A stretch of 62,981 bases of DNA, filler included, from Rhabdomonas costata (lineage: Eukaryota), in NCBI GenBank assembly GCA_019059605.1. It is 46 parts of 46 records of this genome, joined end to end, with 100 filler letters (N's around TTAATTAATTAA, not from the genome) between each part and the next. Parts side by side here need not be neighbours in the genome. Positions count along the whole stretch, not along the records: positions 16,452 to 17,723 come from JAHMHO010021157.1; 45 more parts are not named here. One strand, written 5' to 3'. Positions 1 to 62,981 of the stretch are shown piece after piece. The position numbers were made by a program, and so were the translations under genes. Below the pieces are notes generated by a model. That model had not been told where the DNA came from and did not search any database. It saw only the letters and a list, made by a program, of their open reading frames with translations. The first letter of the stretch is position 1. Each line of letters starts with the position of its first letter.

Positions 1-540
1 GTTGAGTGGAAAATACATCTGATTGCATTGTGAGGAAGCAAATATTTGAAGGGTGCTGGAGTCATGCGGGCAGAAGTTTTTGAAGGGTTGTCCTTTTTCC
101 AACAACAGATACTTTGCGCAGCTTGTGAAGCCTCTGTTGCAGAAGCATGACCTGGAAAGCAGCAGGGTGGCCACAGAATACAAGGTGCCCATATTCGGTG
201 TGTGAGCCGCTTCCCGGTCCGTCCCTGTTCTTCTTGAATTTCGCAAGGTTTTTGTTTAAGCTTGGCAGCGGTGACATGACGAATTCTGAGCATCAGAATC
301 GTTGCATAGTATGTTTCTCGGTGTGCAATTCATTGTGTTTGTGTTGAAGTTGTTCACCAACCCAGGCAACTCCAATAACGATGATTTATGATGTTGTGCG
401 GATTTGGACGTTTGCATTTCCTTTTGGATGCTCTATTGTCGAAAATTTCCGGCTTCGCGCCATTCGAATAGTAGTTTTGTTCGTGTTCAGCGCTGATGTA
501 CTCCTCATATGGTAAGCTGAATTGATCTTCGCCTTCGCAG

Positions 541-1272
541 GGACGGATTCCGAGGAGTGGGGTGTGCTAGCAGAGTGGATGCATGACAACGAGCTGTACA
601 GCACGAATAACCGGTGGGTGATCCAGATCCCCCGCATCCTCCACACCCGCGCCATCCCGGGCTTCTACAAGTGCGCCACCCTGCAGGAGCAGCTGGACAA
701 TATCTTTCTCCCTATGTGGCAGGTAGGGCTGACGTGAGGGCTAAGCCAGCGCAGGCAAGGGTCGTTGGTATACAGCAGAAACGAAATGAATCGTTGTTTT
801 TACTCCGTTGAGTTTTCTTAATGGGCACTGCATTCCTATTTTCCCCTAAAGGCCTCCGTTTATCCCGAGAAGTTCCCGCAGCTGGACACGTTCTTGGCCA
901 ACATCGTTGCCTTCACAGTGATCAGCGACGAGGCGTGTGTTTGTGTTTGCTGGTGTGAGTGAACCCGATTATCCAGAAATGCAAAACAGCTGAACTGCAC
1001 CGTCATTTCTCTGACGGTAGTACCGTTCCGCAGATGCACTGACTGGCCACCTCTTGTTTATACGCTATATATGCACTCTGCTCCTGAGATCCGACACTAC
1101 CTCATTTGACCAGCCCTGAGGTTATTCTGTTCGTTATGGTACATGGTACGGAAGGAAGACCTTTGGTTTTCTTTCTGGTGTGGGCTCGTCTTTTTCGTTC
1201 AGGTCACCAAAGGGCAAATCTTGCCAGAGTTTCAGCCTCCTCTGGAGTGGCCGTGGCACAGGAACCCACCAC
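541..1272 (+). CDS. AMP deaminase-like protein, internal exons 541-722, 852-932 and 1203-1272 (partial)
   Basis: The spliced translation is ...SEEWGVLAEWMHDNELYSTNNRWVIQIPR...LDNIFLPMWQ|ASVYPEKFPQLDTFLANIVAFTVISDE|VTKGQILPEFQPPLEWPWHRNPP. It matches the AMPD motifs W-x2-LA-x-W, RWxIQIPR, NIFxP and PxxW-x3-NPP. Splice phases are compatible (GT-AG 723-851, GC-AG 933-1202). Confidence 0.85.
737..778 (+). repeat. Dispersed repeat family A (about 45 bp), diverged copy inside an AMPD intron
   Basis: AGGGCTAAGCCAGCGCAGGCAAGGGTCGTTGGTATACAGCAG aligns with the copies at 5298, 10716 and 22114. Confidence 0.65.
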
Positions 1273-1372
1273 NNNNNNNNNNNNNNNNNNNNNNNNNNNN
1301 NNNNNNNNNNNNNNNNTTAATTAATTAANNNNNNNNNNNNNNNNNNNNNNNNNNNNNNNNNNNNNNNNNNNN
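1273..1372. other. Artificial contig linker (N44-TTAATTAATTAA-N44), the first of 45 identical linkers
   Basis: The same 100-bp spacer with stops in all six frames recurs about every 1.37 kb, up to 61612-61711. Confidence 0.99.
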
Positions 1373-3048
1373 GTGTGGAGTGCTGGTTTGTATAGTCTGC
1401 ACGGTCCTTGACTTGTCGGCTCCTACAAGTGGCTGCTGCAACCAGAACTCCTTAGTTTATTTCATTGTTTCCGCGCAAACTCAAAGTGCAAAATGCCTTT
1501 GTTTTAGTTACGGTTACGGACCGTGGTCGAACGAACGAACGTCCCTGCCAACCCGGTGGGCGGTCTGGGGCCGCGCCCTGGCATGCAGAGGACAGTGTCC
1601 GTGAAATTCCGCCGCCGTAACCAACCAATACCCACCTAACTACTAACCACCAAATGCCAATTTCCCGCTATACCCTTCATTAAATGCGGATAAAGCCACG
1701 GTTTTCCACTACGCTACACGCCTAATGCAATCAAGGTTGCCGGCGTTGTTTGCCAAGTTTGACCAATAGTATGGACTTGATTAAACTTAATGGGAAAGCG
1801 GTGTTTTTTGTACATTGCCCCGCCACCCTTGTATTCAAAGCATTTTGCATGGACAGGTTTTGCCGTGAGCCCAAAGCGACACGTTTTCCTGGAAGGCGGA
1901 CCATTGTCTTTTCTAGCTTGGTTTGCGTAACCTTTTTGAAAAACATGCGGGGCGCACGTTGCCCTTATTGGCTCGCAATCTTGTGGAGATAAGCGTTTAC
2001 AACGCGATGAACACGCGAGCGTTGCACGAGAAGCAACGGCAGTTAGCACAGAAAAATCTACCCATTCATTCCCGCTTGCCCTTTGCCGTAATGGCATCGG
2101 TTTCATATGACCCGGTGGTGGCTTTCCACCAACAAAACATCCACCCGAAACCTTTGGCCTACAAAGGGTGATCTTTCCGAAATACCGCTAAAACACCCTG
2201 GCCTTCAAGGTGTTCATCCAATTATCAGAAACCACTACATAAAGGGAAAGCGGTTAGTTTAAAAGAGGTGCGTTCCGGTGCTTCGCCGTCTTTTTCCGCC
2301 ACGCGCACAACAAGCCGTGTTCCACAACATGCCGCGTCGTTTCTGGCGCCTTTTGTTGGGCATTATCCGCCGCTATTGGAAATGTTAAACCATCCCTAAA
2401 GATCGTGTTATGCGACAAATCTGGGGATGCCCATGGGGCGGTGGATTTTTGCAACATGAACACCTCTTTCCAGTTACGGTCGATGATCGACGGGACCATC
2501 GAGGCTGTCAATGATGTTTGTGACCTCTTCTCAAAGCTGGACTTTGGTATGAAGGAATTATATGCGTTGAGGAAGGAGACGTCCCCTTAAAAGCCGAGGA
2601 TCGTCACCCAACCCACCCGTGCTTCCGGCTCAGCACCCCCAACANNNNNNNNNNNNNNNNNNNNNNNNNNNNNNNNNNNNNNNNNNNNTTAATTAATTAA
2701 NNNNNNNNNNNNNNNNNNNNNNNNNNNNNNNNNNNNNNNNNNNNGGGTTTTTTTTTTGGGGGGGGGTCTCCTGGAGTCTTCACAAGCCAGCAAGAGAAGG
2801 TCATGGTTCAAGAAGCAATTTCAGGGGGAACGACTGTGCCTTAGGGTCAAAAAGAGCCCTCGGGCAAGGAGTGCCAGAAAGTTTGTAATTGTTTGTCATT
2901 TTTTACTATGAAGATTCTTTTTAAATTGAGTTGTGTCAACAATCGATATTTCGCCTCCCCCAGAGAATCGGATGTTGATTCCCCTTGGGGTTAATGAGAA
3001 AATGACAAAAATAACTAAAGTTGCAAGTCCTTCACGTGTGGACATCAG

Positions 3049-3958
3049 GTTAACCTCATGGCACGAGCTCAAGCACATTGATGACGAGGACGACACAGGC
3101 CACACTGCCTTCACCCTCGCCTGTGCTCTTGGGAAGAGCGAGGCGATGCAGGCTCTGCTTGAACTTGGTTTGTCTGTTTGCAGCCAGTCAGTTTCGCGCC
3201 TTGTACAAGTTTCCTGGCGCGTTTTCACCCCATTGTAAAGAGCACCCGAAGTCTAAACTTTCGATTTAAATTTCAAGATTCCAGGAAAACAAAGAGACCT
3301 TCGATCTCTTTGTTTCTCCGTGCTCCTCTGATGCCAATCAAAAAAGCTTTAATTTTTTTTGACAACGCGGCGTTTCTATTCGATCGCTGAAATGCGCGAT
3401 TTATGACCCGGTTGTGCAACTCTCACTTTTCTGTGTACTTGTTTTAGGGCACCACTGGTTAGGGAACGGTAAGGTAAAGCTTTCGCCACTTTCTGCAGTG
3501 TTCAAATTACGGTGTATACAGCGGAAAGAACGAGGAGAATACGGTAGAGTAGAGTGCTTGGAACGCGAATCCAACGGTGTCAAACACCATTTAGCGAAGG
3601 CATTACCGAAGGCAAACATAAACGGGGAACATCTTGGGCAACTGTCATCATCATCGACGAAAGAAACGGTGAAAGCTGTTTGAGCTGCTTAGATGTGGAA
3701 TCCAACAAAGAAAAAAAAGAGGAAGAGTTCTGGGAACATAGCGTCGAGCTTGTCACGGAGCTCTTCTCGCGTTTCGTAGGGGCGGACGTGGACCACCCTA
3801 TGCCCCTACCCCCCTCCATGCTGCCCTCTGGGGCGGCAGCGGTGGCTCACGACGGCGTTGACCTGCCCCGACTACCTGCCCTCCATTGGGCCTGCCACAG
3901 TGGTGACACGGGCACCATGGAAATGCTCCTGCGCTTCCACGCCGATCCCTTCGGAGAG
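3049..3958 (+). CDS. Ankyrin-repeat protein, exons 3049-3167 and 3780-3958 (partial)
   Basis: DDTGHTAFTLACALGKSEAMQALLEL|GADVDHP...PALHWACHSGDTGTMEMLLRFHADP. A phase-1 GT-AG intron restores the ankyrin LLELGADVD motif. Confidence 0.85.
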
Positions 3959-4121
3959 GTGCCGAGCGGACTCTCTTTCCTTCTCGCCCCCCCCCCTCCC
4001 CTTCTTCCAAAACACANNNNNNNNNNNNNNNNNNNNNNNNNNNNNNNNNNNNNNNNNNNNTTAATTAATTAANNNNNNNNNNNNNNNNNNNNNNNNNNNN
4101 NNNNNNNNNNNNNNNNGTGTT

Positions 4122-4311
4122 GTGGTTGTCAAATGAGTTCATTTCAGTTAGGTGGTGTGTATTAGTACGAAAGGGAAAGGCAACAGAATTGTTCACAGTT
4201 TGCTGTAAATTACTGCCCTCTCCTTTCGTACAAACTGTGAACAATTCTGTTGCCTTTTCCTTTCGTACTAATACACACCACCTAACTGAAATGAACTCAT
4301 TTGACAACCAC
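4122..4311. repeat. Fold-back inverted repeat at a contig start (81-bp arms 4122-4202 and 4231-4311, 1 mismatch)
   Basis: Direct reverse-complement match; the left arm begins within a few bases of the linker. Confidence 0.95.
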
Positions 4312-5297
4312 GACAACCACGGTCGGGTCAAAACAAAAAAGCACGGTTTTCCTTCAGACTTTGGCTGCGAGCTTGAGTGTGCATTATGTCGTTCACAATG
4401 ACTAGCTGTGATCCCGGAAAAACTTGCGTTTTTTACACGATGAAAAAAGCCAAACACTTTTGCAAAATTCAGCCAGAGGTCTCCATAAATCTTGGGAACA
4501 ACAGGAAAAGGAAAGTAAGGGGCACACCCCAGGGATGTGAAGGCTGCGGTTACGGTTGCTCTTGAGCTCCCAGCATCCCTCAGATCGGAAAGCACCACGT
4601 GCAGCACCTCGTCGATGGCATCCCTGAGCTCTGCGAATTCGCCCGAGGGAGCCCCACAGTCAGTGGGGCAGGCCTTGCCCAGGCACTGCAGTTTCGTATA
4701 TGCCTGAGCGCAGACAAAAAAAGAATAACAAAAGTAGAGGAGTGACGTGACGAAGACAAAGGGCAGAGTGACGTCAACGGCGGTGGGTAAAAGAAAAAAG
4801 CCCCCATGATCACCAATTTCTCTGCTGTGTCATTGGGTGTCATAGAAGTGGCGGTCCTCCTCCAGAAAAAATCTCGTCGAACGAAGAGAGCAAGGAAATG
4901 GGAGGAAAGGAGTTGAAGAAGAGACAACGCAACCATATTTCTCAACGAAGTGGTTGAAGCACACGAAAATGTGTTGAGTACCACTTGTGATGTTTGCCTG
5001 TGGCTCATAAAAGGAGTTCATGCTTGCGAGGCTTCAGGATGCAGCGCACAACACCCGCAATAACCTGAAGTTTTCTTTCATCTGACTGTCTTAAAGCCTC
5101 CAGAAGGGTAGCCATTGAATCATTAATAGCAAGAATCTATGAAGTCATGAGACACACACGCAGGACAAACCGCGTTTCGTCAAAGGCAAATAATTTTTGA
5201 TCTGGAATAACTGGGACTGGGCTCACAATAGTGACTTTTCCGTGCCCCGATAGAGGCCAAGCTGCCTTCAAAAAAATCAAATGATTAAAAATGTAAG

Positions 5298-5342
5298 AGG
5301 GCTAAGCCGAAGCAGGCCTGGGGTCTTTTGTATGTCCAGCAG
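5298..5342 (+). repeat. Dispersed repeat family A copy
   Basis: AGGGCTAAGCCGAAGCAGGCCTGGGGTCTTTTGTATGTCCAGCAG; the core is identical to the copy at 10716. Confidence 0.9.
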
Positions 5343-5564
5343 TCCTCCGGAAACGCTGTGTGGCCGGTCAGGGATGCGACTAACCACANNNNNNNNNNNN
5401 NNNNNNNNNNNNNNNNNNNNNNNNNNNNNNNNTTAATTAATTAANNNNNNNNNNNNNNNNNNNNNNNNNNNNNNNNNNNNNNNNNNNNTGCTGTGCCTGT
5501 GGTTGTTGCAAAAGGTCGTCGAATTCATGTGAAAGTCGATGACGCACGGGTGTACGTGGCCCAT

Positions 5565-5802
5565 CTACATTGCAGCCGTCACGGCGATGATTTTGTGGGA
5601 GATGCTGTGTCCCTGTACACCTGCATGAACGCAAAATACTCTTCAAAATACCCAAAAAGAAACTACCTGTGAGAACTTGGGCGAGAAATCCAGGAATATC
5701 AGACTTTGATGGTTTAAACTTGAGCAAATTTTGCAAAAGTTCTTCAAAAATGTCACAAACACAATTCTCTTCCAAATACTGTCGATCTTCAACCGTGCAC
5801 AT
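5565..5802 (-). CDS. Small (about 63 aa) protein with an RIIa/Dpy-30-like dimerisation-docking motif; exons 5802-5667 and 5620-5565
   Basis: MCTVEDRQYLEENCVCDIFEELLQNLLKFKPSKSDIPGFLAQVLT fits the YL-x6-F-x2-LL-x2-LL-x2-KP-x-D-x3-FL pattern. A 46-nt phase-1 GT-AG intron leads to GVQGHSISHKIIAVTAAM*. Confidence 0.6.
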
Positions 5803-6515
5803 ACTTCAGTACTTCGTACTTCGTATATCTCACTTTTCCCTTCACTTTTTTGACATTTTTTTTAAAAAAAATTCTTGTACCCAAACACAAGAAAGATGAA
5901 AGGTGACACTATTTGTCCGCACAGGTTGTTCAGGGTCCGGGCAATAGGCAATACAACAATAACTTGCACAGGCAACGAAGGAAAAGCGTTTGGTGGAGAA
6001 TGGGTGAATGCAAGTGGTAATGAAGAAAATAGAGAGAGAAAACGGAGAACACGCGCCGTGGATGTGGTGTGATTCCAAAAGGCAAAGAAACAACCCCTGC
6101 TCTCCCCGGACGGCCAACTCCAGAGTGACCCCGGCGCGCTGGCACGAGTCAGAGTGTTGCTCTGACTTGTCCCATGGTGCCACCGCATCTCTGAGAGCGG
6201 GCTTTCGCGACCAGCTGGCTCCAGGTCCGCAGGAGCGCGCTCGGGGCACGAAAGAGGGGGATTTCCTGATTGGAGAAGTTCACGCAGAAAAACAGAGGAG
6301 TCCGCAAGTTGGAGCTGTGGATGACGGGCTGCGTCAAGCAGACCAGGGGCACGGGCTACAAGAGGGAACGGTATGGGAAGTGCTGACGAAAAGACGAAAA
6401 GAGAGAAAGCGTGCAAAAAAAAAAGCCAGGCGAAAGGAGAGAGAGAGAGAGCACAAAGAAGAGGAAGCGACAAGGAAAAGTAAATGATGCTTCGGGATGA
6501 GTTCCTCCTCTTCAC

Positions 6516-6576
6516 AAGCCATCCCCCAAAATACGTCGTTATTTCGCCCTTCTTGATGTCGCCGGTTTTGCAAACT
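6516..6576 (-). CDS. Possible SET-domain N-terminal exon
   Basis: After a pyrimidine tract and CAG acceptor the frame reads VCKTGDIKKGEITTYFGGWL, similar to the SET 'DIKKGExIxEYxG' motif. The downstream boundary is uncertain. Confidence 0.35.
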
Positions 6577-7977
6577 CTGCGAGTGGAGATAAGGACCGCC
6601 TCGGGTGGTCCTTTCCTTCTTGAATGACTGCTTTTGGGCTCTCTTGTCCCAGTTCGCAGGGGGTGTGACCGAGTTTTCAAATAGTGAAAAAGAAGCCCCC
6701 AGTTGAAAATAGTCCTGATCCGAAGTCAAGTCAGACCGATTAATTCTAGAACCGAAAAAANNNNNNNNNNNNNNNNNNNNNNNNNNNNNNNNNNNNNNNN
6801 NNNNTTAATTAATTAANNNNNNNNNNNNNNNNNNNNNNNNNNNNNNNNNNNNNNNNNNNNTGGACAAGGCCTGCCCTTTTGCTCGCTGTGTTGCTTGTGT
6901 CGATCTTCGAGGTTTGGCGATGCCTTGGTTGATGTGAAGTGCTCTCCAGACATGCGCACATATCAGACACAGTCATGACATAATTCAGGGTTGGATTCGA
7001 TTCGGCTGGTTGGTCAAGTGCGGGTTCTAGCGTTAGTTTGTGGTCCCACCCTGAACACGCAGCGCGAATCGACGATAAACCGACAGGGATCAAGATCTAA
7101 ATCTTTGCCAGGCCTCAGCAACTGGACAAATTTGTGTTTTTCCATTTCCAAGACTTGTCTGATTAAGTTTGCACTTCGAGGGGAAGTTGCAATATGATTC
7201 CGTCTGTTTAGGACTTACCTCTCATGTGGCACTCTGATGAGAAAATGGGGAAATGGATGCACTATCATCGAAAGAAGTTTCCGTTGTAGGCTTCGCGGGA
7301 CCAATGCGGTTTCTTTCCCTGGCACACACACAAGAATGGTACAAGAATGGTACACGCCGAATGTTTACTCGAGGCTTGCCGAAGCGCACATCGCAGAAGC
7401 TACGTTTTCGTGAACAAATGCCTGTGTGATTTTAAATACTCATTATCACGGATTTTCCACGCACCTCCTTTCATTGAGTTGAAGTCACAAAAAGGAATCC
7501 TCCGCTCTTGCTCTGCTGTTGTGGGTGTGGGTTGCCCTTTGTTCAGCTCTGTTGCGCGGTTGCGCAGACCATCGCAGTTTTCTTGTGTGTATCGCTTTTG
7601 TGGGAAGACTACCAAACATGTCGTCAGAGATTTTGGGAGAATATGAACGCCAGTGTGCTTCTCTCAAGGCATCTTGCATTGTGCGCTCGTATAAATTGGG
7701 TATTCCCATATACTTCAAATAAGGTTAACTGTGCACGTAGACGGCGGTTTAGGTCGCAAATTAATGCTTGCTTTGCGGCATGAGTGAGGAGCACCACAGA
7801 TCGGTGCGAGAAAATGGCTTTTTCTTGGTAATCGTCGGCAGTGCTTACGACATCTTGAGTGGCATATGTCCGCGTTCCGGTTGTGTTAAACCGAACCCTA
7901 CATTGCTTCAGAGGTGACCCCACAGCCCTTGCGGTGCTTCATTCGCTCGAGTGGCTCGATCGCCCGTCTTTACTCAG

Positions 7978-8065
7978 GTGAAGCCAAGCCCCGCGGTGGG
8001 CGAGTTGCTTCGCGGGGAACGAGTGGCCGAGCTGGACCTCAGCCCTCTTTACCTGGGGGTCAAAG
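7978..8065 (+). CDS. RNI-like leucine-rich-repeat protein exon
   Basis: An AG/GT-bounded exon encodes VKPSPAVGELLRGERVAELDLSPLYLGVK(G), an LDLSxxYLGxKG LRR start. Confidence 0.65.
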
Positions 8066-8416
8066 GTAGGGGGAAATAACCCCCCCCAAAAAAAAAGCAA
8101 GCATTTCCCTCGAAGTCTTTGAACCCCACACANNNNNNNNNNNNNNNNNNNNNNNNNNNNNNNNNNNNNNNNNNNNTTAATTAATTAANNNNNNNNNNNN
8201 NNNNNNNNNNNNNNNNNNNNNNNNNNNNNNNNGTTTGTGGGGACGGCTCCCATCGGTTGTCATGGCACTGGGTTCGTTTCACGTTGACGCAAACCAGATG
8301 GTTGTGCTTGCTTAGAATTTTTAGAACTGCAGATATTATGAACAACATCTGAATTATGCGATTTGACGTGATTCAGCGCACAAAAGCTCTCCAACTAGGA
8401 AAACACAATATACGCG

Positions 8417-8518
8417 ATGGCGGAAATGTCTGACGCCGAGGTTGCCCCTGTTGCCGTTGCCCCGGCGGATGAAGATGTCCCGCAGAACCTCATGGATGCA
8501 CTGAAAAATGTGCTGAAG
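8417..8518 (+). CDS. RPS12: 40S ribosomal protein S12e (eS12), first exon
   Basis: MAEMSDAEVAPVAVAPADEDVPQNLMDALKNVLK is followed by a GT donor. The acidic, Ala-rich N-terminus plus xxALxxVLK is typical of eS12. Confidence 0.8.
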
Positions 8519-10436
8519 GTTCAGTATTGTAATAACGTAATCATTGCCATGTTCACAACGTGTTGCTTGCAGATGACGTTTGTTTGCTTAGAGCGAGTTC
8601 TTTTGATTTTTTTTAATTTTTTGACGACACTTTTAAAATAGGCATCGGAACAGCGCGATACAAAGACGATGCAACCTGGTGTTTTTTTGGTTTTCTCTTC
8701 GCAGTTTACGTTTCGGGTTTAGGGTTAAATGCCAACAGGTGATAAACACTGCAGTCTAGACAACTTCAACCAACTACGAGCATTTTTTCTGAACAAAGTC
8801 ACAGCACTGCACCACAAATTCTTGTAGGGGTTACTGAGAGGTTCATTGAGGGTTCTTTTTTTCGTTCCCCGTGCATGCCACGGTGGACGCTTGGGGTTGC
8901 CGGGCTTCCCATCCTCTCGCCGGGATGGTGTTTTCAACCCAAGCGAGAAAGAAGCCGAATTTTCGCTTTTCTGCAAATGCAACCATCAAAACAGAAACAG
9001 AAAAGCACACCAAATCACCACCAGAGGTCAACGATAGAACAGATTGCGGTGACAATTCCGTTGGATAATTGCACGAGTATCTGTCAAAATTCTATGTTCA
9101 ATGTGGTCATTCCGTCGCACAAAAGGGAAAATCGTGGCAGTTCTTTGGCGCCACTTTCTAAACCATTCAAGTCGAAACAGAGTGCGGGTGTTGCATTTAT
9201 CGCTGTTTTGACATAAATAATGACGATGGTTCGGAGGACTCAAAATATGACGGTTGGGGAAAGGCGATAGTGTCGGTTCTGTTTGCGGGCGTGGTGTAAA
9301 GATGGGGAACGATCTCCACAAGGAGGACGAAGGCTGTTGCCGTGCAATCCAAGCCCTCTCCCCACGAACCGCTACGCCCAACTGGGCGTGTGAAGATCGA
9401 AAAGTTTCCTGGCAATTACAGAAATGCAAAAGAAAAAATGGACCTCTGGACAATGTTGAAACACAGACGAAATGCAAAACTGACTATACGCATGGTACTA
9501 CCNNNNNNNNNNNNNNNNNNNNNNNNNNNNNNNNNNNNNNNNNNNNTTAATTAATTAANNNNNNNNNNNNNNNNNNNNNNNNNNNNNNNNNNNNNNNNNN
9601 NNGTTGGTTTTGACTGACCTCTGCCAGTATAACGTCAATCAAGACAGAAGCAAAATACAGCCTTCATCACTAACTTTTTTTTTCACACAACGCAGTTGTT
9701 TTTACACAGTGCAACAGAACGGGAGAGAAGCAGCCGAAGCAAACTAACGGCAGGTAACGGATCTGCCGTTGCTCACATAACTTATAGTTAATTTATTGTG
9801 GGTGCTTTGGAAAAACATCGTTTAGAACAAAGTTGAGAAGATTTTACGAGCAAACTGTGGATGTTAAGGGTGAGGGTGCCCGGTTTAGGGTTCGCGCTTC
9901 TCATCGAGCGGCCTTCATTCATTCGATGCTAAACAAAAACTTCCACAACTAACAGTCGACCTTGTCGCAATTATTGGCAAGTTTGTCCGTTTGTCAAGTT
10001 GAAAGACAAACGGAGCTTTGGGGAAATTTGTGCATTGTAAATCAGAATCAGAATCAGGGCCAACCACAGCACACCACACGCCTGTCAACAAAGGAAGGAC
10101 TGGTGCTCGACACAAAAGGGTCTGAGTTTGATTCCTGCTATTGTGCAAACTCCCGCACTTCAGCAAGCGCTAAGCTATACTCTGCTGGGAGAGTGGAAGG
10201 GTTTTAAACAGAACTTACATGTTGTTACAATCATCACCATTCCTCGTATTCTTTTCTTAAAACCATTCATCCAGTGTTGCATTGCCTACCCCAGGTTCTG
10301 AGACTTTATACTTGTCACACTTCCCCATACCGATCCATTGCATAATTGTTAGTCTCTCCTCTCTCTCTCTCTGTCTCGCAAAAGTGAGGGGTGGGAGCCG
10401 GGGATGCCGAAAATAGTGGGAGCGCTTCGCAACAAC

Positions 10437-10511
10437 CTGGGAATCTCGAGCGGAGGTGGCGAGTTGCGTCTCTTCGGTGCGGGCCTTAGTGGCCAGCTTC
10501 TTCCACCGACT
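10437..10511 (-). CDS. Probable internal exon of an unknown helical protein
   Basis: Phase-0 exon SRWKKLATKARTEETQLATSARDSQ, bounded by CAG and GT, with GC3-rich codons. Confidence 0.4.
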
Positions 10512-10715
10512 CTGAGAGATACGCAAAGCAGGGGCCCGTAGGACCTCTCCTCAAGTCTACACCCTGTCCAGCTGAACCCCCAAAAAGCTCAACCACATAT
10601 CTCTTCACACATTGCTGTGGATACATGGTGTTATTGACGTTGGGGGCAGGGGAGTGGTTACGGTCCCCACTGGAAACGGTCGCAAGTGGTAACGACTTCT
10701 GTAACAAAGGCACCC

Positions 10716-10761
10716 AGGCTAAGCCGAAGCAGGCCTGGGGTCTTTTGTATATACACCCAGG
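10716..10761 (+). repeat. Dispersed repeat family A copy
   Basis: AGGCTAAGCCGAAGCAGGCCTGGGGTCTTTTGTATATACACCCAGG. Confidence 0.9.
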
Positions 10762-10969
10762 GCACTTCTTTTTTTGCCTGAACATGAGTCCTAAGTCCGG
10801 CAGGGCACCGAAGAACATGGAGAATGAAATAAAGAAATGAAAGAATAGGGGGGACCGTAACCACAACCCNNNNNNNNNNNNNNNNNNNNNNNNNNNNNNN
10901 NNNNNNNNNNNNNTTAATTAATTAANNNNNNNNNNNNNNNNNNNNNNNNNNNNNNNNNNNNNNNNNNNN

Positions 10970-11428
10970 GAAACTTGGACAACATGAAGGTGCTGCGCTT
11001 TTTTGTGAGTCGTGGAGCCCAAACTTGGAACCAGGGAAACGGGAGCCCGGAGGTGGTTGGAGAGGATCGCGAGCCTTCTCCAGGGAATTGTCCCAACACC
11101 AGTGACCCATCTCCCTTCCCCCTGGCATCTCCATTTCCCTCCGCCTGCACACGCATACCACAAAGATGACGATTCGGACGACTCGATTCATCTGGAGGTG
11201 TGTATAGTCTGTCCAGTGTGCATGATGGCTGCAGTCACTTTCTGTCTTTCTATCGAACGACCGCAAGAAAACGTTCGGACTTTTGGACCTTCGGTCTTAT
11301 CTTGCAGATGTACGTGCCTCTGCCTTTACTTTTTCTGGGGGTGTCTCAGATCCGGGGGACCGAGGAGGTCACAAAGTTCCGCATCGAGACAGACGTGGCC
11401 GAGAACGAGCGGAGAATCACGGAGGAAG
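10970..11428 (+). CDS. DRC1: Dynein regulatory complex subunit 1 (CCDC164)-like, exons 10970-10989 and 11350-11428
   Basis: Spliced NLDNMK|IRGTEEVTKFRIETDVAENERRITEE resembles, from recall, the DRC1 N-terminal GTExVTNxxVxxDxRExxRRxxEE segment. Confidence 0.6.
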
Positions 11429-11757
11429 GTCAGCGAGAAAACAGGTACTCTGCGTCCCTTTGCACCCCCCCCCCCCCACCGGAAATCACAGGGATACAAG
11501 GGTGAGGTTTGAGAGTACCGTATCCTTCTGGGAGGCCCTTTTGCCACCGTTTGCTTTCCCCTCTTCCCTTGCTCGCTCCTCATACAAGGCTGCAGAAGAA
11601 GACAGGGAGGAAGTAGAACTAGGACGTGAAAGGAATGGGGGCACGCAAGAAAAGATGAGGAGAATGAGAGAAGGTGTGTGGTGTGGTGAGGTGAGGTGAG
11701 GGAGAAGGGAGAAAAGCGAGCAGTACAAAAAACATGCACACACACACACACACGGGC

Positions 11758-11877
11758 CTGGCACAGGCGCAGGATGGCCTCGCCGAGCTCGTCTTGGTAC
11801 TGCTCCTGCCGAGAGGGCCCGAAGGTGCCCCGCAGGAGCATCCCCGAGGGGGAGGCCCCCACACAAACCGCGCACAG
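11758..11877 (-). CDS. Probable exon of an unknown protein, antisense to the DRC1-like exons
   Basis: A 120-nt GC3-rich frame, LCAVCVGASPSGMLLRGTFGPSRQEQYQDELGEAILRLCQ, lies between a CAG acceptor and a GC (or nearby GT) donor followed by (GT)n. Confidence 0.5.
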
Positions 11878-14800
11878 CTGCGCCCACACCCACAGAAGAG
11901 GAACCCATGTGTGGTGGGGGACCGTATTAACCAGGGATGAAAGATTGTGCTCCCTCTCACTGACACTGGTGACACTGGTGATACGTGCACCGGTTTCAGC
12001 TCAACGAAAGGACCCTGCAGCGAGGAGGTAAAAACACACTCAACCTCATATGTGCCCAACAGAACTCCCGTTTTCTGCTGCAAAAACATGGAACCACTGG
12101 CCGAAATTCTGCCTCAATGGGGAAATTTGGGTATGCTGATAAACTGTGTCAGAACTTTACCCACTGTCAATTGCTTCACGCCTGACGCGGCTGCCTGATA
12201 CTCCCACGATGGTGGATTGAATCAAATTTGGACAAAAATCANNNNNNNNNNNNNNNNNNNNNNNNNNNNNNNNNNNNNNNNNNNNTTAATTAATTAANNN
12301 NNNNNNNNNNNNNNNNNNNNNNNNNNNNNNNNNNNNNNNNNGTTTTTTCGCCTGTGATGTCATTTATACTTACTTATTTACCTACACTCACACATTTAAC
12401 CATGATTCCACGGCTGGATTTAACTTTCCGCACTCAGTGCTGATATCATCAACTGATCAACCGGAAACGCCCATGGGACGACCCCGCGGGTTGCAGCAGT
12501 GGGCATCAGCAGAAACGTAAAAAAGCTGAAGTCCAACCCGTTCTCGGAAACTTCTCTGGGACACACACACACACCACCACAGGTCCACACAAAACGTTCT
12601 ATTGCCTGAGCAAATGGAATGAATATGTACTTCGGTGCTCTTTCCCTAATGCACTGCACATTGCAGGACAGGGGAAAGGGTGTGAAAAGGTACGGTGAGG
12701 GACTCGTAGGAAACCTAAAGCAAAAAGGAAGAGCACACACGAACGCGCACAAAGAAAACGGGAACGAGTTTTGCGAAAGGACAAGAAAGGGTAAGAAAGT
12801 CCGAGAGCTAAAGAAAACATGGTTCACAGCAAAAGAGGCCCAAAAAGTCGAATGGAAGCGGAAAAAAGATGAAGGTTGGGACGTCGGGGTTGGGGAGAAG
12901 GGGTGTCGAGCAAGTGGTAAAAACGGCGTTTGAGCGAAACCCCACGGAGGAAGAGAAGCAACGTAGCACAGCCCACCACGTACGCGTGGGAGCTCCGGGC
13001 ATACAGAGGGAAAGCAAGTTAATCGAAACCACAGGGAAGATGGGCGGTGGGGTGGGGGAGGCGCCAGATAACTTCAGATAACCTCATGCTTGACGGACTA
13101 ACGATGCCAGTAGCAGTATTTTGCTTCTGGAAGACAGAAACTGCCTACTCGTTTACAACGCAATAGTTAAACAAGAATCGGCAAATGAAGCCACCCAGCA
13201 GAGAATGGGTGCTCTCGCGGTATGCTAAATCGCGAAGTGCCGAAGGTAGCGTGAAGGTAGCGTATCCCACGGGGTTCCTGCTAATCGCGTTTGCAATTAC
13301 CTGAAGCAATCAACCCCCAGAATGCAACCGGGTCCAATTCCATGAAAATTTCACAACTCTTCGCAAGATTGTCGTTCGCTGTTTGCGGTGGTTCCACCAC
13401 TACCCACCTCTACCCCACTCCCACCCTCAGAGACATGATAGTACCGACAGAAAGAGGTGGTGGTAGGGATGCAAATGGGACCTCCCGAAGTCCCGAAGTC
13501 TGGCGTGAAAAGTGGAAGAGTGTGCATCAAAGATCAGACTGACCTGACCCGAATGAAAAGCGAAAGTCGTGAAGAGAACGAAAGAAGCCTCACCAAACAC
13601 ACCCACCACNNNNNNNNNNNNNNNNNNNNNNNNNNNNNNNNNNNNNNNNNNNNTTAATTAATTAANNNNNNNNNNNNNNNNNNNNNNNNNNNNNNNNNNN
13701 NNNNNNNNNGTTGTGTTGTGAAACATTAGGTGTGCCCCTCCCCCATGTGAGTGGTGGTTTTCATTGTAGTCCACAAACACCAAATTTTCGTAATGCCCCA
13801 CCGTTACAGCAGCTGCATGCCACTGCTCCACCCCATCTTTTCATTCCCTCCATGGATTTCTGCAACTTGCGTTCATTTGTTCTTAAATCCATTCCCATTG
13901 GTTGTTGTGCTTGCTGTGGGCAACAACAAACAATGTCCGTTTCCGCGCCGAACAAGTGGAAGTGGCCACTGCTCCCTTCCGTTCACCCTAAATAGAAAAG
14001 TGTCCAGAAAGTTGCTTATTGAGTTCTTCAGAGCGGATGGACCAAAATTTCTCGGACAGTGCTTTTCACCATGGATACATTAGCAAGCCAACATTATATC
14101 AGGATGAACAGATGGTGCCATGAGAGGAATGGCCAGTCGATGTTGTGAAGACTGGCGCTTAGAACGCGGACGCAAGAATGCAAGCTAGAAATTGTGGCCA
14201 GTTTCCGTAGATAGTGTGTGTGTGACCTATATGTAAAAATGCACGTCAAAATTATTGCTGGCTGAGGATTAGCCTGTTGCTGCGATTGGACAGGAACGTG
14301 GCCTGGGGGAGGGTTTACCGACTTTTTTCCCTAAATTATATATTGTCCAACAGGAACCAGGGTAACAGCGGTACCCCCCCTCCCAAGGCCAATTGCACCA
14401 ACCGAAGAATGAGCCGCTCCATCTCGCTCAACCCAAGTGAAATATCAGGGGGAAGCAAACTCGCCAAAATCGAGGGCAACACTGTCACCTGCAACAAGCT
14501 CGATCTTCGTTCGCTTGTGAAGCGCCCGCTTGGGGCTTCCTACCCGCAGCAATCATGTGCATAGCCCAAAAGAAAGCCAAAGCACAAAAAGTACCACACG
14601 CAAACTGACAAAGAAATTCATAAACAAAGGCAGGGTCCGTCCTATGGTAAGGATGCTCAACTTGCCTTCCACCCGCCTGAGGAACACATGACAAAAGACG
14701 CAACCCGAACATGGACAACTCACAATACAATAGATTCCGGAAATGCACTCTCCTCCCCTCATCCCTTGTACAAAAGGGACAAAACATTCCTCAAACCTTA

Positions 14801-16451
14801 AGGAACGAATTCTGACGGCTCTCAGAGCCAGCGGGAATAAAGCCAAAGAGGGGAGCAGTGCTGTTTGCAGAGGGAAAAGAACTGCTGCAAGTCGCGTCTG
14901 TCCCAACACCGCGACCATCGGAAACGATGGAAAACCGCACGTGAGGGTCAAGAACACCCAACCCCCAACCACACCCAACACNNNNNNNNNNNNNNNNNNN
15001 NNNNNNNNNNNNNNNNNNNNNNNNNTTAATTAATTAANNNNNNNNNNNNNNNNNNNNNNNNNNNNNNNNNNNNNNNNNNNNGGGGTTGTGGTCTAACACC
15101 AAAATTGGTATTCAAGAAAACAAAAACCTTGAGCTGACGATGCTATTCTGGTTCCTGGTTTCCTCGTCATGGCTGGGACAAAACACCCGAAAAAGTGCAG
15201 CGCAAGGCATGCCCGACACATATAAAGAGGCACCAAGGGCTATCAGAGCTTTGAACCAAAGGAGGGCGAGCGCCTATCCGAAACAGTCTGAATTTTGTTC
15301 ACTTATTTGTTCCTTGAATTATAAACTGCACAGTCGCCATTGTGAACTCACTGGACTCGTACAAAGGAAACGAGATATTTATTCTCTCTCTCTCTCTCTT
15401 TCCAGGGAATTTGTGTAGCCCTTTGATGTTTGTGCTTTTCATCGCGTTGACCGTTGCATAGCTAAGGCAAAGAGCATAAGAAGAAAATGCAAAAATGACT
15501 TGAACAAAACACATGTCTGTCATGCCTTCCTTCAACTTCTTTTTCCGACGAGTTTCCTCACTTCGACGCCGAGCATCATTCTTGCGCTTCAGCTTTATTC
15601 CTGAGTGGAGACATAACACAGCATCAACTGAAAATCCTGTCCTGAGCAGTGAATAGTAAAGTAAAAGTCAGATCACAAGGGCACACTGAGCTTCGTCATT
15701 GTTTTTTGTTGGGCAGAAAAGGATGCAACTGCGAAGGGAAACAAGGTGAAAAGAAACTACCTCTGGTCTGTCGTACAGGTTCCCAGCAAATACTGAAAAC
15801 TATGTGCGACAATTGCGCTTCATGAAACCCTGTGGAGAAACGCACATTGATGAGTGCAGTCTTTTCCGCACTCGAAGCCGTCCCAATTCTTGCCATTTCA
15901 ATTGTCTGGTGCAACTTGTTTTTGGTAAATTAACCAAAGACCAGTGCGCATGTGGAAAAGGTGAGCGCACGGACTGCAAATCGTCGTCCGGAACTGTCTT
16001 ATGACACGAGATCTTTTGTCCAGGGAAGAGCGCTCCGCACCCCCCCAACCCCGTTCGAGGAGAACTCGAGTAACCTTCACACTGGGCACAATGATACTGC
16101 AAATGGAGGGGGTCCGCAGTGGAGCGTTGCGTGCGTGGGCCCCAAAAAGTTTCTGAATTGTCGCACATCCCCAGACCGCGTTCAGCACTACTTACGTCCC
16201 AATTTAAAATTCTATGAATTTACGGTTTTTATTTATGAATTTTGGTTTTCTCCCCAAAAACTCTTCATTTTCTTTCAGAAGTAAGAGGAAAAAACGGCAG
16301 CCGCCGTAACAGGCACACAAGGAATTCTTCTTCTCCAATGGGATAGAAGACNNNNNNNNNNNNNNNNNNNNNNNNNNNNNNNNNNNNNNNNNNNNTTAAT
16401 TAATTAANNNNNNNNNNNNNNNNNNNNNNNNNNNNNNNNNNNNNNNNNNNN

Positions 16452-17723
16452 GGGGTGTTGGTCAACAAACAGGTGGTCTTTGCCAAGCAGCTGCCGATAA
16501 GTCTTTAAGGCCTCCTCGTAAAGCGGCACTGCCGCCACGTACTTGCCTTGGTCTAAGAACAACTGTGCAAGTGTGCACAGTCTGTACGCCACCTGCAGGC
16601 TTGAGGGCCCGCACACTCGCTGGTCATCTTCGAGGCGGCTCTCAATAACCTCGTGCGCCTCCTGGGAACTGCCGCTATCCAAAAACAAATCCTCAGCCAG
16701 GTCCCAGAACTCATCTACAGCCTCCACCTCTACAATGCACAGGCGCTGCTGCTGTTCGTGTTGCAGCGGCTCCTCCTTGGGCTTGTATGTCTGCTGCCGA
16801 ATGCTGTCCGCACCAAAAGCGTCCCTTAACTCCATCAAGCTCATCCATTCCTGCCCCTTCAACCGGAACTGCTGACCCAGCGGAAACACAACCTCCTGCT
16901 CCTCCGGATACACGGACAGGTGCACGATTCTTGCCGCACAGCATTGCAAATTGCTCGGATCGCTCACTGAAATCACCAGAATCGTGTTTGCATCACACTC
17001 ACGTATCGAAGCCATCATTTTCTCCATGGACATCGTGCACGACATGAAACCATCCATTGAGAAGAGATTGGACGCAGAGTCTTCCTGCACAGCTAACTGG
17101 GCCTGTTGCTCAGGGCTCAGCTTGAGGACGCGGTAGCAGGTGGAGCGATACGGGCAGGATTCAGCCAGCCTTCGCAACGCACAATGAAGCACCCAAATGT
17201 AAGGCTTCAGATGAACATTGCCCTCGTCGCGAGCTCGCAGTACGGCATTCACTCGCCGAAACAAGAAGGACTCTACCGTAAACAGTCGAACCACTGTCTC
17301 AAAAAGCTCGTCATCATTGCCGCTCAAATATGCTTCTCTCAATCGCTCCGACATTTGCTCCGGGGTGGGATGTCGTGTACAGAGCTCACGCTGTTCGGGT
17401 TGATTCTGCAGAAAATGAGTAGCTCTCAGGCTCGACCATGCCGCATAGCCCACCTTTCCGCAAAGGTAGGCCCTGCCTTCCTGCAAAACCCCATCACAGA
17501 GTTGCTCCATCGATACTTTCGTCCGATCGAAGGGAGCATAACGATTCCCAATCAATGGATTGATTGCAACCGAGCGAGCGAAGGCTTGGTCGTAGGTCCA
17601 AAAGGGAAGGGTTCCACACTTTCTTCGCTCATCGGTCTCAGCCAGTGATCTCTCACACTCCAAATAGACCTCCATCACCCTCAAGATTTCGGGATGCTCC
17701 TTGGACTCCTTCCCACAAACACC
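16452..17723 (-). CDS. R-S-E class mono-ADP-ribosyltransferase domain fused to kinesin-light-chain-type TPR repeats; partial and intronless
   Basis: One frame is open across the whole contig. It contains the FTVESFLFRRVNAVLR helix, TCYR (R), GFMSCT (S) and SVYPEEQEVVF (ExE), followed by the TPR LAQLFLDQGKYVAAVPLYEEALKTYRQLLGKDH. Confidence 0.9.
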
Positions 17724-19331
17724 NNNNNNNNNNNNNNNNNNNNNNNNNNNNNNNNNNNNNNNNNNNNTTAATTAATTAANNNNNNNNNNNNNNNNNNNNN
17801 NNNNNNNNNNNNNNNNNNNNNNNGTGTGGTTTTGCTGAAATATATACCTTTTCCTTTCGTCCAAACTATGAATATGAACATTGGTGGGAAACTGCACGCC
17901 AATTCAAAATTAAATTGTGCATATGCGGCTTGAACTCCGCTGTTCGCACTGGTGCAAATGCGTCCAGAAAAATATGTGTCCACCTAAATTTAATAATGCC
18001 TCCTTTTTTTTGTAAGGCAACCTCATTGCGATGACAACCAAAATACCCTTGTTTCATCTTCGTCATTCAACCGATTAGACCTCCTCCGATTCGAAGCGCT
18101 GGCAGACGCTTCCCAAAGGTGTAACCTCTCGAGAATACCCCAAAACAGATGCAACGGATCAACTCGCTCCAAAACCCACACGGAAAAACACACAGGGCAG
18201 TACAAACCACCTCCGCAGTTCAGAAAAAAGAACAAGAGCACGAAACAAGCTCACAGCAAACAGCAAATACAAAAATATGAAGCAAGAAAGAGCTGCTTCT
18301 TCACGCCTCCTTCACAATCTCATGCACGGATACTCATATAAGGAAGCTTTCTTTTTCACACTCGCCCCACACTGTTCACGGCTTCCTGAAGGCGGAGACT
18401 CCCGTACAGTGCAAAACCAAATGAAGGCAAGAAAACAAAAAAACATAGTTACACAATCCGGCAAGAAGTTCTCTGCGTCTCGTGACGTCGCTGCTGCCAT
18501 GCAGAGGAACACTCGGGAGTAAGCAATTTCTTTCTTCGTTTCTTTTTTCTTTGCAGCCGCACATGTGCATTTTCTCATGGTATTGCCAACTGATCATCAA
18601 CTGCCTTCAAGTAACCACTATCAACCAAATTGGAAAGTCATTGAGGCACTGGTGTTTGTAGTATGAGCAGCACCATTCCCGTGCATGGCAATATCTCTCA
18701 GTTTTGAGGTTAAATCGGATAATACCTGTTGTAGAAGTGCGCCCTAAGGTCTAGGTCACACTCCATCTAATTTCATACCGAGCACGGAGCGGTCAGTGAC
18801 ACGAAAAGCAAAGGCAAAACACAGCGAAAGCCAGCAATAGTGCACAAAAGTGCGTGCCAGTGTGTCGCCGAGATGAAAGGGAGTGCATAGAAACGAGGGG
18901 TAGAAATGCCTCTTTAACCTCTTTAACCTCGAGCAAAACAGCCATGAGCTGACCACCTTGAACACATCCTCGCAGCGCAATTGAAGGAACACTACTCGAT
19001 CTCACATCTCGGTCCCTTCACCGCTGGCATGGCTACGGTCGCTCGAACTTCAACCTCTCAGCGTCGCTCTATACCATCAAAGGTGGTAAGATTCNNNNNN
19101 NNNNNNNNNNNNNNNNNNNNNNNNNNNNNNNNNNNNNNTTAATTAATTAANNNNNNNNNNNNNNNNNNNNNNNNNNNNNNNNNNNNNNNNNNNNCAACCT
19201 CACATGCATTTTTCGGAGTGGGTGTTTTTCGGAGCGCTTTTTGAATGAATGGCTCGGATCAACCCTGCGTGTCTCGGACCGGTATTCCCTTCATTGGTCT
19301 TCCTCCAGGAAAATGGGCCACAGGAAACAGA

Positions 19332-19870
19332 ATGGCTGGAATAAAGAAAATCGGAGTGGATGCGCTGCAGGCCGCCCTGGGGTTCCTACCCGGGCCTGCG
19401 CTGGGTCGGGTTGCCGTTGCATGCTGGTGGCTGTACTTGCTGGTGCGGCAGTGGGATAGGCAGTGGCAGAGATTGTGCCTGGTGGACTTCCAGCAACCCT
19501 TTGATGACTTCCTCAAACCCGTGTCGGGGCAATGGATGCAGGCCTACGGGCAACTATGGAGGTTGTCAGCATCACCCCCCCCCTGCTTTTTTGAGCAACC
19601 TTCAACGATTTGCACTGCTCCACTGCATGGTCAGTGTTGGTCAAGGGAAATTTATTCAAATTTTTTTATTGTCAAGCAATCCAGGGGTCTAAAGAATCGC
19701 GTTGGATTGTTCTCGAGATTAGACTAGCAACTTGGCTCGGCCAGAGTTTTCGACTGTCTGCTGGGTGCAACGTGGAAGGTTGCGGAGACTCTTCGTCCGA
19801 GAAGAGTCTCCGCAACCAAGAGATGATATTGGACGAACTACTCTTCGAGTGGAGGAGCTCCGAGCCCTGG
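19332..19870 (+). CDS. F-box-like protein, exons 19332-19561 and 19723-19870
   Basis: MAGIKKIGVDALQAALGFLPGPALGRVAVACWWLYLLVRQWDRQWQRLCLVDF fits the F-box consensus. A phase-2 GT-AG intron keeps the frame open. Confidence 0.7.
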
Positions 19871-21939
19871 GTTTGAATCCAAAACTTGCATTCGTGGAGC
19901 AGATCGCACCTACTCCGCTGTGCAAGAGAGTGATTCGGAGCGCAGTGGTCAACACGGGACAGCGTAGCACAGGAGCCCCCGCCCCTATCACTGAAGGCTT
20001 TCATATGTGTCTCCCTGCGGAACCAACGGTTTCAAAGGGGAATTTCAGAAGGACAATGGCTGGCGGATTTGAGGACAAAATACTTGTCCTGTGGGATTTT
20101 CTTAATCATATACAATCATATAACAATGACTCGTTGGGTAATTCGCAAGTTCGTCCCGCAGAGAAAAGGTGATTGTAAACCACGACAGAGCTCCAGCAAC
20201 AGCACAACGTGCGGTTCAGAGGGCAAGTACACCGAAAAGGCAATCCCTTTATAGCGCTTCGAAACAAGGATGAATAGGAAAACAAGAAACAAATCCGGCG
20301 CAGATGTTTTAAAGTGAAACTGAAGCTCAGCTAATTTATCGCTGGGTACCCTTCCCAGCCTTGGTGGCTTGACCCACAAGCAAATGCGTCTGCAGGGTAG
20401 AAGCCGTGCGATCTTTGACCAGATGTTCCCCTTCCCACCCTGTGAACAAAGCGTAGGCACCACCNNNNNNNNNNNNNNNNNNNNNNNNNNNNNNNNNNNN
20501 NNNNNNNNTTAATTAATTAANNNNNNNNNNNNNNNNNNNNNNNNNNNNNNNNNNNNNNNNNNNNGGGGGGGCATGCTTCGCAGTGAGACGTCTTCGATGT
20601 GAAGGGTGGACGGGGGCCTGGAGAGGTTCCCACTGGGCCGCGAAGAAGATGCACTGATGCGCGCAAAGCGCGGGACTGGCGCGGTCACCACTGGTAACGG
20701 CCTGGGCAGAGAAGAAGCTGGAGACAAGCTCGAAGTGGTACACACGGGAAGGTACGTTTGGAAAGGGGAGACCGTGACGAGAACGGCAGCGGATTTCTCC
20801 GCTTTCCGCATTTTTCTCGGGCATCTTGCTATTCTTTTTTTTTTGGGGGGGGGTGCATTGCAGGGTCACCGCAGCATGAAGAAAAACGTGAAGTTTGGAG
20901 GAAGCATCTGTGTGGATCCGAGTGATGCGCACAGTTTGCCCAATCTGACACTATGAACAAAAGAGTTGTAGAGGTACTTAACACCCAACCAATTACAGAG
21001 GACCTCATCTCAGAAGACGGCTTGAAGGGCCCCGCGCTTGTTGGGATATGGGAAGAGCGCCCTGATGACGGTGGTACTGCTGCCCGTCGCTTTCCCCGGC
21101 GGGGAAAGCAGCAGCACCCACCTGTCATTGGAGTGCGCGGTGAAGACCCAGCAGGAGCAAAGGGGGCAGAGGGAGCAGGGGCTGGCTTCCGGTGGCTAAA
21201 TTGGGGTCCTGGGGGACCGTGGGACGGGCCACAGCGTGGGCACGCACTGGGGGTACTGGTGGAGGAGCCCATGCACTGGGGCAGAGGCTCATAGGGGATC
21301 AGGCCACAGCTTAGCGTAGGCGAGAGAGGCTATCAATGGAACGGGTCGGGTGCCGAACAGGCGCAAGGAGAAGGGAACATAAAAAGGAAGAAACACAGCA
21401 AACAAGCACAGAGAAAATCTGGGAAGGCACCCAGTGGTGGGTCAGAAGTAAAGGCTCCATTCGGAAACCCACTCTTCAAGAACGGAGGGAGGAGGGGGGT
21501 GATCGGTCCGGGAAAGGCCTCCCACACAAACCTCACTCTCTTTCCAACTTATATTTGAAGTGGTTGGTTTTGCTGTTGCTTGTTTTCTGGGTGGTATGAA
21601 AGCAGTCTGAGAAAAAGGAAACCTGTCTTTGTAATCGTGACTTGCTGAAAGCACCGAACATTCCTGGACACATGCGTACAAAGAAGGAAAGCATTGCGCG
21701 CACCCGGGTTCCAACTTTGCACAGCAAAGCGCAATGGTTCGCTGTACTGTATGCTCTTGGAAGCCAACATGAAAGCATGCTTGCACTGAAAGCGTCTTCC
21801 TACACAAGGTAACCGAACTGCTGCTGCTGCCCGATNNNNNNNNNNNNNNNNNNNNNNNNNNNNNNNNNNNNNNNNNNNNTTAATTAATTAANNNNNNNNN
21901 NNNNNNNNNNNNNNNNNNNNNNNNNNNNNNNNNNNTGTG

Positions 21940-22131
21940 TTTTGTATACACAGCAGGCCTCGTAAAGAAATTGAAGGAAATTCACGAAGTGTTGTCAAGC
22001 AGCATGTTCCACCTCACACGAGATAATTACGAGAAGCAGCTGTTGTTGTGAAAAGTCGGTTGAACATGCTGCTTGACAACACTTCGTGAATTTCCTTCAA
22101 TTTCTTTACGAGGCCTGCTGTGTATACAAAA
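21940..22131. repeat. Fold-back inverted repeat at a contig start (70-bp perfect arms 21940-22009 and 22062-22131)
   Basis: Direct reverse-complement match next to the linker. Confidence 0.95.
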
Positions 22132-22160
22132 GACACAAGACCCCAGGCCTGCTTAGCCCT
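22114..22160 (-). repeat. Dispersed repeat family A copy
   Basis: The reverse complement reads AGGGCTAAGCAGGCCTGGGGTCTTGTGTCTTTTGTATACACAGCAGG. Confidence 0.85.
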
Positions 22161-24983
22161 CTCACACAGGCGGTTACAACTTTACGAGCCTCAACATAGT
22201 AATCTGAGGAGACTAGCAAAAAAAAAGTGCGCTCTGGTGCCCACTCGCGGATACCCAACTCAATTTCTAAACAGGCGTCACAAGACAACCATCGCCTACC
22301 ATCTTCTGGATTCTGTGCTAAATCCAAGAGCCGCTGTCTTCATGAGCAGTGCATGACAAAACCGAAGGTTTCTTCATTTTCGCAGAGTTTTGGGGTAAAC
22401 AGAACAGACTAAGCCCACCCCCCACAAGGTAGGTCATCTCTAGACCAAAGTCTTTTGAGGTGCTTTGAAAAGTTCTTATATGCAAGAAAAACACACGGCT
22501 GCTGACCCAAGCACCCAAAGCGCAGCACACCAGAAGAAGGGCATCCAGGCTTTGGCTCAGGCCGGCGCTGGGGGCGGTTCCCCAGGGAACCAGCCCTCGA
22601 ACCAAAGCTGCCACTGCTGATAATGGACGTTGAGCAGGACCCTGAGCAACGGCCCACAAACCCCTTCTTTCCCATTGACCCACTTGCACCTTGGCGCCTT
22701 TTTTCGGTTGAATCCGAGTGCAGATCGATCGGCCCACCATTATTTTAAGGGCGGAGGCCAGCCCGCGGTGCGGCCGGTGCGGATAGGGAGAGCCTGGCAC
22801 CCCTGTAGTCCCGCAAACCTCTCCATCTCCGCGACAGGCAATTCTCTTTGGTTCCTGCAATTCAGCTTGCTTTGTCGCTGAAAATCTGCCGCTGTGTTTT
22901 CTTCGCAGTCCAGCCCAAAGACGCACTGTGACTTGGGGGGGGGTGTTGAGAAGGGAAAAAATAGAGGCACACCTTAACAGACACCAGGGCTGAACTCTAA
23001 TACTCTTGCTGTACTCCTTGTTATGCACTGCTGTGGAGAAAACTTCGCTTCCCAGGTGTCTTACTGCAATTTCCAAGTGCTCGAAATGTTGAAAAAGGAG
23101 AAGCGGAACACACTCACAACGCACTCGCTTCGCACAGGGAAGACGGGGCAGACGCACCGAGGCACAAGCCAGGAAGCTCCTCCACGCCGCACGATCCGGA
23201 CAAACANNNNNNNNNNNNNNNNNNNNNNNNNNNNNNNNNNNNNNNNNNNNTTAATTAATTAANNNNNNNNNNNNNNNNNNNNNNNNNNNNNNNNNNNNNN
23301 NNNNNNGTTTGTTGGGCGAATCGATTCGCCCAATGAAGACATTCTGAACCTCCGTTTGACTATACAGTTGATCGCGGACTGCGGAAGTAATCCCGCACAG
23401 ACGAGGACATACTACTTTCCGCGAATGAGATTTTTCTTGCTGGTGATAAACTATCCTTTACGGTTTCGGATAAGTCTAGCAAAATAAATGGTATGAAAAA
23501 GTTCTTCGATATCTAAAATCTCAGAGAGAGAGTCTTTTCCCTAGGGTTTGATGGAGGAGTGAAGGACTGCTGTTATACGGGATGTGGGGGGGAGTTCTGA
23601 ACGTTCACTTTTGGCCACAGTTGCACGCTTCAATTGAACGGATAGTCGCTGGCTTGAAGCACTAGGCAGACCCGGGTGTTTGTGCCTGGAATTGGAGCCA
23701 GGCTGTTTCTTCTCTATCTCCTCTCATTATTTTTCTTTATTGGCAGGACCCGTACGTCGTCTTGCAGAATGGAACGGAGCGTCTGAGCTGGGCGCTTGCA
23801 CCTTCACCGGCTAAAAGCGTTGCGGTATCAAGGGCGACTGCGCACCCGAGCCATGCTGCTCTGCAGGGCCTTTTTCTTGACAAGGTGATTCCAAACGGGG
23901 GTCCGTGGTCTCTGGCGTTTCCCAGAACTCTCTACCTGTTCTTGGCTTTTTACTGTGGCACCAGGTACATCAATCTCTGCCAGATCCTTGCGAGAGCGTA
24001 TGCTGTGAGAGGCAATCACAGCTGCTGATATAAGACTATGGCGCTGCAGCCGACAGTACGCAGTACGCTGTACGTTACGCCTCTTCGGTGACTGACTTGA
24101 CAACTGGTGACTGGCGACTGAATTGGCAAGAATCTACCGTGAAGCTCCATGCTTAGCCGCACCCCACCCCCCCCGCTTGCACGCCGGTAAGATTCATAAT
24201 TCGCACTGGCGCAGTACGCTTCTCGTAAAATAGTACCCGTACCCTTTTCGCTCAAATGTGATGGTGCCACTTCCAAGGGACGGAACTTGCGCCCCTCCAC
24301 TACCGACAACTACCACAATGTTTTTTTTGGTGTTGAAAAAAAACGGCGGAACCTGTAATTAAATCAACTTGCCTCCTTTTTTCTCTTTCCTGGCACTCGA
24401 AAAACTGCCGGCACAACATAGAATATAGTTCGCCGACTTTGGGGGCACTTTGCCTGCCAGGCTGGGGGGCAACAGAGAGGAGCGCAAGGAAACCCAATTC
24501 CAAGACCGGTCCAGACCTCCGCAGATGGCCCCAGCGCTGTGAACCCCCCCAGCAGAAAGAGCTGCCCACCCAAAAACNNNNNNNNNNNNNNNNNNNNNNN
24601 NNNNNNNNNNNNNNNNNNNNNTTAATTAATTAANNNNNNNNNNNNNNNNNNNNNNNNNNNNNNNNNNNNNNNNNNNNGGGGGTTGGTGGTGGGTGGGCGA
24701 GGCTCCCTCGTGCACTTATGCCGAAATTCGGAGGGCGTGAGAGTTGCCTCGCGGCGAGCTCAGAAGCACTCCACCCTCCAGCGCTCCTCGTTGCACATCA
24801 TCTGGGAAAACCAAGGGAACAGCGAGAAGGACATAAAAAGTGCAGCAAAGCATTCTGGAAGGCTTTTGCCTTGCAACGGGCTACACTGTCTCAAGAGAGA
24901 CTGGCAATTGCAACAAGAATGCCCCGCATTAATTATGGCAGCCCTTCAAAGTGACACGGAATTTTGTCCGCCGCTAAGCACAC

Positions 24984-25494
24984 CTTGAAGTAATCCTGGG
25001 CCTCCACTTCGCTCATCATTCCCGCAGTCATCATCGCGCGAGTCATGGCGTCGCTGCACAGCTTGGGGATTCCCATCGCAGGACCTACAGATGCAGGTGC
25101 CAAAGGTTTGTGGTGTGGTTGTGTTTTTTGAATGTAAGAAGGACCACATAAAGCACACACAAACACACAAGCGCACAACAGCCCCCCCCCCCGAACAGCA
25201 CGACGGCACTGCACATCAGAATCGCAGAAGAAGCCATAATCGGTACGGACACACTGCTCGCATAATATCCAACGCTGCTCAGGCATTTGCAATGCCTTTT
25301 CTTTTGAAAGCCACATCAGCGCGTTCGCACGGTATCCGTCCAGAAGAAGGCGTGTCTCGACCCTGCCCCTACTCCCCTCGACTCGCGCGCACCGCAATAG
25401 TACGCGCAGGCATCGGGGTCGCTCAGCACATCCCACACGGCCTGAGGGTCCTTGTCCATGATCATCGGAACCGTCTCGAAAACCTTGGGGTCAT
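24984..25494 (-). CDS. Diflavin reductase (CPR/PNO/SiR-FP family) C-terminal NADPH-binding domain, exons 25494-25393 and 25084-24984
   Basis: Spliced DDPKVFETVPMIMDKDPQAVWDVLSDPDACAYYC|GPAMGIPKLCSDAMTRAMMTAGMMSEVEAQDYFK matches the CPR pattern VWxxL-x4-AxxYxCG...GGMSEEEAxxY. Confidence 0.75.
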
Positions 25495-25789
25495 CTACCA
25501 TGGAAAAAATGAGGGGCGGGGCACCTTGTGGGGTCATATGTAAATAATCTGAAAATTTTGGAGAGGAGGACGATTATGGTTTGGAACCATCAGGAATACC
25601 AAAGCTGGAGCAGGACTTAGCATCGCGTACCCAAAAGCAGAGGTTGGCAACTTGACCACCAAAATCATCGCTTGACACGGAAATTCGCCCAAATTGAAGG
25701 CTGAGATTGAAGACTGCCATGTGAATGCAGAAATCTCTGGAGAAAACTGGGCACCAGCGGTGAGCCTTGGAGAGCGTCCACGCATGCAA

Positions 25790-25912
25790 ACACACACACA
25801 CACACACTTTGTGCACTTGGCCGGGACGACTTTTTTCTGGGGAAGACTCGCGTTTCTCTTCCCCCCCGGGCTCCCCACCCTCGATGGGGCATGGGCCCAT
25901 CGGGCCTCACCC
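25790..25912. repeat. Dispersed repeat family B (about 115 bp) copy, adjoining (CA)n
   Basis: The blocks CACTTTGTGCACTTG...TTTTCTGGGGA...GGGCTC...CGATGGGGCATGGGCCCATCG are shared with the copies at 28397 and 33735. Confidence 0.85.
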
Positions 25913-26555
25913 CCTTCTCGCCTCGCTGCCTCACGTTACTCTCTCCTGNNNNNNNNNNNNNNNNNNNNNNNNNNNNNNNNNNNNNNNNNNNNTTAATTAA
26001 TTAANNNNNNNNNNNNNNNNNNNNNNNNNNNNNNNNNNNNNNNNNNNNCCAAGTGCAGCAGCACCTGAAAAGCCCACCCGAAAAGTCAGGCCCGCACTGG
26101 ACCTTTTGTGTCTGGATGGGCGTATCCGTATCCGCTTTTTGTGTCGAGGCCAGCCCTGCCAGCATGGGGTGTGGATTCGATGGCTTAATGTCCACTTTGA
26201 AATCCCTTCACTTTTCCCCAGCACTTGAGCTAACTTTGCTTGGTAGGGACACCTGTCCTTTCCTCTGGTCAAATGAGTAAAGCCAAAAAACCTGCGGGAT
26301 GTCTCTCTGGCCCTGGATCATGTGTGCTTTTTTTCTTCAGCTTACCTAGCTGTGTGCTCCTCTTGCTCTGTCTATGGCTGCATCTTCAGATGTGTGTTAT
26401 CTTATTGGCTTCAACTCGATTTGCTTCCTAACTGAGTGCTCAAAAGGATTTGAACGCCACAAAGAGCCCTCATCATTGTCACCCTGTTATTAAAGCCGAA
26501 TGGTCCGCACCAATGAAAGGTGTTGTCACTGTGGGATCTCTCTCTCTCTCTTCAG

Positions 26556-26776
26556 GCAGCAGAAGCTCGGGTTGAAGGTCACACCGATGGTGCTGAGGGC
26601 CAAATCAATTCCAGCGCTGGGCTAGCCCTGGAAGATCAGGAGCTCACTCATAGGCTTGCCAGGCTGCTGGCCCCTGCTAACGGGGGTTGTCTGATTCAGC
26701 CCTCCTCTTTCCTTTCATCAGAGGACGCCAAAGCCTTGCGCAGACTGATCTCCACGCATTACGGACCTGCACAAGA
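26556..26776 (+). CDS. Probable exon of an unknown protein
   Basis: (CT)n-TTCAG acceptor, open frame AAEARVEGH...RRLISTHYGPAQ, GTGGGT donor. Confidence 0.5.
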
Positions 26777-28146
26777 GTGGGTTTTTGTGGTACTTTTCAC
26801 TATGTTTAATGATGCGTGTGTGTGATGTGATTTTTCGGTCCTCATCTGCAGGACATCATTTCTTTCGCTGCTGTGCATTGATGCCCTGCCAAACTTACAA
26901 ATTGAGTAGGTTGGAGAGGACTGGAGGAGACGTGGAAAGCGCATGGAAAGCGCGCGCACACACGCACACATACACAACGTGTCAACAGCAACAGCAGCGA
27001 GGGAGAGAGGCAGGGAACGTGAGGGCTGCGGATCAAGAATGGAGCATGCAGAGAGAACAACGACGCAGAGCAGGAGAGGCCGACAGCAGGAAAGGGACCC
27101 TCGCGGGGGCGAGACATGAAAGCCGCAGAAGCTGGAAGACAAGCACGTGTGCCCCAGGAGTGCGATGCTGGCAGGGGATGGCATGCAGGCTCCAACGGTG
27201 TCCCTTTGTGCAACGAGGGAGGAGCACCTGGAACGCGCGCAGAGACAGACCCACCCCGCAGAGGCACAAGCGGACCATTGAACATTGCAAGAAATCAGAG
27301 CCGCTATGACCAACAACCNNNNNNNNNNNNNNNNNNNNNNNNNNNNNNNNNNNNNNNNNNNNTTAATTAATTAANNNNNNNNNNNNNNNNNNNNNNNNNN
27401 NNNNNNNNNNNNNNNNNNGCACCTGCGAGGTTCAGAGCTGTGGCGGTACGGCTTTCTCCTCGGTGTCCTTGTGTCTTGTCCCTGGAATGCGAAAAAGGTC
27501 TTGTTCCGCTCCGCGTGAGCTAAGGAGGTTGGTTCACCTCCTATGAGAAGGCAGTGAACGATGTCCAGTCATTGAAGGAGGTGATGGATAGTTACCGGAC
27601 GAGTGAAACGTGATTTTACGACTTTTTGGGATGTTTTCGACACACGCATGCACACAACGTTGCGAGACTCGTGGCGTTTACCCTTGCTTTCGAAAGAAAA
27701 CCCAAACAGGGAGAGGAAAGAACTTTGTGAAAACGTCAGTCTGGCCACGAAACATTTAGTATACAGTTTCTGTCCTCAGTGTTCTTCACACCCCGGAAAC
27801 TCTTCTGTAGCACGGCCTCTTCCTCTGAGTCACCCAGTTTGCGCTGACACACCGGCGTCCCACTTCTCTCCTCTCCATTCCCGTCATCTACTCCCCACCA
27901 CCGTGCCCAATTCTCGAGTTTTGTTCGAACCTTCCTCCGCTGGTGCCATCACGCTCTGTGCAACGTTCGCTTTGAGAAAAAACATATTGCCCACAAAACC
28001 CATTCAGGGGGATGGCCACAGCCCCTCCCCTCTCCCAACCAGCGCTTTGCCTTTGAACCAATCAAGCGAAAGACCAAATCCATCCAGCCGAAAACTCCCC
28101 GAGGCCCCAATGACAGGACAGAAGAATTGGGGAGGAGGTGCCGTAC

Positions 28147-28359
28147 CCAGGTCTCCCCCCTCGCCGGGGCTGAGGCTGGCCTCCAGGACTTTCAGGGCCT
28201 CGCTTGGCTCCAGGTGGGCGACCCGGCGGGCGGCGTGGGAGCGCCGGTACAGCGGGGGGTACGGCACGTCTACCGAGAAGAGCTCACGCACCTCCGCAGA
28301 GCCGGGCTGCAAGGCGGAGCCAGAGGAGCCCAGGGAGTCCGACAAGGCAACTTCCGCCC
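28147..28359 (-). CDS. Probable exon of an unknown protein
   Basis: GC-rich frame AEVALSDSLG...VRELFSVDVPYPPLYRRSHAARRVAHLEPSEALKVLEASLSPGEGGDL, bounded by TAG and GT. Confidence 0.55.
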
Positions 28360-28396
28360 CTATGACCCACCAACACACATTTATACACAGGCACCC

Positions 28397-28511
28397 ACAA
28401 ACACTTGGTGCACTTGTCCAGGGTGATAGTTTTTTCTGGGGAGGACTCTAGGTCCACTTCCCCTCTGGGCTCACAACCTTCGATGGGGCATAAGCCCATC
28501 GAACTCACACC
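28397..28511. repeat. Dispersed repeat family B copy
   Basis: CACTTGGTGCACTTG...TTTTTTCTGGGGAGG...GGGCTC...CGATGGGGCATAAGCCCATCG. Confidence 0.85.
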
Positions 28512-29049
28512 TCACACCGTCGTCGGTCCACGGTGCCTTGTGTCTCTCATTCTTGTCACGCGGGGTTGCCTAACCCCATGTGACATCCGATCTATAGTGT
28601 AGCCGCGGGGCCTTGGGAACTGGCTTAGAGATCTCTATCTGAGTACCCAACCTTCACACACATACAGCCTGGTGAGCAGAAAAAACACCNNNNNNNNNNN
28701 NNNNNNNNNNNNNNNNNNNNNNNNNNNNNNNNNTTAATTAATTAANNNNNNNNNNNNNNNNNNNNNNNNNNNNNNNNNNNNNNNNNNNNAGAAAACATTT
28801 CGGGTTAACCACATGCCACGTCCCCGGACAGCGGCATGTATACAGGCTAAAAAGACTTCGAATGGAAAACCGTCACATACCATTTTCTGAGTTTCCGGGT
28901 GTTACTTACCTTATATATTGAAGGGGATAGCTTAGGTGAACACTGGTCATTCTTATCCAATATCCCGTTGTGTGAGCGCCGAGTTACCGCTCGTTCAATT
29001 GACATCGATCCAATCACACACTGCTCTGATACAGCAAAGGCAGCTCCAC

Positions 29050-29852
29050 CTTGCCCCCGATGCAGCCGTGGCAGGAGACGCTCATGTACTCGCCCAGGCC
29101 CAGGGCGACCTTCTGGGTCTGCACGGCAAGCTCTCGGGTTGGGGACAGCACCAGCGCCTGGGTCTCGTTCAGGTTGGACTCAATGGCGTGGAGGATGCCA
29201 ATGCAGAACATCGTGGTCTTGCCCGTGCCGGATTGTGCCTGCAGCCCAAACCCACAACACGATACACGGAACTGCAAGCACATCTTACACGAACACTAAA
29301 CGCACTCCTCCAAGAGCTCCAGTGCAAAGTGCAAAGCATTGGTTCCCACGAAATTGTCGAAAGGGGCAGTGACCCCTACACCCTACAGCAGACATAATAG
29401 TCGAAAATCTCATGGAGGATTTTCCCGGCCCAGCGTATTTTCATACACTAAGCCGCAAAAGAAAATAGCAACAGATGTGAGGAACTGACTGTGCTCAGCT
29501 CAGGAGCTGCAGAAAGGGAGCTGATGCACTTTATCTTCAGCGTGCACTGCCACTGGCCCGCACAGAACTTGCACATAGACGCAGAAACACAAACGTACAC
29601 GTGCACACATGCACCCGCACATCCACACACCTGCGCGATCAAGTCCCTGCCCTTGATCATGGGGATGATCGCTCGCTGCTGGATCGCTGAGGGGCGGTCG
29701 AAGCCCAGTGAGTAGATTCCCCGGAGGAGCTCCTCCCGAAGCCCCATCTGGTCAAAGCTGGCCACCACCTTGACATCCTTGCTGGTCTCAAACGTGATCT
29801 TCGCGTCGGCGTCGTAGTCAATCTTCGTCCCACCGCTAGCCTTGCCCGCCAT
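29050..29852 (-). CDS. EIF4A3: DEAD-box RNA helicase eIF4A-III (exon junction complex), exons 29852-29631 and 29238-29050 (5' part)
   Basis: [27 protein letters not shown]...PSAIQQRAI (Q motif), AQSGTGKT (motif I), SPTRELA (Ia) and CIGGK. The FETS N-terminal segment favours eIF4A3 over eIF4A1. Confidence 0.9.
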
Positions 29853-30684
29853 TGCTCTACCGGAATTGGGGCGGGTTCCCTTAACGGCTCCCTTGGTCTG
29901 CACTGACTCGCGGGTTGCGGTAGCACGGAAATCGGAGGAAAGAAGGTGGCCGGAAAGAGTGAAGTTTGGTGGGCGAGTTTGCAAGCGAACTCCGAATGCT
30001 AAACAACAAAAAAAAACTTTGTGGATCTGTACGAGCAAAAACAACCAACCACACCCAACACNNNNNNNNNNNNNNNNNNNNNNNNNNNNNNNNNNNNNNN
30101 NNNNNTTAATTAATTAANNNNNNNNNNNNNNNNNNNNNNNNNNNNNNNNNNNNNNNNNNNNTGCGACCATACTTATGCATACAAAACCCCCAGTTTGTAC
30201 GCTGGAAAACACTTTTAAACCCAAATATAAACCAAAAATGGTTAAAAGTGGTGAAAGGAGAAATGCGGGCGCAATTCACGTGTTTTGGGATACCAACGAA
30301 CTCGGATGACAATATTTTTGGTGTGCTTTTCAGAACAAAGAGACGCCCAGTGTGGATTTTCTCCCCCGAAAAACCTCTGTTAAGGAACAAGGTCTCTCAT
30401 TTTTCAAAAAGGCACACAAAAATAAGAGTTTCATGCGTTCGCGAAATAAAAGTGTCCACCGCGATACATTTTGACCCACCTCGTCCCATTCTCCAGCCGT
30501 GGTTGTGGAACTGGACCGTTTACTTCTTTGTTCCCGAACCATGACTCGTCACCAGAGAGCGGTGCAGTTGCACGTGTGCTGAAGAGTTGGGGGTGGTGCC
30601 TTCTTTCGAACATCTCCACACTTTGTCTCACTACAGCATTCACTCAAGCAATTATTCTTGTCCCTATTTGCCACCTGCCCACAA

Positions 30685-30798
30685 ATGGCTGCCGTGGTGA
30701 CCTTGCTTCTTTTACTCGCCCTGGACCTTCTGTTGGGCGCCCCGGCAGATGCGGTGCGGGTGCATCCCATGCGTCAAAACCTCAGCGCCATAGGCAAG
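30685..30798 (+). CDS. First exon of a putative secreted protein with a signal peptide
   Basis: MAAVVTLLLLLALDLLLGAPADA-VRVHPMRQNLSAIGK is followed by a GT donor; it has a hydrophobic core and an AxA cleavage site. Confidence 0.5.
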
Positions 30799-31599
30799 GT
30801 TGTTGCTATCGCCTGCCCACAGATCCGCATTGCAGACTGTAAAAAAAGAAATCATTGCCCATCACCGGATCAATATTTACAATACGACGAGGTAGAACTC
30901 TGGAATGCGAGCATTCTCGTCGTGGTGCTGGTTCCTTCTTGAGCATGTTCCAGTTTACCTGTCATTGTTGACGGAGGGCACTCCTATTCTGTATCTAGTG
31001 CGCAAGGGCTACCCCCTCTTCCCATCGCTTGCTCTGCTTTACTGCAGCCCGCTCGAGTGCGAGATACCGTGACGCGGTACTGCGACATCAGACCGAGAAC
31101 TTAGTCCGTAACGTTTCAGTCTTTTTTTGCGTGTTTTTATGCCCCGTAGCTTGGGTAGCATATGCTGTCTCTTGGTGAATACGCAAAGTTGTAAACTCTC
31201 GATTTACGGTGTCGCCTGCTATAGATAGTTGCGTTGCAGGACCCCAGAAGTGCGATAATGGGAAGAAGTGTACGGTGCAGTTTTGTTTAACATGCCCAAG
31301 CCTGCTGAAATCGATCGGACCGCCCAAAAATATGAGGAACCCGTGCTGAGTTTGTTTCGAAAATCCTTCCGGTGACCATTGGACCGAGCAGCAGCAGCAG
31401 CAGCATCGCTGTCATGCCACCCCCCCACACNNNNNNNNNNNNNNNNNNNNNNNNNNNNNNNNNNNNNNNNNNNNTTAATTAATTAANNNNNNNNNNNNNN
31501 NNNNNNNNNNNNNNNNNNNNNNNNNNNNNNAATACTTGCCGCAAGGGAGATTCTTCTGCCGTGGTAGTAGTGCTGCACAACTTTTGTGTGTTTTAAGTG

Positions 31600-32801
31600 T
31601 GTCGTGCTGGATGTATACGCCATGCAGGCAGCTATGGGTGTCAGTAACTCAGCTCCTAACGCTAAGTCTGAGTGTGTGATGGAGGTAAGCCTGGTAGATG
31701 CCCTGACTCACGTTGGGTTTATCTGCTAAGCCTCCCGTCGTGATGCTGCTACCTATACGGGGACCCACATCCTTGCGTTGAGTTGCGGTGCCAACATAGT
31801 GGTAGTGCGTGTCACCCACCGCATAGGTGTAAGGTCAAGCCCTTGATCGCTACGCTCAATGCACCACAGTGGTTGTGTCCGCCTGTCAGTGTCGGGATGT
31901 AGCTTGCAAGCTGTGCGCTGCCCCTAACCAACATCAGGATCACCAAACCGATGGAATACCTGCTGATATTGAAGGATGTGTGTCGTGATTCTACCCAAAC
32001 CCCATATGCCAAGGTTAGCACCAAGGCATCGGCTGTGTGCCAGGGGAAGGGTAACCCTGTACTGTATGTCTCCGCAAAGGCTCAAGAACCCACAGTGGGT
32101 AAAGCTGCGCAATGGAGGGCGCCGAGCCCGACAGGCAACATCCTTTACACATCCCGTGTTCGTGGTTCCTCGTCTGTCCAACTTGACATCCTCAATCCAA
32201 CCCACATCCAGTGCTTGTTGTCAGTTGACATAGTGACGTTGATGCTGATGCTTCCTCCCGCGGTAGCAGTGAGAGGATGTAACGCCCGATGCCTGAACCC
32301 CACCAGTGCCGAGTGATGCTGGTATAACGGGAGGGCTGAGGCACAGGGGCACTGAAGGAGTGAGAGCGGGAGAGGGAGGTCCGAACGAAGTTGTAGAGTG
32401 AAGAATGATGGTCGCATCTCACTCGCTGCGCTCCCTCGATGCTCCTATTCCTGCTACGGCAAGCCCTTCGACCATGCCTTCGTGACTCTGAACCCAAAGC
32501 GTAGTCTCTCTTGGTATTCCCGTGTGGCTCCGCCCGGACGGAGCGTGCGAGGGACCGAGCATGCGGATGGCTGCTGGGGCCCCTTTGTCTTTGCTTGTCG
32601 TATGTTCCTTCGTCACACTCCCTAAGTGTGGTGGTTCGTGCCCTCCACCCCCATAAGGGGCCTACGTGCCCTCACCTACCCCACCTCAGCCTCCAAGACC
32701 ACCCTGAGACCAGAAGACCTGATGCACCAAGTGGTACCCCTACTGCGCATGACCTGCGGCCCAAGGTGCCCCCACCACCTACCCCCACCTTACCTCGACA
32801 T
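31600..32801 (+). mobile_element. Possible heavily decayed non-LTR retroelement ORF
   Basis: Long intron-free, coding-like sequence with scattered stops. Fragments LGLSAKPPVVMLLPIRGPTSLR*VAVP and LIATLNAP weakly recall the post-RT PxxxGGLGxP...LN region. Confidence 0.25.
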
Positions 32802-33734
32802 NNNNNNNNNNNNNNNNNNNNNNNNNNNNNNNNNNNNNNNNNNNNTTAATTAATTAANNNNNNNNNNNNNNNNNNNNNNNNNNNNNNNNNNNNNNNNNNN
32901 NTGTTGGTGTGTGCGCGCGCGCATGCGCGCGGGCGCGCCTGTGCCTCGAGCGGAACAGACCTTTCTGCCCACAGCCTCCGTGCTGCCGTCCACAACGACC
33001 ACCCGCGGTGCGGTGGCAGAACGTGACCGCCACATACCCGAGTCCGAGAAGGTCCCAAACGAGGACTCCCACGTTCCGCTGAGCTGGGAAAGCATCGCCG
33101 TGAGCAGGGTGGTATCCTCGGATGAGCCCTGTGTGTCAACCCAGAAAGCACTTCAGACTTTATTTCTCGGTGCAAAACAGGTGCTAAGCGAACTCCAGCG
33201 ACCTCACGACTACCCTCCCACACAGCGCACAGGGCAGAAATTCAGACGGTCGCACAGTAGAGTCCGCCCCCCGCAAAGGGGGATGAGACACAAGTTTAAT
33301 TCAGAGACTAACAGTTGTTTGTGTCAAATCAGTCATCTCCAATACATCCCTCGCAGCATCTGCGCGTTTTCCCTCAGGAATTCCATGAGAAGGACGCTTC
33401 ACTGCTTCTGTTACAATACAACACGCTTACAATTTGGCAATAAAAATTTGGGAAAAAAGTCACATTGTTCCCAAAATGCAACCACCATTCGCGCTGCGTG
33501 ACAACCGCCCACCTACCGACGCCCTGTAAAAACCGTGTGTATTGAGATATTGGTACGCTCCAAACACGCTGCTGCATAAGGTTCACGTTGGTTTGGACGC
33601 CTTCTCCAGGCGGGCTTCTGATGGATTCTCCTACCTGCGTGGCTGCTACTTTTGGGAGAACACCACTGCACGGCGGTTGATAGGAAACCTCGCTAGCGAA
33701 TCAAAAACGCGGAAACCTCACCCCACGGCACGCG

Positions 33735-33838
33735 CACACATACACTTTGTGCACTTTGCAAGGGTGAATTTTCTGGGGAGGTCCACTTTCCCATTGGGCT
33801 CCCAACTTTGGATGAGGCAAGGGCCCATCGGGCACACA
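33735..33838. repeat. Dispersed repeat family B copy, with CA-rich tracts on both sides
   Basis: CACTTTGTGCACTTTG...TTTTCTGGGGAGGTCCACTT...GGGCTCCCAAC...GGATGAGGCAAGGGCCCATCGGG. Confidence 0.85.
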
Positions 33839-34567
33839 TTCACACATACACACACGCACAAAATCCCCCCAACATTCCATGCAAAGCCCGTGGGGGGACC
33901 TGTTTCACCACAAGGGTGATCGGAAGGTTGGGCAGGTGCAAGGAGGGGTTCAGTGCAGTGAGGGAAGGGTCAGACCACGAGGAGATGCTACCTGGGAGAG
34001 AAAACGCATGCATTCCTATCTTCCCATTCTCAAACTGAACAAGACCCAGCGCAGAGCCGGTCGAATTAATCGCAAACAAACCAGGCGGGTACACACTCTC
34101 CAAATGTGAAACGTAGTGCGCACAGTGCGCGCCCTGGCATCTTCACTGACGGCTTCGCTCCTACCCCCACAANNNNNNNNNNNNNNNNNNNNNNNNNNNN
34201 NNNNNNNNNNNNNNNNTTAATTAATTAANNNNNNNNNNNNNNNNNNNNNNNNNNNNNNNNNNNNNNNNNNNNGGATGGGTTGGGACCTTCCATGGGTGGG
34301 CGATGCTCCGTCTCGCACTGCTAAACGTTTAGTAGTGCCAAACGATCGGACATTTCCTTGGGATAATATTTTAGGACCTTAGGTTATTATAACCCTAGAC
34401 GGGCGTATTTTATTTTAAGGGGGTTGGGAAATTTACGATGCTACATCGGTGCTTAACGTTTTACACCCCTCCCCCCAAATACAAGAGGAGTCATCCTCAG
34501 ACATCCAATAATGACTCTGAAGCCCGATAACTTCCTTCCCATCGCACTCCCTTTTCCGACCTCACAG

Positions 34568-34678
34568 GGAGTGAATCATTTCCTGTGCACCCAGTGCGAG
34601 GCCAAGTGGAAGGGCTCGGACTACTTCCTGCGGTTCATGGGGCCGCGTGGATGCGGGTACCACTCCCATAAGGGCTGA
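34568..34678 (+). CDS. Terminal exon of an unknown Cys/His-containing protein
   Basis: Pyrimidine tract and CAG acceptor, then GVNHFLCTQCEAKWKGSDYFLRFMGPRGCGYHSHKG*, followed by UTR-like sequence. Confidence 0.55.
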   Translation, partial: GVNHFLCTQCEAKWKGSDYFLRFMGPRGCGYHSHKG

Positions 34679-36022
34679 CCAAAGGCGTACCTGGACATGC
34701 GAAAGATGAAGATCGTCGGAAGATGGATTTTTCTGTTGTGTTGTGTGCCATATTCTTTTACCGCCTTTCGGCACATCACGGAAACCCCAGGTTGGTGCCC
34801 TGGTGCGGAGGTTGTATGGTATAGGCAGGTTTATTTTTGTGTTCCTGTGAATTTTCTGCTTTTTGACTCCACACGCCCATAAGATCTCAGTTCCACTTTT
34901 TGCTGTGGTGTATGCCCTCTCTTTGGCCACACCCCTCTCCATAAAGACTGTTGTTGCCTCCTTTTCGCACAGACACCCACACATACACACACGCACACAA
35001 GAGCAGGTCGTCTTGCGCGGTGTACCCCTGTGTATGGCTCCTGAGTTTCTGCCGGTCCTTGCCTTTCTCTCTGACCGGACTTCGTCTCTCCTGACCCGCG
35101 CTTTTTTGTATCCTCTCACACCCGTTCCCTTTCTGCCTTTTTGGAAAGGTGTCGGAAAGTGGTTGTCGCATTAGAAGCGAAAACCACTCTCTTAGTTTGT
35201 ATTATAATACCTTGCCATCGTTTGTTTTTGTCTGGGAAGTTCGCTGAGTACTGCCCTCTCCTTTTCTTTTCCCATCAATGCAGCACACCCGCCCATAAAA
35301 AATACTTCTGTCGTCCTGGAAAGCACGGGAGGCAACCTGGACAGACTACAATCTGGCGCCCATTCCTTGGGATAAAAACACAGCTTCTGTCGGCGTGGTA
35401 CCGCTCAACCCATAGGGTACCACATTACCCCTGAGAGAAGTGGGTTGTATGGCAGGACTCATGCGGTGGCACAAATTGTGGTTTTTTTGCTCCGTTTCTT
35501 TTTTCGTGTGCGTGGTACACCCCTTTCCTAGTTCCCAGGTCTTNNNNNNNNNNNNNNNNNNNNNNNNNNNNNNNNNNNNNNNNNNNNTTAATTAATTAAN
35601 NNNNNNNNNNNNNNNNNNNNNNNNNNNNNNNNNNNNNNNNNNNGGTTTTGGTTCCGGCATCCTTCTGATTAATTCTCTCGCCGCTGGCCGAGATACGATC
35701 GCCGCATTTTCCATAGTCCTTCACGTGCCGCAGGTTTCCTGACACTGCAACGTATAGTGCACAAATTTTGAAACACCCCACTTCAACGCACCCCCGAGAC
35801 CAGTCTTCCGTGTGTGGGTGTGGGCGTGTGCGTGTCGCGTGTTCTGGAGGTGTCGCCCTAGGGGCTGGCTGTTGTTCCTCCTCCAGCGTCCACCGGAACA
35901 AACAGCTGCTTCTGTTCAACAGAAGATCCACAAGAGGCGGGGGGGGTGCTTGAAGGAAAAGGCCGCGCATCAGCTGAGCCGCAAACCACCTGCACAAGCA
36001 AAAGAGATGGGGATGCGCAGAC

Positions 36023-36709
36023 CTTTCTGCGAAGCCGGCATGGGGGTCCTCGGCCAGAGCCTTTGCGGCGAGTTCCCCGAACTGGACGGTCAGCAGTGAG
36101 GCCACCCGAAAGCCCTCGCTCGACCGCACCACCCAAGTCCCTACGTCCACCAACAACTGCCCAACAGCCCAACCGACCAGCAGACGACCGAGCTGGTAAA
36201 GACTTACACACCTTGACGCAGGTATGCGATCAATCAACAATGCGTGTAAAACCAAAAAAAAGGAATTTGCTCCAAAATGCGTCTCATATTACCCCGCTGC
36301 GTACCAGTCTGGACCTCAATGGGAATTCATATTGGGTGAACTCTGGGTAGTACTCGTGGACACGCGATATGAATCTATCTATCAATAAATCTATCCATTA
36401 ATCCATCACTCGCGATGGTAAAAAAAAAGCAGAGGGCCAAGGGAACCTTGGGGGCCCACCCTGCCGGCGAAGTAGGGCCCGTCATGGCCACCCAGCACCA
36501 ACCCCACTTCGGGAACCTCAAAGGCTAGCCGCTGGTCCGCATCCCGCCCGCACAGCTGGGTCACCGCAACCACCAGCTCACACCCCTCTCGGGAGAGCAG
36601 CATCGGGGCCAGGGTCTGCGCCGCCTCGACATAGTCCGTGCAGCACAGCTCGTCCAGCCGGACCCCATCCTGGAGCTTGAGGTGCTGGAACCACTGCGGG
36701 TCTGCGAAG
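36023..36709 (-). CDS. 5'-nucleotidase-type calcineurin-like metallophosphoesterase domain, exons 36709-36447 and 36140-36023
   Basis: DYVEAAQTLAPMLLSREGCELVVAVTQL...DQRLAFEVPEVGLVLGGHDGPY...|GTWVVRSSEGFR matches the family pattern DYVE...DLIIALTH...VPEIDLILGGHDH...IVKSGTDFR. Confidence 0.8.
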
Positions 36710-36824
36710 CTGCAGCCAAAACCACTACTCAACGCATCCCAAAGCAAGGGAATCAAATGCAAGGCAAGGGAACTCTCCGTACCGAACCGTGCCATGCAGT
36801 GCAGTGCGAAACGCAAGGCAACAT

Positions 36825-36914
36825 AACACAACACAACGCACCACAGCACACCACACCACACCACACCACACCACACCACAGCAAAGCACAGCACACCACA
36901 CCATACCACACCCC
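36825..36914. repeat. (CACAC/CCACA)n pentamer microsatellite at a contig end
   Basis: Visible imperfect tandem array. Confidence 0.9.
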
Positions 36915-38565
36915 NNNNNNNNNNNNNNNNNNNNNNNNNNNNNNNNNNNNNNNNNNNNTTAATTAATTAANNNNNNNNNNNNNNNNNNNNNNNNNNNNNN
37001 NNNNNNNNNNNNNNGTTTTGTGGTGTTTGGGTGCACTTCAGCTGCGGTTTTGGAGCGGAATGGAGGGGGGCCTCGAAACTTTCTTTTTGGTTGCAGGGGA
37101 ATCTCAAGAAGGACTTTTGCGCTCAAAGATGCGCCGAATTGAAAGGCATTGGGCACATCACGCTGCCTCCCCAACCGCGCCCATGGGAACCCTCGCAAGC
37201 GTAAGTTGCAGGTATGCAGGTATGACCCAGTATACCTGGGCTTAGGAGGGGTTAGGTGAAGAGTAACATTCACCAATGGCAGCGTGCGGACTGAAAAATG
37301 TGGTAGTGTAGTTGTATTTTTTGGCTGCTAAGCAGGGTCTGGCTTTTTGTAAACATTCGTAGGTTAATTTGATCAACGCGGGTGCAAAATGATGTGCACG
37401 AATATTGCCATGAGCATGTTTATTTGTATTATCAGAATCCTAAGCAAAAAAGAAATCCTTGAGTAACTTGAAAGCAAATAACCCATTAAATTTACAGAAA
37501 AACCATCTCATTATTGTTTTCAAAATCAGTTTTTCACAATGATTGCTGCATCGTTTGCTCACAGAAGCGTACTTCTTCTCGATTTGGTACGGTTGCAACA
37601 CTTGCCAGTGAAAAGACCAAGAACCAGAAGGAATGTTGTTGTTCTGCCACCGAAAAACTCCCAAAATTGTCCCAAATTTGCCACAGCTTCCGCAGATTCA
37701 GCAATTGTCCAAATAAACGCGTCCACAGCGATGTCATGCTCGGGTAGCGGGGTGGGACCATGGATCCGGCTCAGTGCTATGCATTAAAATGGCAGCATTT
37801 CGGACTTCACAGCGAAAAAAGAATGGAGATTACCATTATTTTCCCTTTCCACTTCGTTGCAATGAAGTTCCCGATGTTTGTAGCATTGGATTCAAAATCC
37901 AAAATTCTCACTTCTACTGTGAAGCGGGCCGTACTGGGCACGCCCACCAAGAACGCAAGCAACCCTCCCCTCCACCTTTCTATACCCTGGAGGGTTGCTT
38001 TCTGGGTGTCTCTCGCTCAGGGGTTTTCTGTTTCTAAGGCACTGTGTGTCTGAGTGTGCTCCAGTGGACTTCCCTTTTTTTGCCCTTCTTCCCCAACCCT
38101 TGAAAAATAATGATGATGGAGGCAGACCAGCCTGCGGATCCCAGGACGGCTGCCGCCTTGGACTCTTTAGCGAGACTCTTCCCCAACTTGGCATGACATC
38201 CTCTACGCCCATCCCCCTTAGCTGTCGCCACTCGTGTGGCGCAAACCGTGTCATACACACCCCACCCAACCACACCCACCACANNNNNNNNNNNNNNNNN
38301 NNNNNNNNNNNNNNNNNNNNNNNNNNNTTAATTAATTAANNNNNNNNNNNNNNNNNNNNNNNNNNNNNNNNNNNNNNNNNNNNTATCAGAGCGAACGAGG
38401 GGAATGAATGGGGAAGAGAAGGTGCAGCAAAGACACTTTAGGGGGAAGGCAAGTATACACAAAGAGGACGGGACAAAGCCCTTGAAAGCTGCAGCAACAG
38501 CAAAAGTGGAAGGAAGGGGGAGGGGCCCTGGAGGGGACCAGTGCCCAAAAGAGGGCGCCAGTTGC

Positions 38566-39305
38566 TCAGCTTCTCAGCCACTTGTGGCTGAGGTGCTGCC
38601 GCGCGGTGACCCGTAGCTCAGGCTCATACCTCAGCATCGGCAGCAAGAAGTCTGCAATCTCCTCCGCCTGCGCATCCGCACAATCAGTACCGGTGGAGAG
38701 TGAACAAACAGTCTCATTCTGACACCAATGAGACACACTACGACAGGATAGACGATCGCAGGGGTGGGGCTGGCACGGCATGGGAGGGAAACCTCTTGCG
38801 GGGTGAAGCCGTGGCGGGAGACCAGGTCGGAGAACCCAACGAAGTGCAGCCGAGGGAACCGGAACACCCCACTCTTGCTGAAGAAGAACTGCACGTGCTT
38901 GCCCTCCGCTGCACAGGAACGAAGATGCTTGCGTGTAGTGCGCGCGATCGGGTCTGACTCATATTGGGGACTGAAGCCAATGGTTCTCGAGGTTTTTTTT
39001 TTGCTTTGCATCGGAGGAAATAGGCTAAAAATGCTCGGGGGCAGGGGTTGCTTCGGTTCTCCTCTGGCTTTGCACTTTCGCAGCTCTTTGGGGACGGGAC
39101 AGTCCTCAAAGAGAAGGAAGTCCACAGGAGAGCTTTTTGAACATCTGATGCTTTGAAAAAAAAAGGGCTAGGAAAATGCCAAAGATGTCAAAATGTAAAA
39201 GAGGTGAGAGGTGAGATCGGGAAAGGTGTAAACTATCGTTGGGAACACCTTTTGTCATGGACTCTGGCATGTCACCCAGGCGGGAAATGAACAACGCCAC
39301 GTGAT
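38566..39305 (-). CDS. SRPK-family protein kinase C-lobe, exons 39305-39249, 38908-38793 and 38667-38566
   Basis: DHVALFISRLGDMPESMTK|AEGKHVQFFFSKSGVFR...|AEEIADFLLPMLRYEPELRVTARQHLSHKWLRS*. All three exons join in phase through GT-AG introns. Confidence 0.85.
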
Positions 39306-41126
39306 CTGAGGAAAATTGCGAAAATTGCACAAACATCCGGCACAAGAAAAAAAAGAAAAAAAAATGGCACTTTCATCAACGTCTCAAAGCAACTCGCAGC
39401 CAGCGCCATGCACTTCACACCCAAGCAAACACAAGACCATCATGAACCAAATTTGGGCCGCAATGGCGTTCGTGAAAAATCCACCTACACTGACACACTT
39501 GGGTTTGTGGGCTTGTCCTCCCCTGGGCTGACGAAGTACACCCCAGTGAGCATCTCCCATAGGATGCACGCCAAGCTCCACACGCACACGCACACGCACA
39601 CGCACACACATTCTCACTCTTTCTCTCACAGCTTGCACACACCACAGGACATTGANNNNNNNNNNNNNNNNNNNNNNNNNNNNNNNNNNNNNNNNNNNNT
39701 TAATTAATTAANNNNNNNNNNNNNNNNNNNNNNNNNNNNNNNNNNNNNNNNNNNNTGTTTTTGGGTTTTTATATCCTCATTGTGCCCTGTCCGCTGTGGA
39801 TTTGTGATTTTTTTTGTTTACGGCAGGTTGTGATGCCATTGTGCCGAGCGGATGGTGGATGTTTTTTTGGGGGTGTGTTTTGTTATGGTTAGTATCACTC
39901 TGCTCTGCATGGGTTCTGGCGAGCTCATCCCCTTGAGTTCTCGTCACACCCACACCGCCAGGCATTCTTCCGCCCTTTTCAGGCGAGAAAGCACCGTGAG
40001 AAAGCCCAGGGGCTCGCTGATTTTTTTTTGGTCAGCGCCACCCCACTAGCACAGCTCTCTCCGTGCGCCTTCTTCCATCTCTTTCCCTGTCCTGCCCTGC
40101 CCTTCTCGGTTGCTGTCCGTGGGCTTGTAGGTGTCATTAGAACCAGGCAACTGTGTCGGAACGTTGCTCGTGTGTAGGTAGTAGGCTTGCTGCACCACTA
40201 TCATTCGCATGACATGGGCAGCGTCGGCGCAATAGTCGGCTGTGTGTAGCGCTTTTGTTCGGCTTCCGTTGGAGAGCTGGGAAGCAGGAAACAAAAACTG
40301 CCCCCCCCCCCCCGCCGGAAACGACATTGAGGCTTCAGGCCTGTTGCTTTGCAAGAGTTTGATTAGGAAAGAAACCTTTGCATCTGAAAGGGTCCTCTGT
40401 GATCACTACCGTTCTGGTAGCACCCAGCGTCGCCCTTTAGATATGTTCGTCGAATATAGGAGAGCAGCAAAAGCAAAGCGTTGATTGACCCGACAGACCA
40501 CCACTCATGCAGAAGCCAGACGCAGCTGCGTCACCACCACCCGTCACCATCCCTCCGAGGATGCAGCGTTTTACCTTTTGCAATTAAATACGTCTGGCAA
40601 ATATTCCAGTGTCCAAAGTGTCCGTAACACCACGGCGTGGAGTGAGACGGGAAACACCCCAGCTGCGAAGGTCGCGTAGAAGCTGATGGTGACGCTGTAC
40701 AATTTGGCCGCTGAACTCCATCTGTTGCACGTTGTGCCCTCAAGTCTTTCAAGTCTTCTGTGGAGGTGCGTTCCGTAATTGCACGACGGGAAAACTTAAC
40801 TGCAAATTAGGTAAAAAGTCCCCAATCTTTCATGTGAATGCAAACCTTGTCCGTTTGTTTTGTTTGAGGCGAGTCTTGGCCTGTGGGAGATGGTCGGCAA
40901 CGGTGACTGAAATGTGGTCCCCTCTTTTTTTTTCTCTCTCAGGGTTTTATTTTGTATTGTGCCATTTTTCCTCACCACCAGCAGCAAAAGCCCCGCAGCG
41001 AGGTTCGAGAATGCCCACCACCACCCNNNNNNNNNNNNNNNNNNNNNNNNNNNNNNNNNNNNNNNNNNNNTTAATTAATTAANNNNNNNNNNNNNNNNNN
41101 NNNNNNNNNNNNNNNNNNNNNNNNNN

Positions 41127-42142
41127 GGACATCACCAACCAGGACATCCACGCCCTCTTCGGGCCCTACAGCGGCGAGATCACCGGGATCTCTTGGGCCC
41201 GCAGTGGTTTGTACGCATATAAGACGCGCGTCATGTCAAAAGTGAGAGTTACTGCCGAAGCGCTAATTCTGCAAAAAAAAAAAAAACTGACCATGGAAGG
41301 CCGACATGTGATGACCTTTAAAAGGTCGTTTTAATGTCCAAAGAAAGGCTGAAAACTCTTGGAGCACCCCGTTAAGTCGCGCGCCTTGAGAGAAAACCAT
41401 GTCACTATATCACCTTTTCAGTGCGCAGCATGACCTGAACCATGTTTTGAGGTTGAGGGCCAAACCATGCGACATCAGCCCACGTTTTATGGGAAGTGAT
41501 CGTAGCTGGTCTCTGTTTGGGAGGGGGGGATGCGGTTAGACGGCTTGATGTCGCTTCGCGCAGCATTTATAAATCGATCAAAATCATAAATCGCGCGCTC
41601 CAAAAACGATGCATACGTCCCGAAGTCGGACGGTCAGCGAACCAATCGGTGTCTTCATTCCTGCGATGGCTATCAGGTGCATCGCTCTTTGCTCGAGTCA
41701 GATTTGCGCACCATTTCTTGTTGGGGGTGGTGGGGCTCAACATGTGCCGAAACGGCACAGGCTTGAACCCGAATTGCTCCCCCGTAGTTCACATCAGTTT
41801 CCCACTAAATTACGTGTCATGCACACCCCGAAAAAAATGGTTAGGCTGGCTCTGGTTGTCTAAGTAAAAAAACCCAGCCATCCAGCAGCTCATGGGCCTG
41901 TTGCAAGACACTTCAGGATGGCTTTTAGCCTTGCCAGTCTTGTGGTTGGGCGGCGGGCAAAAAAGGGTAAACACCCCACCACCCACCCCAAAAAAACTCA
42001 ATACCAGAGTCGGACTCGAGCTTCATGCGGTACGGGTGGGTGGATTTCCGGAGCCTGGATGCCTCCGCGGCGGCTCGGGCGTATGCCTTGGGCAGCCGCG
42101 TGCGAGCCAACGACATCCTAATCTCGTTCTCGCAGCCGAGAC
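41127..42142 (+). CDS. RRM-domain RNA-binding protein, exons 41127-41206 and 42008-42142
   Basis: DITNQDIHALFGPYSGEITGISWARS|ESDSSFMRYGWVDFRSLDASAAA...ILISFSQPR, with an RNP1-like RYGWVDF. Confidence 0.8.
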
Positions 42143-43890
42143 GTCTGCTCCCCTGCCCCAACCCACTCGCACTCCCGCTCTTCGGTGCCTGTTTCATTGC
42201 AAAAACTCATCCCTCAAGTTTCCTGATGCAATGCGATTGTGTGTGTTTGTGTGTGCAGTGGATCAGGTCACCATAGCGGCGTGGGAGCCACCTTCCATTT
42301 TTCGGAAAGTGTTCACGCTTTTGTAGTGTCAACCGCCCGCGCTCGAGAAAGGACCATCCAGATGGTTTTCGTACGCACGCAATCAGATTCTAAACCNNNN
42401 NNNNNNNNNNNNNNNNNNNNNNNNNNNNNNNNNNNNNNNNTTAATTAATTAANNNNNNNNNNNNNNNNNNNNNNNNNNNNNNNNNNNNNNNNNNNNGGGG
42501 GTGGGGTGTCAGTCCACGGCCGTCACCAGCCAACAGCCAGCGCACGTACACCCCACGCACACATGCACACACAACTGCGAGCACTCACACCCTCACTCTC
42601 TCACGCACGTACGCACGTACGCCGCGGAAGTGTGGGTCCAAAACCTTCCGGCGGATCAGTTGGATTTTTTCATATTCTAAATCCCATCAGTCTTGCCGTA
42701 GCGGTAACCCCCGTGTACTGAATCCTGCAGCCCCCCTGTGTGCATTTTGGTTGCATGGTTGTCGCCTTCTGCCTGGCTCTCAATTTCATCTTTGTGTTTG
42801 CAGGGTTGTAGGATTTTGTCAAGGAGCCCCTCTATTCATGGACATGAAGGCATTGCTGTCATATGTTTGTGATAATGTGAATGTCCGGTGACGTGCGTGG
42901 CTTTCCTGAGCTGGCGATCCCTTCCATGGTCCTTTGTGGTTATATGCATGTGCCTCAACGGTGATTTTCCGCACAACCCCCTTTGTATGAACGTGTCAAC
43001 ACGCGCGGGCCTGTTTTCTCAATACAAGTGGTGCTGCTTGCTCTTGCTGTTCGGAGTTTTGGCCAGTGTGTGTGTGTGTGCGTGTGAGGGCGCAGGCTGC
43101 GGATCTCATCATCGAAAACTATGGAACAGTATTTCTGTAACCTCACTCCTGTAGGGAAGCCGACGCAATCTTATCGTATCTCCCATATGTGTGTGAGCCT
43201 TTCTTGTTTTCAGCCATCAACATCCTTCGCGCTCAATCCGAACCCAAAACCTAGTTCATTGACATCGTCCAGATTTTTTTTGAAATAACCCAAAGCGAGA
43301 TGCGAGGAAGTGACCACGATTTTGACTTTTTGATTACCGCAATTCGGAGCACCCTGGTGTTTATTATAGTATTTGTAATTTTTGGTTTGGATTTCCTTCC
43401 CTAGCCTGCGGTTAAGAACTTGTATCCTCCATCGTCAAGTTTTTCCCCATTTTATTGGAAATCGCCCCTCAGAGATGCGCATTTCTGCTCGGGCCAGTGC
43501 AAAGCGAATCTTTTTTCCCACGACATATCCAGCCATCACTCGGAACTGTCGCCCAACTCCACCGACTGCGGTGTGTAATCTCAAGAAATATGGATCGCTT
43601 CGGAAATTTTTGAAAACTAATTCGATTTTTGGAAGTTGAAAGCTTTGGTGTTTTTGGGAAGAAAAAAACTTTTGTGAATTTACTACTGGTTCCGTCCTCA
43701 GCTCCAAGTGAGTTGGCGCCTTAGTTGGACTCCTTTGACTAAGTTGGGAAGGGAAGCCGGTCAACANNNNNNNNNNNNNNNNNNNNNNNNNNNNNNNNNN
43801 NNNNNNNNNNTTAATTAATTAANNNNNNNNNNNNNNNNNNNNNNNNNNNNNNNNNNNNNNNNNNNNGGTTTTGTTGGTAAATCTCCGAAA

Positions 43891-44130
43891 TTATTTGGGT
43901 CTAGATGTCATCTGGCATGAATCAGTCACGCGGAATTTGTAAAAATCGTCCCAGTTCGTGATTGTGACTTCGTTAAAATGGACACATGCGCCTAACCCCC
44001 TGTAATGTTGGGCGTAGCGGACTGCAACCTTGTTCGGCAGCTGCTTGGTTTGTTTGATCTGCTTGATTTGATGCAACCACTGGAGGAGTCCTGCCCGATT
44101 GACATACCACTCGGGAAAGTGCTGGTTATT
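43891..44130 (-). mobile_element. Decayed LTR-retrotransposon Gag-like fragment
   Basis: QHFPEWYVNRAGLLQWLHQIKQIKQTKQLPNKVAVRYA...TITNWDDFYKF resembles the Ty3/gypsy capsid pattern WLxxxE...AVxYA...ITxWxxF. Stops flank it. Confidence 0.45.
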
Positions 44131-45424
44131 TTATATTATTTTACAGCTGTCGGTGGATGAGGGTCCGCGGCTGATATTTCAATTGTAAGCTGCGGTCCGC
44201 ATTTTCTAGACTCCAAAATTGCTTGATAAAATCCGAGGAGTGCTGGTTGAAATTCAAGATTCTGGGAATTGCTCGTCTCCAGGGCATTGGTGGAACGAAG
44301 GGAGGGAACTAAGAGAGTGATTTATGAATAACTTTACGTATATTTCTCCATGTGCGGCATCAGTCTAAAGAACTATTCACGAAAGGGATCTTGGTACATT
44401 GGGGCTTCTGTTCGGAGAGGGAGGGTGTTAGTGCGTCGGATTTGCGTGGTGTGGGCGTTTCTTTTGTGCGTGTTGGTATGTGCGTGGGTACGCAAGAGTT
44501 GGTAGAATGGGTTGGTGATGGAGCGTGGATTCTGGAGTGGAAAGGTGTGTCTGGTGGGTTTTGACGTGCGGTGTAAGTGTTTGGAGTGCGTAGTTGGTAA
44601 TGGTGTGTTGGGGTGAGATGTTGTGTGCTTTGAGTGTTTCTGTGGATGTGGTGATTGTGAGTGCGTGCGATTTCCCGGGTCATGGTTACCTGTAGTTGGT
44701 ATGTGATGTAGGTGCTGGTTGGGACTGGTGGTTGCGCGTTTGAGTGTTCTGCGCGTGGATGGTAGATGGTAGTCACGGTGTGTTTGGTGTGGGGGTAGGT
44801 TGATATGGCATTTCTGTGCATGTGGGGCATTTTTGCGTGTGTGGGATGGAGGAGTAGGTCAGATTTTGCGTGTTATTGGTGGTGGGTGTGCGCGGGATGG
44901 GTATGGTTGACATGAGTGTGTGGGATGTGGATGTGAGTGTTCTCTGCGTTTTGTGGTTGATTACGTGTGCTTTTGGGGTCATGTCGTGCGCGTGGGTGCG
45001 TATGGTGGTATGCGTGAGTTGGGAAGGTTAGCTGGATGGTGTGCGGGATTCTGGGGCGTGGAGGGATGATCGAGTGTCCGTTTGCGTGGGATTTGCATGC
45101 GTTGGTGGTGTGGTTTGGGCGTTCTGTATAGGTTGATNNNNNNNNNNNNNNNNNNNNNNNNNNNNNNNNNNNNNNNNNNNNTTAATTAATTAANNNNNNN
45201 NNNNNNNNNNNNNNNNNNNNNNNNNNNNNNNNNNNNNGTTTTACTACTTGTATATTCATCCTATGTTTTTATCTTTCTTTTTCATTGTTTCATAATGACA
45301 TTGTATTAGGTCTCTACTATAAGTTTTACTGGTCCAATATATCTAAACTGATCACTGAATGCGAATTAAGACACTTCTTCTTTTGCATTCATAAGCCCGC
45401 AGCCAGCTAAGCTTCTTTCTTGCA

Positions 45425-45990
45425 ATGTCTTTCTCCGCCGTTTCCTTCCCCACCATGACCGTCACATTCCACCCCACCGCTGTGCCAACTGTCGTCCGCC
45501 CCTACATTCCCGGCACTTGCCGGTGCAAAGCACCGGCGAAATATGGTGGCTACTACGAAGCTTGCTTCGCCAAAAAGAACTCGACAACTTGCTCGGGCTG
45601 CCAAGGTCCGAAATCCACACAGTTTGTCTTTTGCCGCAACTGCGCATCCAAGCGCTTCTCATTTGAAAAGCAAGCGGATGCTAAGACTGAAACAACAAGA
45701 AAATTGTTGAGAGGAGGCCTGCCCCCAATGTCCAATCCTTGGACGAGACGGAACAAGCGAACCCTAGTTTCTGTTCCAGCATAAAGGATGCGATCGACGA
45801 GTACAGACGTAATCATTGTTTGACTGGAAAATCGGATGATGAGATACTTAAGTCTGCTAGTGACGAGAATGTCAGACTTGGATTCCGTGCAAGTCAGTTT
45901 TACGAGTTCTCTCATCTTCGTTTTAAAGCAGCGGTTGCTTTGGTCAATTTGATGGAGGCACAGAAGAAATTGTACAGTTCCAACCGCTAG
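45425..45990 (+). pseudogene. Intronless Cys-rich zinc-finger ORFan split by a 1-nt frameshift near 45690; giant-virus-like context
   Basis: ORF 45425-45784 (CRC...C; CSGC-x10-CRNC) continues in the -1 frame from 45691 as NNKKIVERRPAPNVQSLDETEQ...YSSNR*. The flanks are AT-rich. Confidence 0.6.
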
Positions 45991-46033
45991 ATTGTTTCTT
46001 TTGGTCTGAACTGTACTTTTTCGGATGACTTTT

Positions 46034-46061
46034 TATATATCGAAAATAATTTTGATATATA
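46034..46061 (+). terminator. AT-rich palindromic hairpin about 45 nt after the stop at 45990
   Basis: TATATATCGAAA-ATAA-TTTTGATATATA forms a stem of about 12 bp with one G:U pair, resembling Mimiviridae 3' hairpins. Confidence 0.45.
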
Positions 46062-46149
46062 TCAATCACAAAGACATTTATAAATATAAAAAATAGAATT
46101 TAATCGATATACAAGAAAATATGATAATTTTTTATTTTATAATGAAATA

Positions 46150-46157
46150 AAAATTGA
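46150..46157 (+). promoter_or_regulatory. AAAATTGA Mimiviridae-type early promoter motif
   Basis: Exact octamer in the context AATAAAAATTGAAAATTTTTTATTG, about 100 nt upstream of the ATG at 46258. Confidence 0.55.
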
Positions 46158-46257
46158 AAATTTTTTATTGTAGTTCTCTTATATACTGTATTGGATCATA
46201 GCATTCGTGTAGTAATCAACGACTTACAAGACTTCAAATAATTGCAACTTTGCCACG

Positions 46258-46410
46258 ATGGAACACATGGTTGCGACTTTTGATGGTTTGCCACTTCCGT
46301 TCGCTCTAGCTCAAGAGCTAGAGGACGATCAGTCACGACTGTTTGATGACAAAAACATATTGGAACAACGGGAAAGGCAGATTGAAGTGCTGCTTTCAAT
46401 AAATAAATAA
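46258..46410 (+). CDS. Small 50-aa ORFan downstream of AAAATTGA (not in the ORF track)
   Basis: MEHMVATFDGLPLPFALAQELEDDQSRLFDDKNILEQRERQIEVLLSINK*, a GC-richer island between AT-rich spacers. Confidence 0.45.
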   Translation: MEHMVATFDGLPLPFALAQELEDDQSRLFDDKNILEQRERQIEVLLSINK

Positions 46411-49400
46411 ACAGTAAATATTTTATTACGATCTAACAATTGATGATGGCGATGTAATTACAAATATTAAACAGCATATTGTAATGTTATATGATTTCAT
46501 CACACACANNNNNNNNNNNNNNNNNNNNNNNNNNNNNNNNNNNNNNNNNNNNTTAATTAATTAANNNNNNNNNNNNNNNNNNNNNNNNNNNNNNNNNNNN
46601 NNNNNNNNGGGGGTGTGCTGAGCGCTTTCCATGTCCGACTCGGATTGCACTCAGCACAGCCTCCTGATATCGCTGCCCTTGTTTTCCCAGGCTTGGGTCC
46701 GTGTGTCGGTCCGCCGCGTACGGCGGGGTGCCTTGAAGTAGCAGCCGCCCCATTTACTTCCTTTTCCTTGTTTTGCTTCCGAAACAAAGACCGCGGCTGC
46801 GCCATGCTGCCCCGTTTTGCCTGTTGAGCTCCGACTTCACAAAACGACCGCTTGGTAAAATGCTTCTTGGAAAAGCGTTTTAGCAGGGTTCTAGCCGTGC
46901 AATCTTGCATTGTGTTTCTCCCATGTTTGTTTTTGTTTTTTTCTCGGAGCTGTCTTTTCCAGCTTGGCTTTGGTCCTTTCCCCCTTCCTCCAAAACACGC
47001 CTTGCTTGTATTTCCATTTTTCCATCAGCCTCCGGCCAACTTTTCGTTTCTCTCCTTCTTTTCCCTTGTTTCGTTCGCGCTTGTTGCCGTCGATGATCAC
47101 AAGGGATGCAAAAGTGACGTTCACGACGATGAGACTTGCGCCGCTTACGTTTTTAATGGGGCAATAGGGATCTGGGCATCAAGTCGGTGTGCATGCTTCT
47201 ATTTATCATTCCGGGAAAAGACCTTCCACACCGCCCGTACCATGCCGAGAATTGCTCATGTCGCGTGGTTTTGAACATCCTCGGGTCCTTATCGGCACCG
47301 AGATCGACATCCGTGCCAGTTCGGCGCGGAAGTTGCCCACGTCTTGTCGCGGGTAGTCGCATAGATCATGGGATCGTTTCGGCGGGTTCATTCTCGCGAT
47401 TGTGGGCTCCCAAACATCCCACTTCTACTGGGGTTGAAGGAGCGACTTGGGTTCCAGTTGGCTCACATGAGGAGCACGAAGCACCGCAAGGAGACCCGGA
47501 GCACGCTATGCAAGTGGTTCGCGCGCTTGTTCCGATCAATTTAGCATATATCAAAACAAACGCCTATCAAAACAACTTTCAAAAGAAATAGCTCTAATGT
47601 GGAATTGTGCAATGTTAATATCCGATAAGTTCATCGTCAAGTTACAAAAGTTGTTACGTGTGACGAATGGGGACCGCGGGGGGTGAGCAACACACCCCCT
47701 AAGAGTATTTTGTGAGAGCATGGCCTAAAGTAAGAATACACAAACTCTAAAGTTATATAAACGCAATTTCGACACATTTACACCCACACCTATTCAGAAA
47801 TGCGCATCTTCCTTATGATCCATTTTCCTTATGGATAAAAGCTAGAAGCAAATGCAAACAACCAGGTATAACTCCAAAANNNNNNNNNNNNNNNNNNNNN
47901 NNNNNNNNNNNNNNNNNNNNNNNTTAATTAATTAANNNNNNNNNNNNNNNNNNNNNNNNNNNNNNNNNNNNNNNNNNNNTGTTTGTTTTAGTGACTAATG
48001 TTGGCGGAAGCTTTGTACAGATTGCGGCACTTTTTCGGGGGAGGGGGGGGCAGGTAGGAGTTGTTTTTAGTATCCTATATCTCACGTGTAAAAAGTTCCA
48101 ATTCTTTGGTTTTCTCCATCGCCAGTTATTGCGTTGTTCTCTTATTGAGAAGTGAAAGCCTGTAGGGTGCTACAAGGGTTATGCCCGCGGTTCGCTCCAG
48201 ATTCATCTCGCGGGGAACCATGCCTGGAAGGAGAACGACATGAAGCTGCTGACGGACATCCGCAGGAACTGCTTTGAGATGTAAGCTTCACTTGCAAGCC
48301 CACCCTGTGGGCATACGATTGCTGACGGGCATGAGCAAAAATCGGCGGGTCCCACTGCACAGCTGCATGGCTATAATGCTGTCTGACAGGCCTCAAGGCA
48401 AAGAGCTTAGGCTTCGCAAGAATTCCGGCGTTTCAGGACTGATAGAATTTTTCGGGCCATTGTTGGACTGTGGAGACAAGAGTGGGCTTTTGCCTCAAAC
48501 GAAACGAAGTGAGATACGAACGCAGTAAGCCTAGGGATCATGTAGATGTGCGTCCGTTTGTGCGTGTACCTGTGTGTTTGTGCCAAGTAGGTAAAGTTTC
48601 AAGAAATGATGTTTCGGCCACCCCCCGGTTAGTCAGGCTATCCAATCGAAGTGGTCCGGGCTGACGACCCGAAGGCTGGCAGCGCTGTCGAAAAATGTGT
48701 CCCGGCCTGTCCAGCTGCGTTGCGGTCGACTCCAGAGATGAAAAAATCGACGGTACGGATCCCACCTTCCGAATTGACCCAACTTGTTGTCATTTTGATG
48801 TCTCTGAGGTCGGGGGTGCCGAAAGGTGACGTGCAATTGAGCGGTGTGATCTTTTACATCGCTTTATGTTATTTTTGCCTTCGAAAGAGCCTTTTTTGTG
48901 CACCCGGGTCACCGGTTTGAAAATCTACCTTTCCTAAATCGACCAAACTTTCGATTTCCCAGTCGCCCAAACCAAAAGCACCGAAAAACGTGTTTTAGGA
49001 TCGACTTGCCCTGTTTTCTCGTCCAAAGTAAATCCTTGAAAGCCTATTTTACTGAGGGAACCAGTGAGCCGGTGTGTGTGTGTGTGTGCTTTCACAAAGC
49101 ACTTCAGTTTCGGGTGATATGCAGGGCGATGTGACCTGCATAAAAAAAGATCAGCGAAAGCAGTCTTGTTGATGTGGAAACGTAGGTGCTGGGACCTTGT
49201 ATAGTTCTATTTGCCAGTATGGGTGCAGTGACTTTTTATTGGTGCAAACANNNNNNNNNNNNNNNNNNNNNNNNNNNNNNNNNNNNNNNNNNNNTTAATT
49301 AATTAANNNNNNNNNNNNNNNNNNNNNNNNNNNNNNNNNNNNNNNNNNNNTTGTTTTGGTTTTGACAGGTCGGCTGTGTAACCGGAGCTTTTTGTTGTCG

Positions 49401-49848
49401 GCCGGGGCCCCTCCCCCCACCGACATTATGTAGCCGTCCCGGAAAGGGGACGTGGGCAAAAAGGTGGAAAAGGAGGGAAACTGACCTTGGCGTAAGGTAT
49501 GGGTCGAAGTGGTCATTTGTTTGTTTTCATGTTCCTCAGGCGTGCCCTCCGATCGCATGGCCTCTCAGCAAAGTCAGTAAAGGGAGCCACAACGGCAGAA
49601 AGTGGCTGCAGCAGCAGCAGCCACTTTCTCAGCTTATTATGAAGCAGCTGACACTCCCAGTCTTAAGTCTCGCGACTGCTCGAGACTACGTCATCTCCAA
49701 GCAACTTATGTCCTCAACCTGAGGCACCTGCTGGCCCCTTTGTTCGACAGGGGAAGTCCTGGTTGGGGTGGGGCCAGAATTGCCTTCCTAACGAGGCCAG
49801 CGAGTTAGACCTTGATATGGATTCGAGCAGATTTCGGTGCCCTCACAC

Positions 49849-49850
<2 letters not shown>

Positions 49851-49885
<35 letters not shown>
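49851..49885. repeat. (TG)n microsatellite
   Basis: Perfect dinucleotide run. Confidence 0.95.
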
Positions 49886-49886
<1 letters not shown>

Positions 49887-50524
49887 GCGCATTTCGCCCT
49901 GGCTGTTGCCTGGTTGCCTGCAACATGTGGCAAAACCACTGTGATCACCTGCAGTATTCCCAAATTTGTGACTTTTATTTTTCTCTATTCAACAATTTAT
50001 TCACCCAGCAGCGTTCCTCCATGGATGAAAAATTAGTTTCACGCCCCCCCTCCCGCCTTAACCGAAACCACCCGCCATCACCCGGAGTTCTCTGTGTATC
50101 GATACAGAATCGAAAGGGTAGATACAAGGCAACGAGAATACCAAGAAGAAAAGGTCACAACACAAAACAGGTAAATCAGAAATGTCATCACAAAGTTTGT
50201 CACAGTTTGTGGGTACTTCGTTCTTGGTGACCACTGTGGATTGACGGGCGCACGCGCTGTGGGCCCGGGTGCTCGCGAGAGGTGCCGTTGGAGCGAACGG
50301 TGCCGTGGGGAACCGGAACCGGCTCAACGCCGAACGTTCCACATCTGGTAACCCCCTTCAGCCCCACGGGTCCCGGGCCATATTCGGGCAGCTGCTCTTC
50401 TCCAGCGGTTACCAGCATTGCTCCATTGCTGCTCAGGTCTCTGCGACTCCACCCTGCTTCCTTCGTTTTGCAACTATAGACATCCTGCAAGTAGTTTTGA
50501 AAAGACGAAAAACGGGTTTCTTTC

Positions 50525-50618
50525 GAAGCGAAAAGTTGTTTGAAAAGACGGGGCTGACTGAAAGAGGGCAGAAAACGAGATATTGACAGTCGCGTCTTTT
50601 CAAACAACTTTTCGCTTC
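50525..50618. repeat. Fold-back inverted repeat at a contig end (26-bp perfect arms 50525-50550 and 50593-50618)
   Basis: GAAGCGAAAAGTTGTTTGAAAAGACG and its exact reverse complement next to the linker. Confidence 0.9.
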
Positions 50619-51735
50619 AAAAAAAACNNNNNNNNNNNNNNNNNNNNNNNNNNNNNNNNNNNNNNNNNNNNTTAATTAATTAANNNNNNNNNNNNNNNNN
50701 NNNNNNNNNNNNNNNNNNNNNNNNNNNCGCCGTGTTTTCCGTGACGCTGACTGGTGTGGTGGGGCACCTGAGGATTGTCAGTGGTAGCTAGCTGGTGAAG
50801 CTGCTTTACCATTGTACACGGCATTGCACTTTGGTTTGGTTGTGGTTGATATAAGTTTGGAGGAGAGAGGCTTAAGTTGAATGTTTCTGTATGTGCACGT
50901 TTTGGCTGCGGGTGGACTTGTTCTGATTTTGGACTACTGGTCAGAAGGCCTCCTCGCTTGGGGCTTTTGAGCTATAGCTTTTGCTGTGGGGAACCGCTGT
51001 CTTTGGAAAAGCTGTTTTTTACTTTGCGGGAAGATGACTGAGGCCGGAGGCCACAGTCGGAGTGGGATTGTTAACAGTGATTGGAGACTGATAACGTGTT
51101 GCAGGGCTGGTCAAGCCTTGCTGGGCATTGGGAGGCCATTCACGGGTGAAAGTGAGGCATCTGCGGGTGGATATGGGACGGAAAATCATTTGGGGGAGTG
51201 TTGCGTTGCCAGTGATGTCGACACAGTTGTTTTTTATGCACTCGTATTCTTTTGTTTGCGTTCATTTTCTGGAACTTGCCCCAAGTCTTGAGATTTACAG
51301 GTGACGTTAGCTGTACCGTTTTGCCTCTCACTTTTGGCATGGCACAGGATATCTCATGTTTTCACAGGGTTAGCGGACATCTTCTCGATCTTATCTTTTC
51401 AAGGCGCTTTCAGCAGACCATTTTGACTGGTTGGACCAACTTTCCTCTTGGGTTGTGGCGGACAAGTGGACACAGGTTTATTTCACGGAATGCCATCGTG
51501 CCTTTGCGGCGCAGCCGGAGCGAGCGGGTGAGACGGGGGAAGTTGGGTATTCGCTTGTGAGTTTTGGCCGTTAGGTTCATTTGCAACACATGTATGGGTG
51601 TCAGTCTAGTTTTGTTCCTGACCGCATCGCATCGGACCCGCCTCCCTCTGGAAGGGACACCTTTTCCTTGCACCGCAGACTCTCCGAATTATCTGCCTCG
51701 TCGTTTTCTCTTCATCGACCGTAGTCTTTCTGGGA

Positions 51736-51906
51736 ATGTCGCAGTCGTCTTCGCCCTCCACCCCTTCGCCCCCGCTGCCACAGCAGCAGGGCCAGGTGGT
51801 CTTTGGAAAGACCCCGTTCAGCCGAGCCTGGCTAAGGATTCAACGGATGAGCCAGGCCGGCACCTACCCCGGCACCAAGTACGCTCAGGAAGGCGAAGTG
51901 CTGAAG
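51736..51906 (+). CDS. Probable first exon of an unknown protein
   Basis: MSQSSSPSTPSPPLPQQQGQVVFGKTPFSRAWLRIQRMSQAGTYPGTKYAQEGEVLK, then an AAG|GT donor. A pyrimidine tract and AG lie just upstream of the ATG. Confidence 0.55.
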
Positions 51907-54900
51907 GTGCTTAGCGATCTGTTTCCATAGGCTCATAAGCCATCTATCCGCCAGAGCAGAGCAGAAACCGGCATTACGATCGCGTTGTTTGCCTACTCCG
52001 AGATATGCCCCCCCNNNNNNNNNNNNNNNNNNNNNNNNNNNNNNNNNNNNNNNNNNNNTTAATTAATTAANNNNNNNNNNNNNNNNNNNNNNNNNNNNNN
52101 NNNNNNNNNNNNNNGTTTTTTTGGCTGAGATAACCTGGAAATAAAGTGACGCTCCAGTGCGACGCGCGCCAGTGGTTGTGGGAATGCTATAGAAATAGGT
52201 ATAATGTGATCGTCTTATTCAATTCGAGCTTCGTTTACTGCTGACACAGGGGTGTTGGGGAGGGAGGGTATCAGAAACCGTCACGGGAGTGATAACGGTT
52301 ACCAGTGGTTACATTTTTTCCTGTTGGACATAATATTATCAAAGTGGGGGAAGGTCCCACAGATCACGTACCCGCCCCAACAACCCGCTCCGGCCGCGAC
52401 GCGGAATGGCCTTCGCCCTTAAACTAATGCTGTCCTGCACATCCGCCCATATTCCAGTCATGGGTTAGTCCTACGCCGGCACAAGATTTGACGTGCAACC
52501 CAAGAATATTCATCTAGGAACAGTGACACACGGTCATCTAACCCCCTTGCACTAAAATAAAGTCAAAAAGTTCGAGGGTGCTCGCATCAGCTACCTAAAT
52601 TTTGCAAGTTGACATACGAACAATTTTTTGATAAGTTTTCCGCTAACCCTCCCCCCTCAACATCAATTGGCGTGATTTCCTCATCTTAATTACTTTTTTC
52701 GCGGGTTGTCAAGAGCGCTTTCGGCAACTACCCTATATCCCTTTCTTTGAGGTTTTATCTGGTCTTTTCTTGTGTTGACAACCGTGAACTAAAATCTCCA
52801 CATACGAGAAGGGAGATTCAAATGTGTCTGCTGTGGTGGGGAGTCAAATGGAGAGGAGAAATGACTTGGTAGGTCGGAAGATGGAGCTCAAATTTTTGCT
52901 CGAAAAACGCCAAGTGCATAAGTGCATATTAAGATGTAATGAGACTGCGGCACATCCTGTTTGCTTTTCCACAACAAGGTTCTCTCAGAATTTATGTCAG
53001 CAACAAGCGCTATTCAGCACGTCGAAAATCCGCACAAAAAAATGCACGGAATAAAAGCCCTGCGCAGCGATCGCTGTGCCGTTTTGATTCGGATAGAGGA
53101 TTTCGCAGGGGTTCGAGGTCGATGCAAGTGTTCCCTGGTACGCATGTGATGATCGGTACGGATTTCTAAAACTGCGTGGCTACCGCAGCAGGGTGTTCGT
53201 CCGAAAAAGCCCGTTTAGCCCAATGGCTCCAGGAAGAACGAATGGCGAATGCTTCTTTTTCTGTGTGAGTGGCTCTTACAACTTTCCCCGAAGCGCCGCC
53301 GGGCCCATAAGTAAGCGGCCTATTTGGACACTCTCGATTATGTAAAACAGAGCGAGTGGGGAAAAACTGGAAACCCCCCACCCCNNNNNNNNNNNNNNNN
53401 NNNNNNNNNNNNNNNNNNNNNNNNNNNNTTAATTAATTAANNNNNNNNNNNNNNNNNNNNNNNNNNNNNNNNNNNNNNNNNNNNGTGTTGGTGTCGGGGG
53501 CGGACCAGAAGCCTTGGAGCCAATAGGTAATCAAGTTCATGACAAAATTAAATGAAATGGAAATCCGTGGAGAAATACAATATACAAGGAGAAGCACTTT
53601 CTAATTCGCCAGAGATGCCACATGCCGCAAGCTTCAAGCCTCCGGCGCAAGATGCTTTGAAACATAGGTAGCGGTTCCGAAGTTGTGATGACTGCAATCC
53701 AAATCAGTTCACTTGGCAGTACGTCTGTACGTGCAGAAAAATTATGACAGACTCCAGATCTGTAGAAATGGTCCCCTGATTCAACACCACATCTTCTGTG
53801 ATGTCTAGTTCCGTAAGTCTTCTGCGCATGGACAGGCCATAAGTCACTGCCAGTGTGTTCCAATTTGCTCCAATCACATGAATCTGTGACTTTAATTTAT
53901 TCACTCTCAACGTCCGCGCTGATAAAGGAGGCCAAAAGTTCCACAGTCCGGCAGAGAAACCTGTACGCTTGCTCCACCTTTAACTGTGAAAAAGAGCAAG
54001 GCAATTCTTGCTCAGATATTCCACCTTTGAGCACACAATGGATTGCGTCTTGCATTGACATCGGAGCGGCCAATGTGTAAAAATCAAGCTGCCCTATTGA
54101 CGACATCGACAGGAAAAAAAATCCTGCACATGTGTACGAGGACTCTGTAGCGGAAGGTGTCGGCTCGGCATATACCTAGGTGCATTGTTTTTCATACTAC
54201 CAAATAAGCTTGGATTAGTTTTCGGCAGGTAGATGGCATTGAATCAGAATTTTTAAATTTGAGGAAATCTGAAATTAGTTGATACTGGATAATCTACTGT
54301 GTGTGTAGCTGGCTAAGGCAACATTTTAGCAAAGCGATGCAAGGTCCTTCGCAAACCATGTACCTCTGACTTGGTAGCATACTGCACCGATATACAGGTG
54401 ACCCTGAGGATGTTTATTGTATTGGCACTCCGCACACTTCCAACCAAGACATCAATCAGTATGCCATCTGCTCATCAATCTGCATATCTCATGTAGAAAT
54501 GTAGTCCATAACGAGTGGTTCATTTCAGTGTTGTATCCAGTGCTACTGTGACTCCATTCGAGTGCTGGAGCTTCATGGAGGGCTCTTAGAAAGAAAATTC
54601 CTGTTCTCGTAGAAGTGTCCATGATCCACAATTAATGGTCAAATAACACAGCTTGTATTACATCCATACAGTACCATCGGAAATTAACAACAGTCCCCAA
54701 GCAATAGAAATACGTGCCACACAGTAATTGTTGAAAGAGTGTCCACAAATAACGANNNNNNNNNNNNNNNNNNNNNNNNNNNNNNNNNNNNNNNNNNNNT
54801 TAATTAATTAANNNNNNNNNNNNNNNNNNNNNNNNNNNNNNNNNNNNNNNNNNNNCCAGCACGGAGTTTTTCTGAAGTCATAAAATGGCTGCTATCTGCA

Positions 54901-56226
54901 TTCATGCATAACATCAAGCATAATACTCTCTTGATGTGGCGCAAAAATCTGGAATTTCGGACGAGCAATTGCATACAAAAACGGGCTATTTTTCAACCAC
55001 AAATTTGCACTGGTCAGCAAAACAACCAGAGGTTAGAGGTGAGAGTTGTTCAAGTGTCTCCCTTCCTCACCGTGTGAATCTGATGGGGCCTTCCATCACT
55101 ACCGCTCGCCGTTGGGGTCCATAACGGTTGCGACACACCCGTATGCACGGTTGCCTGTCATTGAGTCAAGATGGCCTTGGTTCGAGGCGGATTTTCCGTC
55201 CAACTTTTGGCCTTTTGCTTCTTTTGCGGGTCACCCGCTGCCAGCTCGATGTTAGTGAGTGCTGGAAAAGGGGCAAAGGGTGCATCTTAGAAACCGCAGA
55301 ACCAGATGGAATCTAGAAAGCTCAAAGAGCACTTGGACGGCTTCAGCGAAGTGTTCACTTTGTGCATTGTATCCTATCACTTTTGGGGCAACCGAAAAAG
55401 TCCAGAAACACCAGAAAAACGTCCATGAAATCACCGACTGATATACCGCCTGTTCTTCATGGTGTCCGATTCCGTTTGGGATCTCGCAGGATGCGGTGGT
55501 ACTTTTTTGCAGGTACGCTTGTTGCTTTTCTGTCTTCTTCGTGCTTTTTTATTGCAGCGTAAACGACCCGCTGGCTCTCCTGTCTTTGCGCGCACTTGTT
55601 GACACGTTTGCCTCTCTTTGTGAGAGTTCTTTCCTTTTTGGTGAAAGGGTTTTTGTTTCGTTTGGTGACTGAAAATGCGCAACTTCCTCTCCTCCATCTG
55701 GGGTGCTGCTCTAACAGTGGTGTTGGCTTGGCTCCACCACTCTCCAGCAGGTCGGGCGGGTTCATATCGTTTTCTTTTAGGAGGTGCAGTCCATGGCGAT
55801 CTTGAGGGGGGGGGGGTGCGCTGCTCGTTTGTCAGTGCTAAGTGGTTTTCCAGACTTTCTTTCTTAAAACCAACCCGGCGCAAGCACAATATACCTAACC
55901 TCATTTTTGCCAAATAGATGTAAAATGGATGAAAAAGGTTTACCGAACCCCCGTATGCATCAAGTCTCCGAAGAACAAAGCCAAACGCAGTAGTGTCTCA
56001 CTGTTGGGCGCAAGCGCGGTTACCTAACCCCCTCCCACCATTTGTTTTGCCGAAGCAAATCGGACAATGCCGTGTGGTGCATAGCGATGCCGAGCTTGCC
56101 TACTGCCAGACATCATCACCACAAACNNNNNNNNNNNNNNNNNNNNNNNNNNNNNNNNNNNNNNNNNNNNTTAATTAATTAANNNNNNNNNNNNNNNNNN
56201 NNNNNNNNNNNNNNNNNNNNNNNNNN

Positions 56227-57400
56227 GTGTTGTGGGGAATTACTAGGATTTCGAGCTTTTTCTAAGGTCCACACCTCTGGACCCATGCCATGCAAACCGC
56301 GCAACCTGGCCTTCCACTCTGGTGGAACCACCAGGATAGCATCTGCGAAAACCCATACGGGTCTGGACTTGGAGAATCACCCTTGCTTCTAAGCCTGGGT
56401 ATCAACGCGTAGAGCACATAAAGCTCATCATCCTTGCAACACCTGTAAACGTATCTGATAGGTCATTCTTAGTAGTGTATCACAAAAACTGCGCTAATCT
56501 GTAATAAGCTGACATTTTGGAGGAATAGTAAACCATAGTGTCTGGAGGTAGAACATTTTTTTAGGCTGGGAAACTTAGCCACCGGTATGTAACTTGTCCC
56601 TGCACACGCTCGTAGGCTGCTCCAGGGGCCTCGCTACACTTTCCGTAACAGAATACTGGCCTCAACTTTGGAACTTCTGGAGACGCCTTGTAAACTGCAC
56701 TCTCTGTAGAAGACGAGTGCGTGGCTCTGGCCACCACTTTCATCACAGTTCCCGTACGTTGCTGTGCATCATATCCTCTTGGATGTTCCACCAACGGTCC
56801 ATACCCATTTTCAGCTGTCCCAAAATCTCTCCCAACGTATCTGGGTGGCTGTGAATGGGGCTTTGGGTCTCGAGGGACATATTTCACCCACTGCCTCGTC
56901 TACAGAAGCTGGGACAACAATTATCTGTAAACAATAGTCCTCCTCAGAACCTCATTAAGCAACCACTCGACATTCTCTTGTTATGAAACCAGAACCGATA
57001 CCTCAATCTGTTCAACCACATCCATCACATATGTCACGATGGCGTGATAGTCCAACACTGGTGTAATGGTACTCATGGCCTGTGACTGTGGAGATCCCTG
57101 GGCAACCATCCTCCACTCGTTCAACTCCTGCATAGCCTTAGCCATCTCAACTCTTCCATGATTCAGAATAACTACTAGATTTATGATCACTGCATTCTCT
57201 TTCCTATACTTGTACCAATATGAAATCCACTGCACTGCGTTCATCCACCTCATGGTTTCTACCACACCAGAACATCTATCACTCAGTCGCTCTGCAGTCT
57301 ATTTTCGCACATTCTCCAAGTCTGTGGAAGACTTATCAAAAAAAGCACTGCACACAAGCCTCACACCGACTCTGTAAATTTACCATCACAAACGCGTTCA
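56227..57400 (-). mobile_element. Decayed intronless coding-like sequence, possibly a retroelement Gag or other mobile-element remnant
   Basis: Consecutive ORF fragments (57265-56981, 56887-56561) are broken by stops and show no splice signals. No diagnostic motif. Confidence 0.25.
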
Positions 57401-57702
57401 GACGTGCCCATTAACGCTTCTATGCAGGGGGCTTAGGGGTATGGGACATCTCCACAACACTGGAAGCACAGTAGCTCTGAAGTCATTCACAACCCCCNNN
57501 NNNNNNNNNNNNNNNNNNNNNNNNNNNNNNNNNNNNNNNNNTTAATTAATTAANNNNNNNNNNNNNNNNNNNNNNNNNNNNNNNNNNNNNNNNNNNNGTG
57601 TGGTGCTCTTGCGTGGGATTGTGTGTGTGTGAACGTTCAAGCGAGGGACGCAACTTGGCTCGTTTCTTTCCCCTCCGTACCCGTGGCTTGCCCTCTTCAC
57701 CT

Positions 57703-57746
57703 CTGCACCAACACACCCTTCTTGGAAGAAGGGTGTGTTGGTGCAG
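57703..57746. repeat. Perfect 21-bp inverted repeat with a 2-nt spacer
   Basis: CTGCACCAACACACCCTTCTT-GG-AAGAAGGGTGTGTTGGTGCAG. Confidence 0.95.
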
Positions 57747-59215
57747 TCTGACAGGCGGAGATTTGGGGTTTGTTTGCGCTGCCGTACTTTGTCGCTCACC
57801 GGTGTTCTCGGCACGCCTCATTCAAGCTCTCGTGTGCATTTCTCTTTTGGTGCAGCTCGGGGGGTTGCACCTTCCGTTGGCATTTTTTTCCCCTCCTTGA
57901 GGGAACTTACTCGCAGTGCTGTATTTTGTGTCCAACCTCATCCGGCGCGGGCTGGGTCTTCTCTGGCCCATGAAAGCCCCTTCGCGGAAATGGTCTGTAT
58001 CTTTTTTCCACTCCGTCTTGGTTTTTGGAACAAAGGTGGAAGGTGCAAAGGTCGATGCACGGCGCCAGATCGGCAGATTTCAACGATGAGGTTTAGGTCA
58101 GATTTCCCTAATATCTGACAGACATCTGGTTCGAGGGGGGCGCCGATCCATCGCTGAACTGCAGAATTGGTTGTTTGGGATGTGTGGACAGAAACGCCGT
58201 CAACCGGTTTCCGGCGCATATGTAGATAAATTTCAAATTACCGGACCAAAGATGTCACTCTTCACATATGTGCGAACGGGGAGTCCGAGGCTCTTGAGTT
58301 GCAATTGAACAACGCTATGGGATTGTGGCTGCTCTTGGTCTCTGTGTGTATCACACTTGTATCGCACTTGCTCTCGTGCACTCTTCGGATTCGCGGTTCG
58401 AATGTCACGTCCGCAGCAGTCCCTGAGCTGCGCTGTAGTTGTTGACTTTTGCATTGTCGAATATGGCGGATGGCTGCGAGAGTTGTGAGGCGATGAGACG
58501 GCAGATCGAGCAGGTGCAGCGGTGGTACCCCTGCCTTTGGTCCCGCACCCCGGTGCCTAGCACCATGCACCACCCACGATCCCTATAGTTACCGAAAGAA
58601 ATGTCTGGTGCCCTTCTCCCAGATCTAATCCAACAGTGCACACTGCTGGAATCTTGCAAGTCCGAGCCAGGGGAGCTCTCCCACCCTCGCCCCGCACAGG
58701 GAGTTTATTTCCGACCGTCGCCCCCCGGGAGTTTTTTTGGACGGTGCAACATACGACATTCATTTTGGTGTTTGCATCTTTGCGGTCATTTAAATCTCTT
58801 GCATCTACAGCTGAGCCGGGAAAATGTGAACGGCCTTAGGTGAACTCGATCCGGAAGGCCCACCCACANNNNNNNNNNNNNNNNNNNNNNNNNNNNNNNN
58901 NNNNNNNNNNNNTTAATTAATTAANNNNNNNNNNNNNNNNNNNNNNNNNNNNNNNNNNNNNNNNNNNNAGTGGCCAAAGAGAAACGAATTTTTGGGAAAG
59001 GAGAGGAGCGAAGGGAGGGATGCATGTGAAATGTTAACGGGAAAACTGTGTATGGGGTGCCAGATAAGCAGCCCAAAGGACATCTTCAGCGCTGCGCCTC
59101 AGCAGCCCCCTCCAGGGGCCAAAAACAAGGGTTCTTGCTTCGTTTTTTTAAATGGCGTATTCAAATGAATGCAATGGGAAGGGCTGTTAGTATTTGCTCG
59201 TTCCCGCCTTCGCAG

Positions 59216-59580
59216 GGGCCATGATGGCGTCCGAGGACCTCACCCACGTCCCCGGAAGTCCCATGGTGGTGGACGGTATCTTTTGAGTGATGGGTGGTTG
59301 GGGGATATTGCAGTCGAATTGGGTTGAATCATCATCATCATTTTTATGTTTAGATCCCTTACTCACGGATGGGAGGAATCCCCCTCCAGGTCTTTCCGCT
59401 GGACAAACTGTCGTTCTTCGAAAGGCTTCGAAAGGCATGATTATGTTGTCGACGCCTTCCTGTGACTGAAGACCCGGGAAGTGGGGCGAGGTTGGGATTC
59501 TCTCTCCTGCCCGATCGATTCCATCTTTCTCAGATCAAGAGATTGCACCTCCGCCGACTCTTCCAGTCGCCGTGGTGTGA
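59216..59580 (+). CDS. C-terminal exons of an unknown protein (59216-59275, 59390-59434, 59534-59580)
   Basis: Phase-1 joins give AMMASEDLTHVPGSPMVVD|GLSAGQTVVLRKASK|DQEIAPPPTLPVAVV*. The second intron is GC-AG. Confidence 0.55.
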
Positions 59581-61711
59581 GCGGAGCCCTGCCTTCCCTT
59601 CTGTACCCCCGATCCAGGAGGCTGGTGAGCTTCCTGTGTGTGTCTGTGTGTGATATGTGTGCGCGCGAGAGTGTCTCTGTTGCCTGTAATGCACTCGCGC
59701 TTTTCCCTTTGCGACGAGCAGATCATCGGTAGGTCTTCTCGTGGTTGAATTCAGTCCCTGTGCCCCTCTCTTTTCACTCTTCCATTCCCGCTCCCCTCCC
59801 CTCCTTTTCGCCTTAGGAACTCTGGACACCCTGGATTCCTGGAGTTACTTACGAGTCTTCTCCCCTCCCGCTTGCGTTCCCTTTTCGTTTTTCTGCGTTT
59901 ATTTTCGGTTGCGGGGGACGTCTGTGGGTGAATTGTGGCCCGGTTACTTTTGCCCTCCCCAGCTCTCGCGCTCGGCGATTTTGTGGCCTGTATCCCCTAA
60001 GCTGAAGAGAGCAGCCTCATTCTGCAACGCTTTGCGGGTTCGCGGCACATGCTCTGTGTGTATGTGTACGTGTGTGTTTGTGTGAAACTTTGGTGTGTGT
60101 GTGTGTGTGTGTGTGTGTTTGCGCTTGCGTGCGTGCGTGCGTGGTCTCCGTGGTCCCCGCTCGCTATGGTGCTGACGCCCACAGTGGGTGAGAGGGCACG
60201 CATACACCCACTCCTTGGGGTATCCACCCCCACCCCCACACNNNNNNNNNNNNNNNNNNNNNNNNNNNNNNNNNNNNNNNNNNNNTTAATTAATTAANNN
60301 NNNNNNNNNNNNNNNNNNNNNNNNNNNNNNNNNNNNNNNNNGCGGGCATGTTCATGTGACAAAAGGTGTTCAAGAGGAGCTGAGGGGGGGGGGTTCTCAA
60401 TTCACCAGACAGAGATGCATCCTTTACCTTCTTTTCTTTTCCTCATTGGCACCTTGAATACCTGACAATCCAGAAAAAAAATACCCCTTCGCCGCACCCC
60501 CCACCCTGTCCGTGCGGTTTTTGCGAAGCGGGTCCCGCCTTTTTATCTCTTCACCGAAGCTTGATGTGTTGCGCAGCAGTCAAACGAAGACACACATATG
60601 CCGGGCACTGCGGATGGCGGCCCGGGAAGGGAGGGGGTCGAGAAAGACATGGAGGGCTCACCTTCGCCTCGAGGCATATTCCAGTCTGCCAAGTTCTCAG
60701 GAAATTCGCCTCGCGAGATGGGAGTCCTGGGAGGCGAGAAAGCAGATGCCCACCTTTCTCCACATAAGCGCAAATCTCACGCTGAGTGGGATCGCTTGAA
60801 TCCAAAGATTACGACGGCAACCGCAGCGCCAGCAGCAACGACGACCACAGCCCAAGCGGAAGGAAAGGGGGTCTAAGTGGATGACCACACTCGGCTATTG
60901 TTCAAACAAAGTCTGAAATTCACAGGGCGAGCCCAACTCTCCGTCCAGACCGAGCACAAGCACGTTTCAAATCACCAGCCTCTGTTCTACAGCACAAGGA
61001 CGGATGAGAGCAATGGCTGTGTGTGAATTGCTAACTGAGGATGTGGAAGTAAACGACACGTTCGGAGGAGGAGGGGCCCTTCGAAAAAGACAAGGGGTAG
61101 GGGGCAAGGGGCCCGTGCTGAAAGCATCCCCCGCATTGATAGAAAAGCGGAGCCAGACACTACGGCAAAGCTCGCCGTCCCTGCCAGAATACCCATCCGC
61201 TTCACAAGAGGTATGCGTATGTATGTGTGCATACCCAGACGCCGCAGGTCGGCAAACAGCGGGTCGTACCTCGCCAAGTATGAGGAGTCCACCACAACGA
61301 CAACCTCGGAGGACACCGGGATCATCGTCTTCCGCCTGACCCCAACCACCAACTCGGGGTTGAATGGGAACAAGCGGTGCGGAAGAGTTTGTGGCCATCC
61401 TTATGCGGTGCTCGAGCTCCGATGATTACCAGAGGTAGCAGGAAACAGTGCTGCCCGCACCCCGCCAGTGCTCAACGAGCTCTCGGAAGGTGAATGGTCC
61501 AGCGCAACCTCCAAGGAGTGTTTCTTGGTTTTCCTGACTCCGAAAATGGGGAGATAGGCCTATTTCGGGAAGTAGGCCGTTTACGGACAAAGCGTTCAAA
61601 TTCGTCTTATANNNNNNNNNNNNNNNNNNNNNNNNNNNNNNNNNNNNNNNNNNNNTTAATTAATTAANNNNNNNNNNNNNNNNNNNNNNNNNNNNNNNNN
61701 NNNNNNNNNNN

Positions 61712-62981
61712 AGGGATATGAAAATTCTCTCCTACTGCTCCTCTCACGTCCCTCGGCTCGTCCTCCAGCTCTTCTGGCACCCACTCTGGGTATTCTTCGT
61801 CGAACATCACTGGTCAATTACTTTCTCGACCATCTTCACTTCCAGGAATAGAACTCTCCGTCCAGTCCTTGTTTACTCTCCTCGAAACTGGCCTTTTTGA
61901 AAACATCGTCCTTTCTGAACACGCTTATGTTTCGTCTTCAGATTATTTTTCTCGGCTACTTCTCTACAATGACCTCGGCGACCATTCAGAAACTCCTGAA
62001 GTTCGACACGACTGACGGACATCTTCTCAAGATCCTATAACTCTGTGGGGTCAAGTTCCGGTTCACTTGGAATGAACTCTCTGCCATCCGCAGCTTATGT
62101 GTCCACCAGTGGAAACTCTTCTTCCTCCGCTAGCACGAGGCCTCCTGTGGATGGCTCATCGCTACATCCTTCGGGTACCCCTCCTCCTCATCTTCCGGAA
62201 GCAACCCAACTGGATCCAAAACTCTTGTTTCGTAGGGAATCAAGTCACTTGCATGAAAAACTGGATGAGCTCTTCCTCGAATTTCTTTTGTAATGTCCAG
62301 CACGAATGTGTTTTTTGTGATCAGATTAACAATAGGAAATGGTCCCACAGCCTTTGCCATCAGTGGTCAGTTTGCCTGATAATGCCTCATTCGACTGATT
62401 AGAACATCTTGTACCACACAGAACTGGTAGTTTGCTCTCTTCAGATTCGCATACTGCTTGTCCCTCTCCTGTTCTTTTCGAAACGCTTCGTGAACTTCCA
62501 CTCTAACTTCATTCTGAGAATGGTAACACGCACTGCCTCGGTCTTAGCTTCCCAAGCTGGCTTCTCAGTCTATGGCAAGTCCATCAAAAAGACTGGATGG
62601 TATCCAAAGTTCACGTAAAAAGGACTATACTCTGTGTTTGCTATTGGTGTGCTGTTGATTGCTATCTCTGCAAGCACTAACAAGTCTGGCCACTTTGCCT
62701 CTGGACTTGTCAACAACAACGTCCGCAACACCTGCTTCAAAATATGGTTTGTCCCCTCTGCCTGTACGTTGATCTGTGGGTAATTCGGCGACAATCTCCT
62801 GAGCTGAACGTCTAAAAACTTCATCAGCTCTTTCCAAAACAACGAGATGAACACCGAGACCCGATCACTAACAATGGACCTTGGCAAACAGTGATAGCGC
62901 ACCACCCCCACCAAAACAACTCTGCAATCTGCGCTGCGTTCATTGTAATGTGACACGGAATCAACACTACCATTTTTGCCG
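61712..62981 (-). mobile_element. Degenerate Ty3/gypsy LTR-retrotransposon integrase with GPY/F region
   Basis: VVRYHCLPRSIVSDR...FWKELM...NYPQINVQAEGTN...WPDLLVLAEIAINS...SPFYVNFGYHP, then GPFPIV...HPVFHASDLIPY. It carries stops and frameshifts. Confidence 0.92.

Follow-up and report, generated by a model that had tools for sequence, protein, structure and literature searches.

The described proteins closest in fold to the locus reported here are ADP-ribosyltransferases (ARTs) of the R-S-E clade, namely HopU1 (3u0j), XopAI (6k94, 6kly) and the 6drh toxin, which are its best fold matches, helical N-lobe included. HopU1 and XopAI are bacterial effectors delivered in the manner of plant-pathogen type III systems and carry neither ankyrin nor TPR modules, unlike the family described below. 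The vertebrate ecto-ARTs (ARTC, such as ART2.2, 1gxy) belong to the same Pfam family and share both the fold and the R-S-ExE signature. Excerpts of the 2021 nomenclature paper (PMC9027952) describe eukaryotic ARTCs as extracellular, being GPI-anchored or secreted, and include inactive members among them. A third point of comparison is provided by fungal NLR-like proteins with KLC-type TPRs, in which, according to an excerpt of PMC4986451, an enzymatic effector precedes a C-terminal TPR array within a multigene family, as is the case here, and some arrays contain near-identical repeats that vary on their concave face, resembling the euglenid units.

Arginine-specific ARTs were seemingly lacking in unicellular eukaryotes according to a 2010 review (PMC3102197). 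Comparative reports had, in the sections excerpted, recorded mono-ARTs of toxin derivation in eukaryotes before (PMC3417536, PMC3482391), and the enzyme class itself therefore comes as no surprise. It is the occurrence in euglenids of an expanded ankyrin-ART-TPR family, probably cytosolic, that appears to be undescribed so far: no description of such a family in euglenids or other protists was found in literature listings and the opening parts of abstracts, and the domain-architecture supplements of comparative papers might list such proteins.

The window (the whole stretch of DNA analysed, 62,981 nucleotides from Rhabdomonas costata) consists of 46 contigs, each about 1.27 kb long and unlinked to the others, separated by N spacers. 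One of these contigs carries the locus, with the following features:

16452..17723, minus strand: 424-codon open frame filling contig G000:C21157 (JAHMHO010021157.1), its protein being referred to as P0001
17634..17693, minus strand: helix closing the ankyrin module, residues 11-30 (the repeats themselves are on the overlapping contig L020)
16710..17603, minus strand: ART domain, residues 41-338 (PF01129; model; Z 16.2 to HopU1)
17130..17132, minus strand: Arg198, strand-1 arginine of the R-S-E triad (CYR)
17040..17042, minus strand: Ser228, strand-2 serine (FMSCT)
16893..16901, minus strand: Glu275-Gln-Glu277, ExE motif (as defined in PMC3102197)
16470..16697, minus strand: start of an array of 42-residue KLC-type TPRs, residues 343-418, truncated by the contig end

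The frame is indeed open from end to end over its 424 codons, as the initial annotation had it, and contains neither start nor stop, being truncated on both sides by the 1,272-bp contig. P0001 comes from within a longer ankyrin-ART-TPR gene: the window takes in only about 1.5 TPR units, and the ankyrin repeats and variable N-terminal modules lie off the contig. Since the frame is one whole contig, open at both ends, the lack of an intron that had been annotated means that there is none in the 1,272 bp of the gene that the contig covers. The outermost bases look like the G/T or A/C tails of contig ends, which makes the first and last few residues of P0001 unreliable. Many contig ends across the window (1-62981) are short G/T-rich or A/C-rich tails with the look of a library artefact. 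The neighbouring contigs were dropped as genomic context for P0001, as they are unlinked to it and none of their 135 longest frames matches Pfam at 1e-4.

At its 5' end the contig is overlapped by another (L020, G000:C38497) with 131 of 133 bases identical, on which ankyrin repeats are found in the same frame as P0001. L020 is thus the same gene, another allele of it or a copy made very recently. The frame common to both contigs extends back to an acceptor-like TTTTTCCTACAG and, with a splice at this point, this exon of the gene would measure about 1.55 kb or more. No other match was found for the upstream part of L020, and a PH-like look of its upstream frame was set aside, having no Pfam support. 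On the 3' side, the search for a near-identical overlap returned only 75-89% matches to repeat contigs. The last TPR unit of P0001 is 81% identical to 253-bp repeat contigs, and a contig that stops within a TPR array resembling such contigs is the usual sign of collapsed repeats.

Pfam and the structural model agree with the initial annotation in making P0001 an R-S-ExE mono-ART fused to TPRs. PF01129 (ART) matches residues 145-290 (E 6e-6, 26.2 bits vs a cut-off of 22.3), TPR_10 and TPR_12 exceed their cut-offs at residues 342-417, and kinesin light chains make up the top 14 of 15 matches in a PDB sequence search, in keeping with the KLC-like repeats annotated after the enzyme. The AlphaFold model of P0001 (27 sequences; mean pLDDT 85.5, pTM 0.86) has the ART fold: in a search of 48,161 chains, ARTs took all of ranks 1-20 (Z 10.1-16.2), no TPR or other helical protein exceeding 7.2, and Foldseek agrees with these matches. 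The best folds are near-tied, with HopU1 at Z 16.2 (rmsd 3.4, 201 residues aligned), XopAI at 15.5, the 6drh toxin at 15.0 (rmsd 3.2-3.5, 174-203 residues aligned and 14-20% identity for these three) and ART2.2 at 14.0 (rmsd 3.1, 191 aligned). The same kind of search with a full-length paralogue gave TPR-type matches only, among the matches listed.

In the model, the ART domain consists of a helical N-lobe (residues 41-189) and a split-sheet catalytic core (193-338). As the alignments with HopU1, XopAI and ART2.2 begin at model residues 37-61, and those with all four best matches at 37-70, the helical region noted ahead of the motifs is present and is the N-lobe of the enzyme, not a separate module. 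All three motifs are intact (R198, S228, E275-x-E277), and R198, S228 and E277 sit at the predicted strand positions expected of R-S-E enzymes, on strands 1, 2 and 5 respectively. The ExE motif marks arginine-specific ARTs (PMC3102197), and by analogy with the known enzymes P0001 would use NAD+ to ADP-ribosylate arginine. Only P0001 has a Phe in one helix column; of the 22 remaining rows that cover this column, 21 have Tyr and 1 has Trp. The XopAI family model has no match in P0001 (its relative P0156 scores 25.9 bits vs a cut-off of 300), and PADLOC returned nothing for P0001 and generic TPR matches for two other proteins.

Searching the genome with P0001 gave at least 51 matches, and 25 contigs match the family core (the part before the TPRs); the family is an expanded one. 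Four copies (L003, with 868 residues from its first Met, L004, L006 and L009) give the order of the modules as a variable N-terminus, ankyrin repeats, the ART and a TPR array, a layout supported by the model of L003 (pLDDT 85.4, pTM 0.76). Unlike in the fungal NLRs, the euglenid ART joins the first TPR directly, with no room between them in P0001 or in the L003 model, and no NACHT or NB-ARC was found in L003, L004, L006, P0003 or P0006. The full-length euglenid copies end in TPR arrays and have no signal-like start by eye, and hence look intracellular, unlike the ARTCs. Five proteins (L004, L005, P0118, P0125 and P0160) start with Met-Gly-Cys or Met-Gly-Ser-Cys (Met-Gly-Cys in L004 and L005), which we take to be acylation signals. 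P0006, a relative from outside the genome, has a weak RIIa docking-domain-like match at its start, below the cut-off (E 0.009).

The P0001 family is probably a birth-and-death family. Among the 13 contigs covering all three motifs, R-S-ExE is kept in eight (one of them with stops) and lost in five; L002 and L006 have lost it and still have long open frames, and stops or frameshifts interrupt several copies. Individual copies show further rearrangements. In L010 (1052-1444, minus strand) a UBR-box zinc-finger frame (E 1e-6) lies upstream of the ankyrin-ART core, separated from it by a 218-base GT-AG stretch, and exon capture is possible. L009 (153-2732, plus strand) is near-identical to P0003 in its 3' half and differs in its 5' half, the switch coinciding with the in-frame stop of L009; this mosaic could be due to gene conversion, a chimeric gene or mis-assembly. 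L002 (3-1598, minus strand) has two TPR units followed in frame by part of another ART N-lobe, and L065 (22-642, minus strand) has TPR units of the P0001 type that lead without a frame break into ankyrin repeats, a succession found in none of the other copies. In L068 (1796-2488, minus strand) a TPR array is followed by an acidic stretch, a weak ubiquitin-interaction-motif match (E 0.04) and a cysteine-rich tail.

ARTs of this genome extend well past this family, as PF01129 has 51 matches in it, mostly outside the P0001 family. Further R-S-E ART families with unrelated flanks are found in L028-L052 (among them L028/L029/L034; L037/L051; L038/L040/L042/L050; L041/L047/L049; L032; L033), some stopping at intron-like breaks and others exceeding 400 codons. 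There are also six ADP-ribosylglycohydrolase matches, which indicates that erasers exist in the genome. Outside the euglenids, rotifer-rich ART database clusters reach feature scores of 0.95-0.96 for the ART part (three of the four listed are mostly rotifer, with automatic names only), and ankyrin-ART clusters reach 0.80-0.86, as leads with automatic names only. The many uncharacterised rotifer ART fusions suggest that the theme is not confined to euglenids.

The genes of this family are host euglenid genes. Database proteins labelled Rhabdomonas costata match the paralogues colinearly at 98-100% (297/297 residues for P0017 and L015, 449/458 for P0019 and L004, and an almost exact match of P0003 to the 3' half of L009), and GC3 is 0.63 in P0001 vs 0.62 in a host dynein exon; these paralogues and this composition assign the contig to the host. 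The genome also contains paraflagellar-rod genes, in short pieces, and such genes are not known outside Euglenozoa. The small-subunit rRNA (L053:855-2696, plus strand) is much expanded, with 1,842 bases for model positions 4-1116. The assembly further contains, in L081 and L083, a tandem 5S gene and another 5S gene of non-host look, which we take to be plant-like and bacterial-looking respectively and to suggest contaminants. Proteins of R. costata were predicted from transcripts, according to an excerpt of PMC8219788; if the entries labelled with its name derive from data of this type, the paralogues would be expressed and their long exons real.

No protein near-identical to P0001 itself was found in the protein database searches, of which the word-indexed ones were insensitive (1, 2 and 5 matches) and the exhaustive one was dominated by TPR-only matches, the best stretch covering the core in 14 of the 150 matches listed. 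Among the matches listed, the core-covering relatives include a degenerate Euglena longa protein that has lost the R-S-E triad, proteins encoded on ENA contigs 0.13-1.6 Mb long, and Logan ART-TPR proteins. Four of the latter (P0118, P0125, P0159, P0160) have the family N-lobe motif and the ART-TPR layout, three of them with Met-Gly starts, and may come from a non-euglenid lineage. In a tree of 33 rows, which holds no bacterial or rotifer ART, P0001 groups with L002, L007, L008, L010 and L012 with strong support (100/99), and the E. longa protein falls in another clade (99/99) together with a JGI protein and all but one of the six ENA long-contig proteins, the backbone being unresolved. A family common to two euglenid lineages is not a recent import, and the horizontal transfer proposed in the initial annotation finds no support in its recent form, given these relatives, the host-like GC3 and scans with one or two short patterns in which no relative was confirmed among 60 prokaryote, 47 viral and 69 metagenome matches. 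An ancient bacterial origin of the ART domain is likely, by analogy with the general pattern set out in an excerpt of PMC3417536.

The initial annotation also proposed spread by retrocopying, and it set the uninterrupted frame against host exons mostly under about 270 nt. Most host exons do stay within that length (no more than 270 nt in 25 of 38 dynein matches, and no more than 237 nt in all nine paraflagellar-rod matches), but 13 of the 38 dynein matches are longer, one of them spanning 1,158 bases, and a dynein heavy-chain gene (L080:1-2755, plus strand) has two exons of more than 1.2 kb with short breaks between them, in frames of 404 and 502 codons. With dynein exons equally long, long exons are not special in the host genome. 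The alpha-tubulin gene of Rhabdomonas costata, as reported in an excerpt of PMC8219788, is interrupted by only 2 introns over its 1,356 bases.

The P0001 family is itself intron-poor, not intronless: L005 has a 394-base phase-0 GT-AG intron in the ankyrin region, where ten other contigs are uninterrupted, the core begins after an acceptor-like CAG in L007, L010 and L020, and the UBR-box frame of L010 lies upstream as a separate exon. L005 lies in another clade than P0001 and its intron is found in no second copy, and no parental intron common to the copies was found. Poly-A is absent from both three-prime flanks read (L003, L006), which may end too soon. No spliced-leader relic was found upstream of any copy (a leader motif occurs at one of 98 loci, with one mismatch and on the opposite strand to an ART remnant), and no spliced-leader gene was recognised beside 5S rRNA, the longest word in common with the family contigs being at most 13 bases. 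Retrocopying is therefore possible but unsupported, and DNA-level duplication and recombination are enough to account for the spread of the family.

To examine variability in the arrays, we used 43 TPR units from 11 ART-linked contigs and 25 units from 8 unlinked ones, a set which replaced that of a regular-expression scan (14 units); the codon models leave out one unit whose sequence extends beyond the repeat. Within arrays, DNA identity is 88% between L012 units and up to 89% in L021, with means of 0.49-0.60 in eight of the ten ART-linked contigs that have at least two units. In 20 linked unit pairs at least 80% identical, pN rises above the overall pS only at unit positions 3, 6, 13 and 16, of which the last three are TPR positions 2, 9 and 12 in the Pfam TPR_1 register. 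These TPR positions line the ligand groove and vary in TPRs generally, as described in an excerpt of PMC1261162. The variability at groove positions is real. Diversifying selection on the units is suggested by the codon models, not established: for 10 units of the P0001 clade M2a is preferred over M1a, a signal kept when branch lengths are left free (2dL 15.7, p 0.0004, with positions 6, 13 and 3 at an omega of 6.8), and for the 5 ART-linked units of this clade alone p is 0.02, but seven L021 units (p 1.0) and all 17 units together (p 0.7) give no signal, making the model significant in one of three sets. A count of distinct codons, which is immune to unit reshuffling, gives P values of 0.03 and 0.10 for the best two of 42 sites, uncorrected.

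The core, for its part, is under purifying selection. Pairwise dN/dS between P0001 and its paralogues is 0.12-0.35 in 8 of 15 pairs, the other seven being saturated, and at sites where two sisters agree P0001 has a pN of 0.17-0.22 vs a pS of 0.47-0.51. The 424 codons are still open at a dS of about 1 from the nearest paralogues. P0001 evolves somewhat faster than the sister copies in 4 of 15 relative-rate tests, which, along with the Phe in the Tyr column, makes some relaxation of P0001 possible.

On the reading we favour, the family may consist of TPR-gated intracellular arginine ADP-ribosyltransferases with a role in conflict or defence, a proposal for which we judge the case to be evenly balanced. 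The N-terminal module would set the location of the protein, the Met-Gly-Cys starts suggesting membrane anchoring. The TPR groove, to judge by the anatomy of the protein, would bind a protein ligand differing between copies, and this binding would either bring the enzyme to its target or lift a restraint. The ART could then modify the bound partner or a downstream host protein, and ADP-ribosylation would block a protein of the invader or a host process as a defence or conflict response, with copies that lack the catalytic residues acting as putative decoys or regulators. The variability at groove positions and the broken or catalytically degenerate copies lend indirect support to such a sensor-effector role, which the initial annotation had put forward. 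We counted the conflict enzymes among the closest folds in favour of a defence or conflict reading and, against it, the absence of an NTPase switch from the family, the modest internal identity of most arrays, the mixed selection signal, the variability of groove positions in TPRs at large and the missing near-identical database protein for P0001. The acylation-type starts, the weak RIIa-like match and the ADP-ribosylhydrolase genes fit ordinary signalling equally well.

The alternative that we rank next is one of housekeeping signalling, in which the enzyme would be a reversible writer of arginine ADP-ribose at the membrane or flagellum, its TPRs would recruit fixed host substrates and the expansion would reflect sub-specialisation. 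The starts of L004, L005, P0118, P0125 and P0160, the RIIa match of P0006, the UBR-box exon upstream in L010, the six ADP-ribosylglycohydrolase matches, the strong purifying selection on the core and the mixed outcome of the selection tests on the TPR repeats all agree with it. The broken and degenerate copies, the chimeric pair and the groove-only variation of near-identical repeats, on the other hand, have the look of a fast-turnover conflict system, and the E. longa relative has no triad, so that we consider this explanation somewhat unlikely while giving it serious weight.

It is improbable that P0001 is a decaying or silent duplicate. Such a copy would fit with the missing near-identical database protein, the faster rate in 4 of 15 tests, the unique Phe and the frequency of broken copies in the family, but not with a triad kept intact and 424 codons kept open at a dS of about 1, nor with the low pN relative to pS (0.17-0.22 vs 0.47-0.51), and L020 continues the frame through the ankyrin repeats. 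Less probable still is a suicide or dormancy effector whose domain acts chiefly as an NAD+ hydrolase or on a target other than protein: some R-S-E enzymes do hydrolyse NAD+ or modify DNA, but these carry QxE (PMC3102197), and P0001 has ExE. A contaminant contig, or a recent bacterial or viral transfer, would accord with the non-host 5S rRNA genes of the assembly and with the bacterial origin of the closest solved structures, but is hardly credible in view of paralogues 98-100% identical to euglenid-labelled proteins, a GT-AG intron in one of them, the GC3 of 0.63 vs 0.62 and the 60, 47 and 69 prokaryote, viral and metagenome pattern matches among which no relative was confirmed.

Returning to the TPR-gated enzyme with a conflict or defence role, a more specific and rather unlikely form of it would make these proteins switch-less immune receptors of euglenids, in which an intracellular arginine ART is coupled straight to a fast-diversifying TPR array, catalytically dead copies act as decoy or brake, and captured upstream exons redirect individual copies. 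Protist immunity is little known, and a direct test is possible, since intact full-length members of the family can be expressed and assayed. If the switch-less receptor reading were true, it would mean that a free-living unicellular eukaryote uses ligand-gated, toxin-type ADP-ribosylation for its innate defence.
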